Assembly (NCBI GenBank): GCA_946624985.1
Contig: CAMOSQ010000002.1
Coordinates: 27,233 to 91,232 of the forward strand
DNA: 64,000 bases
Source: an uncultured Bacillales bacterium
GTDB taxonomy: Bacteria > Bacillota_I > Bacilli_A > RF39 > UBA660
Reading direction: 5' to 3'
The notes under the pieces were generated by a model, which did no database searches, had not been told where the DNA came from, and was given only the letters and a program-made list of their open reading frames with translations. Each line of letters opens with the position of its first letter. The first letter of the stretch is position 1. The translations under genes were made by a program, and so were the position numbers. Of this stretch, positions 1-64,000 are shown in pieces.

Positions 1-315
1 TATTATTACGCAGTCTTTGTCTAAATTTGCATATTCTGTTAAAGGTGCGCTTATTTTTATTCTTCCTTGCTTGTCAAATTCGCACATACTAGCACCGGAT
101 AAAAAGAATCTCATGAAGTTTCTAGCATCCTTTGTGTTAGGTAATTCTCTATACTTGCTAATGATATTATTCCATTCTTCTTCTGGGTAGATAAATAAAC
201 ATTTGTCTAATCCTCTTGTGATGATACAGGTATCTTTTAATTCAAATCTAAGTTTTGAAGGAATTGTTAGTCTTCCTTTATCATCAATACTATAATGATA
301 TTCACCCATTAGCAT
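1..315 (-). CDS. mraZ: Transcriptional regulator MraZ (3' end cut by window edge)
   Basis: Reverse translation from ATG (complement 313-315) gives [74 protein letters not shown]. This is the duplicated MraZ/SpoVT-AbrB pattern. It is absent from the ORF track because no stop lies in the window. Confidence 0.85.
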
Positions 316-463
316 GTAAAATCACCCACTTTCCCCCACTTTTTACCACTGCTTACCACTATTATATATATTTAATGATAAAAAGTAAAGATTTTTTTAT
401 ATTTTTTTTATATATTTACATAAATTTACACAAAAAACACATAAGTGTGTTACTTATGTATTT

Positions 464-589
464 TTACCACATACGAGAACCTAATATGATTGCTAGTAAG
501 ATATACAAGACAATAAGAATTATATATCCTGATCCTCTATTTTGAGAACAAGATGAATTATTATTGCCACAGTTTTTTTCACATGACAT
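464..589 (-). CDS. Tiny YjcZ-like (tiny_TM_bacill type) sporulation membrane peptide, 41 aa
   Basis: A GGAGG RBS is followed by ATG. The product MSCEKNCGNNNSSCSQNRGSGYIILIVLYILLAIILGSRMW has a Cys/Gly/Asn-rich head plus a single hydrophobic helix, as in YjcZ-family peptides. It is too short for the ORF track. Confidence 0.5.
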   Translation of the reverse strand: MSCEKNCGNNNSSCSQNRGSGYIILIVLYILLAIILGSRMW

Positions 590-603
590 ATTTATTTACC
601 TCC

Positions 604-690
604 TTAAATATAAGCTCCTAGTATAATTATTAAAAGAATAAATAAAACTAATATAATGGCAGCACTAGATACACCCGAATTATTACACAT
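604..690 (-). CDS. Tiny YjcZ-like sporulation membrane peptide, 28 aa
   Basis: A GGAGGA RBS is followed by ATG. The product MCNNSGVSSAAIILVLFILLIIILGAYI has the VLFILLII core typical of the YjcZ/tiny-TM family. It lies in tandem with the 464-589 peptide. Confidence 0.5.
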   Translation of the reverse strand: MCNNSGVSSAAIILVLFILLIIILGAYI

Positions 691-835
691 AATATCGATC
701 CTCCTTTTTATCTTTTCAACTTATTTTATGAAAATTTTATGAATATGTGATTAGTTATGTCCAAATTATTGTTTTTTTGTTTTTTTTTTGGTATTATGGA
801 TATGTATGAAAAAGACATACTTGAAGGGAGATATC

Positions 836-1807
836 ATGAAAAAGAAAATTTTAGGTATTATGTGTGCTATGGTCCTTATGACTGGTTGTAGTAAATCACC
901 TAAGATAAGCAATGGTGAGGAAGTTGTTGCTTCTCTTGATGGAAAAGATTTTACTGCAAATGAATTATATGACACAATGAAAGGACAATATGGAACTTCT
1001 ATTCTTATTGATATGATTGATTCATATATTGCTGAAAAGGAGATTACTGATGTTGATGCTGCAAGTGTATATGCTGATTCAGTAATATCGCAATATAAAT
1101 TACAATACAAGCAATATGGAATGGATTTTAATGAAGCTTTAGCTAGTTCTGGTTTTGCATCTGAAGCCGACTTTAAAAAAGTTATTATGGCTGATCATAA
1201 TAAAAATGAAGTTTTAAAGAATTATTTAAAGAAGGAAGTAACTGACAAAGAAATTGAAAATTATTATAAGGATGAAATTTCTGAACCACTTGATGTTAAA
1301 CATATTTTAGTTATTCCTGATGTTAAAGAAGGTGCTACAGATGATGAAAAGAAAGAAGCAGAAAATAAGGCTTTAGAAGAAGCTAAATCACTTATTAAGA
1401 AGTTAGATGAAGGTGCTAATTTTGATGATTTAGCAAAAGAAAATTCTGATGATACTGCAACTGCTCAAAATGGTGGTGCAATTAACAATGTAACTAAAGA
1501 TGGTTATGTTGCTGAATTCTATAATGCTGCTTATAAACTTGAAGAAGGAAAATATACAGCTGAGCCAGTTAAATCTGAATATGGATATCACATAATATAC
1601 CTAGTAAAAAAAGGTGAAAAAGAATCTCTTGAAAATTTAAAGGATGTAATTATTAATTCAATTGTTGATAAAAAGGTTGAAAATGATTCTGATGGTTCTT
1701 TAAAAAATGTTTCTTGGGATAAGATAAGAAGTAACTATAAGATGAATATCGTTGATACTAAAATTAAAGGTATTTACGAAGCATCTATATCAAATATATC
1801 AAAGTAA
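836..1807 (+). CDS. prsA: Foldase lipoprotein PrsA (parvulin-type peptidyl-prolyl isomerase)
   Basis: The lipobox signal MKKKILGIMCAMVLMTGC follows a GAAGGGAG RBS. The parvulin core is HILV...NGGAI...GYHIIYL. The start is moved to the internal ATG at 836. Confidence 0.85.
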   Translation: MKKKILGIMCAMVLMTGCSKSPKISNGEEVVASLDGKDFTANELYDTMKGQYGTSILIDMIDSYIAEKEITDVDAASVYADSVISQYKLQYKQYGMDFNEALASSGFASEADFKKVIMADHNKNEVLKNYLKKEVTDKEIENYYKDEISEPLDVKHILVIPDVKEGATDDEKKEAENKALEEAKSLIKKLDEGANFDDLAKENSDDTATAQNGGAINNVTKDGYVAEFYNAAYKLEEGKYTAEPVKSEYGYHIIYLVKKGEKESLENLKDVIINSIVDKKVENDSDGSLKNVSWDKIRSNYKMNIVDTKIKGIYEASISNISK

Positions 1808-1834
1808 AAGGTAGCTGAGCTACCTTTTTATTTT
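1807..1834. terminator. Bidirectional rho-independent terminator shared by prsA and recX
   Basis: A 9-bp stem aaaggtagc/gctaccttt with a 3-nt loop is flanked by an A run and a T run. Confidence 0.6.
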
Positions 1835-2586
1835 ACTATATTATTTATTTCATCTATTGTGAATCCTTTTTGAAATAGTTTTTGCTTTATTGTATATTCT
1901 AGTTGTGCATTATCATATTTTGTTTTATATTTATTATATAATTTGTCATATTCTTTTTTTATTATTTCAGTGTTATTTATATTATTCTTTTCCAGTATTT
2001 CTATTATATCTTCTTTATTATAGCCTAGATTTATGAAGTAATTAATTATTTTTTGTTTCATTATTTTATCAGAATATTTTGTATTACTTTTTACTTTCTT
2101 TATTATCATTTTTTCTAGTTTTTTTTGTTGATCTTCTGGATCAATTTTATTTATTTCTTCTTCTATTATATTTTCATTTAAATCAAGTTTTAAAAGGTTT
2201 TCCTTTATCTTATTTATTCCATAATTACTAAGCAATAGTTTATCATGTATATATGCTTTTACATACAGATTATCATTTATCAGATTTTTGTTTTTTAAAT
2301 CTGTTATTAATTTTTCTTGTAATTTTAGATTTACTTCTTTTTTATTCATATATTCTTTTAGTTCTTTTATACTTCTTATTTTTTTATTTATATATTTAAT
2401 AATGTCATTATATATATCATAATATTTATTTTCTTCTTCTATTATTTTTATTAGGTTATCATCTATTTCTTTTTTATATAATATATTATTTTTTATAATT
2501 ACTTCATCATATGTTTCTATTATTTTATTATTTTCTAATGTTATTTTATATTTATTATTATTCTTTTTGATTTTTATTATTTTCAT
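1828..2586 (-). CDS. recX: RecX-like regulatory protein
   Basis: Lys/Glu-rich repeated three-helix modules (..RSIKELKEYMNKK..., ..INKIKENLLKL..., ..KQKIINYFINLGYNKEDI.., ..IKQKLFQKGFTIDEI) resemble RecX repeats. Confidence 0.55.
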   Translation of the reverse strand: MKIIKIKKNNNKYKITLENNKIIETYDEVIIKNNILYKKEIDDNLIKIIEEENKYYDIYNDIIKYINKKIRSIKELKEYMNKKEVNLKLQEKLITDLKNKNLINDNLYVKAYIHDKLLLSNYGINKIKENLLKLDLNENIIEEEINKIDPEDQQKKLEKMIIKKVKSNTKYSDKIMKQKIINYFINLGYNKEDIIEILEKNNINNTEIIKKEYDKLYNKYKTKYDNAQLEYTIKQKLFQKGFTIDEINNIVK

Positions 2587-2670
2587 TTATATATCACCAT
2601 ATAAATAATAGCACACGAATATTTGTTTGTCAATTTTTTTTGTAAAAAAATAGCACTATAATGCGCTATT

Positions 2671-3609
2671 TTAATTAAATTTTTTCTTGTATGCTCCATA
2701 GATTCCAAGTGTAGCCGCAAATAAAATTATTCCTGGAACTATATAACCTGTAACTCCTGTTTTAGGACTTTCTACAGTGTCTGATGTTGTCTTTTTTGGT
2801 GTAGTTGGTGTTGTAGATGAACTTCCTTGTGTAGATGAACTTCCTTCAGATTCATTGTTGTAAATAGTAACACCATAGATTTTTTTTGAGCTACTTTGTG
2901 TAATTCTTCCCCAAACAAAGTATAAACCAGTTTCTGTTATTCCTATACGCCCATTTTTCATTCCGTCTTTTACATACTCTTCACTAGCCTGAAATGAAGT
3001 TGGTGTTTGTAGCGTTAAGGTATTTATGTAATCTGCTAGCTGGGTAGAATCTATTTCGCCATTGCTGTCTTTTAAATCCATATATCCATCTATTATATTT
3101 TGATCAGTTATTTTTACTGCTTGATATTCGTTCAAAGTATTGCAAAGCGCGCAGCTTTTAAATGGATCATCTATGTGCCACCTGTCTTCACCATTTGTAT
3201 TTTTTATGAAAGGAACTGCTCCATATGCATATGGAATGCTTACATCAACTGAAGTGTGATCTATTACTACTTCTTGTGATGTTTTTTCTCTTACTACTAG
3301 ATATACTGTATCATTCTTTGCAACAATTGCTTCTTTATCTTCGAAAACTATATCAAAGCTCATTGTATTTGTTGTATAAGTATTAACTGGTGACCAATCT
3401 CCTGATGCAGGTTCGGCAGCTTGATTTGCAACTATTGCCCATTGATATTCTTTAGATGTGTCTAATTCAATATTAGTTAATCCGACTGCAAAGTCTAGCG
3501 AGCCATCTTTTTTTATTGTGCTAGTGACTGTAGGATTTGCATTTGATGCTTTTATTATTGGTATGAATAATGCACATGCCAATAATGTAAAAAATAATTT
3601 CTTTTTCAT
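2671..3609 (-). CDS. Sortase-anchored surface protein (SPKTG sorting signal)
   Basis: It has an N-terminal signal peptide and a Ser/Thr/Pro linker. SPKTG (nt 2755-2769) is followed by a hydrophobic helix and a KKKFN tail. Confidence 0.75.
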   Translation of the reverse strand: MKKKLFFTLLACALFIPIIKASNANPTVTSTIKKDGSLDFAVGLTNIELDTSKEYQWAIVANQAAEPASGDWSPVNTYTTNTMSFDIVFEDKEAIVAKNDTVYLVVREKTSQEVVIDHTSVDVSIPYAYGAVPFIKNTNGEDRWHIDDPFKSCALCNTLNEYQAVKITDQNIIDGYMDLKDSNGEIDSTQLADYINTLTLQTPTSFQASEEYVKDGMKNGRIGITETGLYFVWGRITQSSSKKIYGVTIYNNESEGSSSTQGSSSTTPTTPKKTTSDTVESPKTGVTGYIVPGIILFAATLGIYGAYKKKFN

Positions 3610-3791
3610 TTTTCATTTCCTTCCTATGATAGATGTTTGGCTACTTTTCTATCTATAATAATAGTATCATATTTTTTTTGCTATTGCAATAGTTGAATTT
3701 TTTAAATTATTTTTATTTACATTTTGTATTTTTTTGTTTTATATTACATTGTTCTGTGGTATAATAATATATGTAAAATAGAGGTTGGAAT

Positions 3792-5411
3792 ATGAAGAAG
3801 ATACTAATAAGTTTTAATGATGATTCAATTATTGTTAAATATAAGATAGATAAAACTCGGGAAGAAAAAGATTTATCTAAGACACTTTTAAATACTAATG
3901 TAATATCTAATGATGTGCTTTTGTTTAGTGATTCTTATTTAAAAAATAACATTAATATTATGAGTAGTTTTTTAAGTGAAATTATAAAGGAAAAGAATAT
4001 TGAAAAGCTCGTTATTGAAGAATATGATATTGTTCCAATCTTATTGGATATTACAAATAATATTAAGTATATTACGCATATATATATAAATGCTGATAAG
4101 CAAATTGATTATAAGGTATATGAAAAATTGTTAGATGCTTCTTATGTTAAATATATAAATTGTTTTGAAATACCATCTTTTATGTTAGAAAAATTATGTA
4201 ATAATGGTGTTATTGTTGACTTAAGATGTGAAATAATTTCTATAAGTAATTTTGTTTATCAAAATAATTTAGTTAATTATACTAAGCTTTATTATAGGAA
4301 AGTAATTAAGATTTTTAAAAAACTAAATGAAGAAGATTTAAATGATTTTGAAACTTTTTGTCAAATTAATCGAAATTTAAAAACAATTTATGTTTATGAT
4401 TATGATTTTGAAATGATTAAGAATCTATATATTATTTTGGAAAAAACTAATAAGAAAAATGTTAAAATTTTAATTTATCAAAATGTTTCTAATACTGATG
4501 CTATTAATAATAGTTTAAAGGAATTAAAGATTGTTAATAAATTACTTTTGAAGAATTGTGATTCTAAGATTAAGATTATATATAGTATGGATTATATTAG
4601 TAAGAATTTTGTTAAGCAGCTTAGTATAACTAATTTAAAGACTTGTTTGTTAATTATTGTTCTTTTAGAATCAATTATTTTGATAAGTATAAAGGTTAAT
4701 AATTATAAGACTAAGAAAAACGTCGATGAGATTAAAGATATTGCTGAAGATTTTTCAAAGTATTTTGATGAACCATATATTGAGCCTCAAGAGGAAGTTG
4801 CACCTGAACAAACTGATGACGAAAATAATGAACCTGTTATTACACCATATAATACGACGTATGATGAATCTTTCGAAAAATTGTTAAGTATTAATGGTGA
4901 TACTAAAGCTTGGCTTAAATTAAATAATACTAGCATTAACTATCCTGTTGTTCAAAGTTCTGATAATGATTATTATTTAGGTCATGATTTTAATAAAGAT
5001 GTTAATGTTAATGGATGGGTTTTTGTCGATTATAGAAATAACATGAATGATTTAGATCAAAATACAATTATTTATGGACATAATTCTTATGGAACAATAA
5101 TGTTTGCGACACTAAGATATGTTTTAAATGAAAGTTGGAATAGTAATCCTGATAATTTGGATATTATATTTAATACTCCTTCTAGACAAATGCGAGCAAG
5201 AATTTTTTCTATATATGTTATAGATACTACAAATGATTATTTGTATATTAATTTTTCTGATGAGGATTATACTAAATTTATTGATATGATTAAAGGAAGA
5301 AGTATAAAAGATTTTGGTGTTGATTATACAATTAACGATAAAATGATTACTTTATCTACTTGTAGTAGTAAGGGTGATAAAAGATTAGTAGTGCATGCTA
5401 AAATAATGTAA
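3792..5411 (+). CDS. srtB: Class B sortase with about 290-aa N-terminal cytoplasmic extension
   Basis: The C-terminal domain reads NYPVVQSSDNDYYLGH..IIYGHN..LSTCS..RLVVHA, giving the His/Cys/Arg triad in SrtB-type context. It is preceded by a TM helix (LLIIVLLESIILISI) and a long N-terminal domain of unknown family. Confidence 0.75.
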   Translation: MKKILISFNDDSIIVKYKIDKTREEKDLSKTLLNTNVISNDVLLFSDSYLKNNINIMSSFLSEIIKEKNIEKLVIEEYDIVPILLDITNNIKYITHIYINADKQIDYKVYEKLLDASYVKYINCFEIPSFMLEKLCNNGVIVDLRCEIISISNFVYQNNLVNYTKLYYRKVIKIFKKLNEEDLNDFETFCQINRNLKTIYVYDYDFEMIKNLYIILEKTNKKNVKILIYQNVSNTDAINNSLKELKIVNKLLLKNCDSKIKIIYSMDYISKNFVKQLSITNLKTCLLIIVLLESIILISIKVNNYKTKKNVDEIKDIAEDFSKYFDEPYIEPQEEVAPEQTDDENNEPVITPYNTTYDESFEKLLSINGDTKAWLKLNNTSINYPVVQSSDNDYYLGHDFNKDVNVNGWVFVDYRNNMNDLDQNTIIYGHNSYGTIMFATLRYVLNESWNSNPDNLDIIFNTPSRQMRARIFSIYVIDTTNDYLYINFSDEDYTKFIDMIKGRSIKDFGVDYTINDKMITLSTCSSKGDKRLVVHAKIM

Positions 5412-5430
5412 GTAGTTACTTACATTATTT

Positions 5431-6687
5431 TCATTTGACTCTATTATTTTCATATTCTTGTAATAATGAAATGATGCTTAATGCACAATCAACTTGAACT
5501 CTTATATCCTGCGATATATAAAAATTAACAATTTTTTGAGTAAGTGGGTCTTGTGGATTTTGAAATGGTATAATTTCTTCGTATCTTTTTATTAAGTCTA
5601 TAGCATTTTTAAAAATATTACTTATTTCTGGTGCTAATGAATCTCTTTCATTAATGTAGCTTTGCTTTTTATTTTTTATGATTTGTTTTTTTTGATTATT
5701 ATATGCGTTAAGTGTATTTTTAAAAGCATCATACCCTATTATATCTATATATTCATTCCAAAAAGATGCACCTTTTGTTTTTACATCATCATATTCTATT
5801 TTTATATTTGGGAAAATATTATTTAGATATTCAATAAAGTTTTTTAAGTCATTATCATTTATTCCGTATTGATCGATTAAACTTGTGAAATGTCCACCAT
5901 ATCCATGTGATACATTATATTTTACATTGTAATCGCTACATAGTTTATTGAAAGATTCTTGTATTATACTTTTTATTTCTTCATCATATTCAAATATTCC
6001 ATTTCTAAATGGCAATATTCCATTTTCTGCAAGTACCATATTTATTGCTGCTGATGGATCACCTTTATATATAACTAATGTTCTTTTTCCTAAAGTTTCC
6101 ATTATTTCTTTATTGTCTTTTATTTGTTCATATTTTTCATTAGATATTAATACAATTGCGTTATCGGATATTTTTAATCCTTCGTGTGTTACATCCAGGT
6201 ATGCGTCTCTTTCTGAAACAGAATATGCATATCCCGAATTTATAAAATTACCTATTCCATCTATTACTGTGAAGTCTCTATCAAGTTTTACTGTGTTGTA
6301 TTCACCTGTAAGTCCTAGAGGTGTATTTATCGTAAAGTGCTTTGTTGATCTAAATTTTACTGATGAGTATAATTCAAATTTTGTTGTTTCTGGAATAGTT
6401 GTATCAACGTTTTTACTTTTAGATAGAAATTTAAATAAACCACTTTTTTTCGTTTCTTGTTTTTTTCTATATATGCAAAGCATATTATATACGCCATCCA
6501 AGTCTTCCCCGTTAGCTCTCCATACGAAATCAGATGGTAAAAAATCATCACTTCTTATTGTTACAAAATTATTGATTTTTTTTTCTGTTTTTGTTTTTAT
6601 TATTAATTCTTTTAGTTTTTCTATATATCTTTTCATATTTTCTTCATTGGTTGTATCTATAAAATTTATTTTTTCCATACTCATCAC
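5431..6687 (-). CDS. Hypothetical cytoplasmic protein
   Basis: A long ORF with no signal peptide and no motif I recognise. Confidence 0.3.
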   Translation of the reverse strand: MMSMEKINFIDTTNEENMKRYIEKLKELIIKTKTEKKINNFVTIRSDDFLPSDFVWRANGEDLDGVYNMLCIYRKKQETKKSGLFKFLSKSKNVDTTIPETTKFELYSSVKFRSTKHFTINTPLGLTGEYNTVKLDRDFTVIDGIGNFINSGYAYSVSERDAYLDVTHEGLKISDNAIVLISNEKYEQIKDNKEIMETLGKRTLVIYKGDPSAAINMVLAENGILPFRNGIFEYDEEIKSIIQESFNKLCSDYNVKYNVSHGYGGHFTSLIDQYGINDNDLKNFIEYLNNIFPNIKIEYDDVKTKGASFWNEYIDIIGYDAFKNTLNAYNNQKKQIIKNKKQSYINERDSLAPEISNIFKNAIDLIKRYEEIIPFQNPQDPLTQKIVNFYISQDIRVQVDCALSIISLLQEYENNRVK

Positions 6688-6764
6688 CTATATTATAATT
6701 ATTATATAATATTTTCTTATTATATCCAATAAATTTAAAAAAAAATGCTAGTTTTCTAACATTT

Positions 6765-8027
6765 TTATATTGTTTTTTTCTTATATAATGCATAAACTGC
6801 AAGTGTTGTAAATAGGAGCATTGACCCAGGAATTATATATTTTTCAACTCCTGTTTTTGGATTTTCTGTATTTTTTCCAACTAAAGCATACTCACTTAAA
6901 TGTGGTAATTCTCCAACAAGATAATCTCCTTCTACTTTCATTTTTACAATATCATTTGTTTTTTTGTTATCAACAATGTTTATTAGTTCATATGTGTCAA
7001 ACTTTTTCATTTCTGGTGTTATTTTGATTTTGAAAGTAAATGTACCATTTGTTTTTTCTTGATTTTCTTTTGTTACAGTTATACTGTATAAATCTATAAA
7101 TGTACCGTTATCTTTTAACTCTTTTTTTAATTTTGATATTACTTCATCTATTGTTTTTACTTCATCATTATTTTTTGTTTCTTGTTTTAGTTTTTTTATT
7201 TGTTCTAATGAATCAACTGCAAAATTATATGCTAATCCTTTTAATTCTTCAAATGAAATAAAGAATTTATTGTCTAATGTTTTAAATTCATATATTTTTT
7301 TATCTTCTTCTGAATTATTGTTTTGGTTTGGTGTATTATCATTGCTACCGGTGTTTGTTTCATTATTTGTTGTGTCTGGAATGTTTATTTCATCTAGGTT
7401 AATACTATATTCTGTTACCCATCCATCTCCATCTTTAGCTATTGTAATTCCTGCAGGAAGATTTGTTGTTGGAAATAATAAACGACCTCCAATTTGTTCT
7501 AATCCGTTTGATTCTAGATATTCTGTTATAGCTGTATCGTTTTTGCTTGTTTTTAAATTGTATAAAGTATATAAAAGTTCACGTGTTATTACAACATTTT
7601 GATTTGATAATAACTCGGCCCACTCGTCTTTTTCTGCAGTTTTATAATTTACTGTTTCATTATCTGTATTAATGTATCCAAATTCTCCTTTAAATGATAA
7701 TACTGAATTTTGATATTCATAAATCACAAATGAAGTAAATGACATATCTTCATCATCAGCAAATCCTTCTGGCAAATTGGCATATGCACCACTTAAATCT
7801 GTAGTAGCTGATACTTTAATTTTGTTTTCTCCTTCTTTTTGTGCAGTTACATTACTTCCACTCCAGCTTGTACCTATTAGATCTCCATAAGAATAAGTAT
7901 TATCTATCCCTATACGCTCATTAAATTTTGTAATGATCTGATCTATTGTGATATTTGATGCTTTTACTATCGTTAATGGCATAAACATAAGTAAAGCAAA
8001 CATCATCATTAATATTTTCTTTTTCAT
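6765..8027 (-). CDS. Sortase-anchored surface protein (NPKTG sorting signal)
   Basis: It has a signal peptide. NPKTG (nt 6849-6863) is followed by a hydrophobic helix and a YKKKTI tail. Confidence 0.75.
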   Translation of the reverse strand: MKKKILMMMFALLMFMPLTIVKASNITIDQIITKFNERIGIDNTYSYGDLIGTSWSGSNVTAQKEGENKIKVSATTDLSGAYANLPEGFADDEDMSFTSFVIYEYQNSVLSFKGEFGYINTDNETVNYKTAEKDEWAELLSNQNVVITRELLYTLYNLKTSKNDTAITEYLESNGLEQIGGRLLFPTTNLPAGITIAKDGDGWVTEYSINLDEINIPDTTNNETNTGSNDNTPNQNNNSEEDKKIYEFKTLDNKFFISFEELKGLAYNFAVDSLEQIKKLKQETKNNDEVKTIDEVISKLKKELKDNGTFIDLYSITVTKENQEKTNGTFTFKIKITPEMKKFDTYELINIVDNKKTNDIVKMKVEGDYLVGELPHLSEYALVGKNTENPKTGVEKYIIPGSMLLFTTLAVYALYKKKTI

Positions 8028-8071
8028 TTTTGATTCTCCTTCTAATAATTGTCTCTTTTATTATTAATATA

Positions 8072-8100
8072 ATTATATAACATATGTTTTTGTCTGTCAA
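8072..8100 (-). promoter_or_regulatory. Sigma-A type promoter of the NPKTG protein gene
   Basis: On the minus strand, TTGACA, a 17-nt spacer and TATAAT lie about 45 nt upstream of the ATG. Confidence 0.55.
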
Positions 8101-8143
8101 TTTGATTTTTGAGAACATAACTCAAAATAAATTTTGAGGCATA

Positions 8144-8260
8144 ATCACTTACGTGATTATCTTTTCTGCTTCATCGACTTCGTTACCTACCTTCTCCACA
8201 GACTTAAAATCCGATGGTCGCCACCGTACTCATTTACATTTTTATTTTTTCTTTTTTTGT
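8144..8260 (-). ncRNA. Candidate omega/right-end RNA scaffold of TnpB
   Basis: A GC-enriched segment lies directly 3' of the tnpB stop. Its 69-nt core (8166-8234) is repeated 68/69 at 23884-23952. The position matches known TnpB guide-RNA scaffolds. Confidence 0.5.
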
Positions 8261-9415
8261 TTATGATAATAATTCCTTCATATATAACTTTATTCCTTCA
8301 AACATAATATTCTCAGATGCATTTATATCTCTATCTAACTGTGTATGACATTTTGGACAAACATATTCTCTTATACTTAAATCTTTTGTTATTTCATTTT
8401 TATAGTCACAATGTGAACATATCTGACTGCTCGGATAAAATGTATCTATTTGATAGATTTTTTTCATTTTCCATTTTACCTTATATATTAATTGTCTTAT
8501 TATTTCGGATAGTGATGCATCTTGTATTGATTTCGCTATATGATGATTTTTAATCATATTATTTATTCTTAGGGTTTCAGTTACTATAATATCATTATTA
8601 TCAGTTATTTCTTTTGTTATTTTATGTATAGTATATTTTCTTGTATTTTTTATTTTTGAGTATAATCTAGCTAGTTTTTGTTTTGCTTTATAATAGTTAT
8701 TACTACCTTTTAGTTTCTTTGATAGTTTTCTTTGTAGTCTTTTTATTCTTTTTTCATACTTTCTAATTGTTTTATTGTTATCATATTTTTTTCCATCTGA
8801 TGTTATTACTAAGTCTTTTATTCCTAGATCTAGTCCTATTATTTTATTTGGTATTATTTTGTTTTCTTCTAATTCTTGTTCAAATACTACTGATACATAG
8901 TATTTATTATCTTTTTCTCTTGATATAGTTGAATTTATTATTCTTCCTTGTATATTTTTTAAATTCCTATACCCTCTAATTTTTACTTCTTTTAATTTTG
9001 GTAATGTTATTGTTTTATTTATTAAATCTAATTTAATGTTTTCGTATGTTTTATTTTTATACACATTAGTTACAAAGTTTGTTCTATAAGAGTTTCTGTC
9101 ATATTTACTTTTATATTTAGGATATCCTAATTTTTCTTTAAAGAATTTTTGATATGAATTATCTAAATCAAATAAAGTACATCTTAAAGACATACTATCT
9201 ACTTCTTTTAGAAATGGATATTCTACATATAGATTTTTTAAATCTTTTATACAGTCATATGAAGATAAATTTTTCTTTTCTTTTTTATATAATTCTTGTT
9301 TTTTATTTAGGTAATAATTATATACTAACCTAGTACATCCAAATGTTTTATTTATTAATATTTTTTGTTCATTTGTTGGATATAGTCTAAATTTATATGC
9401 CTTATTTATCTTCAT
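8261..9415 (-). CDS. tnpB: TnpB (IS605 OrfB-type RNA-guided nuclease)
   Basis: It starts [14 protein letters not shown]. RuvC-like residues are GLDLG, VTETLRI and DRDINASENI. The zinc ribbon is CSHCDY...CPKCH. The start is moved to the ATG at 9415. Confidence 0.85.
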   Translation of the reverse strand: MKINKAYKFRLYPTNEQKILINKTFGCTRLVYNYYLNKKQELYKKEKKNLSSYDCIKDLKNLYVEYPFLKEVDSMSLRCTLFDLDNSYQKFFKEKLGYPKYKSKYDRNSYRTNFVTNVYKNKTYENIKLDLINKTITLPKLKEVKIRGYRNLKNIQGRIINSTISREKDNKYYVSVVFEQELEENKIIPNKIIGLDLGIKDLVITSDGKKYDNNKTIRKYEKRIKRLQRKLSKKLKGSNNYYKAKQKLARLYSKIKNTRKYTIHKITKEITDNNDIIVTETLRINNMIKNHHIAKSIQDASLSEIIRQLIYKVKWKMKKIYQIDTFYPSSQICSHCDYKNEITKDLSIREYVCPKCHTQLDRDINASENIMFEGIKLYMKELLS

Positions 9416-9523
9416 ACTATCACCACCATACAAATGGTATCACACAAACAATTGTGCGTCAACTAAAAATTAATATATTTTAGAAATTTAAACGCACTTT
9501 CCTAATAAATAAAAAAAATACAT

Positions 9524-9718
9524 TTATTGTAAATGTATTAATCCTTTTGACACTTCTTCTAATGCTTTTCCAATATTCTTTTCTGATTTGTATTCATTTT
9601 CTTTCATTTGAAAATGTCCTGTTTTTTTCATTTCTTCTACTCTTTTTGAAACAATATTTACTAATAAATATTTTGATCCAACTTGTGTTAGTAATTTATC
9701 TATTGATGGATAAATCAT
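9524..9718 (-). CDS. rpoZ: DNA-directed RNA polymerase subunit omega
   Basis: MIYPSIDKLLTQVGSKYLLVNIVSKRVEEM matches the RpoZ N-terminus. An internal start was chosen. Confidence 0.8.
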   Translation of the reverse strand: MIYPSIDKLLTQVGSKYLLVNIVSKRVEEMKKTGHFQMKENEYKSEKNIGKALEEVSKGLIHLQ

Positions 9719-9794
9719 CTTATCACTCCTTCTTTTTTTATAATAGTACATTATTTAAAAAAATGCAAGTTGAAATGCATTTTTTTACATTTAT

Positions 9795-11066
9795 TTACAC
9801 AATAATTTCTTTAATAAGTTTATTTTCTTCTATTTTTTCTTTTGTTATTTCAAAGCATTTTATAAATTCTTCTTCTGGTAGTTTTTTATCATTGATATAA
9901 ACACTCAATAGTTCTTCATTCTTTTTTATATAATCTCCTACTTTTTTATTTAAAACTATTCCTACTTCAAAGTCGATATTTTCTTCTTTGCTTAGTCTCC
10001 CTGCTCCTATTATTCTTGCATTTTCTCCTAGTCTTAATGCATCAATGTGTTTAATATATCCCTCTTCTTTACTTTTTATGCTTAGTATATTTTTTGATAT
10101 TTTTATGTTATTTATATTTCCATTTTGATTTTCTACTAGTTCTATAAATTTATCATATGCTTTACCGTTATTTAGATTTTCTAATACTTCTTGTTTTGCT
10201 TCATCTATACTTATGTTTTTTGCCATACTTACCATATATGATGCAAGTTCTATAACGAGATTTGTTAAGTCTTTTGGACCATTTCCTTTTAATGTATTTA
10301 TACTTTCTATTACTTCTAGTGAGTTACCTATTGCATATCCTAATGGTTCGTCCATATCTGTTATGAAGCATACTACTTTTTTGTTGTGTTGTTTACCTAT
10401 TTCTACTAGTAAATTAGCTAGTTTTTTTGCGTCTTCTATTGTTTTCATTAATGCACCATTACCTACTTTTACATCAATTACTATACAAGATGCTCCACTT
10501 GCTAGTTTTTTACTCATTATTGATGATGCGATTAGTGGTATTGATTCTACTGTTCCTGTTACATCTCTTAATGCGTATATTTTTTTATCTGCTGGAACTA
10601 AATTTCCCATTTGTCCTACTATTGCTACTTTTATTTTTTTTACCTGATCTTTAAATTTATTTATATCTATGCTTGTATTAAAGCCTGGAATTGATTCTAA
10701 TTTATCTATTGTACCACCTGTGAATCCTAGTCCTCGTCCTGACATTTTTGCAATATTTACTCCACATGATGCTACTAGGGGTGCTAGTATTAGTGTTGTT
10801 TTATCTCCTACACCACCTGTTGAATGTTTATCTACTACTGGTTGTAATTCTTCTAAGTCTATAATTTCGCCACTATTTAGCATTATTTCTGTTAGATCAA
10901 ATGTTTCTTTATTGGTCATTCCATTTATTGTTATTGCCATTAAAAGTGAGCTCATCTGATAGTCTTTAATTTCTCCTTTTAAATACCCATCTATTGCATA
11001 TTTTATTTCTTCGTATGAAAGTTCTTCTTTGTTTTTTTTCTTTGTTATTATATCTATTATTGTCAT
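9795..11066 (-). CDS. pdp: Pyrimidine-nucleoside phosphorylase
   Basis: Motifs are DKHSTGGVGDKTTLILAPLVAS and SGRGLGFTGGTIDKLESIPGF. Confidence 0.9.
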   Translation of the reverse strand: MTIIDIITKKKNKEELSYEEIKYAIDGYLKGEIKDYQMSSLLMAITINGMTNKETFDLTEIMLNSGEIIDLEELQPVVDKHSTGGVGDKTTLILAPLVASCGVNIAKMSGRGLGFTGGTIDKLESIPGFNTSIDINKFKDQVKKIKVAIVGQMGNLVPADKKIYALRDVTGTVESIPLIASSIMSKKLASGASCIVIDVKVGNGALMKTIEDAKKLANLLVEIGKQHNKKVVCFITDMDEPLGYAIGNSLEVIESINTLKGNGPKDLTNLVIELASYMVSMAKNISIDEAKQEVLENLNNGKAYDKFIELVENQNGNINNIKISKNILSIKSKEEGYIKHIDALRLGENARIIGAGRLSKEENIDFEVGIVLNKKVGDYIKKNEELLSVYINDKKLPEEEFIKCFEITKEKIEENKLIKEIIV

Positions 11067-11112
11067 ATTTTATCACCATTATAATTATAACAAAAAAAGA
11101 TGAAATAAGTAA

Positions 11113-11469
11113 CTATTTCATCAATTTTCTTGAAATTAATTCTATTGTTCTTTTTGGATCTGAACAAAGTTTATTATATAATTCTCTATTGTGCTTTAAT
11201 TCATTTATTATTTGAATATCTTCATCAGCCATTATAACATTGTAGTCTTTGTTTTTTTCGCTTACAACGTTTTTATCTCTTCCTAAAACATAGTCTGGCT
11301 CTAGATCTAATATTTTAATTAAATCTAAAAAGTTTTCCATTGTAGGTGTTCTTGTTCCCTTTTCATATCCACAAATAGATACTTTTGAAACTCCTAATAG
11401 ATTTCCTAGTTCTTCTTGTGACATGTTTCTTTTTATTCTTGCTTCTTTTAATCTTTTTCCAATTATCAT
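11113..11469 (-). CDS. XRE-family HTH transcriptional regulator
   Basis: The N-terminal HTH_3 pattern is RLKEARIKRNMSQEELGNLLGVSKVSICGYEKG. Confidence 0.75.
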   Translation of the reverse strand: MIIGKRLKEARIKRNMSQEELGNLLGVSKVSICGYEKGTRTPTMENFLDLIKILDLEPDYVLGRDKNVVSEKNKDYNVIMADEDIQIINELKHNRELYNKLCSDPKRTIELISRKLMK

Positions 11470-11533
11470 AAAAATCCTCCCCGAAACAAATTGTTAACCA
11501 TATTATAACAAAAAATCTGCATTTTTGTACAAA

Positions 11534-11587
11534 ATTAACTAAATAGTTATCATTTTTCTTGAAGTTAATTCAAAGTTAATGTATAAT
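11534..11587 (+). promoter_or_regulatory. Divergent promoter/operator region between two XRE genes
   Basis: TTGAAG (11559-11564), a 17-nt spacer and TATAAT (11582-11587) form a promoter. AGTTAAT boxes lie at 11563-11569 and 11574-11580, with an inverted copy ATTAACT at 11534-11540. Confidence 0.45.
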
Positions 11588-11607
11588 TAGTATGGATGGT
11601 GATTTTT

Positions 11608-11835
11608 ATGGAAAAATTAAGAGAATTAAGACTTAAGAATAAGTTTACGAATCAGTTTATGGCTGATGAACTAGGTATAAGTAAACCTTTTTATTGGCAA
11701 ATTGAACATGGTCAAAAAAGACTTTCTTACAATATGGCTATTAAAATTTCTAAAATTTTTAATCTTAAACCTGATGATTTGTTTTATGATGAATTTAATG
11801 GTAAAAAAGTAGATATTGAAGTTAATCATAAATAG
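11608..11835 (+). CDS. Small XRE-family HTH regulator (Cro-like)
   Basis: MEKLRELRLKNKFTNQFMADELGISKPFYWQIEHGQKRLS shows an HTH_3 pattern. Confidence 0.7.
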   Translation: MEKLRELRLKNKFTNQFMADELGISKPFYWQIEHGQKRLSYNMAIKISKIFNLKPDDLFYDEFNGKKVDIEVNHK

Positions 11836-11868
11836 TTCATATCTATTTTTTTTATTAAAAAAAACAGA

Positions 11869-12207
11869 TTATTTATCTGTTTCTTCATGTCTTCTACTTG
11901 ATAAGAATGTTACTTTTTCTGCTATTACTTCTGTTACATATTTTACTTCATCGTCTTGTTCATAGTGGCTTGTTTGTATTCTTCCTTTGATACCTACTAA
12001 GTCACCTTTTTTACAGTATTCAGCAGTGTTTTCTGCTACTCCTCTCCATAGTACACAAGGTATATAATCTGTTTCATATTCTCCTTCCATATTTTTGAAA
12101 CTTCTTGGTACTGCAAGTGTTAATTGCGCTACTTTATTTCCATTTTCAGTTTCATGTAATTCTAAATCCCTTACTATTCTTCCAACAATTACTGTTTGAT
12201 TTAACAT
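11869..12207 (-). CDS. ssb: Single-stranded DNA-binding protein (short form, no acidic tail)
   Basis: MLNQTVIVGRIVRDLELHETENG..VLWRGVAENTAEY..GDLVGIKGRIQT is an OB-fold SSB pattern. It ends ..RRHEETDK without a DDxPF-type tail. Confidence 0.8.
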   Translation of the reverse strand: MLNQTVIVGRIVRDLELHETENGNKVAQLTLAVPRSFKNMEGEYETDYIPCVLWRGVAENTAEYCKKGDLVGIKGRIQTSHYEQDDEVKYVTEVIAEKVTFLSSRRHEETDK

Positions 12208-12358
12208 ATCATTTCTCCTTTCATTTAGAATATATAATATTTATAAATTTATATCAAATTACAGTTTATATAAAATATGTAAAAAAAAAATACTGATTTT
12301 TTAAAACAGTACTTTAGATTTTTAATTTTTGTATATTTTTAAATTCTAATATAAAACT

Positions 12359-12643
12359 TTAGCATTCTAGTTCTATTTTTTTGTTTTCTATATTTTTTGT
12401 TTCTTTATTTATATAGAATATTATTTTTGAATTATCTTTACATTTTTTTAAGTTTGATAAATCATATTCATCTTCGTCACTTGCGTTTTTTAAATCTGAT
12501 AATGTAATGGTTACTGATTCTATATTATTAACCATTTTCATATGATTTTCATAGTATTGTTTTGCATATTTTTCAAATGTTTTTTCTTTATTTGAACATC
12601 CTGTTAGTATAACTAAGAAAAGTAATAAATAAATTTTTTTCAT
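12359..12643 (-). CDS. Small lipoprotein, unknown function
   Basis: It has the lipobox LVILTGCSN. Confidence 0.5.
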   Translation of the reverse strand: MKKIYLLLFLVILTGCSNKEKTFEKYAKQYYENHMKMVNNIESVTITLSDLKNASDEDEYDLSNLKKCKDNSKIIFYINKETKNIENKKIELEC

Positions 12644-12651
12644 TTTGCCTC

Positions 12652-13959
12652 CTAAAAATAATTTTTTAAAAGTGAATTTAGTTCTACTGCATATTCCATT
12701 GGTAGTTCTTCTCTAAATCTTTCAATGAATCCCATTATTAAAAGTTCTTTTGCTTTTTCTTCGCTGATACCTCTACTCATTAGATAAAATAGTTTTTCTT
12801 TATCTATTTTTGATACGGTTGCTTCATGTTCGATGCTTGATGTTTTGTTGTATACTTTGTTTTGTGGTATTGTATCACTTTTTGATTTATTATCAAGTAT
12901 GATTGTATCACATTTTACTATAGATTTTGAATGTTCTGCATTTTTAGAAATATTAACTGTTCCTCTATATGTTGCTTCTCCACCATTTAGCGCGATTGAT
13001 TTACTTATAATATTACTTTTTGTGTATGGTGCGAGATGAATCATTTTTGCTCCTGTATCTTGTGTTTGATTTTCTTTTGATATAGCTATTGATATACAGT
13101 TTCCACTGGCATATTTACCATTTAGAATGCAGGATGGATATTTCATATTTACTTTTGAGCCAATGTTTCCATCGATCCATTCCATACATCCTCCTTCTTC
13201 TACAATTGCTCTTTTTGTTACTAGATTGTATACATCTCCTGACCAGTTTTGAATTGTTGTATATCTACATTTTGCATTTTTTTTAACATATATTTCTACT
13301 ACTGCTGCGTGTAATGAGTCTGATGTGTATGTTGGTGCTGTGCAACCTTCCATATAATGAAGATCACTTTCTTCGTCTACAATTATGATTGTTCTTTCAA
13401 ATTGTCCCATATTTTTTGTGTTTATTCTAAAATAACTTTGTAGTGGTCTATCTAATTTTGTCTTTGGTGGTATATATATGAATGTTCCTCCACTCCAAAC
13501 TGCTCCATTTAAAGCTGTGTATTTATTTTCATCAAATTTTACTAGATTATTAAAGTACTCTTTGAATAGTTCAGGGTATTTTTTTAAGGCTGTATCTGTA
13601 TCACAAAAAATTATGTTTTTTTCTTCTAATTCTTTTATCATATTGTGATAAATTACTTCGCTTTCATATTGTGCTCCTATTCCTCCTAGATATTTTTTTT
13701 CCGCATCTGGAAGTCCTAGTTCGCAGAATGTTTTTTGTGCTTCTTCTGGTACTTCTTCCCATCTATTATGTATTTTATCATCTATTTTTTTATAATATGT
13801 TATTATATCAAAGTCTAATTTTAGTTCTGGTCCAAATTTTGGATTACTTAATTCTATAAACTTTTTATATGCATTTATCCTAAATTTTTTCATCCAGTCT
13901 GGTTCTTTTTTTATATTAGAAATTTCTATTACTTTTTCTTCGTTTATGCTTTTTTCCAT
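12652..13959 (-). CDS. sufB: Fe-S cluster assembly protein SufB
   Basis: [25 protein letters not shown] and the C-terminal [28 protein letters not shown] are typical of SufB. Confidence 0.8.
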
Positions 13960-13975
13960 TTCATCACCGTTTAAA

Positions 13976-14398
13976 CTATTGTTCTTTTTTTAGAATTTTT
14001 TCTATTCCCCACCAACCAAGCAGAGCACATTTTTTTCTGTTTGGTTGTTTATATATGTCGTTATATACATTAGCTTGTTCTAAAATATCTTCTTTGTATT
14101 CTTTTTCGTCAATCATATTGTAAAAGTTATTTATAATTTCTTCTGCTTCTTTTATGCTTTTTCCAATTAATGTATCTATCATTATGGATGTTGATGATGT
14201 ACATATTGCGCATGCTTCTCCATCAAATCTCACATCTATTATTTTATCTTTTTCTAGTTTTACCATTAGATTTACTTCATCAATACAGGAATCATTATTC
14301 ATATTTATTTTAATGTATGTTTCGTCTTCTATTAATCCTTTGTTTTTTGGATTTTGATAGTGTTCTAGTATTATACTTCTTTTCATATTTTGATCCAT
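13976..14398 (-). CDS. sufU: SufU/IscU-type Fe-S scaffold (NifU family)
   Basis: Motifs are [33 protein letters not shown] and RKKCALLGW. Confidence 0.8.
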
Positions 14399-14448
14399 AA
14401 CATCGCCTCTTTTTAATTATAGCACTTTTTTTACATAATTAAAAGAAG

Positions 14449-14709
14449 CTATTTAGCTTCTACTATTAGTTTTATTGCTGTTTTTTCTTCACCTTCAATT
14501 TGAATATCTGTAAATGCTGGTATGCAGACTAGATTTTTTCCTGATGGCGCAACAAAGCCTCTTGCTATTGCGATTGCTTTAATTGCTTGATTTAGGGCTC
14601 CTGCACCTATTGCTTGTATTTCAACAATTCCTGTTTGTCTTATCACATTAGCGAGTGCTCCTGCAACTGAATTAGGTTTTGATTTTGTTCCTACTTTAAG
14701 TGTTTCCAT
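14449..14709 (-). CDS. spoVS: Stage V sporulation protein S
   Basis: METLKVGTKSKPNSVAGALANVIR..IQAIGAGALNQAIKAIAIARGFVAPSG..CIPAFTDIQIEGEE is a near-canonical SpoVS sequence. Confidence 0.9.
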   Translation of the reverse strand: METLKVGTKSKPNSVAGALANVIRQTGIVEIQAIGAGALNQAIKAIAIARGFVAPSGKNLVCIPAFTDIQIEGEEKTAIKLIVEAK

Positions 14710-14768
14710 AATTATTCCTTCTTTCTATACTAAATTATATTAAGTTTTTATAATTATATTACACTTTT

Positions 14769-15590
14769 TTAATATGGAAAATTGATATCTTTTATTTTTA
14801 TTTTTATTTGCTTTTTTGTTGTTTTTCCTAGATTTATTTCTGGTTTATTTGTTCCATGAAAATCACTTCCACCGGTTGTTATAAGGTTATATTTTTGCGC
14901 TAATATTTTGTATCTAATAACATCTTCTTCTGTATGAATGGTATTATATATTTCTATTCCATCTAATCCTTCTTTTATAAGTTCTTTTATTAATTCTTCA
15001 ATTTCTATTTTATAGTCATTCTCTATTTCTTTTGGATGCGCTAATACTGCTACTCCTCCTGATTTATGTATTACTTCTATTATTTTTTTTGAATTACTTC
15101 TATGTGTTATCAAGTCTTTTGGTGTCAAATATTTTATATATATTTCTTTTCTGGTGCCGTATCCTTTTTTTTCTAATAAATCGCATATATCTGTTCTACT
15201 TATTGTTTTTGTTTTTTCTAGTATATATTTTTCTTCTTCTGGTGTTATTATTCCATAATTATCTTTAATATATTTTAGTACTTGAATAATTTTTTTATTT
15301 CTTCTTTTTTTTATTAGTTCGCATTCTTTTAGTAAGTATTCATTTTTATGGTCTATTTTATATCCTAGTATATGACAATTAATACTTTTATGGTGTGCGG
15401 ATAGTTCTATTCCTGGTATATAAATAGTGTTGTTTGGTAGATTTATTTTTTCAATTTCTATATTTGATTTAATATTATCGTGATCTGTAATTGAGAATAT
15501 TTTAATTTTTAATTCTTGAATCATTTCTATTATTTCTTTTGTTGTGTATGTTCCATCAGAGTTTTTTGTATGTATATGCATATCTATCAT
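14769..15590 (-). CDS. PHP-domain metal-dependent phosphoesterase
   Basis: It has an N-terminal MHIHTKNSDG, then ..SITDHD.. and ..GGSDFHG. Confidence 0.7.
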   Translation of the reverse strand: MIDMHIHTKNSDGTYTTKEIIEMIQELKIKIFSITDHDNIKSNIEIEKINLPNNTIYIPGIELSAHHKSINCHILGYKIDHKNEYLLKECELIKKRRNKKIIQVLKYIKDNYGIITPEEEKYILEKTKTISRTDICDLLEKKGYGTRKEIYIKYLTPKDLITHRSNSKKIIEVIHKSGGVAVLAHPKEIENDYKIEIEELIKELIKEGLDGIEIYNTIHTEEDVIRYKILAQKYNLITTGGSDFHGTNKPEINLGKTTKKQIKIKIKDINFPY

Positions 15591-15648
15591 AGGATCACTT
15601 CCTAGTTTTATTTTAGCATTTTAAGAAAAAAAGAACAATATTTTGTTC

Positions 15649-17373
15649 TTACATTTCAGTATTATATAAACTTTTATATATTTTTGATTTTTCTAATAAT
15701 TCTTTGTGAGTTCCTGAATCACTTAGCTTTCCTTTATCTATTATATGTATTATATCTGAATCTATTATTGTTGATAGTCTATGCGCAACAATTATTATTG
15801 TGTGATCTTTTATTAGATTATCTATAGTCATTTTTATGTATTCTTGTGACTCATTATCGAGTGCACTTGTAGCTTCATCAAATAGTATTATTTTTGTATT
15901 TAATAATAATGTTCTAGCAATTGCGATTCTTTGTTTTTGACCACCTGATAAGTTTACTCCACCTTCTCCTATTATTGTTTCATATTTGTCTGGTAGGCTC
16001 ATTATATAGTCATCTATATATGCTTTTTTACATACTTCTCTTATTTCTTCTATTGATGCATCTGGTTTTACAATTCTAAAGTTTTCTATTATTGAAATAT
16101 TAAATAGGAATGGTGCTTGTCTAATTATTGAAATATTATCTCTTAGTGATTTTTCTGTTAGTTCTTTAATGTTTACTCCGTCTATTAAAATTTCTCCTTC
16201 TGTTGCATCAAAATATCTTAATAATAGATTAAATATTGTTGATTTACCATTGCCACTTTTTCCTATTATTGCTATTTTTTTATGAGGTTCTAATTTTAAA
16301 TTTAATCCTTTTAGGGTTAATTCTTCATCGCTCGTATATTTAAATTTTACATTTTTAAATTCGATAATTCCGTTTGGTTTTTCTAATTCTATTTTTCCAA
16401 ATTTTTCATCTTTATATTTTCTATTATTTATGATTTCATCTATTCTTTTTAATGATACTGATACTTTGTTATAGTTTATACCAAAGTCACTAATGGACTC
16501 TACTACGTCATCTATTCTCCAAATATATGACTCAATTACTATGAATATCGCTAGTGACATTTTTCCGTTTACAAATAGTGCGCCTGAAGTCATAAGTATT
16601 ACAAATTGGAGTATAAAGTATATTAGACTATTCAAATTATAGTATATTATTTCATATAATTTTATCTTTTTTTGTTCTATAAATAAATTATCAAAGTTTT
16701 TAAACATTCTTTTTTCAATGTTTTTCTTTATTCCAAGTGCTTTTATTTCTCTTATTCCTGTTAGATTTTCTGTTGCTGATTTAACATATTCATCTGATTG
16801 TTTTTTTATTTTTTCTTGTGTTTCTTTAATTTTTGGAAAGAATTTTTTTGAGATTATTCCCATTGTTAGTCCGAATACTAATATTTCAATACCTAAAATC
16901 CATGATACTTTCATTGCTATTACGAATACAATTATAACTACTACTGATCTACAAGTCATTTTTATTAGTCTAGCTAATAGTTCCATTACTCTATCTGGAT
17001 CTGTTACCATTCTGTTTATAAATTCGCCTACTCCCATTTCTTCGAAAGCGATTGCTGGTAATTCTGTAATTTTATGATAAAGATCTTTTAATACGTTTTT
17101 TGAAAATTTTAATTCAAGGTAGTTGTATAGTAAGTCTCTTGGTATTGAGAATATTACATAGAACAGTATGTATAATGATTCCCATAATATTAGAAAAAAC
17201 AAAAACATCTTAAAATTCATATTTGTAAGATGTTCTAGAGCAAAACCCCAAAGTACTGATGTAATCAGTGCAGGTATATATGTTAAAATAACTAATGTTA
17301 GATATGAAATTAGCTTTAGTTTATCATCTTTCAAATAGTGCCATAAAATTTTGAAATTATTCTTTGTTTTCAT
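15649..17373 (-). CDS. ABC exporter, fused permease/ATPase
   Basis: Six predicted TM helices are followed by Walker A GKSGNGKST, signature LSGGQKQR and Walker B ILFDEATSALD. Confidence 0.85.
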   Translation of the reverse strand: MKTKNNFKILWHYLKDDKLKLISYLTLVILTYIPALITSVLWGFALEHLTNMNFKMFLFFLILWESLYILFYVIFSIPRDLLYNYLELKFSKNVLKDLYHKITELPAIAFEEMGVGEFINRMVTDPDRVMELLARLIKMTCRSVVVIIVFVIAMKVSWILGIEILVFGLTMGIISKKFFPKIKETQEKIKKQSDEYVKSATENLTGIREIKALGIKKNIEKRMFKNFDNLFIEQKKIKLYEIIYYNLNSLIYFILQFVILMTSGALFVNGKMSLAIFIVIESYIWRIDDVVESISDFGINYNKVSVSLKRIDEIINNRKYKDEKFGKIELEKPNGIIEFKNVKFKYTSDEELTLKGLNLKLEPHKKIAIIGKSGNGKSTIFNLLLRYFDATEGEILIDGVNIKELTEKSLRDNISIIRQAPFLFNISIIENFRIVKPDASIEEIREVCKKAYIDDYIMSLPDKYETIIGEGGVNLSGGQKQRIAIARTLLLNTKIILFDEATSALDNESQEYIKMTIDNLIKDHTIIIVAHRLSTIIDSDIIHIIDKGKLSDSGTHKELLEKSKIYKSLYNTEM

Positions 17374-17449
17374 AGTTTACCTCCTTTACATGTGTAATTT
17401 TAACATAATTGTTTCTTTATTTCAAGAAAAAACTAGTTTTAAAATTAAA

Positions 17450-17944
17450 CTAGTTTTTCTTTTTTTCTTTTCTATCTTCTTTTATTAATTTAAATACTTT
17501 AATGTCATCAACGTTATAATATGCTTCTTTAGTATGTGTATTTAAGTCTACTGTTGTTTCTACTGCTAATAGTTTCCCTCCATTTTGAATTATATTTAGC
17601 TCGTATAATGGATCATTATCAGATATTTTTATTTCTTTTATTTCTGTTCCACATTCATACCATGCTGTTATTACCATTCTTTTAAATTTTTCACCTGTTT
17701 GTGTTTCAAAGTTTTTTACGTATTCATCATTATAAAATACTTGATATGCTCTTATTTTTATCATTGCATCGCTAGGATTTAGGTATGAGTGTGAATCTGG
17801 TTCTAGTTCAATATATTTTCCTACAATTGATTGTCCACTATATTTATAAAAATTCTTATCTTTTTCATTTTTATCTGCTATTAGTAGTAAACCACCAAAT
17901 ACTGTTCCAAGTACTATAACGTTTCCAAAGCCTTTTTTTGCCAT
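17450..17944 (-). CDS. Membrane-anchored hypothetical protein
   Basis: It has an N-terminal hydrophobic anchor (VIVLGTVFGGLLLIA). No family was recognised. Confidence 0.3.
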   Translation of the reverse strand: MAKKGFGNVIVLGTVFGGLLLIADKNEKDKNFYKYSGQSIVGKYIELEPDSHSYLNPSDAMIKIRAYQVFYNDEYVKNFETQTGEKFKRMVITAWYECGTEIKEIKISDNDPLYELNIIQNGGKLLAVETTVDLNTHTKEAYYNVDDIKVFKLIKEDRKEKKKN

Positions 17945-17957
17945 AGTTTTTCCCCCT

Positions 17958-20765
17958 TTATAATATTTTTTTTAAAAATTGGCCTGTGTATGACTTTTCT
18001 ATTTTTGATACTTCTTCTGGAGTTCCTGTTGCGACTATATTTCCTCCTTGATCTCCACCTTCTGGTCCAAGATCTATTATATAGTCTGCAACTTTTATTA
18101 CGTCTAAGTTGTGTTCAATTACTATAACTGTATCCCCATTTTCAACTATTCTTTGTAATATTACTAGTAGTTTTTTTATATCTTCACTATGTAGTCCTGT
18201 TGTTGGTTCGTCTAGTATAAATAAGCTTTTACCGGTTGGTTTCTTTTGTAGTTCTTTTGCAAGTTTTACTCTAGCTGCTTCTCCTCCTGATAGTGTTGGA
18301 GCGCTTTGACCTAGTTTAACGTATGATAGACCTACATCCATTAGCATTTGTAGTTTGTTTTTTACTTTTGGATGATTTTCAAAGAATTCTAATGCTTCTT
18401 CTACTCTCATTTCTAATACATCATATATTGATTTTCCTTTGAATTTTATATCAAGTGTTTCACTATTATATCTTGTTCCTCCACATACTTCGCATGGTAC
18501 GTATACATCTGGTAGGAAATGCATTTCTATTTTTTTTACTCCATCTCCCCAGCATGCTTCACATCTTCCACCTTTTACATTGAATGAAAATCTTCCTTTG
18601 TCATATCCTCTTATTTTTGCTTCTTTAGTTTGTGTAAATACATCTCTTATATCGTCAAATACTCCTGTATATGTTGCTGAATTTGATCTTGGTGTTCTAC
18701 CTATTGGTGCTTGTGATATGTCTATTACTTTGTCGATATTTTCTAATCCTTTTATTTCTTTGTATTTTCCTGGTTTTAATTTTGTTTTATATAGATTTGA
18801 TGCTACCGCTTTATATAGTATTTCGTTTATTAATGAACTTTTCCCTGATCCTGATACTCCTGTTATGCAAGTTAGTGTGCCAAGTGGAAATTTAACGTTT
18901 ATGTTTTTTAGGTTATTTTCTTGTGCTCCTTTTATTTCTATGTATTTTTTATTTCCTTTTCTTCTTTTTTCTGGTATTTCTATTTTTCTTTTTCCTGATA
19001 GATATTGTCCTGTTATACTAGACTCATTTTTCATTACTTCTTGTGGAGTTCCTTTTGCCACTACTTCTCCTCCGTGTATTCCTGCTTTTGGCCCTATGTC
19101 TACTAAGTAATCGCATGCTAACATTGTATCTGTATCGTGTTCTACTACTATAAGTGTATTTCCTAGATCTCTCATTTCTAGCATTGATTTTATTAGTCTT
19201 TCATTATCTCTTTGATGTAGTCCTATACTTGGTTCGTCTAGGACGTATAGTACTCCTGTTAGTCTTGATCCTATTTGTGTTGCAAGTCTTATTCTTTGTG
19301 CTTCTCCACCTGATAGTGTTCCTGCTGTTCTATTTAGTGTTAGATATTCTATTCCAACATTTATTAGAAATTCAAGTCTTGAATTTATTTCTTTTAGTAT
19401 TAATTCTGATATTTCTTGTTGTTGTTTTGAAAGTTTTAGATTTTTTAGGAAAACGTGCAAGTCTTTTATACTTAATTGTGTCATTTCATATATGTTCTTT
19501 TTTCCTATTAGTACTGATAGAACCGATTCATCTAATCTTGATCCATGGCAGGTTGGACAAACTAGTTCTGTCATATAGTTTTCTATCCATTCTCTAATCC
19601 AAGAACTTTTTGTTTCTATGTATCTTCTTTCTAGGTTAGTTATTATTCCTTCAAAGAAGTCTTTTTTGTTTCTTGTATTTCCTGTTTTTGATTTATATTT
19701 GAACTCTAGAATATCTTTTGATCCATATAGTATTATATCTAGTTCTTCTCTTTTTAGGTTTTTTACTGGTTTATCAAGGTCTATATTATAAAATTTAGCT
19801 GCTGTAGATATTTCTGTGTATGTTGTATTTTCTTCTTCTGTATTGATTGCTACTATTGCGCCTTCATTTATACTTTTATTTTTATCTGGTATAATTAAAT
19901 CTTCATCTATTTTATATTGTATTCCTAAACCTTTACATTCCTTACATGCTCCATATGGTGCGTTAAATGAGAAGATTCTTGGTTCTAGTTCTGGTAGTGA
20001 GAAGTCACAGTCTGGGCATGCATATTTTTCACTCATTAGGAACTCTTTTTGTCCTACTACGTCTATTAATACTTTTCCATGTGCTAGTTTAGATGCTGTT
20101 TCTATTGATTCATAAAGTCTTGATCTTATTCCTTCTTTTATGATTAATCTATCTATTATTAATTCTATATTGTGTTTTTTTGTTTTGGATAGTTCAATAT
20201 TTTCTGATAGATCATATTCTTCATTATCTATTCTAATTCTTACATATCCTTCTTTTCTATATTCTTCTAGTAGATCTTTAAATGTTCCTTTTTCCCCATG
20301 TATTACTGGAGCCATTATTCTTATTTTTGTATTTTGTTCTAGATTTAGTACCTGATTTGTCATTTCTTCTATACTTTGACTTGATATTGGTTTATGATGA
20401 TTTGGACAATAAGGTATTCCTATTCTTGCGTATAGTAGTCTTAAATAATCGTATATTTCTGTTATTGTTCCAACTGTACTTCTTGGATTTTTATTTGTTG
20501 TTTTTTGGTCTATTGATATGGCTGGAGATAATCCTTCTATTGAGTCTACATTTGGTTTTTCTGATCCTCCTAGGAATTGTCTTGCATATGCGCTTAATGA
20601 TTCCACATATCTTCTTTGTCCTTCTGCATATATTGTATCGAATGCTAATGAACTTTTTCCTGACCCTGATACTCCTGTCATTACAATTAGTTTGTTTTTT
20701 GGTAGTTCTAGATCTATGTTTTTTAAATTATTTTCTCTTGCGCCTTTTATTACTATTTTATCCAT
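17958..20765 (-). CDS. uvrA: Excinuclease ABC subunit A
   Basis: There are two ABC modules (GVSGSGKSSLAFDT, TGVSGSGKSSLINE; LSGGEAQR/LSGGEAARV) and zinc modules (CPDCD, CEACWGDG). Confidence 0.95.
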   Translation of the reverse strand: MDKIVIKGARENNLKNIDLELPKNKLIVMTGVSGSGKSSLAFDTIYAEGQRRYVESLSAYARQFLGGSEKPNVDSIEGLSPAISIDQKTTNKNPRSTVGTITEIYDYLRLLYARIGIPYCPNHHKPISSQSIEEMTNQVLNLEQNTKIRIMAPVIHGEKGTFKDLLEEYRKEGYVRIRIDNEEYDLSENIELSKTKKHNIELIIDRLIIKEGIRSRLYESIETASKLAHGKVLIDVVGQKEFLMSEKYACPDCDFSLPELEPRIFSFNAPYGACKECKGLGIQYKIDEDLIIPDKNKSINEGAIVAINTEEENTTYTEISTAAKFYNIDLDKPVKNLKREELDIILYGSKDILEFKYKSKTGNTRNKKDFFEGIITNLERRYIETKSSWIREWIENYMTELVCPTCHGSRLDESVLSVLIGKKNIYEMTQLSIKDLHVFLKNLKLSKQQQEISELILKEINSRLEFLINVGIEYLTLNRTAGTLSGGEAQRIRLATQIGSRLTGVLYVLDEPSIGLHQRDNERLIKSMLEMRDLGNTLIVVEHDTDTMLACDYLVDIGPKAGIHGGEVVAKGTPQEVMKNESSITGQYLSGKRKIEIPEKRRKGNKKYIEIKGAQENNLKNINVKFPLGTLTCITGVSGSGKSSLINEILYKAVASNLYKTKLKPGKYKEIKGLENIDKVIDISQAPIGRTPRSNSATYTGVFDDIRDVFTQTKEAKIRGYDKGRFSFNVKGGRCEACWGDGVKKIEMHFLPDVYVPCEVCGGTRYNSETLDIKFKGKSIYDVLEMRVEEALEFFENHPKVKNKLQMLMDVGLSYVKLGQSAPTLSGGEAARVKLAKELQKKPTGKSLFILDEPTTGLHSEDIKKLLVILQRIVENGDTVIVIEHNLDVIKVADYIIDLGPEGGDQGGNIVATGTPEEVSKIEKSYTGQFLKKIL

Positions 20766-20883
20766 AATTACTCCTTCAAAGTTTTATATATTATACTACA
20801 ATTTTTTTAAATGTAAAATGAATTTTTTACCATTTTATTATAACATACATTTGTTTGTTTATCAATAATAAAAAAACAAGATT

Positions 20884-21561
20884 TTATCTTGCTTTTATTG
20901 TATCTACATAATAGTTTACTTTAGATGCCCATGTTGTACTTCCTGCGTATTTAGAATTCATTAGTTCTGGTGTATTTAATCCCATTCCAAAGTAATTTCT
21001 AGATAAGTTATCTATAAATCCTTTTATACCGTCTTCTAATGTATCGAATCCTTTGTATCCGCCAGAACCACATACTGGAGATCCTTTTTGTCCACCAACA
21101 TTGTTACAAGTACGCATTAGGCTACTACAGTTACCATTACATCCTGTTTCGTGTAGTGATATGGCAACTGCTATATATGGGTCTACTCCGTTTGCTAAAG
21201 AGTATTCTGCATATAATCTACCATATCCATGTAGTTCATTTTTTAAACTTCTATCTAATTTTTCTGCAAGTTCGTCCATAGTAAGGCCATCATATACTAT
21301 TAAAGATTTTAAATATTCCTGATATTCTCTTTCTTTTCTTTCTTCTTCTACTTGAACTTTTTTTTCTAAGAATTTATTAAATGTTGTTAGTGTTATTTGT
21401 GTTGCGTCTGCTTTGGCAAGTTGATATCTATTTTCTGCTTCTATTTTTATATTTTCCTTTTTTTGTTCTATTTTATTATATGAGTTAATATTGATTACAA
21501 CCATCGCAAGTGCTAAAACAAGCATTGTTGAAGTTTCTATTATTCTTTTCAAATTACTCAC
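20884..21561 (-). CDS. Membrane-anchored glucosaminidase-like cell-wall hydrolase
   Basis: An N-terminal TM helix is followed by DPYIAVAISLHETG..CNNVGGQKG..GYKGFDTLEDGIKGFIDNL, which resembles the PF01832-type layout. Confidence 0.45.
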   Translation of the reverse strand: MSNLKRIIETSTMLVLALAMVVININSYNKIEQKKENIKIEAENRYQLAKADATQITLTTFNKFLEKKVQVEEERKEREYQEYLKSLIVYDGLTMDELAEKLDRSLKNELHGYGRLYAEYSLANGVDPYIAVAISLHETGCNGNCSSLMRTCNNVGGQKGSPVCGSGGYKGFDTLEDGIKGFIDNLSRNYFGMGLNTPELMNSKYAGSTTWASKVNYYVDTIKAR

Positions 21562-21679
21562 CCTTTACTTACCTATTTATTTCAATAGGTAATAGAATTT
21601 TATCATAAAATAGCAGAAATGTCAAATTTGTGTATATAGTTATTGTTTATACTTATTATCTTTTTAAAAGAAAAAAAGC

Positions 21680-23809
21680 TTATTTTAAAGCTTCTTTTCT
21701 TGATAGATTTAGTCTTCCTCTTTTATCGTATCCTAATGATTTAACTATTATTTCGTCTCCTACTTTAACTACATCACTTGGTTTTTCTATTCTTTCTTCT
21801 GCTAAATGTGATACATGAACTAGTCCTTCTGTTCCTGGCCATAGTTCTACAAAACATCCAAAGTCTTCTACTTTTACAACTTTACCAGTGTATACTTTTC
21901 CGTCTTCTACTTCTCTTACTACTTCTTTTATCATTTCAGCAGTTTTATTTATTATTTCTTGATCACTGTGGTAGATTATTACTCTTCCATCGTCTTCTAA
22001 ATCAACTTTAACAGCATTTACATCTGTTACTGCTTTTACATTACTAGCTTCAAGAATGATTTTTGTTATCATTTCTCCACCTTTTCCGATAACGTCTTTT
22101 ATCTTATTTGGATTTATTTCGAATGTCATTGTTTTTGGTGCATATTTTGATACTTCTTTTCTTGGCTCTTTTATTTGTGCTTCTATAACATCTAGTATTT
22201 GCATTCTTGCTTTTTTAGCTTGTTCTAGTGCTCCTTTTAATATTTCTTTTGTTATTCCTTTTATTTTTATATCCATTTGAAGTGCACATATACCGTTTCT
22301 TGTTCCTGCCACTTTAAAGTCCATATCTCCTAGATGATCTTCCATACCTTGAATATCTGTTAGTATTGTATAGTCATCTCCATCTGTGATTAATCCCATA
22401 GCTATTCCTGCTACTGGTGCCTTTATTGGTACACCTGCTGCCATTAGTGCCATACATCCTGCGCATATACTTGCTTGTGATGATGAACCGTTTGATTCTA
22501 ATATTTCTGATACTACTCTTATTGTATATGGGAATTCTTCTTCTGATGGTATTACTTGAGAAAGTGCTCTTTCTCCAAGTGCACCATGTCCTATTTCTCT
22601 TCTTCCTGGTGCTCCATATCTTCCTGTTTCTCCTACTGAGAATTGTGGGAAGTTATAGTGTAGCATGAATCTTTTTTCTGCTTCTAATGATAGACCATCT
22701 AGTATTTGATGTTCTCCTAAAGCTCCAAGGGTTACTACACCTAGTGCTTGAGTTTGCCCCCTTGTAAATAGTGCTGATCCATGTGTTCTTGGAAGTAGAT
22801 CAATATCTGTTGATAATGGTCTTATTTCATCCATTGCTCTTCCGTCTGCTCTAGTATGCTCTTTAACTACTATTTTTCTAAATATTTCATATTCTATTTC
22901 TTCTAGTACTAATTTTACCTTTGTTAGTAGTTCTTTTAATTCATCGTCTTTTAAGTCTTGATTCTCATTTTCGTATTTGGCTACTACATCTTCTTTTACT
23001 TTGTCTATTGCTTCATATTTTTCTGTTTTATCAAGTATTCTCATAGCTTTGTTTAAGTTTTCTTCTGATAGGCTTCTTACTTCATTTTTAAGTTCTTCTG
23101 TTATTTCTAGAACTTCATATTCCATTTTTTCCTGTCCACATTCAGCTATTATTTTTTCTTCAAATTCACAAAGTTCTTTTACTGCTTCGTGTCCAAACAT
23201 TAGTGCATCTAACATATCATTTTCTGATACTTCTTTTGATCCACTTTCTACCATGTTTATTGCTTCTTTTGTTCCTGCTACTGTTAGTTCTATGTCGGTT
23301 TCTTCTAATTCTTCTGCGGTTGGATTTATTATAAATTCTCCGTTTATTCTACCCACTTTTACTCCGGCTATTGGACCATCGAATGGTATTTTTGATATTG
23401 ATGTAGCTAGGCTTGATCCAAACATTGCTGCTAGTTCTGGTGAGTTATCTTGATCTACTGATAAAACAGTATTTACTATTTGAACTTCATTTCTAAAGTT
23501 TTCGGGAAACATTGGTCTCATTGGTCTATCTATCATACGTGCTGCAAGTGTTGCATTGTCTGTTGGTCTTCCTTCTCTTTTTATAAATCCACCTGGTATT
23601 TTACCTACTGAGTATAGTTTTTCTTGATATAGTACCATTAGTGGAAAGAAGTCTGACAATACGTTTGCATTTTTACTTACTACTGCTGTTGATAGTATTA
23701 CTGTATCTCCATATCTTACCAATACTGCTCCGTGTGCTTGTTTTGCTAATTCTCCAATTTCTACTATTAATTTTCTTCCCCTGAAATCTAATTCATATAC
23801 TTTTTTCAT
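21680..23809 (-). CDS. pnp: Polyribonucleotide nucleotidyltransferase (PNPase)
   Basis: It has two RNase PH domains, a KH domain ([12 protein letters not shown]) and an S1 domain ([15 protein letters not shown]). Confidence 0.95.
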
Positions 23810-23864
23810 TTTTACCTCCTTAATTAGAACACAGATAAATTTTCTTACGAAAATTCATTAAGAA

Positions 23865-24101
23865 TCTCACGATTTCTTTTTTTCTGCTTCATCGACTTCG
23901 TTACCTACATTCTCCACAGACTTAAAATCCGATGGTCGCCACCGTACTCATTGTTTTTTTATGATAATAATTCTTTCATATAAAGTTTTAAACCTTAAAT
24001 CATATATTTTCCAATACAACAGCATATAAATGGTATCATACAAACAATTGTATGTCAATTAAAAATTAACCTATTTTATAATTTTTAGTATGACTTTCCT
24101 A
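23865..24101 (-). mobile_element. Miniature deletion derivative of the 8144-9504 tnpB element
   Basis: It keeps the left-end sequence (24020-24101 versus 9425-9504), the last approximately 55 nt of tnpB, and the 69-nt RNA-scaffold core at 68/69 identity (23884-23952 versus 8166-8234). The tnpB body is deleted. Confidence 0.8.
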
Positions 24102-24107
24102 TCGTAC

Positions 24108-24136
24108 AAAAAATAAAGACACTTAAAAAAAGTGCC
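24108..24136 (-). terminator. rpsO terminator
   Basis: On the minus strand a hairpin ggcactt/aagtgtc (one G-U pair) is followed by a U run, 14 nt after the rpsO stop. Confidence 0.55.
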
Positions 24137-24149
24137 TGTTTGTTTATAT

Positions 24150-24419
24150 TTACTTTCTTAATCCTAATGATTTAACTATTTCACGATATCTATTTACATC
24201 TTGTTTTGATAAGTAGTTAAGTAAGCTTCTTCTTTTACCTACTTTCTTAAGTAAACCTCTACGTGAATGGAAATCATGTTTATGTTCTTTTAAGTGTTCT
24301 GTTAATTCAGTTATTTCTTTTGTTAGAATTGCTATTTGAACTTCACATGAACCAGTATCATTAGCATCTTTACCGTATTTTTTTACGATTTCTGCTTTTG
24401 CTTCTTTTGTTAAAGCCAT
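24150..24419 (-). CDS. rpsO: 30S ribosomal protein S15
   Basis: Motifs are [16 protein letters not shown]...[29 protein letters not shown]. Confidence 0.95.
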
Positions 24420-24498
24420 TTAAATTCTCCTCTCTTTGATTCGCTTAGTTCCTAGAAATACGTTGGAGTGCGTAATTCCAAGATATAAGTACATATTA

Positions 24499-24527
24499 AA
24501 TATACAGTAAAATTTCTTTATTGTCAA
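24499..24527 (-). promoter_or_regulatory. rpsO promoter
   Basis: On the minus strand: TTGACA, a 17-nt spacer, then TATATT. Confidence 0.5.
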
Positions 24528-24539
24528 GGATTTATTTGT

Positions 24540-24560
24540 ATTAATTTTGTGTTAATTATT
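24540..24560 (+). repeat. 21-nt direct repeat, copy 1 (attaattttgtgttaattatt)
   Basis: It is identical to 24953-24973. The two copies bracket the putative type I TA module. Confidence 0.8.
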
Positions 24561-24587
24561 GACTTCTTATGTTTGTTATGTTAGAAT
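24559..24587 (+). promoter_or_regulatory. Strong sigma-A promoter of a small plus-strand RNA
   Basis: TTGACT (24559-24564), a 17-nt spacer, then TAGAAT (24582-24587). Confidence 0.6.
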
Positions 24588-24593
24588 GTATGT

Positions 24594-24716
24594 AGTGAAG
24601 CAATACTTCATATAATAAAAAAGGATATGTCTGAAGTCGTGTTCAGATGTCTTCCAAAAAATCATTTGGTGAAACACCTGAAATCAACATTAGTTGAAAT
24701 CAAGTGTTTTTCTTTT
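24594..24716 (+). ncRNA. Candidate antitoxin sRNA (type I TA), about 120 nt
   Basis: It lies between the consensus promoter and a 17-bp imperfect hairpin (24672-24709) followed by a T run. It is convergent with the small hydrophobic ORF and shares the terminator hairpin with it. Confidence 0.45.
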
Positions 24717-24740
24717 GATTTATATTCAAGAACTACAATG

Positions 24741-24830
24741 CTATAAGTTTAAAAATATAGCAAGTAATATAAATATTACAACAATGAGTAAAGTTATTAT
24801 GTTGCAAAGTTTGTTTTCTCTTCTTGTCAT
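24741..24830 (-). CDS. Candidate type I toxin, 29-aa hydrophobic peptide
   Basis: The product is MTRRENKLCNIITLLIVVIFILLAIFLNL, a charged head plus one TM helix. It has an AGGAGGA RBS. A perfect 7-nt anti-SD (TCCTCCT, complement of 24876-24882) lies in its own 5' UTR. Confidence 0.45.
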   Translation of the reverse strand: MTRRENKLCNIITLLIVVIFILLAIFLNL

Positions 24831-24915
24831 AATACCATCCTCCTTTTTTTGTTTTTTGTTCAAATTATTTTAGTTAGGAGGAAAACACCTGATTTTTCAA
24901 ACATATCCTAATATA

Positions 24916-24944
24916 ATTATAACTTGTAATTAACTTGTAGTCAA
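24916..24944 (-). promoter_or_regulatory. Consensus promoter for the toxin mRNA
   Basis: On the minus strand: TTGACT, a 17-nt spacer, then TATAAT. Confidence 0.55.
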
Positions 24945-24952
24945 TATAAATT

Positions 24953-24973
24953 ATTAATTTTGTGTTAATTATT
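24953..24973 (+). repeat. 21-nt direct repeat, copy 2
   Basis: It is identical to 24540-24560 and overlaps the stop codon of the GH25 gene. Confidence 0.8.
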
Positions 24974-26138
24974 CATACAGTATATCTATATCTACATAGC
25001 CTAGTATTCCATCTATTTTACCATCACTACATTGTTGCCACATTACGTAGTCTCCTTGATATGTGTTATTGTCTGCATACTGAGCTACCCATGTATCATA
25101 GTTTAAATTCCATATATTTTCTAGATAATATTTACTACTATATAGTAAGGGTTTATATCCTTTATTTTTTGTTTCTTCTAAGAATGTTGTTGCCATTTTA
25201 TTTAGTGTATGAAAACTTATGTTATATGTATTAAAGTCTGTAAAGTTTTCCCAATCGAATGCAATTCCTAGTTTTATATCATATTCTTTTATTAAATCTA
25301 GTACATAGTCTATTTCTTTTTTTGCTTGTTCTATTGTATTTGCATTACTATAAAAGTATACTCCTACATCTAGATTATTTTTTAGTGCATTTTCTATATT
25401 TGTTATAAAGTATGGATCTGTATATAGTTCTCCGTCTATATATGATCCTCCTGCTTTTATCATTACAAATTCTGCTTTAGCATTTTTTACTGCTTCAAAG
25501 TCTATATTACCTTGCCATTTTGATACATCTATTCCTATTCTTGTGTTATTTTTTTTGTGTTTATTTACTATATCTTTGAATGCAATAAATGATTCTTCTT
25601 TTGGTTCATTTTTTGTTTCTTTTGGTTGTTCTATTACATTTAATTTAAATTCTAATTCTCTTTTATTATTACTAGAGTCTACTCCTATATATTTTAAGTT
25701 GTATGTTCCAATTTCATTTATATTGTAGTTTCCTTCTACATAGCAGTTTGGTCTTGCATCGTAGTTATCTCCACATAGCATACTGTTTACTAAGTCTATG
25801 TCATTTCCTTTATATATTGTTAAATTTTTAGAAAGTATTACAGGTGATTCTGTATCTACTATATTTATTTTAATATTTTCTTTATAAGTAAATATTTTAT
25901 TTTTATAGTTTATTTCAAGTTCTTGTTCTCCTACTTTTTCTGTGTCAATTTTATGGTCATTTATTAAATTTATTTCTTCATTTATTATTTCTTTTAGTGT
26001 TATATCTTTGTATACTTCAATTTCTGATTGTTTTAGTGTTATTTCAATTTTATTTTTTTTATACATTATTTTTAGTGTTATAGTTGTTATTAGTGATAAC
26101 ATTATAACTATTGTAAGTGATATTATTATTTTTTTCAT
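24969..26138 (-). CDS. Membrane-anchored GH25 muramidase with Ig-like domain
   Basis: An N-terminal TM helix is followed by DTESPVI..GTYNLKYIGVDSSNN (DUF5011-like Ig). The GH25 core is GIDVSKWQGNIDFEAVKNAKAEFVMIKAG..DWE. Confidence 0.8.
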   Translation of the reverse strand: MKKIIISLTIVIMLSLITTITLKIMYKKNKIEITLKQSEIEVYKDITLKEIINEEINLINDHKIDTEKVGEQELEINYKNKIFTYKENIKINIVDTESPVILSKNLTIYKGNDIDLVNSMLCGDNYDARPNCYVEGNYNINEIGTYNLKYIGVDSSNNKRELEFKLNVIEQPKETKNEPKEESFIAFKDIVNKHKKNNTRIGIDVSKWQGNIDFEAVKNAKAEFVMIKAGGSYIDGELYTDPYFITNIENALKNNLDVGVYFYSNANTIEQAKKEIDYVLDLIKEYDIKLGIAFDWENFTDFNTYNISFHTLNKMATTFLEETKNKGYKPLLYSSKYYLENIWNLNYDTWVAQYADNNTYQGDYVMWQQCSDGKIDGILGYVDIDILYE

Positions 26139-26140
26139 AT

Positions 26141-26644
26141 TTAATCCTTTCTGATTTTATCAATATTTACTTTACCATCATAGTCATCATAGTAAAAGTA
26201 CCAATTGTCTTTTAACTTTTCTCTTATAAATATGTTATTTTCATTTTCTAGTTTTGTGCCATCATAGGTTATTAGTTCATCAAATTTGTCTTGGATGTAT
26301 ATTAATCCATAGTATTGTCCTCCTAGCATTCCTTGTGAGTCTATATTAAATTTGATATACTCTCCATTTCCTTTGAAGTCAAAATCTTTAAAGTATTTGG
26401 CAAATTTAATGTTTTTGTATGGTTTTTCTTTTGATTCTTTAGTTTCAAGTAAAATATCGGCTATTTTTTTTAATTCATTTTCATTTTTGTTTAAATATTT
26501 AGTTGTTGTTTTTAGTGCTTTATTATAATTAAATTTATCGTGTTCTTTTTTCCAATATATTTTATTAATTGATACTATTAGGAATAAGCCTATAAATATT
26601 ATAAAGAATATTATTACAAATGTACTTATTATCTTTTTTTTCAT
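26141..26644 (-). CDS. Membrane-anchored hypothetical protein
   Basis: It has an N-terminal TM helix. No family was recognised. Confidence 0.3.
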   Translation of the reverse strand: MKKKIISTFVIIFFIIFIGLFLIVSINKIYWKKEHDKFNYNKALKTTTKYLNKNENELKKIADILLETKESKEKPYKNIKFAKYFKDFDFKGNGEYIKFNIDSQGMLGGQYYGLIYIQDKFDELITYDGTKLENENNIFIREKLKDNWYFYYDDYDGKVNIDKIRKD

Positions 26645-26699
26645 AAATACCTCCCATACCATTATAACAAAAAAAATCTATATCATAAAGATATAAATT

Positions 26700-27467
26700 T
26701 TAGCACATTACTTTATTATCTAGTCTTAGTTTGTCGGCTATTGTAACTATGAATTCGCTATTGGTTGGTTTTGCTTTGTCAATATCTACACTATGTCCAA
26801 ATATTTCTTCCATTAGGTTCCAGTCTCCTCTGTTCCAACTTACTTCTATTGCATGTCTTATTGCGCGTTCTACTCGTGAAACTGTTGTATCAAATTTATT
26901 TGCTAGTTCTGGATATAGTTCTTTTGTTATTCCTCCTATTGTTTCTGGTCTTTCGTATATTATTCCTATACCTTCTCTTATGTATTGATATCCTTTTATA
27001 TGTGATGGTATACCTAGTTCGTGTAGTATTTTTGTTATTGATATATTTAGATTATTTTGTTTTAAATTTATGTTTCTTCCTTCTTTATTTTTACTATTAC
27101 ATACTTCCATAATTCTATTTTCTAGGTCACATAAATCAAATGGTTTTAGTATAAAATAGCTTACGCCGTATTCTGATACCTGCCTAATTACATCTTGTGC
27201 ATTATAACTTGTTTCTACGATAATATTACAGTTGATGTTTTTTTCTTTAACCTGATCTAAAACATATAGTCCATCTTTTTGTGGCATAATTAAGTCTAGT
27301 AATACTATGTCATAGTTTCCAGATTGATTTTCGATTAAGTTTATTCCGTCTAGTCCATTGTGGGCAACATATGATATTTCAATTGACTCATTTCCTTTGA
27401 AATATTCTTTAACCATATCTACTAAGCTTACATTATCATCTATCATTAATACTTTTATTTTTTCCAT
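26700..27467 (-). CDS. spo0A: Sporulation master regulator Spo0A
   Basis: The receiver domain is KVLMIDDN..DIVLLDLIMP. The Spo0A-specific C-terminus is ITKILHELGIPSHIKGYQYIREGI..VSRVERAIRHAIEVSW. The start is set at MEKIKV. Confidence 0.92.
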   Translation of the reverse strand: MEKIKVLMIDDNVSLVDMVKEYFKGNESIEISYVAHNGLDGINLIENQSGNYDIVLLDLIMPQKDGLYVLDQVKEKNINCNIIVETSYNAQDVIRQVSEYGVSYFILKPFDLCDLENRIMEVCNSKNKEGRNINLKQNNLNISITKILHELGIPSHIKGYQYIREGIGIIYERPETIGGITKELYPELANKFDTTVSRVERAIRHAIEVSWNRGDWNLMEEIFGHSVDIDKAKPTNSEFIVTIADKLRLDNKVMC

Positions 27468-27545
27468 TTTTATTCTCCTATCTAATAACATAAATATTAT
27501 ACAACAAACTACATTAAAATTTAAAGAATGAAAATATTCTAGTTT

Positions 27546-27562
27546 TGTCGACTATTGTCGAT
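27546..27562. promoter_or_regulatory. Two 0A-box-like repeats upstream of spo0A
   Basis: TGTCGAC (27546-27552) and TGTCGAT (27556-27562) start 10 bp apart, 80-95 nt upstream of the spo0A start. The consensus 0A box is TGNCGAA. Confidence 0.45.
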
Positions 27563-27595
27563 TTTAATCAAAAAAAGTCGTTAGATAACAACTTC

Positions 27596-28816
27596 TTATT
27601 CACTTAAACCTTTTTTTATTACATCTTTTGTTCTTCCTAAAAATGATTTACTTCTTTTATTCTCACTTATAGTTTTCTTATAAACATCGAGTACTCTTTC
27701 TGCATAATATTTTGATGAGAATTCTGCTGTTGATATTTTGGCTTGATTTCCTAGTTTTTTCAGCAGAGTTGGATTTTCTATTAGTTCATCAAGTTCTTTT
27801 CTATATTCTTTTTTGTTTTTAAATGTAAATCCATTTAATCCATTTATTACTGTATTTTTAAATGATTCATCATCTATACATACAACAGGCATTCCTGTTG
27901 ACATTGCTTCTATTAGTGTTAATCCTTGTGTTTCTGTTGTTGATGCTGTAACAAATACATTTCCAAGATTATAGTAATATGGTATGTTATTGTGTGAGAT
28001 TTTTCCTGTAAATATTATATTTTCTTTTAGTTTTTCTGATTTTTTTACATATTTGTCATAATCAGGTCCACTTCCAACAATAAGTAGTTTTACATTTTTT
28101 TTCTTATTTACAAAGTATTCTTGATTGTCTAGTAAGAAGTCAACGTTTTTTTCTTGTGCTAGTCTTCCTACAAATAGAATAATAAAGTCATCTTTTTTTA
28201 TTTTTAGGTCTTTTTTTATTTTTTCTAATTTTTCTATTTTTAAATTTTCTTTAAAAAATCTTTCTATTTCAATACCTGTTGGTATTATATGTACATTTTT
28301 ATCTACTTTATATTTTTCTATAAAAAGGTCATATGCTTTTTTCGTTGGAACAATTAGTTCTTTTGCTGTTTTGTCACAGTAAAATTTTGTTAGATGTTCT
28401 ACAATTTTTTTGCTGGTACCATCAAAGTATCCTTTTGTAATATAGTGTACATAGTCTTCATACATTGTGTGATATGTATGTACTAGTGGAATGTTTAGTT
28501 GTTTTGCTATAATTCTAGCAAATGTACCTATTCCAAATTCTGTATGTGAATGAATTACGTCTAAGTTCCATCTTTTTATTGTTTTTATTGCTCTTACAGG
28601 ATATATTCCTGTTAATCTATAGTCATATATGCCTGTTGGAATACCTGGTATTCTTATTATATTTTTTTCATATTTGTATTTCATTTTTTCAGGATTAACT
28701 GTTACAATAAATACCTGATGTCCTCTTTTTTTTAGTGCACGTTCTAGCATTTGTATACTTGTTGATACACCATTAATGTACGGAGGATATGTATCTGTAA
28801 AAATTCCAATTCTCAT
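27596..28816 (-). CDS. GT4-family glycosyltransferase (glycolipid synthase-like)
   Basis: MRIGIFTDTYPPYINGVSTS is the N-terminus typical of diacylglycerol glucosyltransferase-type GT4 enzymes. The C-terminal motif is E..G..LIEAM..G.PVV. Confidence 0.7.
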   Translation of the reverse strand: MRIGIFTDTYPPYINGVSTSIQMLERALKKRGHQVFIVTVNPEKMKYKYEKNIIRIPGIPTGIYDYRLTGIYPVRAIKTIKRWNLDVIHSHTEFGIGTFARIIAKQLNIPLVHTYHTMYEDYVHYITKGYFDGTSKKIVEHLTKFYCDKTAKELIVPTKKAYDLFIEKYKVDKNVHIIPTGIEIERFFKENLKIEKLEKIKKDLKIKKDDFIILFVGRLAQEKNVDFLLDNQEYFVNKKKNVKLLIVGSGPDYDKYVKKSEKLKENIIFTGKISHNNIPYYYNLGNVFVTASTTETQGLTLIEAMSTGMPVVCIDDESFKNTVINGLNGFTFKNKKEYRKELDELIENPTLLKKLGNQAKISTAEFSSKYYAERVLDVYKKTISENKRSKSFLGRTKDVIKKGLSE

Positions 28817-28818
28817 TT

Positions 28819-29838
28819 TTATCTCTTCTTTCTCAAGTTTAATAGTATTGCTCCTATTATTACGCCTAAATAATATGTTGCGGCTCTCCATAGAAGCATT
28901 ACTAATGTCAATACTGGGCCGCTAATAAATACTCCATAAAATTGTGTGAATGCATATTCAAGTCCACCTGCTGCTCCTGGTATTGGTACAAATGATCCTA
29001 TCAACATTACATATGCAGATGCAATTATTGAATAAAATATGTTAATATCATTGTAATTTCCTAATCCAAATATTAGGATTGCTGGTATAGAATATATTAA
29101 AGTTAGTGATAGGAAATTGAATAGAATTGTCTTTAAGAAAACTTTTTTATCTTTTAACATAACTTTTGTACTGTCATGAAATTGTTCTATATATTCATTT
29201 ATTTTTTTTGTTTTTTCTTCTTTGTCCTTTATTATTCTTAATTTTGACAAAATGTTTATAATGAAATTAATTATGGTTTTATTAATTTTTTTTAAGAATG
29301 CTAAGCTAAATAGCGCAATCATGACTAAAACGTTTATTGCAAATCCTAAAAGTATAAGTTTTTTTATAGCACCAACTTCTTGGAATAGATTTAAGTATTT
29401 ATTTGATATCACGGCTATAAATCCTAAAAGAATTAGAGCTATTTGATATACAATAAAGTTTTGTATTACTATTGTTGTGCAGTCACTTATTTTTATTCCA
29501 TTTTTGTTGAATATATACATTTGGTATGGTTGTCCGCCTGTTGATGATGGTGTTATACCATCAAAGAATTGTGTTATAAATACTATTCTTAAAATATCTT
29601 TATATTTATAGGTTTTTTTAAATTTTATAACAAAGTTGTATAATGAAAGTGCTCTTAGTGAGTAATATCCAAATACAAGAATCAAGGCTATTATAATCCA
29701 AAGAACATTCATTTTTGAAAATCCAATAATAACGTCATAGAAATTATCTTTTAATGAAATATATAAGACTAATATAGTAACAATTATTAAAATTATTATA
29801 TTAAGTTTGTTTTTTAATTTATTTCTTATTTTTTTCAT
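28819..29838 (-). CDS. UPF0104/LPG-synthase-TM-like flippase-like membrane protein
   Basis: It is a polytopic membrane protein with GITPSSTGGQPYQ and PIPGAAGGLE motifs. Confidence 0.65.
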   Translation of the reverse strand: MKKIRNKLKNKLNIIILIIVTILVLYISLKDNFYDVIIGFSKMNVLWIIIALILVFGYYSLRALSLYNFVIKFKKTYKYKDILRIVFITQFFDGITPSSTGGQPYQMYIFNKNGIKISDCTTIVIQNFIVYQIALILLGFIAVISNKYLNLFQEVGAIKKLILLGFAINVLVMIALFSLAFLKKINKTIINFIINILSKLRIIKDKEEKTKKINEYIEQFHDSTKVMLKDKKVFLKTILFNFLSLTLIYSIPAILIFGLGNYNDINIFYSIIASAYVMLIGSFVPIPGAAGGLEYAFTQFYGVFISGPVLTLVMLLWRAATYYLGVIIGAILLNLRKKR

Positions 29839-37614: not shown

Positions 37615-39735
37615 TTAATCCCCCCTATAGTCACCAATTTTTTTATCTAAATTGTCTTTGATTAATTTTTCTATTATTTCACTAGGAAGTGTCTCGCATA
37701 CTTTATCTGCGTTTATATGTGTATCTATGAAATAATAGTCAGCTAAATATATATATCCTACATCTTCATTATTAAATTTAACTGGTTTATTGAATGCTAG
37801 TGCAAAATGATATCCTTTTTTGCTAAGTCTTTTTATATCGTCCTCGTTTACAAGCATATTTGATACACTTGTTAGGAAATATACATGACTTTTAGCGTAG
37901 TCATTATCAATTGTTGAAATTATTTTATCAAGTTTTTTATCTTTTCCGTATAGTTTATTTGGAATATAAACTATATATTTAGAGTCATAGTCGTGTTTCA
38001 TTATGTCATTTACAATTTTACATAGTAGCAAGTTAAGTAATACTGCTATTTTATCTTCTGCAACTATTCCTTCTGTATATGTTTTATCAACGATATAGTC
38101 GCTATATACCTTACTAAAGTTAATATTGTGATTCAATACAACTCCGTATAAGTTTTTTTGGCCTGCAATTTTGTTATATTGATCTTTAAATGTGTTTGTA
38201 TCTAGTTTGTCTAAAATTTCTTTTAAGCATTCATTTGAAAAGTTAATTATATTTGATATGTCAAATGCCATTTTATCAATTATTTCTTCTTCATATTCCC
38301 AATAGGAATTTATTTCTTTTTTATAATCAATGTTTCCGTTTTTATTTTCAATAGTGTTTATGAATTCAAATGCTTTAGAGTATGCTTCTATAGTTTTAAT
38401 TTTTCTTTCGTCTCTAACAAATTTTGTTTTAAGTTCTTTTATGTATGAATCCATTAGTTTTTTAATATTTATTCTATCTGATTCAATTCCAAAGTATTTA
38501 AAATTCATATATTGCTCGATAAATTCTTTTCTCATTGGAGATTTTAGTACATATACTTTTTCTTTATTTAAAAATACATCTATGATTTCATCGTAAACAA
38601 TTCTTTTTATATAGAATGTCTTATCTAAAATATTTTTTGCTTTTTTACTTTTTATCTTTTCACTAATGTATTCTTTAGTAATTTTCTTTTCTTCAACTGG
38701 CGCAGTTATTTCTTCAGCGTTTAGTTTTAGTCCTACAACTTCTGTAAATTTTTCTTTTTGATTTTCTATTTTTTTATTTTCTTCTTTTTCAACATCAACT
38801 GAATCTGCAGATATTATTCTAAATACTGATGTTTTACTTAGTTCATCTACGTTTATATCAACTAGTTCTGCTGTTTCTTCTTTATTATCTTCATGATAAT
38901 AATGTGGTTTATCATCCGATTGGATGTCAATCATTCTAAACATTGCAGTATTTCCAAATTTATCATCGTCTATCGTTTCTTGTTTTTCTTCGTTTTCGGT
39001 GTTATTTTCTTCTATATTATTGTTGTTATCAGTTTCTTTTAAAGATTCATTGTCATTTATAACAGTTATGATATTTGATGGTGTTTGTACTGCTACTTTT
39101 GGTTCTTCTTCAATTATTTCTTTAGGGTTTTCTAGTACAACTTTTACTTTTTCTGATTTAATTTCATTTTTTGTTTTATTTTTTAGAATTTTTCTTTTTA
39201 ATATTTTAATTATTTTTTCTATTAATAAATCAAAATCACTTTTTCCTGTTTTAAATGTTAGATTAAATAGATAAAGGCAAACTATAAGTGCGATTATTAC
39301 GATAGGGTTAAAAATTGTTTTTCTTAAGATTCCAAATCCGTGCAATGTCTTAATTACTTTTCCAACTACCTGTTCTCTATCTATTGCCTCGTCTTTTGTA
39401 TTATTTGCGTCTCCTTTTGTAACATATGATCCTTTGTATATTTCAACAACTCTATGTGTGATATAATCTTTTCCATGTTTATATGTAATGATATCGTTTA
39501 TTTTTACATCTTTTGTAGTTTTTATGATAATCCAATCGCCAGATTCTATTGTTCCGTGCATACTTCCAGTTTGAACTTCAAATAATGAGTATCCAAAAAA
39601 ATTTGCGTATTCATTTTTTAAAATTTTTACTTGAACTGCTGTATACATAGATATCAATAAAAAAATAGCAAATATGACTATTAAAATATTCAAAGTACAA
39701 TCAATTATTTTACCAACCAATTTATTCTTTTTCAT
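37615..39735 (-). CDS. SipW-type signal peptidase I fused to a roughly 530-aa C-terminal extension
   Basis: The N-terminal 165 aa carry a TM helix, QTGSMHGTIESGDWIIIK (Ser), ITHRVV (His), KGDANNTKDE and a second TM helix. An acidic low-complexity linker and a large unknown domain follow. Confidence 0.65.
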   Translation of the reverse strand: MKKNKLVGKIIDCTLNILIVIFAIFLLISMYTAVQVKILKNEYANFFGYSLFEVQTGSMHGTIESGDWIIIKTTKDVKINDIITYKHGKDYITHRVVEIYKGSYVTKGDANNTKDEAIDREQVVGKVIKTLHGFGILRKTIFNPIVIIALIVCLYLFNLTFKTGKSDFDLLIEKIIKILKRKILKNKTKNEIKSEKVKVVLENPKEIIEEEPKVAVQTPSNIITVINDNESLKETDNNNNIEENNTENEEKQETIDDDKFGNTAMFRMIDIQSDDKPHYYHEDNKEETAELVDINVDELSKTSVFRIISADSVDVEKEENKKIENQKEKFTEVVGLKLNAEEITAPVEEKKITKEYISEKIKSKKAKNILDKTFYIKRIVYDEIIDVFLNKEKVYVLKSPMRKEFIEQYMNFKYFGIESDRINIKKLMDSYIKELKTKFVRDERKIKTIEAYSKAFEFINTIENKNGNIDYKKEINSYWEYEEEIIDKMAFDISNIINFSNECLKEILDKLDTNTFKDQYNKIAGQKNLYGVVLNHNINFSKVYSDYIVDKTYTEGIVAEDKIAVLLNLLLCKIVNDIMKHDYDSKYIVYIPNKLYGKDKKLDKIISTIDNDYAKSHVYFLTSVSNMLVNEDDIKRLSKKGYHFALAFNKPVKFNNEDVGYIYLADYYFIDTHINADKVCETLPSEIIEKLIKDNLDKKIGDYRGD

Positions 39736-39832
39736 ATAATTACCTACTATCTATACTATACATTAATTTTACCATAATTCGACATTGTTTGCAACCACAA
39801 ATGATAAATTCAAAGACAAAAAAAATGAGTTT

Positions 39833-40381
39833 TTACTCATTTTTTGATTCAGTATAATCTTCTTCTTTACCATATTTAATTTCAACAATTAATGAGTATA
39901 ATTGATAAACAAATAGGAAGAAGTTAGGAACTAAAATTATGAACAAGAATCCCCATTTTGATTCAATGACTCCTAAATAAGTACCTAAGTCAGGATAAAT
40001 TTTTTCACCTGTACCTATTATAAAATCATCTGAATATGTTTCACCATTTGAGAATGTAATTGCATTATCTTCTTCATGAATTTGTCCTATAGTTCCAAGT
40101 TGAATATCAAATCCACCTTTACCATCTAAATGATAAACAAATGCTTCTTCTCCAATTTGATAATTCTTAACTGGCTTACTTTCTACTATAACTAAACTAC
40201 CTTTTTTATATGTTTCTGAACTGAAACCATTTTTAATAATAAGTAATGATGTATCATCAAATTGAGTTATACCAAATTTATTATAATTTAAAAGTAATAT
40301 TGTCATTGTAACTGTAAATGCAAAAAATATAACCAAAACTATTCCTATCAAAATTCTTTTAATCGTCTTTAAGACATTCAT
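39833..40381 (-). CDS. Catalytically degenerate SipW-like protein
   Basis: It has the same architecture (N-terminal TM, beta core, C-terminal TM) and is alignable to the SipW core (LLIIKNGFSSETYKKGSLVIVE versus TVVSGSMKPKYNIGDVLIAKE). The SGSM nucleophile is replaced by KNGF. Confidence 0.45.
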   Translation of the reverse strand: MNVLKTIKRILIGIVLVIFFAFTVTMTILLLNYNKFGITQFDDTSLLIIKNGFSSETYKKGSLVIVESKPVKNYQIGEEAFVYHLDGKGGFDIQLGTIGQIHEEDNAITFSNGETYSDDFIIGTGEKIYPDLGTYLGVIESKWGFLFIILVPNFFLFVYQLYSLIVEIKYGKEEDYTESKNE

Positions 40382-40445
40382 ATATCTAACCACCTATTCT
40401 ACTTATATATTTATGATATCATAAACCATCTTCTTTTGCAACACC

Positions 40446-41309
40446 CTAGCATTCATTTATTTCACTAACAATTATATCGCTATAATTTGTTAGTCCATCT
40501 TTGCTATAAAAGGTAATTTTATAGTTATTCATGCTTTCAATTCCAAAGCTGAATGAATTTACATAATTATTGTTATCTGATGATAAAATATTAAAGTCGT
40601 TTGTTAAATCAACTATTCTTTTTGAAGTATCAAAACTAACTGATAAACATTTACCTGTATCATATGAATTTGAAATAATTAATTCATCGTAAATATCGTA
40701 ATGATTGACATTGTATTCTATATTACCATTGTTTGTTTCATTTTTTTCTAAATTAAATATACCTGTTAGTGTTTTTCTAAATGGTGTTGTGCTATTTACA
40801 GTTATTTTTACGCTAACGTTAGAGATATCTTCTTCTGATGTTATGTCAAAATATAAATCGTTTGTTACTGAAGTTTTTTCCCATGTATATCCTGATACTT
40901 CACATTCTGTTTTATTCATTGAAGATACATCTACTTCATCTACTTCGTTAATGCATCTTGAACTTTTAGATAGTACACCATTAATTGTTGAATTTTTTGT
41001 TCCGTTTAGTGTACAGGTTGCATCTGAATCTATTACTTCACAACTAACTTGATATGCTATATCTTTATCACTTATTAACTCATTGTTTGAATAGTTTTTA
41101 AGATTAAAGTGTACGCTGTTTCCTCCCCAAAATGTATCTACATTTATTTGATTATTTGATAAGTTGTCGCTTGAAAGGTAAAATCCTTGGGATTCTAAAT
41201 AATAATTCCAAACATTACTTGAACTATAGCGTGCTAGTGTAGTAAGAAAAAAGCTTAATCCTAATCCAACTAAAGCAACAATTAAAATTATTTTGTATTT
41301 TTTTTTCAT
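40446..41309 (-). CDS. Secreted protein, SipW-cognate-like N-terminus (LARYSSSNVW class)
   Basis: MKKKYKIILIVALVGLGLSFFLTTLARYSSSNVW shares the LAR[YF]..SSSNVW motif with the 1048-aa protein. Confidence 0.45.
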   Translation of the reverse strand: MKKKYKIILIVALVGLGLSFFLTTLARYSSSNVWNYYLESQGFYLSSDNLSNNQINVDTFWGGNSVHFNLKNYSNNELISDKDIAYQVSCEVIDSDATCTLNGTKNSTINGVLSKSSRCINEVDEVDVSSMNKTECEVSGYTWEKTSVTNDLYFDITSEEDISNVSVKITVNSTTPFRKTLTGIFNLEKNETNNGNIEYNVNHYDIYDELIISNSYDTGKCLSVSFDTSKRIVDLTNDFNILSSDNNNYVNSFSFGIESMNNYKITFYSKDGLTNYSDIIVSEINEC

Positions 41310-41316
41310 ATCTCCC

Positions 41317-41850
41317 CTACACTTTCTGATAACTTTTTATTTCAATATTAATATAATCTATTAAATTTGAATATATTTCATCGTTATAATTTCCGTCAAA
41401 GGTTACTTTTAAAACATAATTATCGGTATATTCTGAATCGTGTGATAATTCTTGAACTGAAGAATTACAAACAAGTTCATTATTCTCATTTCTACTATAT
41501 GTTTCATCACATGACATAATAAGTTCTTCATCTTTATAAAGTTCTATATTTAATGGAGCAAAGTGTGGAGTTAGTATAGTTAATTCATATTCTATTGTAA
41601 CATCACTTGTTATTTCGTCTGATGTGTTGCTTATTGAAAAGTTATAACTATTAATAACGCCAGGTGTTAAATCTATAAGTGGAAGTTCTAATCTATCTAG
41701 TGTTTCAGTATCGAATACAAATTTTGCTAATCTCTGATCAACAGTATTTAAATTACTGTTGGAGTTAAAGTAAGAATATGTTAATCCCAAACTAAGTATA
41801 AAAACTGTAAAAATAATTAATATCATTGTAATTTTATATCTCATATTCAC
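41317..41850 (-). CDS. Small secreted TasA/camelysin-like protein
   Basis: A TM helix is followed by GLTYSYFNSNS and LAKFVF..LTPGVINSYNFSISN, a TasA-like N-terminal pattern. Confidence 0.5.
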   Translation of the reverse strand: MNMRYKITMILIIFTVFILSLGLTYSYFNSNSNLNTVDQRLAKFVFDTETLDRLELPLIDLTPGVINSYNFSISNTSDEITSDVTIEYELTILTPHFAPLNIELYKDEELIMSCDETYSRNENNELVCNSSVQELSHDSEYTDNYVLKVTFDGNYNDEIYSNLIDYINIEIKSYQKV

Positions 41851-41852
41851 CT

Positions 41853-44800
41853 CTAACGAATTATAATATTCTTACTAATACTTCCAACTTTTAAATTATC
41901 TTCATAAAGATCAAATATAAATTTATAACTTGTTTTATCAAGCTTTGATGTATCCAGGTTGATACTAAATGTATTTTCTTCTTGTGGATTTTTTGATACA
42001 TAATATATAGAATCAATAAATCTTTCTAAATTGATATCACTATAATCTTCTAGATCAATCAAGGAATAATCTTGATTATAGGCTGTTAATTCATCTTTCA
42101 TGTACATTGAAACTTTAATATTAGGATTTTCTAATCCTGATTGTTTAATATTAAAACTTAAGTTTGTTATACCTTCTTTATTAATAATTCTACTATCTGA
42201 ATTTATTGAAACATCAAATCCATAGTCAGAACTATTGATATTTTTTGAAACGACAACGGGAATCATTATTCCATTATCAATTACGCTATCATAATATAGA
42301 CCGTCTAAAGATGAATATGCATTAATTTTTATGTAATATGTTCCATCTTTTAATTTTGAGGTTCCTTGATGAGTTATAATTGTTAATAATGTATCAGCAC
42401 TAGTATTTGTATCAAGGTTAACTCTTACAATGTTATCGTTTGATGGAATATATACTTTATCGCCTATCATAAATGTAATATTTTTTAGGTGTTCTCTATT
42501 AACTATTCTACCTTGTGAATCAACAAGTTTAATAGAAAATCCTATTTTCTTGTCAAAAAAACTTGTGTCATAAGCATTACTATAATTAACAATGCTATTT
42601 ATAGGAATATTGTGAATTGAATCAGAGTTATAGTATATAGTTTCTGAATAGTCACTACTTATAGAATGACTTACTCTTGCGTTTTTATTGCTATCAATAT
42701 TAAAACTATTTTTATTAATTGTAGGTCTTACAGTAATATCAGATTTTCCTTCTAAGTACAAATAAATATTATTTAAGTTTGTGTTGATACTAGCTTTACT
42801 AAAATCAACAATTACATCAAATTGTTCGTTTGTTACTGTTGAATTTATGTAGTTTGCATTTTCATTTTTTCCTTTTTCTTTGAATAGAGTGAATGGGTAT
42901 GTTGCGTAACCGTTGGTGTCAAATCCGAATTTGTCACTGCTATTGATAATGTAGCCATATATTTTATTATTAGTCTTATCAATTAATGTAATATTTGTAT
43001 TTTTAGGAAGAACAATATTTGATATTAAATTATGATTAAAATTTAGTTGTTTATTATTTAAATAACTAAAGCTATAGACAATAGTAGAATTACTTGTAAT
43101 ATTATTTCCTGAATTAATTCCTAATGGATGAATACTACTTACATATCCGTCATAAACAATTAACGGAGTTGATGCATAAGATACAAAATCACAACTATCT
43201 GTAACTTTTACATATATAATATATTCTCCCACGTTTTCAAAATGAAGAGGATTATTATATGTAATCCAATTAACGTTATAATCGTTTATATAGCTATTCC
43301 CAATGTAGTATTCAATGCTTTTTATTCCTGATAATGTATCTTCGGCAGTAACACTTATATCAAATGTATGGTCTAAATAGATTGTACTGTCATTTATTGA
43401 GTTATAATGATTATTATCTAGTGTTATATCTATTGTTGAACCTGATTTATCTAAAATTAATAAATCTGAATTAATATAACTTGTATCGTTTCCATTAGCA
43501 ATTTTTATGTATACAACATAGAACCCTTCATCGTTTATTTGGACAATGTCTGTATATGGGGTCCAGGTAACATTTTCTAAATCAGATTTGCTTAAAGCAT
43601 TTTTTGAATTACTGATATAGTAATATTTATCATAGTCATGCACGTCGTCTTTATCACTTATCATAAATGTTATATTATCGTTAAATTGTTTATTTTCTAA
43701 TATATTACTGTATGAATTCCATGTGTAAGTTCCTAAGTTAAGTTCTACATATGGATTAGTAATATCATCAATATATAAAACAGGATACATTTCATCTTCA
43801 AATACCCATGTATTTAGATAGTTTTCTTCTAGATCTTCAAAGTCTACAAAGAGATTATAATTACTTAAAAATTCTTTATTTTTTAAGTTTGCATTTGTTA
43901 CTAAGGTGCTTGATAAGTTATTACCTCTTCCTTCATATGTATAATAATTATTATTAGATGTAATGGTACTATTTGAAGTATCTATTAATAAATCATTATC
44001 AGTTGTAATAAATGAATTGCTTACGGTAAAATCTGAATCAATTGCATATCCAAATAGTCCTCCATTAATATTTCCTGTATTATATACTCTGTCAGCTACA
44101 CTTGTACCTTTTATGATACCAATAGTATTAGAAGAGTATGACGATATATCACTTGTAGAGTATGCATTTATTATGGAGCTATTGTCAATGTAGCCTGCAA
44201 TACCTCCTGATATAAATGATCCGTATATCTCTGCTTTGTTAATACAGTTTATTAAGTTTGAGTTTGATACATATGCACTTATACCTCCACTGATAGTGTA
44301 TGATCCATTGATAGTGCTTAATACATCGGCATTCCCTTCATATAAATCTGATACTATATATCCATCTACCATTATGTTACTTATGTTAGCGTTTGTGATG
44401 CTGTTGGATAAAATTCCTGAGTTATTTCCTTTTATCAATGTATTAGATATATATAGTGAATCTACTTCTCCACTTAGATTTGTAAATAATCCTGAATTAT
44501 CATTATTTATATATAATCCATATATAGTATGGGAGTCTCCATCTAAAATTCCTTTAAATCCATTTAACGATGGAAATATATTTATGCTTCCAATTGGTTC
44601 ATTATCAAAATTTGGATTATTATAATAATTATTGTCTTTTACATAATATACTGTATCATCAATAATATATTCTATTTTATCGTCTTCGTATTTAAAGATT
44701 CCTTCATTAATTTTAATGTTATTAAATATTTTAAAATATTTACCTTCGTAGTTATTATTTTCTAACATTGAGGAAAAGTATGCTAATTCCTCACCATTAG

Positions 44801-44999
44801 AAATAATATATGGATTATTAATCGTTCCATCGCCACTTTTATATTTTGTAGCGATTTCACCGCTCCATACATTACTAGAAGATATGCTTCTATTTTTAAA
44901 TCTAGCAAGTGCTGGGGATTTAAAAAGAAGTAATAATATGAAAATTATAAATAAAATTATAAGAATTACTTTCTCATTTTTATTTAATCTTCTTTCCAT
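41853..44999 (-). CDS. Giant secreted protein with GLUG-like beta-helix repeats and Ig-like modules
   Basis: The N-terminus is SPALARFKNRSISSSNVW, followed by GDGTINNPYIISNGEELAYF. Repeated NSGLFTNL / NSGILSN / GGISAYV / SGGIAGYI / NGGLFGYA units (GLUG-type) follow, then a long beta-rich C-terminus. Confidence 0.55.
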   Translation of the reverse strand: MERRLNKNEKVILIILFIIFILLLLFKSPALARFKNRSISSSNVWSGEIATKYKSGDGTINNPYIISNGEELAYFSSMLENNNYEGKYFKIFNNIKINEGIFKYEDDKIEYIIDDTVYYVKDNNYYNNPNFDNEPIGSINIFPSLNGFKGILDGDSHTIYGLYINNDNSGLFTNLSGEVDSLYISNTLIKGNNSGILSNSITNANISNIMVDGYIVSDLYEGNADVLSTINGSYTISGGISAYVSNSNLINCINKAEIYGSFISGGIAGYIDNSSIINAYSTSDISSYSSNTIGIIKGTSVADRVYNTGNINGGLFGYAIDSDFTVSNSFITTDNDLLIDTSNSTITSNNNYYTYEGRGNNLSSTLVTNANLKNKEFLSNYNLFVDFEDLEENYLNTWVFEDEMYPVLYIDDITNPYVELNLGTYTWNSYSNILENKQFNDNITFMISDKDDVHDYDKYYYISNSKNALSKSDLENVTWTPYTDIVQINDEGFYVVYIKIANGNDTSYINSDLLILDKSGSTIDITLDNNHYNSINDSTIYLDHTFDISVTAEDTLSGIKSIEYYIGNSYINDYNVNWITYNNPLHFENVGEYIIYVKVTDSCDFVSYASTPLIVYDGYVSSIHPLGINSGNNITSNSTIVYSFSYLNNKQLNFNHNLISNIVLPKNTNITLIDKTNNKIYGYIINSSDKFGFDTNGYATYPFTLFKEKGKNENANYINSTVTNEQFDVIVDFSKASINTNLNNIYLYLEGKSDITVRPTINKNSFNIDSNKNARVSHSISSDYSETIYYNSDSIHNIPINSIVNYSNAYDTSFFDKKIGFSIKLVDSQGRIVNREHLKNITFMIGDKVYIPSNDNIVRVNLDTNTSADTLLTIITHQGTSKLKDGTYYIKINAYSSLDGLYYDSVIDNGIMIPVVVSKNINSSDYGFDVSINSDSRIINKEGITNLSFNIKQSGLENPNIKVSMYMKDELTAYNQDYSLIDLEDYSDINLERFIDSIYYVSKNPQEENTFSINLDTSKLDKTSYKFIFDLYEDNLKVGSISKNIIIR

Positions 45000-45010
45000 A
45001 TTATCACCTC

Positions 45011-46090
45011 CTATAATCCTTCATAACCAGCTAAATCTTTTTCTAAATCTAGATTTAATGCTACTGGTGCTCCTTCAGAATGAACCTCTAGTGCATCAAC
45101 GTCTTGTCCTTCTATCCATACATAAACGCGACATTTAGTAATACCATTTGGAATTTGAAAAATAGGTTTAGAAAAATCACTTTCAAATATTGTATGTTGT
45201 AGTGCAAAATGTTCTGTATCAAGACTAACGCCGGAATTTATAAATCCACTCTTGTGATCTAAATAAGCACCTTCTGCTATAACACCATAAGTTGGAACAT
45301 AAGTATTATCAGAAAGACTAATTCCTAAATCGCTAGCTGCTTTAATTGATTCCTCATTATGACTTAAACTATTTGGTTCATAAATAACAGACATACATCC
45401 ACCATTACATTTTAGATTCTGAATAGTATTAACATCAGCCTTCAGGTCAGTCTCACCAATTTTAACAATTCCCATTCTCATTGTATTAAAAATATCTTGC
45501 ATTTTTTCACGAGTTTCATCGTCAGCAGTATCATCAAAATCAATATATGTAGTACGACCAATGTACAAATTATCTTTTTTAGGGGAACCAGATACATTCT
45601 TTAGAAATATATCGAATGCAACATACTGATTCCAATCACTAGCTTTATCTTCAGGTATCAATGTAGTATTTACAAATCTAATACCTTTTCTAGCTTTATC
45701 TGTGTATTTACCCATACTACCATTATACATAGCAAACTTATCAGAATTAGGATTAGGAATACCATTAGACGAAACAGACCATAATCCTGTATTTGCCCAT
45801 TGATTTGTATGATTTGGATATAATCTCTTCAAATCAGTAATAATCGTATCGTGAGAGATATCAACAGAATCAGAAAAATTAATACCATCTAAAGAAATAA
45901 ATAACCCAGTTTCAGTAGAAACTTTTACATCAAAAAATTTAACTTTAACATTAAGTGAAGCAGAAAACCATGCATAAGTTGCGAAAGTAAGTAAAACACC
46001 TATAAAAAATGTTACTAAAAATACTAATTTAGCTTTTCTACTAAACTTAGGAAGTTTAAACTTAAACTTTTTTTTCTCTTCTGTTTCCAT
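45011..46090 (-). CDS. Secreted fibre-family paralog (359 aa), SipW-cognate N-terminus
   Basis: It has FATYAWFSA. Family motifs are YVAFDIFLKNVSG, MRMGIVKIG and CRVYVWIEGQDVD. Confidence 0.55.
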   Translation of the reverse strand: METEEKKKFKFKLPKFSRKAKLVFLVTFFIGVLLTFATYAWFSASLNVKVKFFDVKVSTETGLFISLDGINFSDSVDISHDTIITDLKRLYPNHTNQWANTGLWSVSSNGIPNPNSDKFAMYNGSMGKYTDKARKGIRFVNTTLIPEDKASDWNQYVAFDIFLKNVSGSPKKDNLYIGRTTYIDFDDTADDETREKMQDIFNTMRMGIVKIGETDLKADVNTIQNLKCNGGCMSVIYEPNSLSHNEESIKAASDLGISLSDNTYVPTYGVIAEGAYLDHKSGFINSGVSLDTEHFALQHTIFESDFSKPIFQIPNGITKCRVYVWIEGQDVDALEVHSEGAPVALNLDLEKDLAGYEGL

Positions 46091-46110
46091 CTAATACCTC
46101 CATTTAATAA

Positions 46111-46143
46111 ATTAAGGAATAACCAACCTGATTATTCCTTAAT
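46111..46143 (-). terminator. Intercistronic 12-bp stem-loop (attenuator/processing site candidate)
   Basis: The stem attaaggaataa/ttattccttaat lies between the 572-aa and 359-aa genes, directly before the next RBS. Confidence 0.45.
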
Positions 46144-46192
46144 CATTCTTATTACATAACCATTTTAGTCAGTATATTTAAATTATTTTAAA

Positions 46193-47911
46193 TTATGGTT
46201 CTTGTGTAGGTGTAGTTGTTGGTGTTACAGTTACAGCAACAACTTCTGTAGCTAAGTTACCAGCTTCATCCTCTACTTCGTAAAGAATTCTATATATTCC
46301 TGGAACAGCAGTATTTACTACACCACTTTGAACAACAGCACTCTTATTAATTGTAGAAACATTATCAGTTACAGAATCTACTTCTGGAGCTGTAAATGAT
46401 CCACCTTGAGTAACTGTCATATTTTGATTAGTTCCAGTTGCAAAATGAATTACTGGAGCAGTATGGTCAGCAGCCTTTATTGCAGCTTTAATATCAGCTT
46501 CTGGAGATTCAGAAGTTAATCCAGCAGCAGTTAAAATACTAGCTCTTTTTGCAGCAGCATCTTCACCAGCTATAGGTCCAGCTCCCTGGTTAAGATCTGG
46601 TCCAGCGTAATTTATATCATCCTCAGTAAATCTTTCCTTAGTAAATCCAAATTTAACAGAAATTTGTTTTCCAATTGAAGCAAAATCATAGTTATCGATA
46701 TCTTGTCCTTCAAGATAAATGTAAACTCTTACTTTTGTTACACTGTTTGGAGCTAAAGACATAAATTGTGGTCTTTCAACACCAGTTTTTAATTTCATAG
46801 TATCTGTGAAATATGGAACTGGGAATAAATATTTACCATTTGAAGTTTCTCCTTCTCCTGGAACAGCTATAGCATCAGCATATGAAGATGCAACATCTGT
46901 AGTATATTTGTTATAATCATTACCATCATATACATCTACAGCATTTTCAACTTTAATTTCTTTACCAATTGCGTAAGTTTTATAAGCTTGTCCGTTTACA
47001 ACAGTCTTACAAGTAGTTGATGATGCAACATTATATGATGCAGCAGCTGAAGTATCAGCTCCATTTCTTTCCATACATGTTGTATTATACCAAGTTAATG
47101 CATTTGCTACGTGACTTGTATCATTTGGTTCCCAAATAGTAGCTGTACGACAAATACCAGTTACGCCATCTGCTTCAGCACCAGTAGCGCCATTACAAGT
47201 AATTCCTTGAATAAGTGCGATGTCGTCACCTTCAGTTTTTGTAGTAGTTGGAGCTTTAACTCTACCTATTTGAGCAAATGCTACTCTTACTGAGTTTTCG
47301 ATACCAGCATCTCTAACACCGGTAGATCCTACAGTAACCTTAGAATCATTTGTTAAATAAATAGCTTCCTCATTAAGTTCATTGTAATTTGAATAGTATT
47401 CAGTACCAGATGAGTTTCTTATGAATAAGTCAAATACTACATATCCATCAGGATTACTTCCTTTTGCAGCATTAGGTACACGGCTTGACATAAGTCTATA
47501 TCCACCTTTTGTAGCAGTTAAACTTCCTTTTTCATATAATTTCATTCTGCTTGCAGCAGCATCAATTTCACCAACTGTTGATACAGGAATTAATCCTCTT
47601 CCAGCCCAGTTATTTGTATTGTCTTTATATAAGTTTGATGTATCAGTCCTGTTATTCTTTTCAGGATCAGTTGTATTAGGGTTCATATAGTTATTTTTAT
47701 TAATTGTAACAGTATCAGACCAGTTAATACCATCAAGTGACAATTCCAAGCTTTTTGTAGCAGCAATTTCAACTTCAAATGGATTTACACTAACAGTTCT
47801 CATACCTATAAACCATGCATAAGTCGCAGATCCAAATACGATAGCCGTAAAAGTAAATATTATTGCAAGGTTTAAAATTCGTTTTTTTCTTTTATTTTCT
47901 TTTCTTGCCAT
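46193..47911 (-). CDS. Major secreted fibre-family protein A (572 aa) with C-terminal Ig-like (DUF5011-type) domain
   Basis: It has SATYAWFIGMRTVSV. Family motifs are GYVVFDLFIRNSSG, SVRVAFAQIG and VRVYIYLEGQDIDNYDFASIGKQISVKFGF. The C-terminus reads HTAPVI...GIYRILYEVEDEAGN. It has an Ala/Gly/Thr/Val-rich composition. Confidence 0.6.
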   Translation of the reverse strand: MARKENKRKKRILNLAIIFTFTAIVFGSATYAWFIGMRTVSVNPFEVEIAATKSLELSLDGINWSDTVTINKNNYMNPNTTDPEKNNRTDTSNLYKDNTNNWAGRGLIPVSTVGEIDAAASRMKLYEKGSLTATKGGYRLMSSRVPNAAKGSNPDGYVVFDLFIRNSSGTEYYSNYNELNEEAIYLTNDSKVTVGSTGVRDAGIENSVRVAFAQIGRVKAPTTTKTEGDDIALIQGITCNGATGAEADGVTGICRTATIWEPNDTSHVANALTWYNTTCMERNGADTSAAASYNVASSTTCKTVVNGQAYKTYAIGKEIKVENAVDVYDGNDYNKYTTDVASSYADAIAVPGEGETSNGKYLFPVPYFTDTMKLKTGVERPQFMSLAPNSVTKVRVYIYLEGQDIDNYDFASIGKQISVKFGFTKERFTEDDINYAGPDLNQGAGPIAGEDAAAKRASILTAAGLTSESPEADIKAAIKAADHTAPVIHFATGTNQNMTVTQGGSFTAPEVDSVTDNVSTINKSAVVQSGVVNTAVPGIYRILYEVEDEAGNLATEVVAVTVTPTTTPTQEP

Positions 47912-47937
47912 TTCAATTTCCTTTCTAATTTATTTTT

Positions 47938-47965
47938 GTAAAGGGTAATAAAGATTACCCTTTAC
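47938..47965 (-). terminator. Intercistronic perfect 12-bp stem-loop
   Basis: The stem gtaaagggtaat/attaccctttac with a 4-nt loop lies between the two about-570-aa paralogs. There is no U run on the minus strand, so it may be a stabiliser or partial terminator. Confidence 0.45.
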
Positions 47966-47975
47966 TTTTTTATTA

Positions 47976-49682
47976 TTATTTAACAGTTACGCTAGTAGAA
48001 GCTTCAGCATAATTTCCTTGCCAATCGCTTACTAAATAACGTACAACATAAGTTCCAGTTGTACTTGTAACTGGGTTAGTTACTTGAACTTTGTCAGTTA
48101 TATCATGTGTACAAGTACCAGTTAACCATGTTCCACCAGCATCAGTACATAAAGCCTCAGTATTTTGAGCACCTGCTACACCATTAACATAGCATACTGG
48201 AGTTGAAGCCCATGACCCACCAGCAGTTGTACATGCATTTTCAGTAGTTTCAGGTCCAACATCAGTTACTGTTATACCATCCATTGGATCAAATGTTGCA
48301 ACAGAACCACTCGCAACTTCCTTAGTTGCAGGTACTGTACCAAATACTGGTCTAGCAACATCACCTGTAGCTGAATATGGTCCACTACCTTGAATTTCAT
48401 TTTCATCAAATCTTTCTTTAGTGAATCCAAAATTAACAGTAATTTGTTTTCCAATTGAAGCAAAGTCATAGTTATCTATATCTTGTCCTTCAATCCATAC
48501 ATAAATTCTTACTTTTGTAATACTATTTGGTGCAAGTGTAATTAATTCAGGTCTTGCCATACCATTTTGTTTCTTTTCAGAATCAGTAAAGTAATCATAT
48601 GCAAATAATGGAGCAGTATCTGTAGCATCTTCCATATTTGCTTTTGTAGTCTTTGTATAACCATTGTAATCAGTACCGTCATATACATCTACTCTATCAG
48701 TAAAATCAATTGCTCTATTTATTGCATATGTTTCATAAGAAGTTCCATTAGCAACTCCACTACAAGTATTTGTAGTATATGCTCCTGAACCAGCAGTAGC
48801 TATATCACTTGCATTTACAGCTTTTGAATTATCTCTTGTTCTACAAGATGTCTGATAATAACTTATAGCGTTAGCTGTGTGAGCTGTATCATTTGGTTCC
48901 CAAATTTGTGCAGTACGGCATATTCCTGTTACATTTGTATCATCTGTACAAGATATACCAGTAATTGTTCCAACATCAGTAGTCTTACCATTAACTCTAC
49001 CTATTTGAGCAAATGCAACTCTTACTGAATTTTCAATTCCAGTTTTAGATACACCGCCAGTTTCAGAAACAACTACTTCTGAATCATCAGTTAAATAAAT
49101 TGCTTCCTCATTTAGAACGTTTTTTTCTGCATAATATGCTCTTCCTGAGAAGTTTCTAATAAACAGGTCGAATGCAACATATCCACCAATTTCTTTAAAT
49201 TGTCCTTTAGGTTGAGGATTTTCGCCTTCAGTGAAGCCATTAAGTGGTGTATCATAGTTATGAATACGACTTGCCATAAGTCTATATCCACCTTCTGTAG
49301 CAGTTAAACTTCCTTTTTCAAACATTTTCATTGTAGAAGTCGTAGTATCAATTTCACCAACAGATGATATTGGTTTTAAACCTTGATTGATACTAGAAGT
49401 TCCTTTTCCAGCCCAGTTATTAACATTACCAGTATAAACGGTATTAGCAGTATCATTAAAGTTTTCACTGTTAATAGTTACTTTAGTATCCCATTTACTA
49501 CCGTCTAATGATAATAATAAGCTATCCGTACTTGCAATTTCGATCTCAAAACTTGAAACATTTACCGAACGCATACCTATAAACCATGCATAAGTCGCAA
49601 CGATAAATATGAATGAAGTTAGAGAGCAAAATACAATTAATTTTCTAATTTTCTTAGATTTCTTATTATCTCTTTTATCCAT
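47976..49682 (-). CDS. Major secreted fibre-family protein B (568 aa)
   Basis: It has VATYAWFIGMRSVNV, GYVAFDLFIRNFSG, SVRVAFAQIG and VRIYVWIEGQDIDNYDFASIGKQITVNFGF. The C-terminus has duplicated C-T-x-A-G-G-x-W Cys motifs plus an Ig-like end. Confidence 0.6.
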   Translation of the reverse strand: MDKRDNKKSKKIRKLIVFCSLTSFIFIVATYAWFIGMRSVNVSSFEIEIASTDSLLLSLDGSKWDTKVTINSENFNDTANTVYTGNVNNWAGKGTSSINQGLKPISSVGEIDTTTSTMKMFEKGSLTATEGGYRLMASRIHNYDTPLNGFTEGENPQPKGQFKEIGGYVAFDLFIRNFSGRAYYAEKNVLNEEAIYLTDDSEVVVSETGGVSKTGIENSVRVAFAQIGRVNGKTTDVGTITGISCTDDTNVTGICRTAQIWEPNDTAHTANAISYYQTSCRTRDNSKAVNASDIATAGSGAYTTNTCSGVANGTSYETYAINRAIDFTDRVDVYDGTDYNGYTKTTKANMEDATDTAPLFAYDYFTDSEKKQNGMARPELITLAPNSITKVRIYVWIEGQDIDNYDFASIGKQITVNFGFTKERFDENEIQGSGPYSATGDVARPVFGTVPATKEVASGSVATFDPMDGITVTDVGPETTENACTTAGGSWASTPVCYVNGVAGAQNTEALCTDAGGTWLTGTCTHDITDKVQVTNPVTSTTGTYVVRYLVSDWQGNYAEASTSVTVK

Positions 49683-49779
49683 ATAATCTTTCCTTTCTTT
49701 TTTCAGTATTATGTATAATTATTATGAAAAACCACACAAACCTATACCATACTCACCGCCCTACTATAATACAATATAA

Positions 49780-49832
49780 ATTATACACGTTGATTTTATA
49801 AAAGTCAATTGAATTTGTCAAAAAATGTCGAA
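49780..49832 (-). promoter_or_regulatory. Consensus promoter plus perfect 0A box upstream of fibre gene B
   Basis: On the minus strand, TTGACT (49803-49808), a 17-nt spacer and TATAAT (49780-49785) form a promoter. TGTCGAA lies at 49826-49832, with 17 nt between it and the -35. Confidence 0.55.
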
Positions 49833-49862
49833 TAGCTATTTACAAAAAAAGGAAAGAATTTT

Positions 49863-51488
49863 TTATTTTTCTTTCTCTTTTTCTTTTTCTTCTTTTTCTA
49901 CTATTTTATCAGTTTGAACAATGAACCATATTTTTTCTACTGATAGGTTGCTATTTTCTATCTTGTTAACTCTAAATACAAAGTCAATTTTATTTTTTAG
50001 TGCTTCCAGACTATCTTCATCTAAATCTGCTAATTCCAAATTGATATTTTCTAATCTATATTTATTAGCTATAATACTTGCTACATCGGTTTCTTCAAAA
50101 GTGTTAATACCATTAATAATTATATTTGATGGATTTGATGCAAAATCATCAAATTCGTTGCACATATCTACAATTTCATTATATGTTTCTAGATTAAATA
50201 CTTTTTTAAATGTTTCTTTTTTAAAGAAGTTATAGCTATAATATAATCTTACAACATCAGATATTAGTAGTAATGATTCATTTTTAAGTGTTATTATCTT
50301 ATTTTCAAATTTTAATTTATCTTGTTGATAGTAAAGATCATATAATTCTTTTGCTATTTTTAAAGATTCAATTTTTAGATTTTTTAAGTTTTCTGGTTTT
50401 GGTTTTCTTGATAAAAATCCACCTTTTTCACCAAATATTTTACTATTAATGCCTTCTAATTTTGATTCTTTTGTATTTATTTGATTATCAATATTTTTCA
50501 ATGCAGAATTATTTGTTTCTGGAGATTCTTGTTTTTCATATTTTTCTTTAAAGTAGTTAAATAATGGAATATATTTTAGATAGTTTCCATATTCTACTAC
50601 ATTTATTCTTAGTCTTTTTAATGTTTCAAGTAGTTTATTAATTGATTCATTATCGCTATAGTCTATTTCATTTATTGTTAGACCTGCATATGTTGCTACT
50701 CTAAACTTGCTATCTGGAAAATAATTATTTATTTCTATTTCGCTTTTTTTTGCTTTTTCAACGATATCGCATAATTGTTCATCAGTGCTATTTTCAAGTT
50801 CTTCATATTTATTTTTTAAAGCAGCAATAAATTCATCGTAATTTTTAAAGTTGTGTTTATTTAGTAGTGTTTTTTGTTCGCGACTAATATATTCTTCAAA
50901 ACTTTTTTGATGTTTTTTTATTAATTTTCTAAAGTTTAGTTCAATGTGTTCTATTATATTAGGATTATACCAATATATTTCTTCAAAGACCTGTGATAGT
51001 TTTCCATAATCTCCATTACAGCTTAAATATTCACACATATATTGATGAACATAGAACGTATATTTAAAGTCATTATTTTTTAATTCTATTCCACATGTTC
51101 TAAATTTTTCTATTAGTTTTCTAATAATATCATTAATTTCGTCGAAAGTAAAATTTGAATAATTATGAATATCATATAATAAATCATCAAGTCCCATTTT
51201 TTCCATAAATGAATTCATAGGATTAAGAATAAATTTCATATGTTTATATTCTTCAAATTGATTCATTAAAGTTTCTGTATCACGTTCTTCTCTTTTGCAA
51301 TGGAATGATTCACTCTTTGCTTTTAAATAATTTAAAACGCTTTCTTTATAGTATTCGTAATTTTCATAAATTGAAGCAATTTTTTCATTATATTTTCTTA
51401 TATTTGTCTTGTTATTTGTTGGTAAAGAAGATAATAGTGTTTTTTTTGCTTCTATATCATTATCAATAAAATCTAAAAAACTATTCAT
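49863..51488 (-). CDS. Large cytoplasmic helical protein, unknown function
   Basis: It has no signal peptide, is Lys/Glu-rich and helical, and has a C-terminal EKEKEKEK tail. The start is set at MNSFLDF, which overlaps the stop of the upstream small ORF. Confidence 0.35.
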   Translation of the reverse strand: MNSFLDFIDNDIEAKKTLLSSLPTNNKTNIRKYNEKIASIYENYEYYKESVLNYLKAKSESFHCKREERDTETLMNQFEEYKHMKFILNPMNSFMEKMGLDDLLYDIHNYSNFTFDEINDIIRKLIEKFRTCGIELKNNDFKYTFYVHQYMCEYLSCNGDYGKLSQVFEEIYWYNPNIIEHIELNFRKLIKKHQKSFEEYISREQKTLLNKHNFKNYDEFIAALKNKYEELENSTDEQLCDIVEKAKKSEIEINNYFPDSKFRVATYAGLTINEIDYSDNESINKLLETLKRLRINVVEYGNYLKYIPLFNYFKEKYEKQESPETNNSALKNIDNQINTKESKLEGINSKIFGEKGGFLSRKPKPENLKNLKIESLKIAKELYDLYYQQDKLKFENKIITLKNESLLLISDVVRLYYSYNFFKKETFKKVFNLETYNEIVDMCNEFDDFASNPSNIIINGINTFEETDVASIIANKYRLENINLELADLDEDSLEALKNKIDFVFRVNKIENSNLSVEKIWFIVQTDKIVEKEEKEKEKEK

Positions 51489-51624
51489 TGCTAGCCTCAC
51501 TTTCATCAAGTTTACTTTCTTCTAAAAAGCTAAGAAATGAATTAATATTTTCATAAACCTTTATTAATTCTTGTAAACTCAAATTTGAAATATCAAAATT
51601 AGTTTTACCCTCTTCCATTGCCAT
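51481..51624 (-). CDS. Small acidic protein (47 aa), translationally coupled
   Basis: An AGGAG RBS is followed by MAMEEGKTNFDISNLSLQELIKVYENINSFLSFLEESKLDESEASNE. Its stop overlaps the ATG of the next gene (AATGAATAG). Confidence 0.4.
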   Translation of the reverse strand: MAMEEGKTNFDISNLSLQELIKVYENINSFLSFLEESKLDESEASNE

Positions 51625-51632
51625 TCTCCTTT

Positions 51633-52349
51633 TTATTCTTTATTAAATTTATCGTTGTTAACATCTTTAAATTCTGAATTGAATTCCATATGTACTTTAA
51701 TTTCTCCCCCTAGAATATTATCTGTACAGTCTATATCTGTTCCTTCAATCCACATAACAACTGTATATTTATCAATATCTCCAGGTTTAAATTCTTCTCT
51801 ATGATTATATGTGATTAATGTATCGTCTATAAATGGTACTGTATCTCGTTCTGCTTCTCCATTTGTACCAATTTTAGCGTATGTTACATATTCTCCATTT
51901 CTATATATTCTAATTCTAACAGCTGTGTCTACATTTTTAATAACATCGTCTATTATTACTTGTGACCAATAATCTGATGTGTCTGTACCAGTATTTTCTA
52001 TATAAAATGTATATGCAACATAGTTATCTCCATTATGTGAACTGTTTACCTGATCTAAGTTATCTGGCAGCCATCTATATGAAATGTTGTCAAAGTAATC
52101 CACTGCTTGTGCATATAATTCTGTTCTGAAAACTTTATAATCCGGATCGTCGTAAATTACGATTCCTTTTTTAAAGTATAAGTTTTTATCTAGTGTTATA
52201 CTAAAATTACCATTATTATATATAATATTCATTATAATATAAGCAAGCAATAATATAAGTAAGACTACTAGTACTGTAATTTTAACAATTTTAATTATTT
52301 TCTTTTTACGTCTAAGCTTGCTGACTTTAACCTCAATTTCCCCATTCAT
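51633..52349 (-). CDS. Membrane-anchored fibre-family paralog (238 aa) lacking the AWF motif
   Basis: A TM helix is followed by NYVAYTFYIENTGT, AVRIRIYRNG and YTVVMWIEGTDIDCTDNILGGEIKVHMEF, matching the family motifs of the 359/572/568-aa proteins. Confidence 0.5.
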   Translation of the reverse strand: MNGEIEVKVSKLRRKKKIIKIVKITVLVVLLILLLAYIIMNIIYNNGNFSITLDKNLYFKKGIVIYDDPDYKVFRTELYAQAVDYFDNISYRWLPDNLDQVNSSHNGDNYVAYTFYIENTGTDTSDYWSQVIIDDVIKNVDTAVRIRIYRNGEYVTYAKIGTNGEAERDTVPFIDDTLITYNHREEFKPGDIDKYTVVMWIEGTDIDCTDNILGGEIKVHMEFNSEFKDVNNDKFNKE

Positions 52350-52378
52350 AACATACACCCCTACTGTAATCATAAATA

Positions 52379-52408
52379 ATTATATACCATAATAAGGAAT
52401 AAAGTCAA
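52379..52408 (-). promoter_or_regulatory. Promoter of the minus-strand operon head
   Basis: On the minus strand, TTGACT (52403-52408) is followed by TATATAAT at 16-18 nt spacing. Confidence 0.45.
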
Positions 52409-52430
52409 TCACAAATTCTATACACTGTTT

Positions 52431-52480
52431 TTTACATTGTTTACATCGCTTTACATCTCTAAACTTAAAAAAAATGTAAA
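52431..52480. promoter_or_regulatory. Array of TTTACAT boxes in the divergent control region
   Basis: Direct copies start at 52431, 52440 and 52450. An inverted copy ATGTAAA lies at 52474-52480, between the two divergent promoters. Confidence 0.5.
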
Positions 52481-52485
52481 ATAAG

Positions 52486-52514
52486 TTGTATTATAGATAA
52501 ATACCACTTATAAT
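52486..52514 (+). promoter_or_regulatory. Promoter of the divergent plus-strand TasA-like gene
   Basis: TTGTAT, a 17-nt spacer, then TATAAT. Confidence 0.45.
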
Positions 52515-52534
52515 GAAATTAAGAGGTGATAACT

Positions 52535-53185
52535 GTGAGAAAAAGAATATGCTTTGCACTACTTTTAATGTCGTGTTCATTATGTCTGTGTCTAATGAGT
52601 AGTACTTACTCAAGATATGTTGCAGGAACACAAGGTAACATAGATATACTATTCGCGAAATGGCAAATACTTATTAACAACCAAGATATAGCTGATCAAA
52701 ACAATTCTGAAATCACTATTACGCCTACGATTGAACATAATGATAATATTAAGAGTGATGTTGTTGCTCCTACATCAAAGGGATATTTTGATATTAATAT
52801 TGATTCATCTAATGTAGATGTATCATATCAATATAATTTAACATTGAATATTGAAAATGAAGAGGTTCCAGATTTAATAATATCTAAATATACAATTCTT
52901 CCTGAAGATTATGAAGAGGGAGATACAATTGAGTATACAACAATACAAGATAATACAATATCAAATACAATGTTATTTGATAATAATACAGAAGACTTTT
53001 CTTTTGAACCATTCACTATAAGAATATACTTTGAATGGTATGATGGTGAAGATGAATTAATGGATGATGAAGCTGATACAGCTATAGGAACACAACAAGA
53101 AGAATTAACATTCACAATAAACGCTAATATATCATTCGAACAAGTAATCGAAGAAGAAGTAGAAGAAACAATAGAAACTCCTTAG
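52535..53185 (+). CDS. Small secreted TasA/camelysin-like protein (divergent)
   Basis: A GTG start follows an AAGAGG RBS. A signal helix is followed by SSTYSRYVAG and FAKWQI. It has a beta-rich body and an acidic C-terminus. Confidence 0.5.
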   Translation: MRKRICFALLLMSCSLCLCLMSSTYSRYVAGTQGNIDILFAKWQILINNQDIADQNNSEITITPTIEHNDNIKSDVVAPTSKGYFDINIDSSNVDVSYQYNLTLNIENEEVPDLIISKYTILPEDYEEGDTIEYTTIQDNTISNTMLFDNNTEDFSFEPFTIRIYFEWYDGEDELMDDEADTAIGTQQEELTFTINANISFEQVIEEEVEETIETP

Positions 53186-53200
53186 AAAAGGAGTTTTTTT
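53176..53200 (+). terminator. Rho-independent terminator
   Basis: The stem aactcctt/aaggagtt with a 4-nt loop is followed by a T run. Confidence 0.7.
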
Positions 53201-53229
53201 ATGTTACATTTTTAAATTCAAAATAATAT

Positions 53230-53400
53230 TTAATGATTTTCTAAATTAATATGAAGATTTAAATCTTCCTCTGTAGGTAATTCTTCTATTAGATTTTTAG
53301 GTAAATATTTTGTTAACTCGTAAGAACTAACACCAATAGGCTTGTTAATATCTTTAAGTGCATAGTCCACTGAAAATTTATTCTTATCTTTACAAAGTAG
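53230..53400 (-). pseudogene. C-terminal fragment of a YhcG/DUF1016-type PDDEXK nuclease gene split by IS insertion
   Basis: It translates to LLCKDKNKFSVDYALKDINKPIGVSSYELTKYLPKNLIEELPTEEDL. This continues the reading of 54704-55555, which ends ..YLSAVDDILAKNYKNSPI. Confidence 0.7.
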
Positions 53401-53497
53401 TGACATACTCTCACCAACGATTAGGTGGTAGCTTCTCGCGCAAGTATGCTAATGCATACAGTAAACGAGCTTAGTCCGCGTATCCCGCGAAATTATA
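53401..53497 (-). ncRNA. Candidate omega/right-end RNA scaffold of TnpB-2
   Basis: This segment is conspicuously GC-richer (..cgcgggatacgcggactaagctcg..gcgcgagaagctaccacc..) and lies directly 3' of the tnpB stop. Confidence 0.4.
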
Positions 53498-54595
53498 TTA
53501 TACGAATGCTAAACGAATACCTTCGTTTTTAATATTTATTGCTGAATTTACATCCCTATTGTGATGTGTATTACAATTAGGACAATTCCAATCTCTAATT
53601 GATAAATTCTTTGTTTCTTTATTTTGATATCCACAATAACTACATATTTGTGTACTTGCAAAGAATTTATCAACTTTGATTAGTTTTTTACCCATATTTT
53701 CTAGTTTGTATTCCAACATTCTTATAAACATTCCCCATCCGTTATCATGAATACTCATACCAAAATTTAGGCATTGTGACATAGACTGCATATTTAGGTC
53801 TTCTATGCACACAACATCATAATTATCTACAATATTTCTTGATAACTTATGTAGAAAATCTTTTCTTTGATTAGTTATATGCTCATATATATTAGCTACT
53901 CTTTTAACTTGTTTGTAATAGTTATTAGAACTTTTTATCATCCTAGATAATTTTCTCTGTTCTTTTTTTAGTTTTTCCAATGACTTTCTATAAAATCTTG
54001 GATATGTTGCTTCATTACCATTAGAATCAACATATAATTCATGCATAGAATAATCAAGTTCTATAAAACTATGCGGTATTACTTCTTGTATTTGGTTCTC
54101 ATACTCGAATAGAATACTTACATAATATTTACCAGACTTAGTTTTAGAAACAGTAGCTGATTTAAGAATATAATTATTAGGAATATTTCTATGTTGTTTT
54201 AATTTAATATATCCTATTTTAGGTAATTTGATAAAACCATTATCTATTTTAATCGTTCCATTTTGATTGTTAGTAGTATATGATTGTTTATTTTTTCTAG
54301 ATTTGAATTTAGGGAATTTAATTTTATTTTTTCTAAAGAAATTATTATAAGCAGACTCAAGATTTAATTGTACATTAGATAAAGCCAAACTATCTACTTC
54401 TTTTAAGAATTCATATTCTTTCTTATACATAGCTGGAGTATTTTTCAATTTGATACCAAATTCTTTATAATAGTTTATCTTATCTTCTAGCATCTTGTTA
54501 TAAATAAATCTACAACACCCAAATGTTTTAGATAATATTATTTGCTGTTCATTAGTTGGATATAATCTAAACTTATAAGCAATATTCTTCTTCAT
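53498..54595 (-). CDS. tnpB: TnpB (IS605 OrfB-type RNA-guided nuclease), second family
   Basis: It starts [14 protein letters not shown]. Other motifs are [24 protein letters not shown] and CSYCGY..CPNCN. Confidence 0.85.
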
Positions 54596-54703
54596 AATAT
54601 CTACCTTCAATCATTAGATAATATTATAACGAATTTATGTTTGCGTGTCAACAATAAATTAATTATTTCTATAATGAATTATTTTTTTTCACAATTCATC
54701 CCA

Positions 54704-55555
54704 CTACTTATAGAAGATAGGGGAATTCTTGTAATTTTTAGCTAAAATATCATCTACAGCAGATAAATAAAAATTCATTTTCCCGGCATATTCTGGTTTA
54801 AATTTAGTATTTTTTAATTCTATTACTACATAACAATGTAATTTTATATGATAAAATAACAAATCAATGAAATAATCTTCATTATCAATTACTAATCTAT
54901 ATTGATTACCTACAAAACTAAATCCATTACCTAGCTCAAGCAAAGTCATTTTAATTTTATCAACCATAGCATTTTCTAATTCTTTTTCTTTATAATATTT
55001 TCCTAGAGTAGTAATATCAAATATATAAGGATCTTTCATAATTTCGTTAGCCATTTTACTTTGAACATCTGGAAGTGTTTGATTAAAATTATTGGGTTTA
55101 TTGTTTCTATTTTGTCTAAAATATGCATTATATTTTATCTCATCATTTAAATCATAATACCCCCAACCATTAATTGCAGTTTGATTAATATACCAAAGTC
55201 TTTCATCATCACTTTTAACTTTATCAAATATAAGTATATTATGCGACCAAGGAATTAGTGCAGAAGCCTTCTGCACTTTTTCATTTTTTGAACAAACCAA
55301 ATAATATTTTCTCATGTTTTTTAAATTTCTCACTGAAAATCCTTTCATATCAGGATATAATAGTTTTAACTCAATTGACATATTACTTATAAAATTATTT
55401 CCATATTTAGAATTTTCAACAAGAGTTTTACCAATATAAAAATATAAATTTAATAAACTCTTATTTGCATTTTGAAATATTTCTGATTTAGTATTATCTA
55501 TTTTATTTTTTATATCATTAATAATATTTTTAAAATTTTTTTCTAAAGTTTGCAC
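54704..55555 (-). pseudogene. N-terminal 283 codons of the YhcG/DUF1016-type nuclease gene
   Basis: It has the YhcG N-terminal pattern (YFYIGKTLVEN..YGNNFI..GFSVRNLKNMRKYY..IPWSHN) and the PDDEXK core (DLLFYH..VVIELK). It runs into the IS end. Confidence 0.7.
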
Positions 55556-56317
55556 TATACCTTCAACTCCTTACTAATTTTTTGCATAAGCTCCCACAAA
55601 ACTATAAAAACATTAACATTTAAATCTTTTATTATTTCTAAAGTCCTATAATCACAATAAGAATCAACAATAACCAATTTTTTCTTAGAACTCATAAATA
55701 TATCTTTCAATTTACAATATGCATCGAAAGCTTGTCCTTTATAAAAAACATAATTTTTTTTTTCTTTTTTATCATTAAATAATTCCTGTATTTTTTTAAT
55801 ATCATTGGTATTCTTTATTGTCAAAGATTTAATTTCACTAACATCAGATATATTTTGTAAAGTCATTTTCTTTACTTCATCAAGATCTTTTAACTATCAA
55901 TATTATTAGTTATAAAATGACGCATATTAACAAAAGCACGCATAATATTAACACTGACACTTGCAGCAACCTTAGTCCTAAGAACAGAAGCAAGCATCGC
56001 AACGCCTTGTTCAGTAAAAACATAAGGTAAAAATTTTTTATGCTCACCTCTTCCCCTCTTTAAGGTCCCAATTTGGGACCTTAAAGAACTATATTCTTCA
56101 TCTGTTAATTGAAAATAAAAATCATCTGGAAATTATCAATATGCCTACCAACAGCCTGATTAATAGTCTTAGTACCATTTGAGCACTCATAAAATCTTGC
56201 CAAATCAGAATCTAGCATCACCTGCTTACCCCTTATTTCATAAATAGAATTTTCAATTCTATCATTACTACTTACAATAATGTTATTCACAACTAAAATC
56301 ACCTCTAAAATAATCAT
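55555..56317 (-). pseudogene. ORF6N-domain gene, disrupted
   Basis: Frame 1 reads IYEIRGKQVMLDSDLARFYECSNGTKTINQAVGRHIDNF. After a 1-nt frameshift near 56135 it continues PDDFYFQLTDEEYSSLRSQIGTLKRGRGEHKKFLPYVFTEQGVAMLASVLRTK. A stop lies near 55905, and a further ORF covers 55555-55866. Confidence 0.65.
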
Positions 56318-56342
56318 ACGATATAAAAAAATAATTCCTTAA
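56300..56342 (+). repeat. Repeat copy B (21-nt exact core 56309-56329)
   Basis: It matches 31497-31542 and lies in the 5' leader of the ORF6N pseudogene. Confidence 0.6.
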
Positions 56343-56350
56343 AAAAAGAA

Positions 56351-57442
56351 TTATTTTTGACTTCTTGAAATATTAAGTAATATTCCAATACTGCATAAAG
56401 TTATAAGTAAACTAGATCCACCATAAGAAAGGAATGGTAATGTCACACCAGTAACAGGAATTAAACCAACAACAACCATTAGATTTAGTATTGCTTGAAA
56501 TGCGATTTGAAATGTTATACCAAAAGCTAAATACTTGCCAAATAAATTATTACTACTTCTAGAAATCTTAAAACCAGTATAAATAATAGTTAAAAATAAA
56601 ATTGATACAATTAAAATACCCATAAAACCAAACTCCTCACTAATAATAGAAAAAATAAAATCAGTTTGTGGTTCAGGTAAATAAAAATGCTTTTGACGAG
56701 AATTTAAAAATCCATAACCAAATAACCCACCAGGACCAATCGCATATAAACTTTGAATAATTTGAAACCCTGCTCCTAAAGGATCGCTCCAAGGGTTAAT
56801 AAATGATATAATTCTTTTTAGTCTATAAGGCGCAACTACAATTAAGCCAACTATACCAAATAATCCCACAATACCAAGCTTTAAAAAAAACTTAAAATCA
56901 ACACCACCAATAAACAATAAACCAATAATAGACATAACAATAATCATACCAGTTCCAAAATCAGGTTGTAACATAATTAAACCAAAAACTAAAAATAATA
57001 TACCAAGTATTGGTAAAACTCCTTTAAAAAAATTACCAATAATACGTTCATTATTAACCAAATACTTAGAAGTAAAAATAATTAAAGATAACTTAGTAAA
57101 CTCACTAGGTTGAATACCAAAAGAACCAATACCAAACCAACTACGACTACCATTTCTAACACTACCTATCCCAGGTATAATAACAAGAATAAGTAAAATC
57201 AAACATATAATAAAAAATAAATTGGACTTTTCATAATAAACTTTATAATCAATATGACTTATAATCATCATAAAAACAACACCTATAATAAAAAACACTC
57301 CTTGATTAATAACGAACTTAAATGGATTATTAAATTTATATTCTGCCCATACATAACTAGCAGAATAAATCATAATAATACCAAAAATAGATATAAGTAA
57401 AACACTAATTAATAAAACAACATTAACACTATTTTTTTTCAT
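56351..57442 (-). CDS. ftsW: SEDS-family peptidoglycan polymerase FtsW/SpoVE
   Basis: It is a polytopic protein with QPSEFTKL, PDFGT and LPEPQTDFIFSII motifs. Confidence 0.85.
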   Translation of the reverse strand: MKKNSVNVVLLISVLLISIFGIIMIYSASYVWAEYKFNNPFKFVINQGVFFIIGVVFMMIISHIDYKVYYEKSNLFFIICLILLILVIIPGIGSVRNGSRSWFGIGSFGIQPSEFTKLSLIIFTSKYLVNNERIIGNFFKGVLPILGILFLVFGLIMLQPDFGTGMIIVMSIIGLLFIGGVDFKFFLKLGIVGLFGIVGLIVVAPYRLKRIISFINPWSDPLGAGFQIIQSLYAIGPGGLFGYGFLNSRQKHFYLPEPQTDFIFSIISEEFGFMGILIVSILFLTIIYTGFKISRSSNNLFGKYLAFGITFQIAFQAILNLMVVVGLIPVTGVTLPFLSYGGSSLLITLCSIGILLNISRSQK

Positions 57443-57490
57443 AGTATCACCTATATAAGTTTATGAAAATAAATCTTTTATATTATATTT

Positions 57491-58477
57491 TTATAAAAAT
57501 ACTCCAAATATAATAGATATTAATGCACCCACTATACCAATAAGCCAAAATATATGAACAACATCCTCCTCATTATAAAATCTTTCAAAAGTATGATGAA
57601 TTGGAGTAATAGGAAATAACCTCTTTCTAGTTAATTTAAAATAACCCACTTGTAATAAGCAAGTCACTGTTTCTAATACAAATACAATTCCAATAATAAC
57701 AAGTAACAACTCACATCGAGTTAAAATACACATACAAGCAAGTGTTCCACCTAAACATAAACTTCCTGTATCGCCCATAAATACTTTGGCAGGATGACTA
57801 TTAAAAAGTAAAAAGCCAAATAAACAACCTACCAATATAAAACCAAATAAAGCTATATCCCGGTAACCATCTAACCACCCAGTATTCCAAGCAATAATTG
57901 AAATACAAATAAAAGAAATAATAGAAAGTCCACACGCTAGCCCATCTAACCCATCAGTAATATTAACCGCATTACTACACGCAACTAAAATAAATAAAAT
58001 AACAATACCATAAAAAAAACCAAGCTTATACTTAATACCTAAACTATGAATCCATAATAATGGTTCATTACCACCCTTCATAAATAAATAAAAGAAAATA
58101 ACAGAAACAATAAGTTGTAAGAAAAATTTTTGATTTACGCTTAGTCCTTTGTTGTTGTGTTTTACAACAATTAAAAAGTCATCTATGAAACCTATTGTTG
58201 CATAGCTAATAAAAGTAAAAATTAGAACAATAAAATTATAGCTAATTCTTATTTTACCGAATATAATCATTAATAAAGTAATAATTAATGTTGGAATAAT
58301 AAATATTAACCCTCCCATAGTAGGAGTACCATGCTTACTATTATGAGTTCTCTCTAAATAAATACTTAATGATTGATTTGCTTTAATTTTTCTTAGAATT
58401 GGAATTATGATTATACCTATACATACTGAGAGTATAAATCCTATAAAAACAACTAATGTTGATGTTGCTAAAACCAT
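57491..58477 (-). CDS. mraY: Phospho-N-acetylmuramoyl-pentapeptide transferase
   Basis: Motifs are KHGTPTMGG, DDFL, NAVNITDGLDGL, VFMGDTGSL and PIHHTFE. The start was chosen 9 nt after a GGAGG. Confidence 0.9.
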   Translation of the reverse strand: MVLATSTLVVFIGFILSVCIGIIIIPILRKIKANQSLSIYLERTHNSKHGTPTMGGLIFIIPTLIITLLMIIFGKIRISYNFIVLIFTFISYATIGFIDDFLIVVKHNNKGLSVNQKFFLQLIVSVIFFYLFMKGGNEPLLWIHSLGIKYKLGFFYGIVILFILVACSNAVNITDGLDGLACGLSIISFICISIIAWNTGWLDGYRDIALFGFILVGCLFGFLLFNSHPAKVFMGDTGSLCLGGTLACMCILTRCELLLVIIGIVFVLETVTCLLQVGYFKLTRKRLFPITPIHHTFERFYNEEDVVHIFWLIGIVGALISIIFGVFL

Positions 58478-58478
58478 A

Positions 58479-60389
58479 TTATTCATCCTCCAAGTAAAGT
58501 CTAATAACATCTTCTTCTAATATTTTTTCGCCTGCTTTAGGTGATTGGTAACTTATTGTGCTACCACTTCCTGAAAATTCTATTGAAAATCCTTTTAGTA
58601 AGTTTTTTGCATCATTTACGTTCATACCAACTACGTTAGGAATTTCTTTATAATGTTTTTCGCCTGTTTTATAGTTTTTTTCTCCAGCATTATCTCTTTT
58701 TTTTATATCTAATGCGCTTATAGAATCAACTAATATATTCCTAGCAATAGGAGCAGCAACAGTTCCACCATACTGACTAACCCCTTTTGCGTTATCGACA
58801 GCAACATATACAATAACTTGTGGATCATCAGCAGGTAAAAAACCAATAAAACTAGTAATATAATTACCTACCATATAATGTCCATCTTTTACTTTTTGAG
58901 CTGTCCCTGTTTTTCCTCCGACGCGATATCCATCAATAAAAGCATTTCTACCAGTACCATTTTGTACTACACTTTCTAATGCGTATTTTACGATATCACT
59001 TGATTCACGAGTAATAACCTGGTGAACAACACTAGGCTTATTTTCAAGAACAACACTATTAGTTTCAGGTTCATTTAAACTCTTAACAATATAAGGCTTA
59101 TATAAAATTCCACCATTAATTGCCGCACTAACAGCAGTTATTTGTTGTATTGGAGTAACACTAACCCCTTGACCAAAAGCTGTTGTTGCTAGTTCAACAG
59201 GACCTACTCGATCTAGGTTAAATATAATACCATTACTTTCACCATTCAAATCAACTCCAGTCTTACTACCAAAACCAAACTTATTAATATAATCAAATAA
59301 TTTCTCTTTACCTAACTTCAAACCTAAATTAACAAACCCCGGATTACATGAATTCTCAACAACCTGTAAATAAGTTTGATCCCCATGACCACCATGCTTC
59401 CAACAATGAAGAGTTGCTCCTTCTACAGTAACCGCACCACCATCATAAAAATGATCATTATTAAGATCAACTATACCTTCATTAACAGAAGCAGAAAGTG
59501 TTACAATCTTAAAAGTACTACCAGGCTCATAAGTCATCCATATAGGTAAATTACGATTAATCTCTTCAGTACTATAATTACTATAATTACTAGGAGAAAA
59601 ACTAGGACGAGAAGCAATTGCTAAAATCTCACCGGTATTTGGATTCATAGCTATACCCCAAGCACCATCTGGATTATACTTACTAACAACATTATCAAGT
59701 TCACGTTCCATAGAAGCCTGAATATCATAATTGATAGTTAAAGTCATATTAACACCATTTTGAGGTTGTTCATATATTTCAGATAACTCTAACCTATTAC
59801 CCTTCGCATCACTAAAATACTTAATCGCACCATAGCTACCAGTAAGATACTTATCATAAATTAACTCTAGACCAGCTAAACCTTGATTATCAATACCAAC
59901 AAATCCAATAGTATGCGCAAGCATAGTATCATTAGGATAATATCTTTTAGCCTCCTTTATTAAGTATACTCCTGGTAATTTTAAGTCATTTATTTTATCT
60001 GCAATTTCATAACTTAATCTTCTACCCTCAGGATGAACACGCTCAATAGAAGTTCTCTTACTAACATGTTTATACATATCCTCATATGTTACACCTAAAA
60101 TAGAAGCAAGTGATCTAGCAGTACTCTCCTTATCTTTAATTTGATTAGGAATTAAAACTAATGAAGTAGTAGTAATATTATCAGCTAAAACAACGCCATT
60201 AACATCATATATAATCCCACGATTTGCCTCAATGGGTAAATTACGACTCCATAAACTAGACGCATAACCATTTAATTTTTTATAAGAAATAACCTGAATA
60301 TAAAAAACTTTTCCAATTATTAATAAAAACAAAAATACAACAACTAGTAGAATAATCTTTATTCTAGTATGTATTCCTTTAAAAAACAC
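58479..60389 (-). CDS. Class B penicillin-binding protein (PBP2B/SpoVD-like) with C-terminal PASTA domain
   Basis: Motifs are SxxK (GSTFK), SCN and KTGTA, plus a PASTA-like IPNVVGMNVNDAKNLL. A probable GTG start at 60389 follows a GGGTGA RBS. Confidence 0.85.
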   Translation of the reverse strand: MFFKGIHTRIKIILLVVVFLFLLIIGKVFYIQVISYKKLNGYASSLWSRNLPIEANRGIIYDVNGVVLADNITTTSLVLIPNQIKDKESTARSLASILGVTYEDMYKHVSKRTSIERVHPEGRRLSYEIADKINDLKLPGVYLIKEAKRYYPNDTMLAHTIGFVGIDNQGLAGLELIYDKYLTGSYGAIKYFSDAKGNRLELSEIYEQPQNGVNMTLTINYDIQASMERELDNVVSKYNPDGAWGIAMNPNTGEILAIASRPSFSPSNYSNYSTEEINRNLPIWMTYEPGSTFKIVTLSASVNEGIVDLNNDHFYDGGAVTVEGATLHCWKHGGHGDQTYLQVVENSCNPGFVNLGLKLGKEKLFDYINKFGFGSKTGVDLNGESNGIIFNLDRVGPVELATTAFGQGVSVTPIQQITAVSAAINGGILYKPYIVKSLNEPETNSVVLENKPSVVHQVITRESSDIVKYALESVVQNGTGRNAFIDGYRVGGKTGTAQKVKDGHYMVGNYITSFIGFLPADDPQVIVYVAVDNAKGVSQYGGTVAAPIARNILVDSISALDIKKRDNAGEKNYKTGEKHYKEIPNVVGMNVNDAKNLLKGFSIEFSGSGSTISYQSPKAGEKILEEDVIRLYLEDE

Positions 60390-60454
60390 GATATCACCCA
60401 CAAAATTATATGAAATTATAATAAAAAAAAGACTAAACTGGTCTTTCATAAATT

Positions 60455-60860
60455 CTATTTATTATCCAATTCAAAATTAAGCATCTCATCAGTAATCTTC
60501 TCATATAAATCTTGCTCATGTCTAATTGTATCAATTAAAAATGCTTTATCCTCTTTATAATTTTTTAAACTCCTTATGTAATATGGCTTATCATCATCAA
60601 GTACAATAAATGGCATTATATTATTCTTTAAGCATTCCTTAAACATTATCATCCTATCTACGCGACCGTTGTCGTCTCCAAATGAATGAATACACTCAAA
60701 TTTATAATGAAATTCAATAATATCCTCAATAGTAACCTTTTTTTAAACTGTAATACTATTTAAGCAAAGTATCTAAATCATGTTCAACATCACAAGGATC
60801 AGTAGTATTTATAACATTTATAAGTCAAATTCTATTAGGAACAATCTTAAATCCACATTA
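60455..60860 (-). pseudogene. Fic-domain gene remnant
   Basis: Reverse translation gives VTIEDIIEFHYKFECIHSFGDDNGRVDRMIMFKECL, with the Fic motif HxFxDxNGR. An in-frame stop lies just upstream inside an A7 run, and several further stops lie upstream. Confidence 0.6.
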
Positions 60861-60943
60861 ATCACTCCATAAAATATTATAAGAGTTTAAAAAAAATAAG
60901 TCAAACCATATTAATTATATAATCGACTTATTAATTTATAAAA

Positions 60944-62218
60944 CTATATTCTTTTAAAATAATCAACAATATCAGATACACTAACACTCTCTTTAGAGCC
61001 TTCCAAAGTATTCTCAATTTCTAAATTAGTACCATCAAACTTATTACCAATAACAATAAGTTTTGGAGTACCAAGTAGATAAACATCATTAATTCTACTT
61101 CCTAAAGATAAATCAGATCTATCATCTATAATTGTTGGAATATTATTTTCAAGTAATTCATTATATATTTTAAATGCAGTATCTTTATTATTTTCATTAT
61201 AAATTATTTGTACTTTATAAGGCGCAACGTTATAAGGAATAGAGAAACCTTTAATTTTATCTTCTTTATAGATTATATTGTTTTCTAGTATTGTCGCAAT
61301 TATTCTTCCTAGTCCTATTCCATAGCATCCCATATAATATGGTTTCATAGTTCCATCTTCATCTTGAAAGCATAAATTCATTGTTTCAGAATATTTTGTA
61401 CCTAATTCAAAGTTATTTCCTAGTTCTACAGAATTATATTCTTTTAAGTTTTCTATATTATCTACTCCAAAAGCTTTGATAAATGTATCTTTATCGTCAA
61501 ATTCTAGTACCTCTTTATTCATACCTATATTTTTTTCTTCATCGTATAGAATTATGTCTTCTCCTAATTTTGTAATGGCTTGAAATTCTTCTGATACTCT
61601 TCCGCCCATTGTTCCACCATCGCTTACAACAGGAATAATGTTAATACCTAATCTTTTGAATATATTCATATAAACATCATGCATTTTGTTAAATGTTGAG
61701 TGCATTCCTTCATAGTCTTTATCGAATGAATATGCATCCATCATTATGAATGTTCTAGGTCTAAATAGATATCCACGAGCACGTTTTTCTTTTCTAAATT
61801 TTTCACCTATTTGATAGTATGTTGTTGGTAAGTTTTTGTATGATGGTAATCTATTGGACCCGAATATAGTTGCACATTCTTCGGCTGTTGGAGCAAGACC
61901 ATATTCTCCTAAATTGTTATCTATATTGAACATTATGTCATTATCTTTAGTGTATTGATTCCATCTATCTGACATATCCCATATTTTTTTTGGTTGTAGT
62001 TTTGGAAATTCGACTTGTATACAATCAGCTTTATCTAATTCATCAATAATTATTGATTCTACATTTTTATAGAACTTCGTCCAGATATTTCCATATCCAT
62101 ATATACCACTTTCAAATTGATATAATTCTCCTAGTTTTAATAAAATATCTTGTGCGATATAATTCTTATCTACTGTATCAATGTTTATTTTTTTCATATT
62201 TAATTTACTTAATTTCAT
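60944..62218 (-). CDS. proS: Short class II prolyl-tRNA synthetase-like protein (no editing insertion)
   Basis: Motif 2 is YQIGEKFRKEKRARGYLFRPRTFIMMDAYSF and motif 3 is GCYGIGLGR. It has a C-terminal anticodon-binding-like domain and is preceded by a T-box with a CCU specifier. Confidence 0.65.
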   Translation of the reverse strand: MKLSKLNMKKINIDTVDKNYIAQDILLKLGELYQFESGIYGYGNIWTKFYKNVESIIIDELDKADCIQVEFPKLQPKKIWDMSDRWNQYTKDNDIMFNIDNNLGEYGLAPTAEECATIFGSNRLPSYKNLPTTYYQIGEKFRKEKRARGYLFRPRTFIMMDAYSFDKDYEGMHSTFNKMHDVYMNIFKRLGINIIPVVSDGGTMGGRVSEEFQAITKLGEDIILYDEEKNIGMNKEVLEFDDKDTFIKAFGVDNIENLKEYNSVELGNNFELGTKYSETMNLCFQDEDGTMKPYYMGCYGIGLGRIIATILENNIIYKEDKIKGFSIPYNVAPYKVQIIYNENNKDTAFKIYNELLENNIPTIIDDRSDLSLGSRINDVYLLGTPKLIVIGNKFDGTNLEIENTLEGSKESVSVSDIVDYFKRI

Positions 62219-62430
62219 TAAAATCACCCTTTCAAACAAAAAAAAGAACAACACAAGGAGTCATAAAGACGGTGCCATCCTTTATTTAACTTATTTTAGA
62301 TAACGGTATTACCCGAAAATGTTTTCATTTTACTCTGAAGATAGGAATTAAATAGTATCATAACTTGTTCACACTATACCAAGTTCACTTATATGCTTAA
62401 CTATAAAATATTTCTTCGTCATTGATTTAT
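62219..62430 (-). promoter_or_regulatory. T-box leader, proline (CCU) specifier
   Basis: On the minus strand, the stem I base GAAGA...TCTTC is closed just after the specifier CCU-A (complement of 62343-62345). Distal motifs are AGUGA and UGGUA. The T-box-like sequence AAGGAUGGCACCG (complement of 62270-62280) is followed by a U8 run. Confidence 0.55.
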
Positions 62431-62474
62431 CAAATATATAATAACATATTAATTTTTTTTATTCAAGTATATTT

Positions 62475-63221
62475 TTATTTTTTATATACCTTACTTAATT
62501 CTTCATTCATTTCTTCAAAATCATCTGTTTTTATTTTTAGCTCATCTATACCTAACATGTTGTTTAGTCTAGATATCATATTTTTATAAGCACTTAAAAG
62601 TTCTATTCTAGTTTTTTTTGATTTATCATCGAATTTCATATTTAATAATTCAAAGTCTATTATTTCTATTTTATCTTTTTGTGGGTTAACCATAAAATTA
62701 TTTGAGTGTAAGTCACAATAGATTATACCATTGTCATATAATTCTTTAATAATTTTTAGTATTGATTTATAGTATTTTAAATGCCTTTCTTTATGACTAT
62801 TTATTATTGTATCAAATAGTGTATAGTGTCCTTCAAAAAATGGTATTTCTTGTCCAATTATTCTATCATTGTGAGTTATTATTCCCGTTGGAAATTTTGT
62901 TAGTTTGATATTTTTGCTTCTATCGATTAGTTTTTGTATTAATATATCGTCTCCATATCCATTAAATCCATAATCTGCAAAGCATTTATAAATTCTATAT
63001 GCTATTTTGGGATTTTTTGTTTGATATATATATACTCCAGCATCTGGATCAACTTCATATCCTCTTTGGTCTAAGATATTTTGATTGCTTTGGGCTACTA
63101 ATGTTCCTAGATTTCCAAAGAGTTGTCCTTCTTGGAATGCTATTACTCTTAAATCTTTTAAATATTGTCCTTTTTTGTTTTTATAACCTATTGTTATTTT
63201 TGGTATTTGTTCGTCAGACAT
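62475..63221 (-). CDS. Small protein-kinase-fold protein
   Basis: The catalytic-loop-like IIYCDLHSNNFMV and IEIIDFE match the HxDxxxxN ... D layout of kinase/APH-like folds. Confidence 0.45.
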   Translation of the reverse strand: MSDEQIPKITIGYKNKKGQYLKDLRVIAFQEGQLFGNLGTLVAQSNQNILDQRGYEVDPDAGVYIYQTKNPKIAYRIYKCFADYGFNGYGDDILIQKLIDRSKNIKLTKFPTGIITHNDRIIGQEIPFFEGHYTLFDTIINSHKERHLKYYKSILKIIKELYDNGIIYCDLHSNNFMVNPQKDKIEIIDFELLNMKFDDKSKKTRIELLSAYKNMISRLNNMLGIDELKIKTDDFEEMNEELSKVYKK

Positions 63222-63234
63222 TATATTTTCCTCT

Positions 63235-64000
63235 CTATTTTTTTAGGATTAATTTTTTTTCTTTTGATTTTTTTATTGTTTCGTATGTGTTTTTAAGTAT
63301 TATATATTCTTCATCGGTTGGTATTACTAAAACATCGTGTTTAGAACCTAATGTTGAGATTATCCCACTTTTTTCTTTTTTGAAGCTTGCTATTGAATTG
63401 TTATTTTCTTCGTTTAAATAAATATTCATTGGCTTTGATATAGCTTCTACTATTCTTTTTCTAAATGTGCTGCTATTTTCACCTATTCCTGCAGTAAATA
63501 CTAGTGCATCTAACTTACCATTTAGTTTAAAATAGTAATTTGCAATGTATGATACTATTGAGTCTTCAAACATTTTGATTGCAAGTTTTGCATTTTTATT
63601 TCCATTGTTTGCTAAGTTTTCTATATCTCTAAAGTCATTTACTCCGGCTATTCCATATAATCCACTTTTTCTATTTAGTGCATATAATACTTCTTCAACA
63701 CTTATTTCTAATTCTTTACAAATATATTCTATTATTGACGGATCTATTCTTCCACTTCTTGTTCCCATTATTATTCCATCAAGTGGTGTTAATCCCATAG
63801 ATGTGTCATAACATTGCCCGTCTTTTATGCAAGAAATACTTGCTCCGCTTCCTATATGGCATATTATTGAATTAATATTATCTTTTACATAGTAATCTTT
63901 AAGCATTTGTAATATATATTCATAGCTTGTACCATGGAATCCATATTTTCTAACTTTATAGTCTTTATACCAAGAATATGGTACTGCATATAAGTAGTTT
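63235..64000 (-). CDS. ackA: Acetate kinase (5' end beyond window)
   Basis: Motifs are RKYGFHGTSYEY, CHIGSGASI, DTSMGLTPLDGIIMGTRSGRIDPS, FTAGIGENS and VIPTDEE. The reading frame is open to the window edge. Confidence 0.9.
   Translation of the reverse strand, partial: NYLYAVPYSWYKDYKVRKYGFHGTSYEYILQMLKDYYVKDNINSIICHIGSGASISCIKDGQCYDTSMGLTPLDGIIMGTRSGRIDPSIIEYICKELEISVEEVLYALNRKSGLYGIAGVNDFRDIENLANNGNKNAKLAIKMFEDSIVSYIANYYFKLNGKLDALVFTAGIGENSSTFRKRIVEAISKPMNIYLNEENNNSIASFKKEKSGIISTLGSKHDVLVIPTDEEYIILKNTYETIKKSKEKKLILKK

What the first reader, a model, noticed from the sequence alone, without database searches (positions are those of the whole stretch)
23865..24101. Miniature tnpB-deleted IS derivative retaining an omega-RNA-like scaffold, lodged between rpsO and pnp
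A 237-bp element reproduces both ends of the 1.36-kb tnpB element at 8144-9504. Identity is 68/69 over the structured 3' core. It also reproduces the last approximately 55 nt of tnpB and about 80 nt of the left end, but the nuclease ORF is deleted. It sits right after the rpsO terminator, in the same orientation as rpsO and pnp, so it forms part of the pnp leader. Such a stand-alone guide-RNA scaffold could be serviced in trans by the intact TnpB. It could also have been domesticated as a structured element affecting pnp expression, which is classically autoregulated through its leader.
Basis: partly seen in the sequence, partly recalled or inferred. Interest (0 to 1): 0.6.

Follow-up and report, generated by a model that had tools for sequence, protein, structure and literature searches.

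The report
Gene-less mini-transposon upstream of pnp
A 275-base, protein-less offshoot of a TnpB jumping gene, still carrying the transposon's promoter and guide-RNA scaffold, has landed between the rpsO terminator and the pnp ribosome-binding site in some strains of an uncultured gut bacterium; elements of this kind have been described before.

Summary
All the genes involved lie on the minus strand. The element is longer than reported: about 24100 down to 23826, roughly 275 nt. Its right end runs through two more hairpins and stops 16 nt before the pnp start codon.

It is a PATE, a gene-less derivative of an ISDra2-like, tnpB-only IS200/IS605 element. It keeps four parts:
- the left end, with a TTGACA/17/TACCAT promoter and a hairpin;
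- a 55-nt tnpB stub;
- a complete omega-RNA-type scaffold, 71/72 identical to the full copy and supported by strong covariation across 36 homologues;
- the right end.

The genome holds 2 full copies, 4 minis that share one deletion junction, and 1 relic.

The insertion is recent and polymorphic. A near-identical goat-gut strain has the empty site. A congener and 22 other relatives have rpsO-pnp spacers without the element, mostly 44-160 nt. So it is not a conserved pnp leader.

Use of the scaffold by the intact resident TnpB in trans is plausible but untested. RNA contigs gave no cover. No Y1 TnpA was found in this 77%-complete genome.

PATEs that encode omega RNAs are already in print (Meers et al. 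2023), and this scan has logged 33 earlier notes of this kind in at least 25 other genomes. This is a new member of a known kind.

The parts
24150..24419 (-). rpsO (ribosomal protein S15), the upstream gene
   Evidence: ORF of 89 aa. Pfam Ribosomal_S15, E 9.5e-36.
24108..24137 (-). rpsO intrinsic terminator: an 8-bp stem at 24137->24117, followed by a T-rich tail
   Evidence: Terminator scan. The same hairpin and T-run are conserved in relatives' spacers.
24101..24107 (-). Left flank GTACGAT between the T-run and the element. Its last bases, (C)GAT, stand where the target/TAM motif should be.
   Evidence: Alignment of six copies. Other copies have TTTAT, ATAAT or ATAT here. ISDra2 uses TTGAT. 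The exact boundary is uncertain by a few nt.
24022..24100 (-). Left end (LE), 65/78 identical to the LE of the full copy. It contains a promoter-like site (-35 TTGACA at 24058-24053, 17-nt spacer with TG, -10 TACCAT at 24035-24030). A subterminal hairpin at 24054-24037 is embedded in that site.
   Evidence: for homology; for the promoter scan (10 of 12, TG present). The TTGACA/17/-10 arrangement with an internal palindrome recurs in the LEs of distant family members. An A-T to G-C compensatory change in the hairpin separates the mini from the full copy (read).
24014..24021 (-). Deletion junction where LE sequence meets the tnpB 3' stub. The same junction is present in all four minis.
   Evidence: Alignments.
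23959..24013 (-). Remnant of the last ~55 nt of tnpB (44/53 identical to the full copy). It is no longer a usable reading frame.
   Evidence: No ORF of 60 aa or more lies between 23810 and 24149.
23855..23952 (-). Conserved omega-RNA-type core (model R1). It includes helix 1, a long-range helix, helix 3 and right-end hairpin 1 with a GNRA-like loop.
   Evidence: 71/72 identical to the full copy over 23953-23881. Covariation on 36 homologues: 94.4% of cells paired against 35-50% in slid controls, and 13 of 21 pairs with changes on both sides. R1 score 99.4 bits.
23826..23878 (-). Right end (RE): hairpin 1 (23878-23860), hairpin 2 (23856-23837) and terminal TGTTCT (23831-23826)
   Evidence: Six-copy alignment. 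51/55 identical to the C15 mini, but only 31/40 alignable to the full copy. TTTGTTCT ends the element in many distant homologues. Hairpin 1 shows changes on both sides in 7 of 7 pairs.
23810..23825 (-). The 16 nt that follow the RE, which is the position from which an omega-RNA guide would be drawn. It contains the pnp Shine-Dalgarno AGGAGG (23820-23815).
   Evidence: Position only, by analogy with ISDra2, where about 16 nt of flank form the guide. It is unique in the genome as a 12-nt seed (1 exact hit).
21680..23809 (-). pnp (polynucleotide phosphorylase), the downstream gene
   Evidence: ORF of 709 aa. Pfam RNase_PH, PNPase, KH and S1.
8112..9504 (-). Full-length parent-type element: LE, tnpB (8261-9415, 384 aa from ATG), omega-RNA core (8137-8234) and RE ending in TGTTCT at 8112
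   Evidence: TnpB aligns over nearly its whole length to ISDra2 TnpB (8bf8, E 2.4e-70), with the three aligned RuvC positions and both CxxC pairs kept.

Best explanation
The element is a PATE (palindrome-associated transposable element). That is a non-autonomous, gene-less derivative of an ISDra2-like, tnpB-only IS200/IS605-family insertion sequence.

Origin (shown). One internal deletion removed almost all of tnpB. It kept the left end (promoter plus hairpin), the last 55 nt of tnpB, the whole omega-RNA scaffold and the right end. That deleted form then spread to at least four sites in this genome.

Insertion site (shown). The pnp copy went in at the T-rich tail of the rpsO terminator. This family uses that kind of site repeatedly, which also explains why every copy points the same way as the upstream gene. 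The insertion is recent and still polymorphic among strains.

Inferred consequences.
(i) The element is transcribed in the sense direction, from its own LE promoter and by read-through from rpsO. It therefore now forms essentially the whole 5' leader of pnp and probably supplies a promoter.
(ii) That transcript contains a complete guide-RNA scaffold followed by the pnp ribosome-binding region as the would-be guide. The intact TnpB of the two full copies could load it in trans and cut empty-site alleles. That would favour retention of the insertion (homing), as proposed for PATEs.
(iii) Any effect on pnp expression is a by-product, not an evolved regulatory function.
For: Anatomy and copy number:
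- LE, stub, core and RE are homologous to the full copy at 8112-9504.
- The genome holds 2 full copies, 4 minis with the same junction and 1 relic.

Structured scaffold:
- On 36 homologues, 94.4% of cells are paired, against 35-50% when the partners are slid.
- 13 of 21 pairs have changes on both sides. 0 of 500 shuffles reach the observed covariation score.
- The pnp copy scores 99.4 bits, against 102.8-104.2 for the full copies.

Recent, polymorphic insertion:
- Goat-gut run X3: one contig joins 23820 to 24105 with two letters between. It has 2 differences in 229 nt on the pnp side.
- Sheep-gut run X2 holds both a more divergent empty allele and the occupied allele (150 nt with 0 differences; 346 nt with 7).
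- Congener G002 has a 46-nt spacer.
- 21 of 23 relatives have 44-160 nt spacers. The other 2 carry an unrelated ORF.
- The relatives' matches to the element lie on other contigs.

Target preference:
- A T-run followed by a short AT-ending motif lies directly before the LE in 6 of 6 own copies and in 7 of 13 other full copies inspected.
- All 6 own copies are co-directional with both neighbouring genes.

Trans partner:
- TnpB aligns to ISDra2 TnpB at E 2.4e-70, with D196, E280 and D363 at the three aligned RuvC positions.

Promoter:
- The LE carries TTGACA/17/TACCAT with TG, 10 of 12. This arrangement is conserved in the LEs of distant family members.

Generality:
- Among relatives' loci with 1500 nt upstream, 7 of 17 cores lack a full tnpB.
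- 6 credible tnpB-less cores from other organisms were found in metagenome contigs.

Literature (passages read):
- PATEs derive from IS605-type elements by core deletion (PMC3119063).
- PATEs 'often encode omega RNAs' that need TnpB in trans (PMC10055086).
- The ISDra2 guide RNA is about 150 nt from the tnpB 3' end and RE, plus about 16 nt of flank (PMC8612924).
Against: - There is no direct evidence that the element is transcribed or that an omega RNA matures from it.
- No Y1 TnpA was found in this genome, which is 77% complete. The TnpA genes found in 15 of 81 family genomes are not linked to this tnpB clade in the 6 loci fetched. The mobilising enzyme is therefore unidentified.
- The RE hairpins of the pnp copy are a different variant from those of the resident full copies. 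Compatibility with the resident TnpB is assumed from conserved shape only.
- The LE and RE hairpins do not resemble each other. In textbook IS608-type ends they do (recalled).
- The left flank of this copy (ACGAT) departs from the TTTAT/ATAAT seen at other copies.
- The empty alleles differ from a perfectly scarless junction by a few nt. The boundaries are therefore good to about +/-6 nt from that evidence alone.
- Folding the single sequence is no better than folding shuffles (z -0.5).
- No Rfam family matches.
Confidence: 0.75

Rival explanations
1. Inert fossil. The element is the same PATE by descent, but this copy does nothing. It can no longer move, its RNA is not loaded by the resident TnpB, and it persists only by drift until it is deleted.
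For: - No TnpA was found in the genome.
- Sibling minis carry 4, 7 and 4 private changes in the otherwise near-invariant core, which shows relaxed constraint on minis.
- The minis are only 79-88% identical to one another, so they are not a fresh burst.
- The RE hairpin variant differs from that of the resident full copies.
- Hairpin 1 of the pnp copy has a 1-nt deletion.
Against: - The pnp copy has 0 private changes in 73 core columns, against 9 in 177 non-core columns. About 3.7 would be expected at the non-core rate, so this is a weak hint of constraint.
- Its model score equals that of the full copies.
- Two intact tnpB copies are present.
- The occupied allele is found with 0 differences over 150 nt in a run of another study and host.
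Confidence: 0.17
2. Exapted pnp leader or promoter. The insertion has been kept because its LE promoter and structured RNA now control pnp. For example, TnpB or PNPase might bind the leader and mask the adjacent Shine-Dalgarno sequence.
For: - The RE ends 16 nt before the pnp ATG, so the would-be guide covers the Shine-Dalgarno sequence (coordinates).
- The LE promoter points at pnp.
- Relatives have no room for a separate pnp promoter in spacers of 44-66 nt.
- The core of this copy is unusually well kept.
Against: - The insertion is polymorphic among near-identical strains and is missing from the congener and 22 other relatives.
- The same family inserts at terminator tails next to unrelated genes, so the position follows from target choice.
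- No expression data were obtained.
Confidence: 0.07
3. A conserved, IS-unrelated pnp leader that merely resembles IS ends.
For: None found.
Against: - The segment is absent from the rpsO-pnp spacer of all 23 relatives examined, and an empty allele exists in a near-identical strain.
- The segment occurs at three other loci and, as ends, in two tnpB elements.
Confidence: 0.01

Closest known systems
PATEs (palindrome-associated transposable elements) of IS200/IS605. Named in Haloquadratum walsbyi (Dyall-Smith et al. 2011, PMC3119063). PATE-like minimal elements that encode omega RNAs were noted in Geobacillus stearothermophilus (Meers et al. 2023, PMC10055086).
   Same: - It is gene-less.
- It derives from a tnpB element by internal deletion.
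- It keeps both ends with subterminal hairpins.
- It has no terminal inverted repeats and no target duplication.
- It occurs in several copies and shows strain-specific insertion.
[quoted passage not shown]
   Different: - It comes from a different host lineage (small-genome uncultured gut or rumen Bacilli) and a different IS subfamily.
- No cognate TnpA was identified.
- It carries the tnpB promoter of the LE.
- This copy sits directly against the ribosome-binding site of an essential-type gene.
ISDra2 (Deinococcus radiodurans) TnpB and its reRNA/omega RNA (Karvelis et al. 2021, PMC8612924; structures 8bf8, 8exa, 8h1j)
   Same: - The resident TnpB aligns over about 370 residues (E 2.4e-70) with the three aligned RuvC positions kept.
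- The RNA module lies at the tnpB 3' end plus RE and is followed by flank.
- The target-side motif ends in AT; the pnp copy has CGAT against TTGAT in ISDra2.
   Different: - ISDra2 is autonomous, with tnpA and tnpB. Here the full copies are tnpB-only and the finding has no gene at all.
- The RNA sequence is unrelated at the level of any Rfam model.
- No binding or cleavage was tested.
E. coli rpsO-pnp leader (RNase III-processed hairpin, PNPase autoregulation; recalled)
   Same: It is a structured RNA-coding segment between the rpsO terminator and pnp, in the sense orientation.
   Different: It is not conserved in relatives, it is a mobile-element insertion, and no RNase III-type leader hairpin was identified. 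It is a resemblance of position only.
IStrons (IS605/IS607 fused to a group I intron; Zedaveinyte et al. 2023 preprint, 10.1101/2023.11.20.567912)
   Same: They are tnpB-family elements of low-GC Firmicutes, with PATE derivatives reported.
   Different: No group I intron is present: there is no Rfam hit and the LE is only about 80 nt.

Membership tests
PATE (gene-less IS200/IS605 derivative) | Too short to encode, and does not encode, a transposase or TnpB | tested here: met
   The element is about 275 nt. No ORF of 60 aa or more lies in 23810-24149. The tnpB stub is 55 nt.
PATE (gene-less IS200/IS605 derivative) | Both ends homologous to the LE and RE of a full IS605-type element | tested here: met
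   LE is 65/78 identical to the full copy. The core is 71/72 identical. The RE hairpins plus terminal TGTTCT are shared with family members. A full tnpB with this RE variant exists in metagenome locus L143.
PATE (gene-less IS200/IS605 derivative) | Subterminal palindromes, no terminal inverted repeats, no target-site duplication | tested here: met
   The LE hairpin lies at 24054-24037 and the RE hairpins at 23878-23837. The flanks GTACGAT and AATTAAGG are not a duplication. The two termini match at only about 5 of 8 positions when one is reverse-complemented (read).
PATE (gene-less IS200/IS605 derivative) | Evidence of mobility: several copies, or strain-specific insertion with an empty site | tested here: met
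   Four minis share one junction at four loci. Empty-site contigs occur in runs X3 and X2.
PATE (gene-less IS200/IS605 derivative) | Mobilised in trans by a Y1 (HUH) TnpA | tested here: inconclusive
   PF01797 has 0 matches in the own genome, which is 77% complete. It matches 15 of 81 family genomes, but only 1 of the 6 loci fetched has a tnpB, at 31% identity.
TnpB omega RNA (reRNA) | Encoded by the 3' end of tnpB plus the RE, and ending at the transposon boundary | tested here: met
   In the full copies the R1 core lies at 8137-8234, downstream of the tnpB stop and inside the RE. Of 17 relatives' loci with 1500 nt upstream, 10 have a full tnpB directly upstream.
TnpB omega RNA (reRNA) | Conserved secondary structure supported by covariation | tested here: met
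   94.4% of cells paired, 13 of 21 pairs with changes on both sides, and slid controls at 35-50%. The same hairpins could also act as single-stranded DNA during transposition.
TnpB omega RNA (reRNA) | Expressed, bound by TnpB, with a guide of about 16 nt from the flank | not testable with these tools
   Only contigs of low-depth metatranscriptomes were available, so expression could not be judged. Binding needs an experiment.
TnpB omega RNA (reRNA) | Match to a curated RNA family | tested here: not met
   No Rfam 15 match at gathering score in the window except the S15 leader. No match at E up to 10 in 23700-24250. I did not check whether Rfam holds a model for this omega-RNA subfamily.
MITE in the strict sense | Terminal inverted repeats and target-site duplication | tested here: not met
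   Neither is present. PATE is therefore the correct label.
Conserved pnp autoregulatory leader | Present at the rpsO-pnp spacer across relatives | tested here: not met
   0 of 23 relatives have it, and an empty allele occurs in a near-identical strain.
IStron | Group I intron fused to the IS left end | tested here: not met
   No intron family was found by Rfam.

The most novel reading that the evidence does not exclude
The insertion has been co-opted. pnp is now driven by the transposon's LE promoter. Its Shine-Dalgarno sequence is the 'guide' segment of a leader-embedded omega RNA. TnpB loading, or 3' trimming by PNPase itself, would then compete with pnp translation and couple the level of an RNA-decay enzyme to transposon activity.
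Probability: 0.07. Interest if true: 0.55.

Novelty: new member of a known kind. Interest (0 to 1): 0.25.

Why it matters
It matters mainly as a clean, well-bounded example. It shows a guide-RNA-bearing PATE with its parent copies, sibling copies, an empty-site allele and an occupied allele in independent gut metagenomes.

It also shows a target habit: the T-rich tail of intrinsic terminators. That habit accounts for both the position and the orientation of every copy.

It is a caution for annotation too. In these small, compact genomes such an insertion can replace the entire leader of a housekeeping gene and bring in a promoter. Spacer structure next to pnp should therefore not be read as a conserved regulatory RNA.

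It does not open a new question about TnpB biology. The idea that PATEs encode omega RNAs served in trans is already published.

Tried and rejected
- Rfam: the only match in the window is the S15 leader, and nothing matches 23700-24250 even at E up to 10.
- Single-sequence folding of the mini and of the full-copy 3' region is no better than folding shuffles (z -0.50 and -0.64). Structure was therefore judged only by comparison.
- Expression: the two RNA runs laid (X7, X14; contigs only, depth 2-7) have contigs on rpsO (24134-24402 with 0 differences; 24229-24472). No contig lies on 23820-24105. This says nothing either way.
- Cognate transposase: none in the own genome. The family-level TnpA loci are not attached to this tnpB clade.
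- Off-target idea: the 12-nt guide seed has 1 exact match in the genome (itself) and 19 other hits with one mismatch, some next to TAM-like pentamers. No perfect second target exists. Dropped.
- Constraint on the pnp copy's core: 0 private changes in 73 columns against 9 in 177. This is too few events to carry a claim.
- IStron, strict MITE and conserved-leader readings are rejected (see the membership tests).
- Paper search for 'standalone' or 'orphan' omega RNAs gave nothing more specific than the PATE passages (listing only).
- Earlier scan notes by sequence: none.
- Not used: protein database searches, structure prediction and complex prediction. The proteins are of known families, and a binding claim between TnpB and an RNA cannot be tested with those tools.

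Full report
1. WHAT IS THERE

Every gene relevant to the finding is on the minus strand: rpsO at 24150-24419, pnp at 21680-23809, and a 384-aa TnpB at 8261-9415. Pfam confirms Ribosomal_S15, the RNase_PH/PNPase/KH/S1 set of PNPase, and OrfB_IS605 + HTH_OrfB_IS605 + Cas12f1-like_TNB for TnpB.

Identity of the mini to the full copy, by segment:
- left end: 65/78;
- last 55 nt of tnpB: 44/53;
- structured core: 71/72.

The window lies in an 842-kb, 27% GC, 17-contig genome that is 77% complete. Titles of the nearest public records call such genomes uncultured Bacilli from animal guts.

2. TRUE EXTENT

BLAST within the genome finds:
- two full copies, 96% identical to each other (one inside the window, one beyond it);
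- four miniature copies: this one, plus copies on contigs C15, C4 and C11;
- one short relic on C10.

After the core come two hairpins and a conserved terminal TGTTCT.

The hairpins exist in two versions, with compensating changes on both arms. The pnp, C15 and C4 minis carry one version. The C11 mini and both full copies carry the other.

The element runs from 24100 or 24101 to 23826, about 275 nt. Its last base is 16 nt from the pnp ATG and 5 nt from the AGGAGG. The full element spans 8112-9504.

All four minis share the same junction between the left end and the tnpB stub. So one deletion product spread afterwards. They are not four independent decays.

3. THE RNA MODULE

A scan of metagenome contigs with an invariant 17-mer returned 115 loci.
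- 50 of the 115 have real similarity to the core.
- 30 of the 50 lie directly after a TnpB homologue, and 20 do not.
- 11 of the 20 have at least 500 nt upstream.
- Three of those 11 are 100% identical to this genome's own contigs and so are not independent (a fourth such locus, L075, has almost no upstream).
- Two more of the 11 are weak matches.
- That leaves six credible tnpB-less cores from other organisms.

On an alignment of 36 non-identical homologues I wrote four helices and counted pairs:
- 94.4% of cells are standard pairs, against 35-50% with the partners slid by 1-3 columns.
- 13 of 21 pairs show changes on both sides.
- 0 of 500 shuffles reach the observed covariation score.
- RNAalifold independently proposed the same helices on A2.

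A covariance model built from this alignment scores the own-genome copies as follows: the full copies 104.2 and 102.8 bits, C11 100.2, the pnp copy 99.4, C15 94.8, C4 86.4 and the C10 relic 44.6.

The model finds the module in 20 of 150 genomes of the same taxonomic family, G000 included. It does not find it in the congener G002. Among 17 relatives' loci with 1500 nt upstream available, 10 have a full tnpB, 2 have only a stub and 5 have none.

The layout matches the ISDra2 guide RNA: the tnpB 3' end plus RE, followed by flank. That RNA is about 150 nt plus about 16 nt of flank (PMC8612924, passages). The mini keeps about 188 nt from the junction to the RE end, which is enough for the whole scaffold. 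No Rfam family matches.

4. THE INSERTION IS RECENT AND POLYMORPHIC

I fetched the rpsO locus from 30 relatives. 28 had rpsO, and 23 of those had pnp within the locus.
- In 21 of the 23 the spacer is 44-160 nt.
- In the other 2 it is 398 and 613 nt and holds an unrelated ORF.
- In the window it is 340 nt.
- The congener G002 has 46 nt: the same terminator hairpin and T-run, followed at once by AGGAGG.
- The relatives' weak matches to the element lie on other contigs.

Public runs were then laid on 23300-24700.
- In goat-gut run X3, one contig joins 23820 to 24105 with two letters between. It has 2 differences in 229 nt on the pnp side and 6 in 102 on the rpsO side. This is an empty site in a near-identical strain.
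- Sheep-gut run X2 holds a more divergent empty allele, with seven letters between 23820 and 24109.
- X2, from another study and year, also holds the occupied allele: 23780-23929 with 0 differences and 23919-24264 with 7.
- The empty junctions differ from a perfectly scarless one by a few nt, so this evidence fixes the boundaries only to about +/-6 nt.

The multi-copy alignment gives the sharper limits.

5. WHY THIS SITE AND THIS ORIENTATION

A run of 6-9 T, followed by 4-8 AT-rich bases ending in AT, lies directly before the left end in 6 of 6 own copies. The pnp copy has GTACGAT there. At least five of the six also have a hairpin before the T-run, so the site is the tail of the upstream gene's terminator.

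The same arrangement, with the LE starting (T/A)AGGAAAGT, is visible in 7 of 13 other full copies inspected from other genomes.

All six own copies are co-directional with both neighbouring genes. IS200/IS605 elements insert 3' of a short oriented target motif without duplication (PMC8612924). A target that overlaps terminator tails therefore explains both position and orientation without invoking selection. This is inference.

6. HOW IT MOST LIKELY WORKS

Shown:
- a PATE by anatomy, copy number and empty site;
- a structured, family-wide conserved scaffold;
- an intact potential partner. The resident TnpB aligns with ISDra2 TnpB (8bf8) at E 2.4e-70. D196, E280 and D363 sit opposite D191, E278 and D361, and both CxxC pairs are present. 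D191 is confirmed as a RuvC active-site residue. The roles of E278 and D361 are recalled.

Inferred:
- The LE carries TTGACA, a 17-nt spacer with TG, and TACCAT (10 of 12). This arrangement is conserved in distant LEs, so it is probably the tnpB promoter.
- In the mini this promoter now reads through the scaffold into pnp. Read-through from rpsO would do the same.
- The element is thus practically the whole pnp leader.
- The 16 nt after the RE, which include the Shine-Dalgarno sequence, are where a guide would come from.
- Loaded on TnpB in trans, such an RNA would direct cutting of empty-site alleles and favour retention. This is the model published for PATEs (PMC10055086, passages).

I found no transposase for the family here.

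7. AGAINST A DOMESTICATED pnp REGULATOR

The insertion is polymorphic, it is missing from the congener, and its position is what the family's target habit predicts.

One weak point the other way: the pnp copy has no private change in 73 core columns against 9 in 177 elsewhere. Its siblings have 4, 7 and 4 in the core. That is compatible with constraint, youth or gene conversion. The number of events is too small to decide.

8. COMPARISON WITH WHAT IS KNOWN, AND NOVELTY

PATEs were defined as IS605-type derivatives with near-terminal palindromes, no inverted repeats and no duplications. Some arose by core deletion and some retain C-terminal coding remnants (PMC3119063, passages).

Meers et al. 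state that PATEs often encode omega RNAs that need TnpB from other elements. An IStron-derived PATE is shown in the Zedaveinyte preprint.

This scan has logged 33 earlier notes of this kind in at least 25 other genomes. None is on similar sequence.

The finding is therefore a new member of a known kind. Its local interest is the documented empty and occupied alleles, the terminator-tail targeting, and the fact that it abuts the pnp ribosome-binding site.

Noticed in passing
window 53230-55555 (-): A second, unrelated tnpB element (370-aa TnpB at 53498-54610, with its own GC-rich 3' structured region) splits a YhcG/DUF1016 PDDEXK nuclease gene. The N-terminal part is 283 aa (54704-55555) and the C-terminal part 58 aa (53230-53406). 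Pfam matches YhcG_C positions 2-111 and 114-157 respectively.
   Followed up: partly
window 24108-24137 and 9505-9535; G000 C15:6160-6194, C4:25216-25260, C11:25400-25440: Every copy of this IS family in the genome (6 of 6), and 7 of 13 full copies inspected from other genomes, sit directly 3' of a T-run, usually the tail of a terminator hairpin. This suggests a terminator-tail target preference, which would fix their orientation relative to the upstream gene.
   Followed up: partly
window 23837-23878 versus 8120-8165: The two right-end hairpins occur in two versions with compensating changes on both arms. The C11 mini shares the minis' deletion junction but carries the full copies' hairpin version. 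This suggests recombination or gene conversion between minis and full copies.
   Followed up: no
G000 C10:22682-22773 (outside the window): A degenerate, isolated relic of the omega-RNA core (44.6 bits with model R1).
   Followed up: no
L029 (G011) and L033 (G015), rpsO-pnp spacers: Two relatives have a 613-nt and a 398-nt rpsO-pnp spacer that holds an extra small ORF, unrelated to the element.
   Followed up: no
window 24363-24488 (-): The Rfam S15 leader (RF00114, 40.6 bits, just above its gathering score of 39.5) lies upstream of and overlaps the start of rpsO.
   Followed up: no
G000 C1:143726-143742, C2:27825-27846 and others: Sequences one or two mismatches away from the 16-nt would-be guide occur at other genes' ribosome-binding sites, some behind TAM-like pentamers (TTGAT, CTTAT). 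None is a perfect match.
   Followed up: partly
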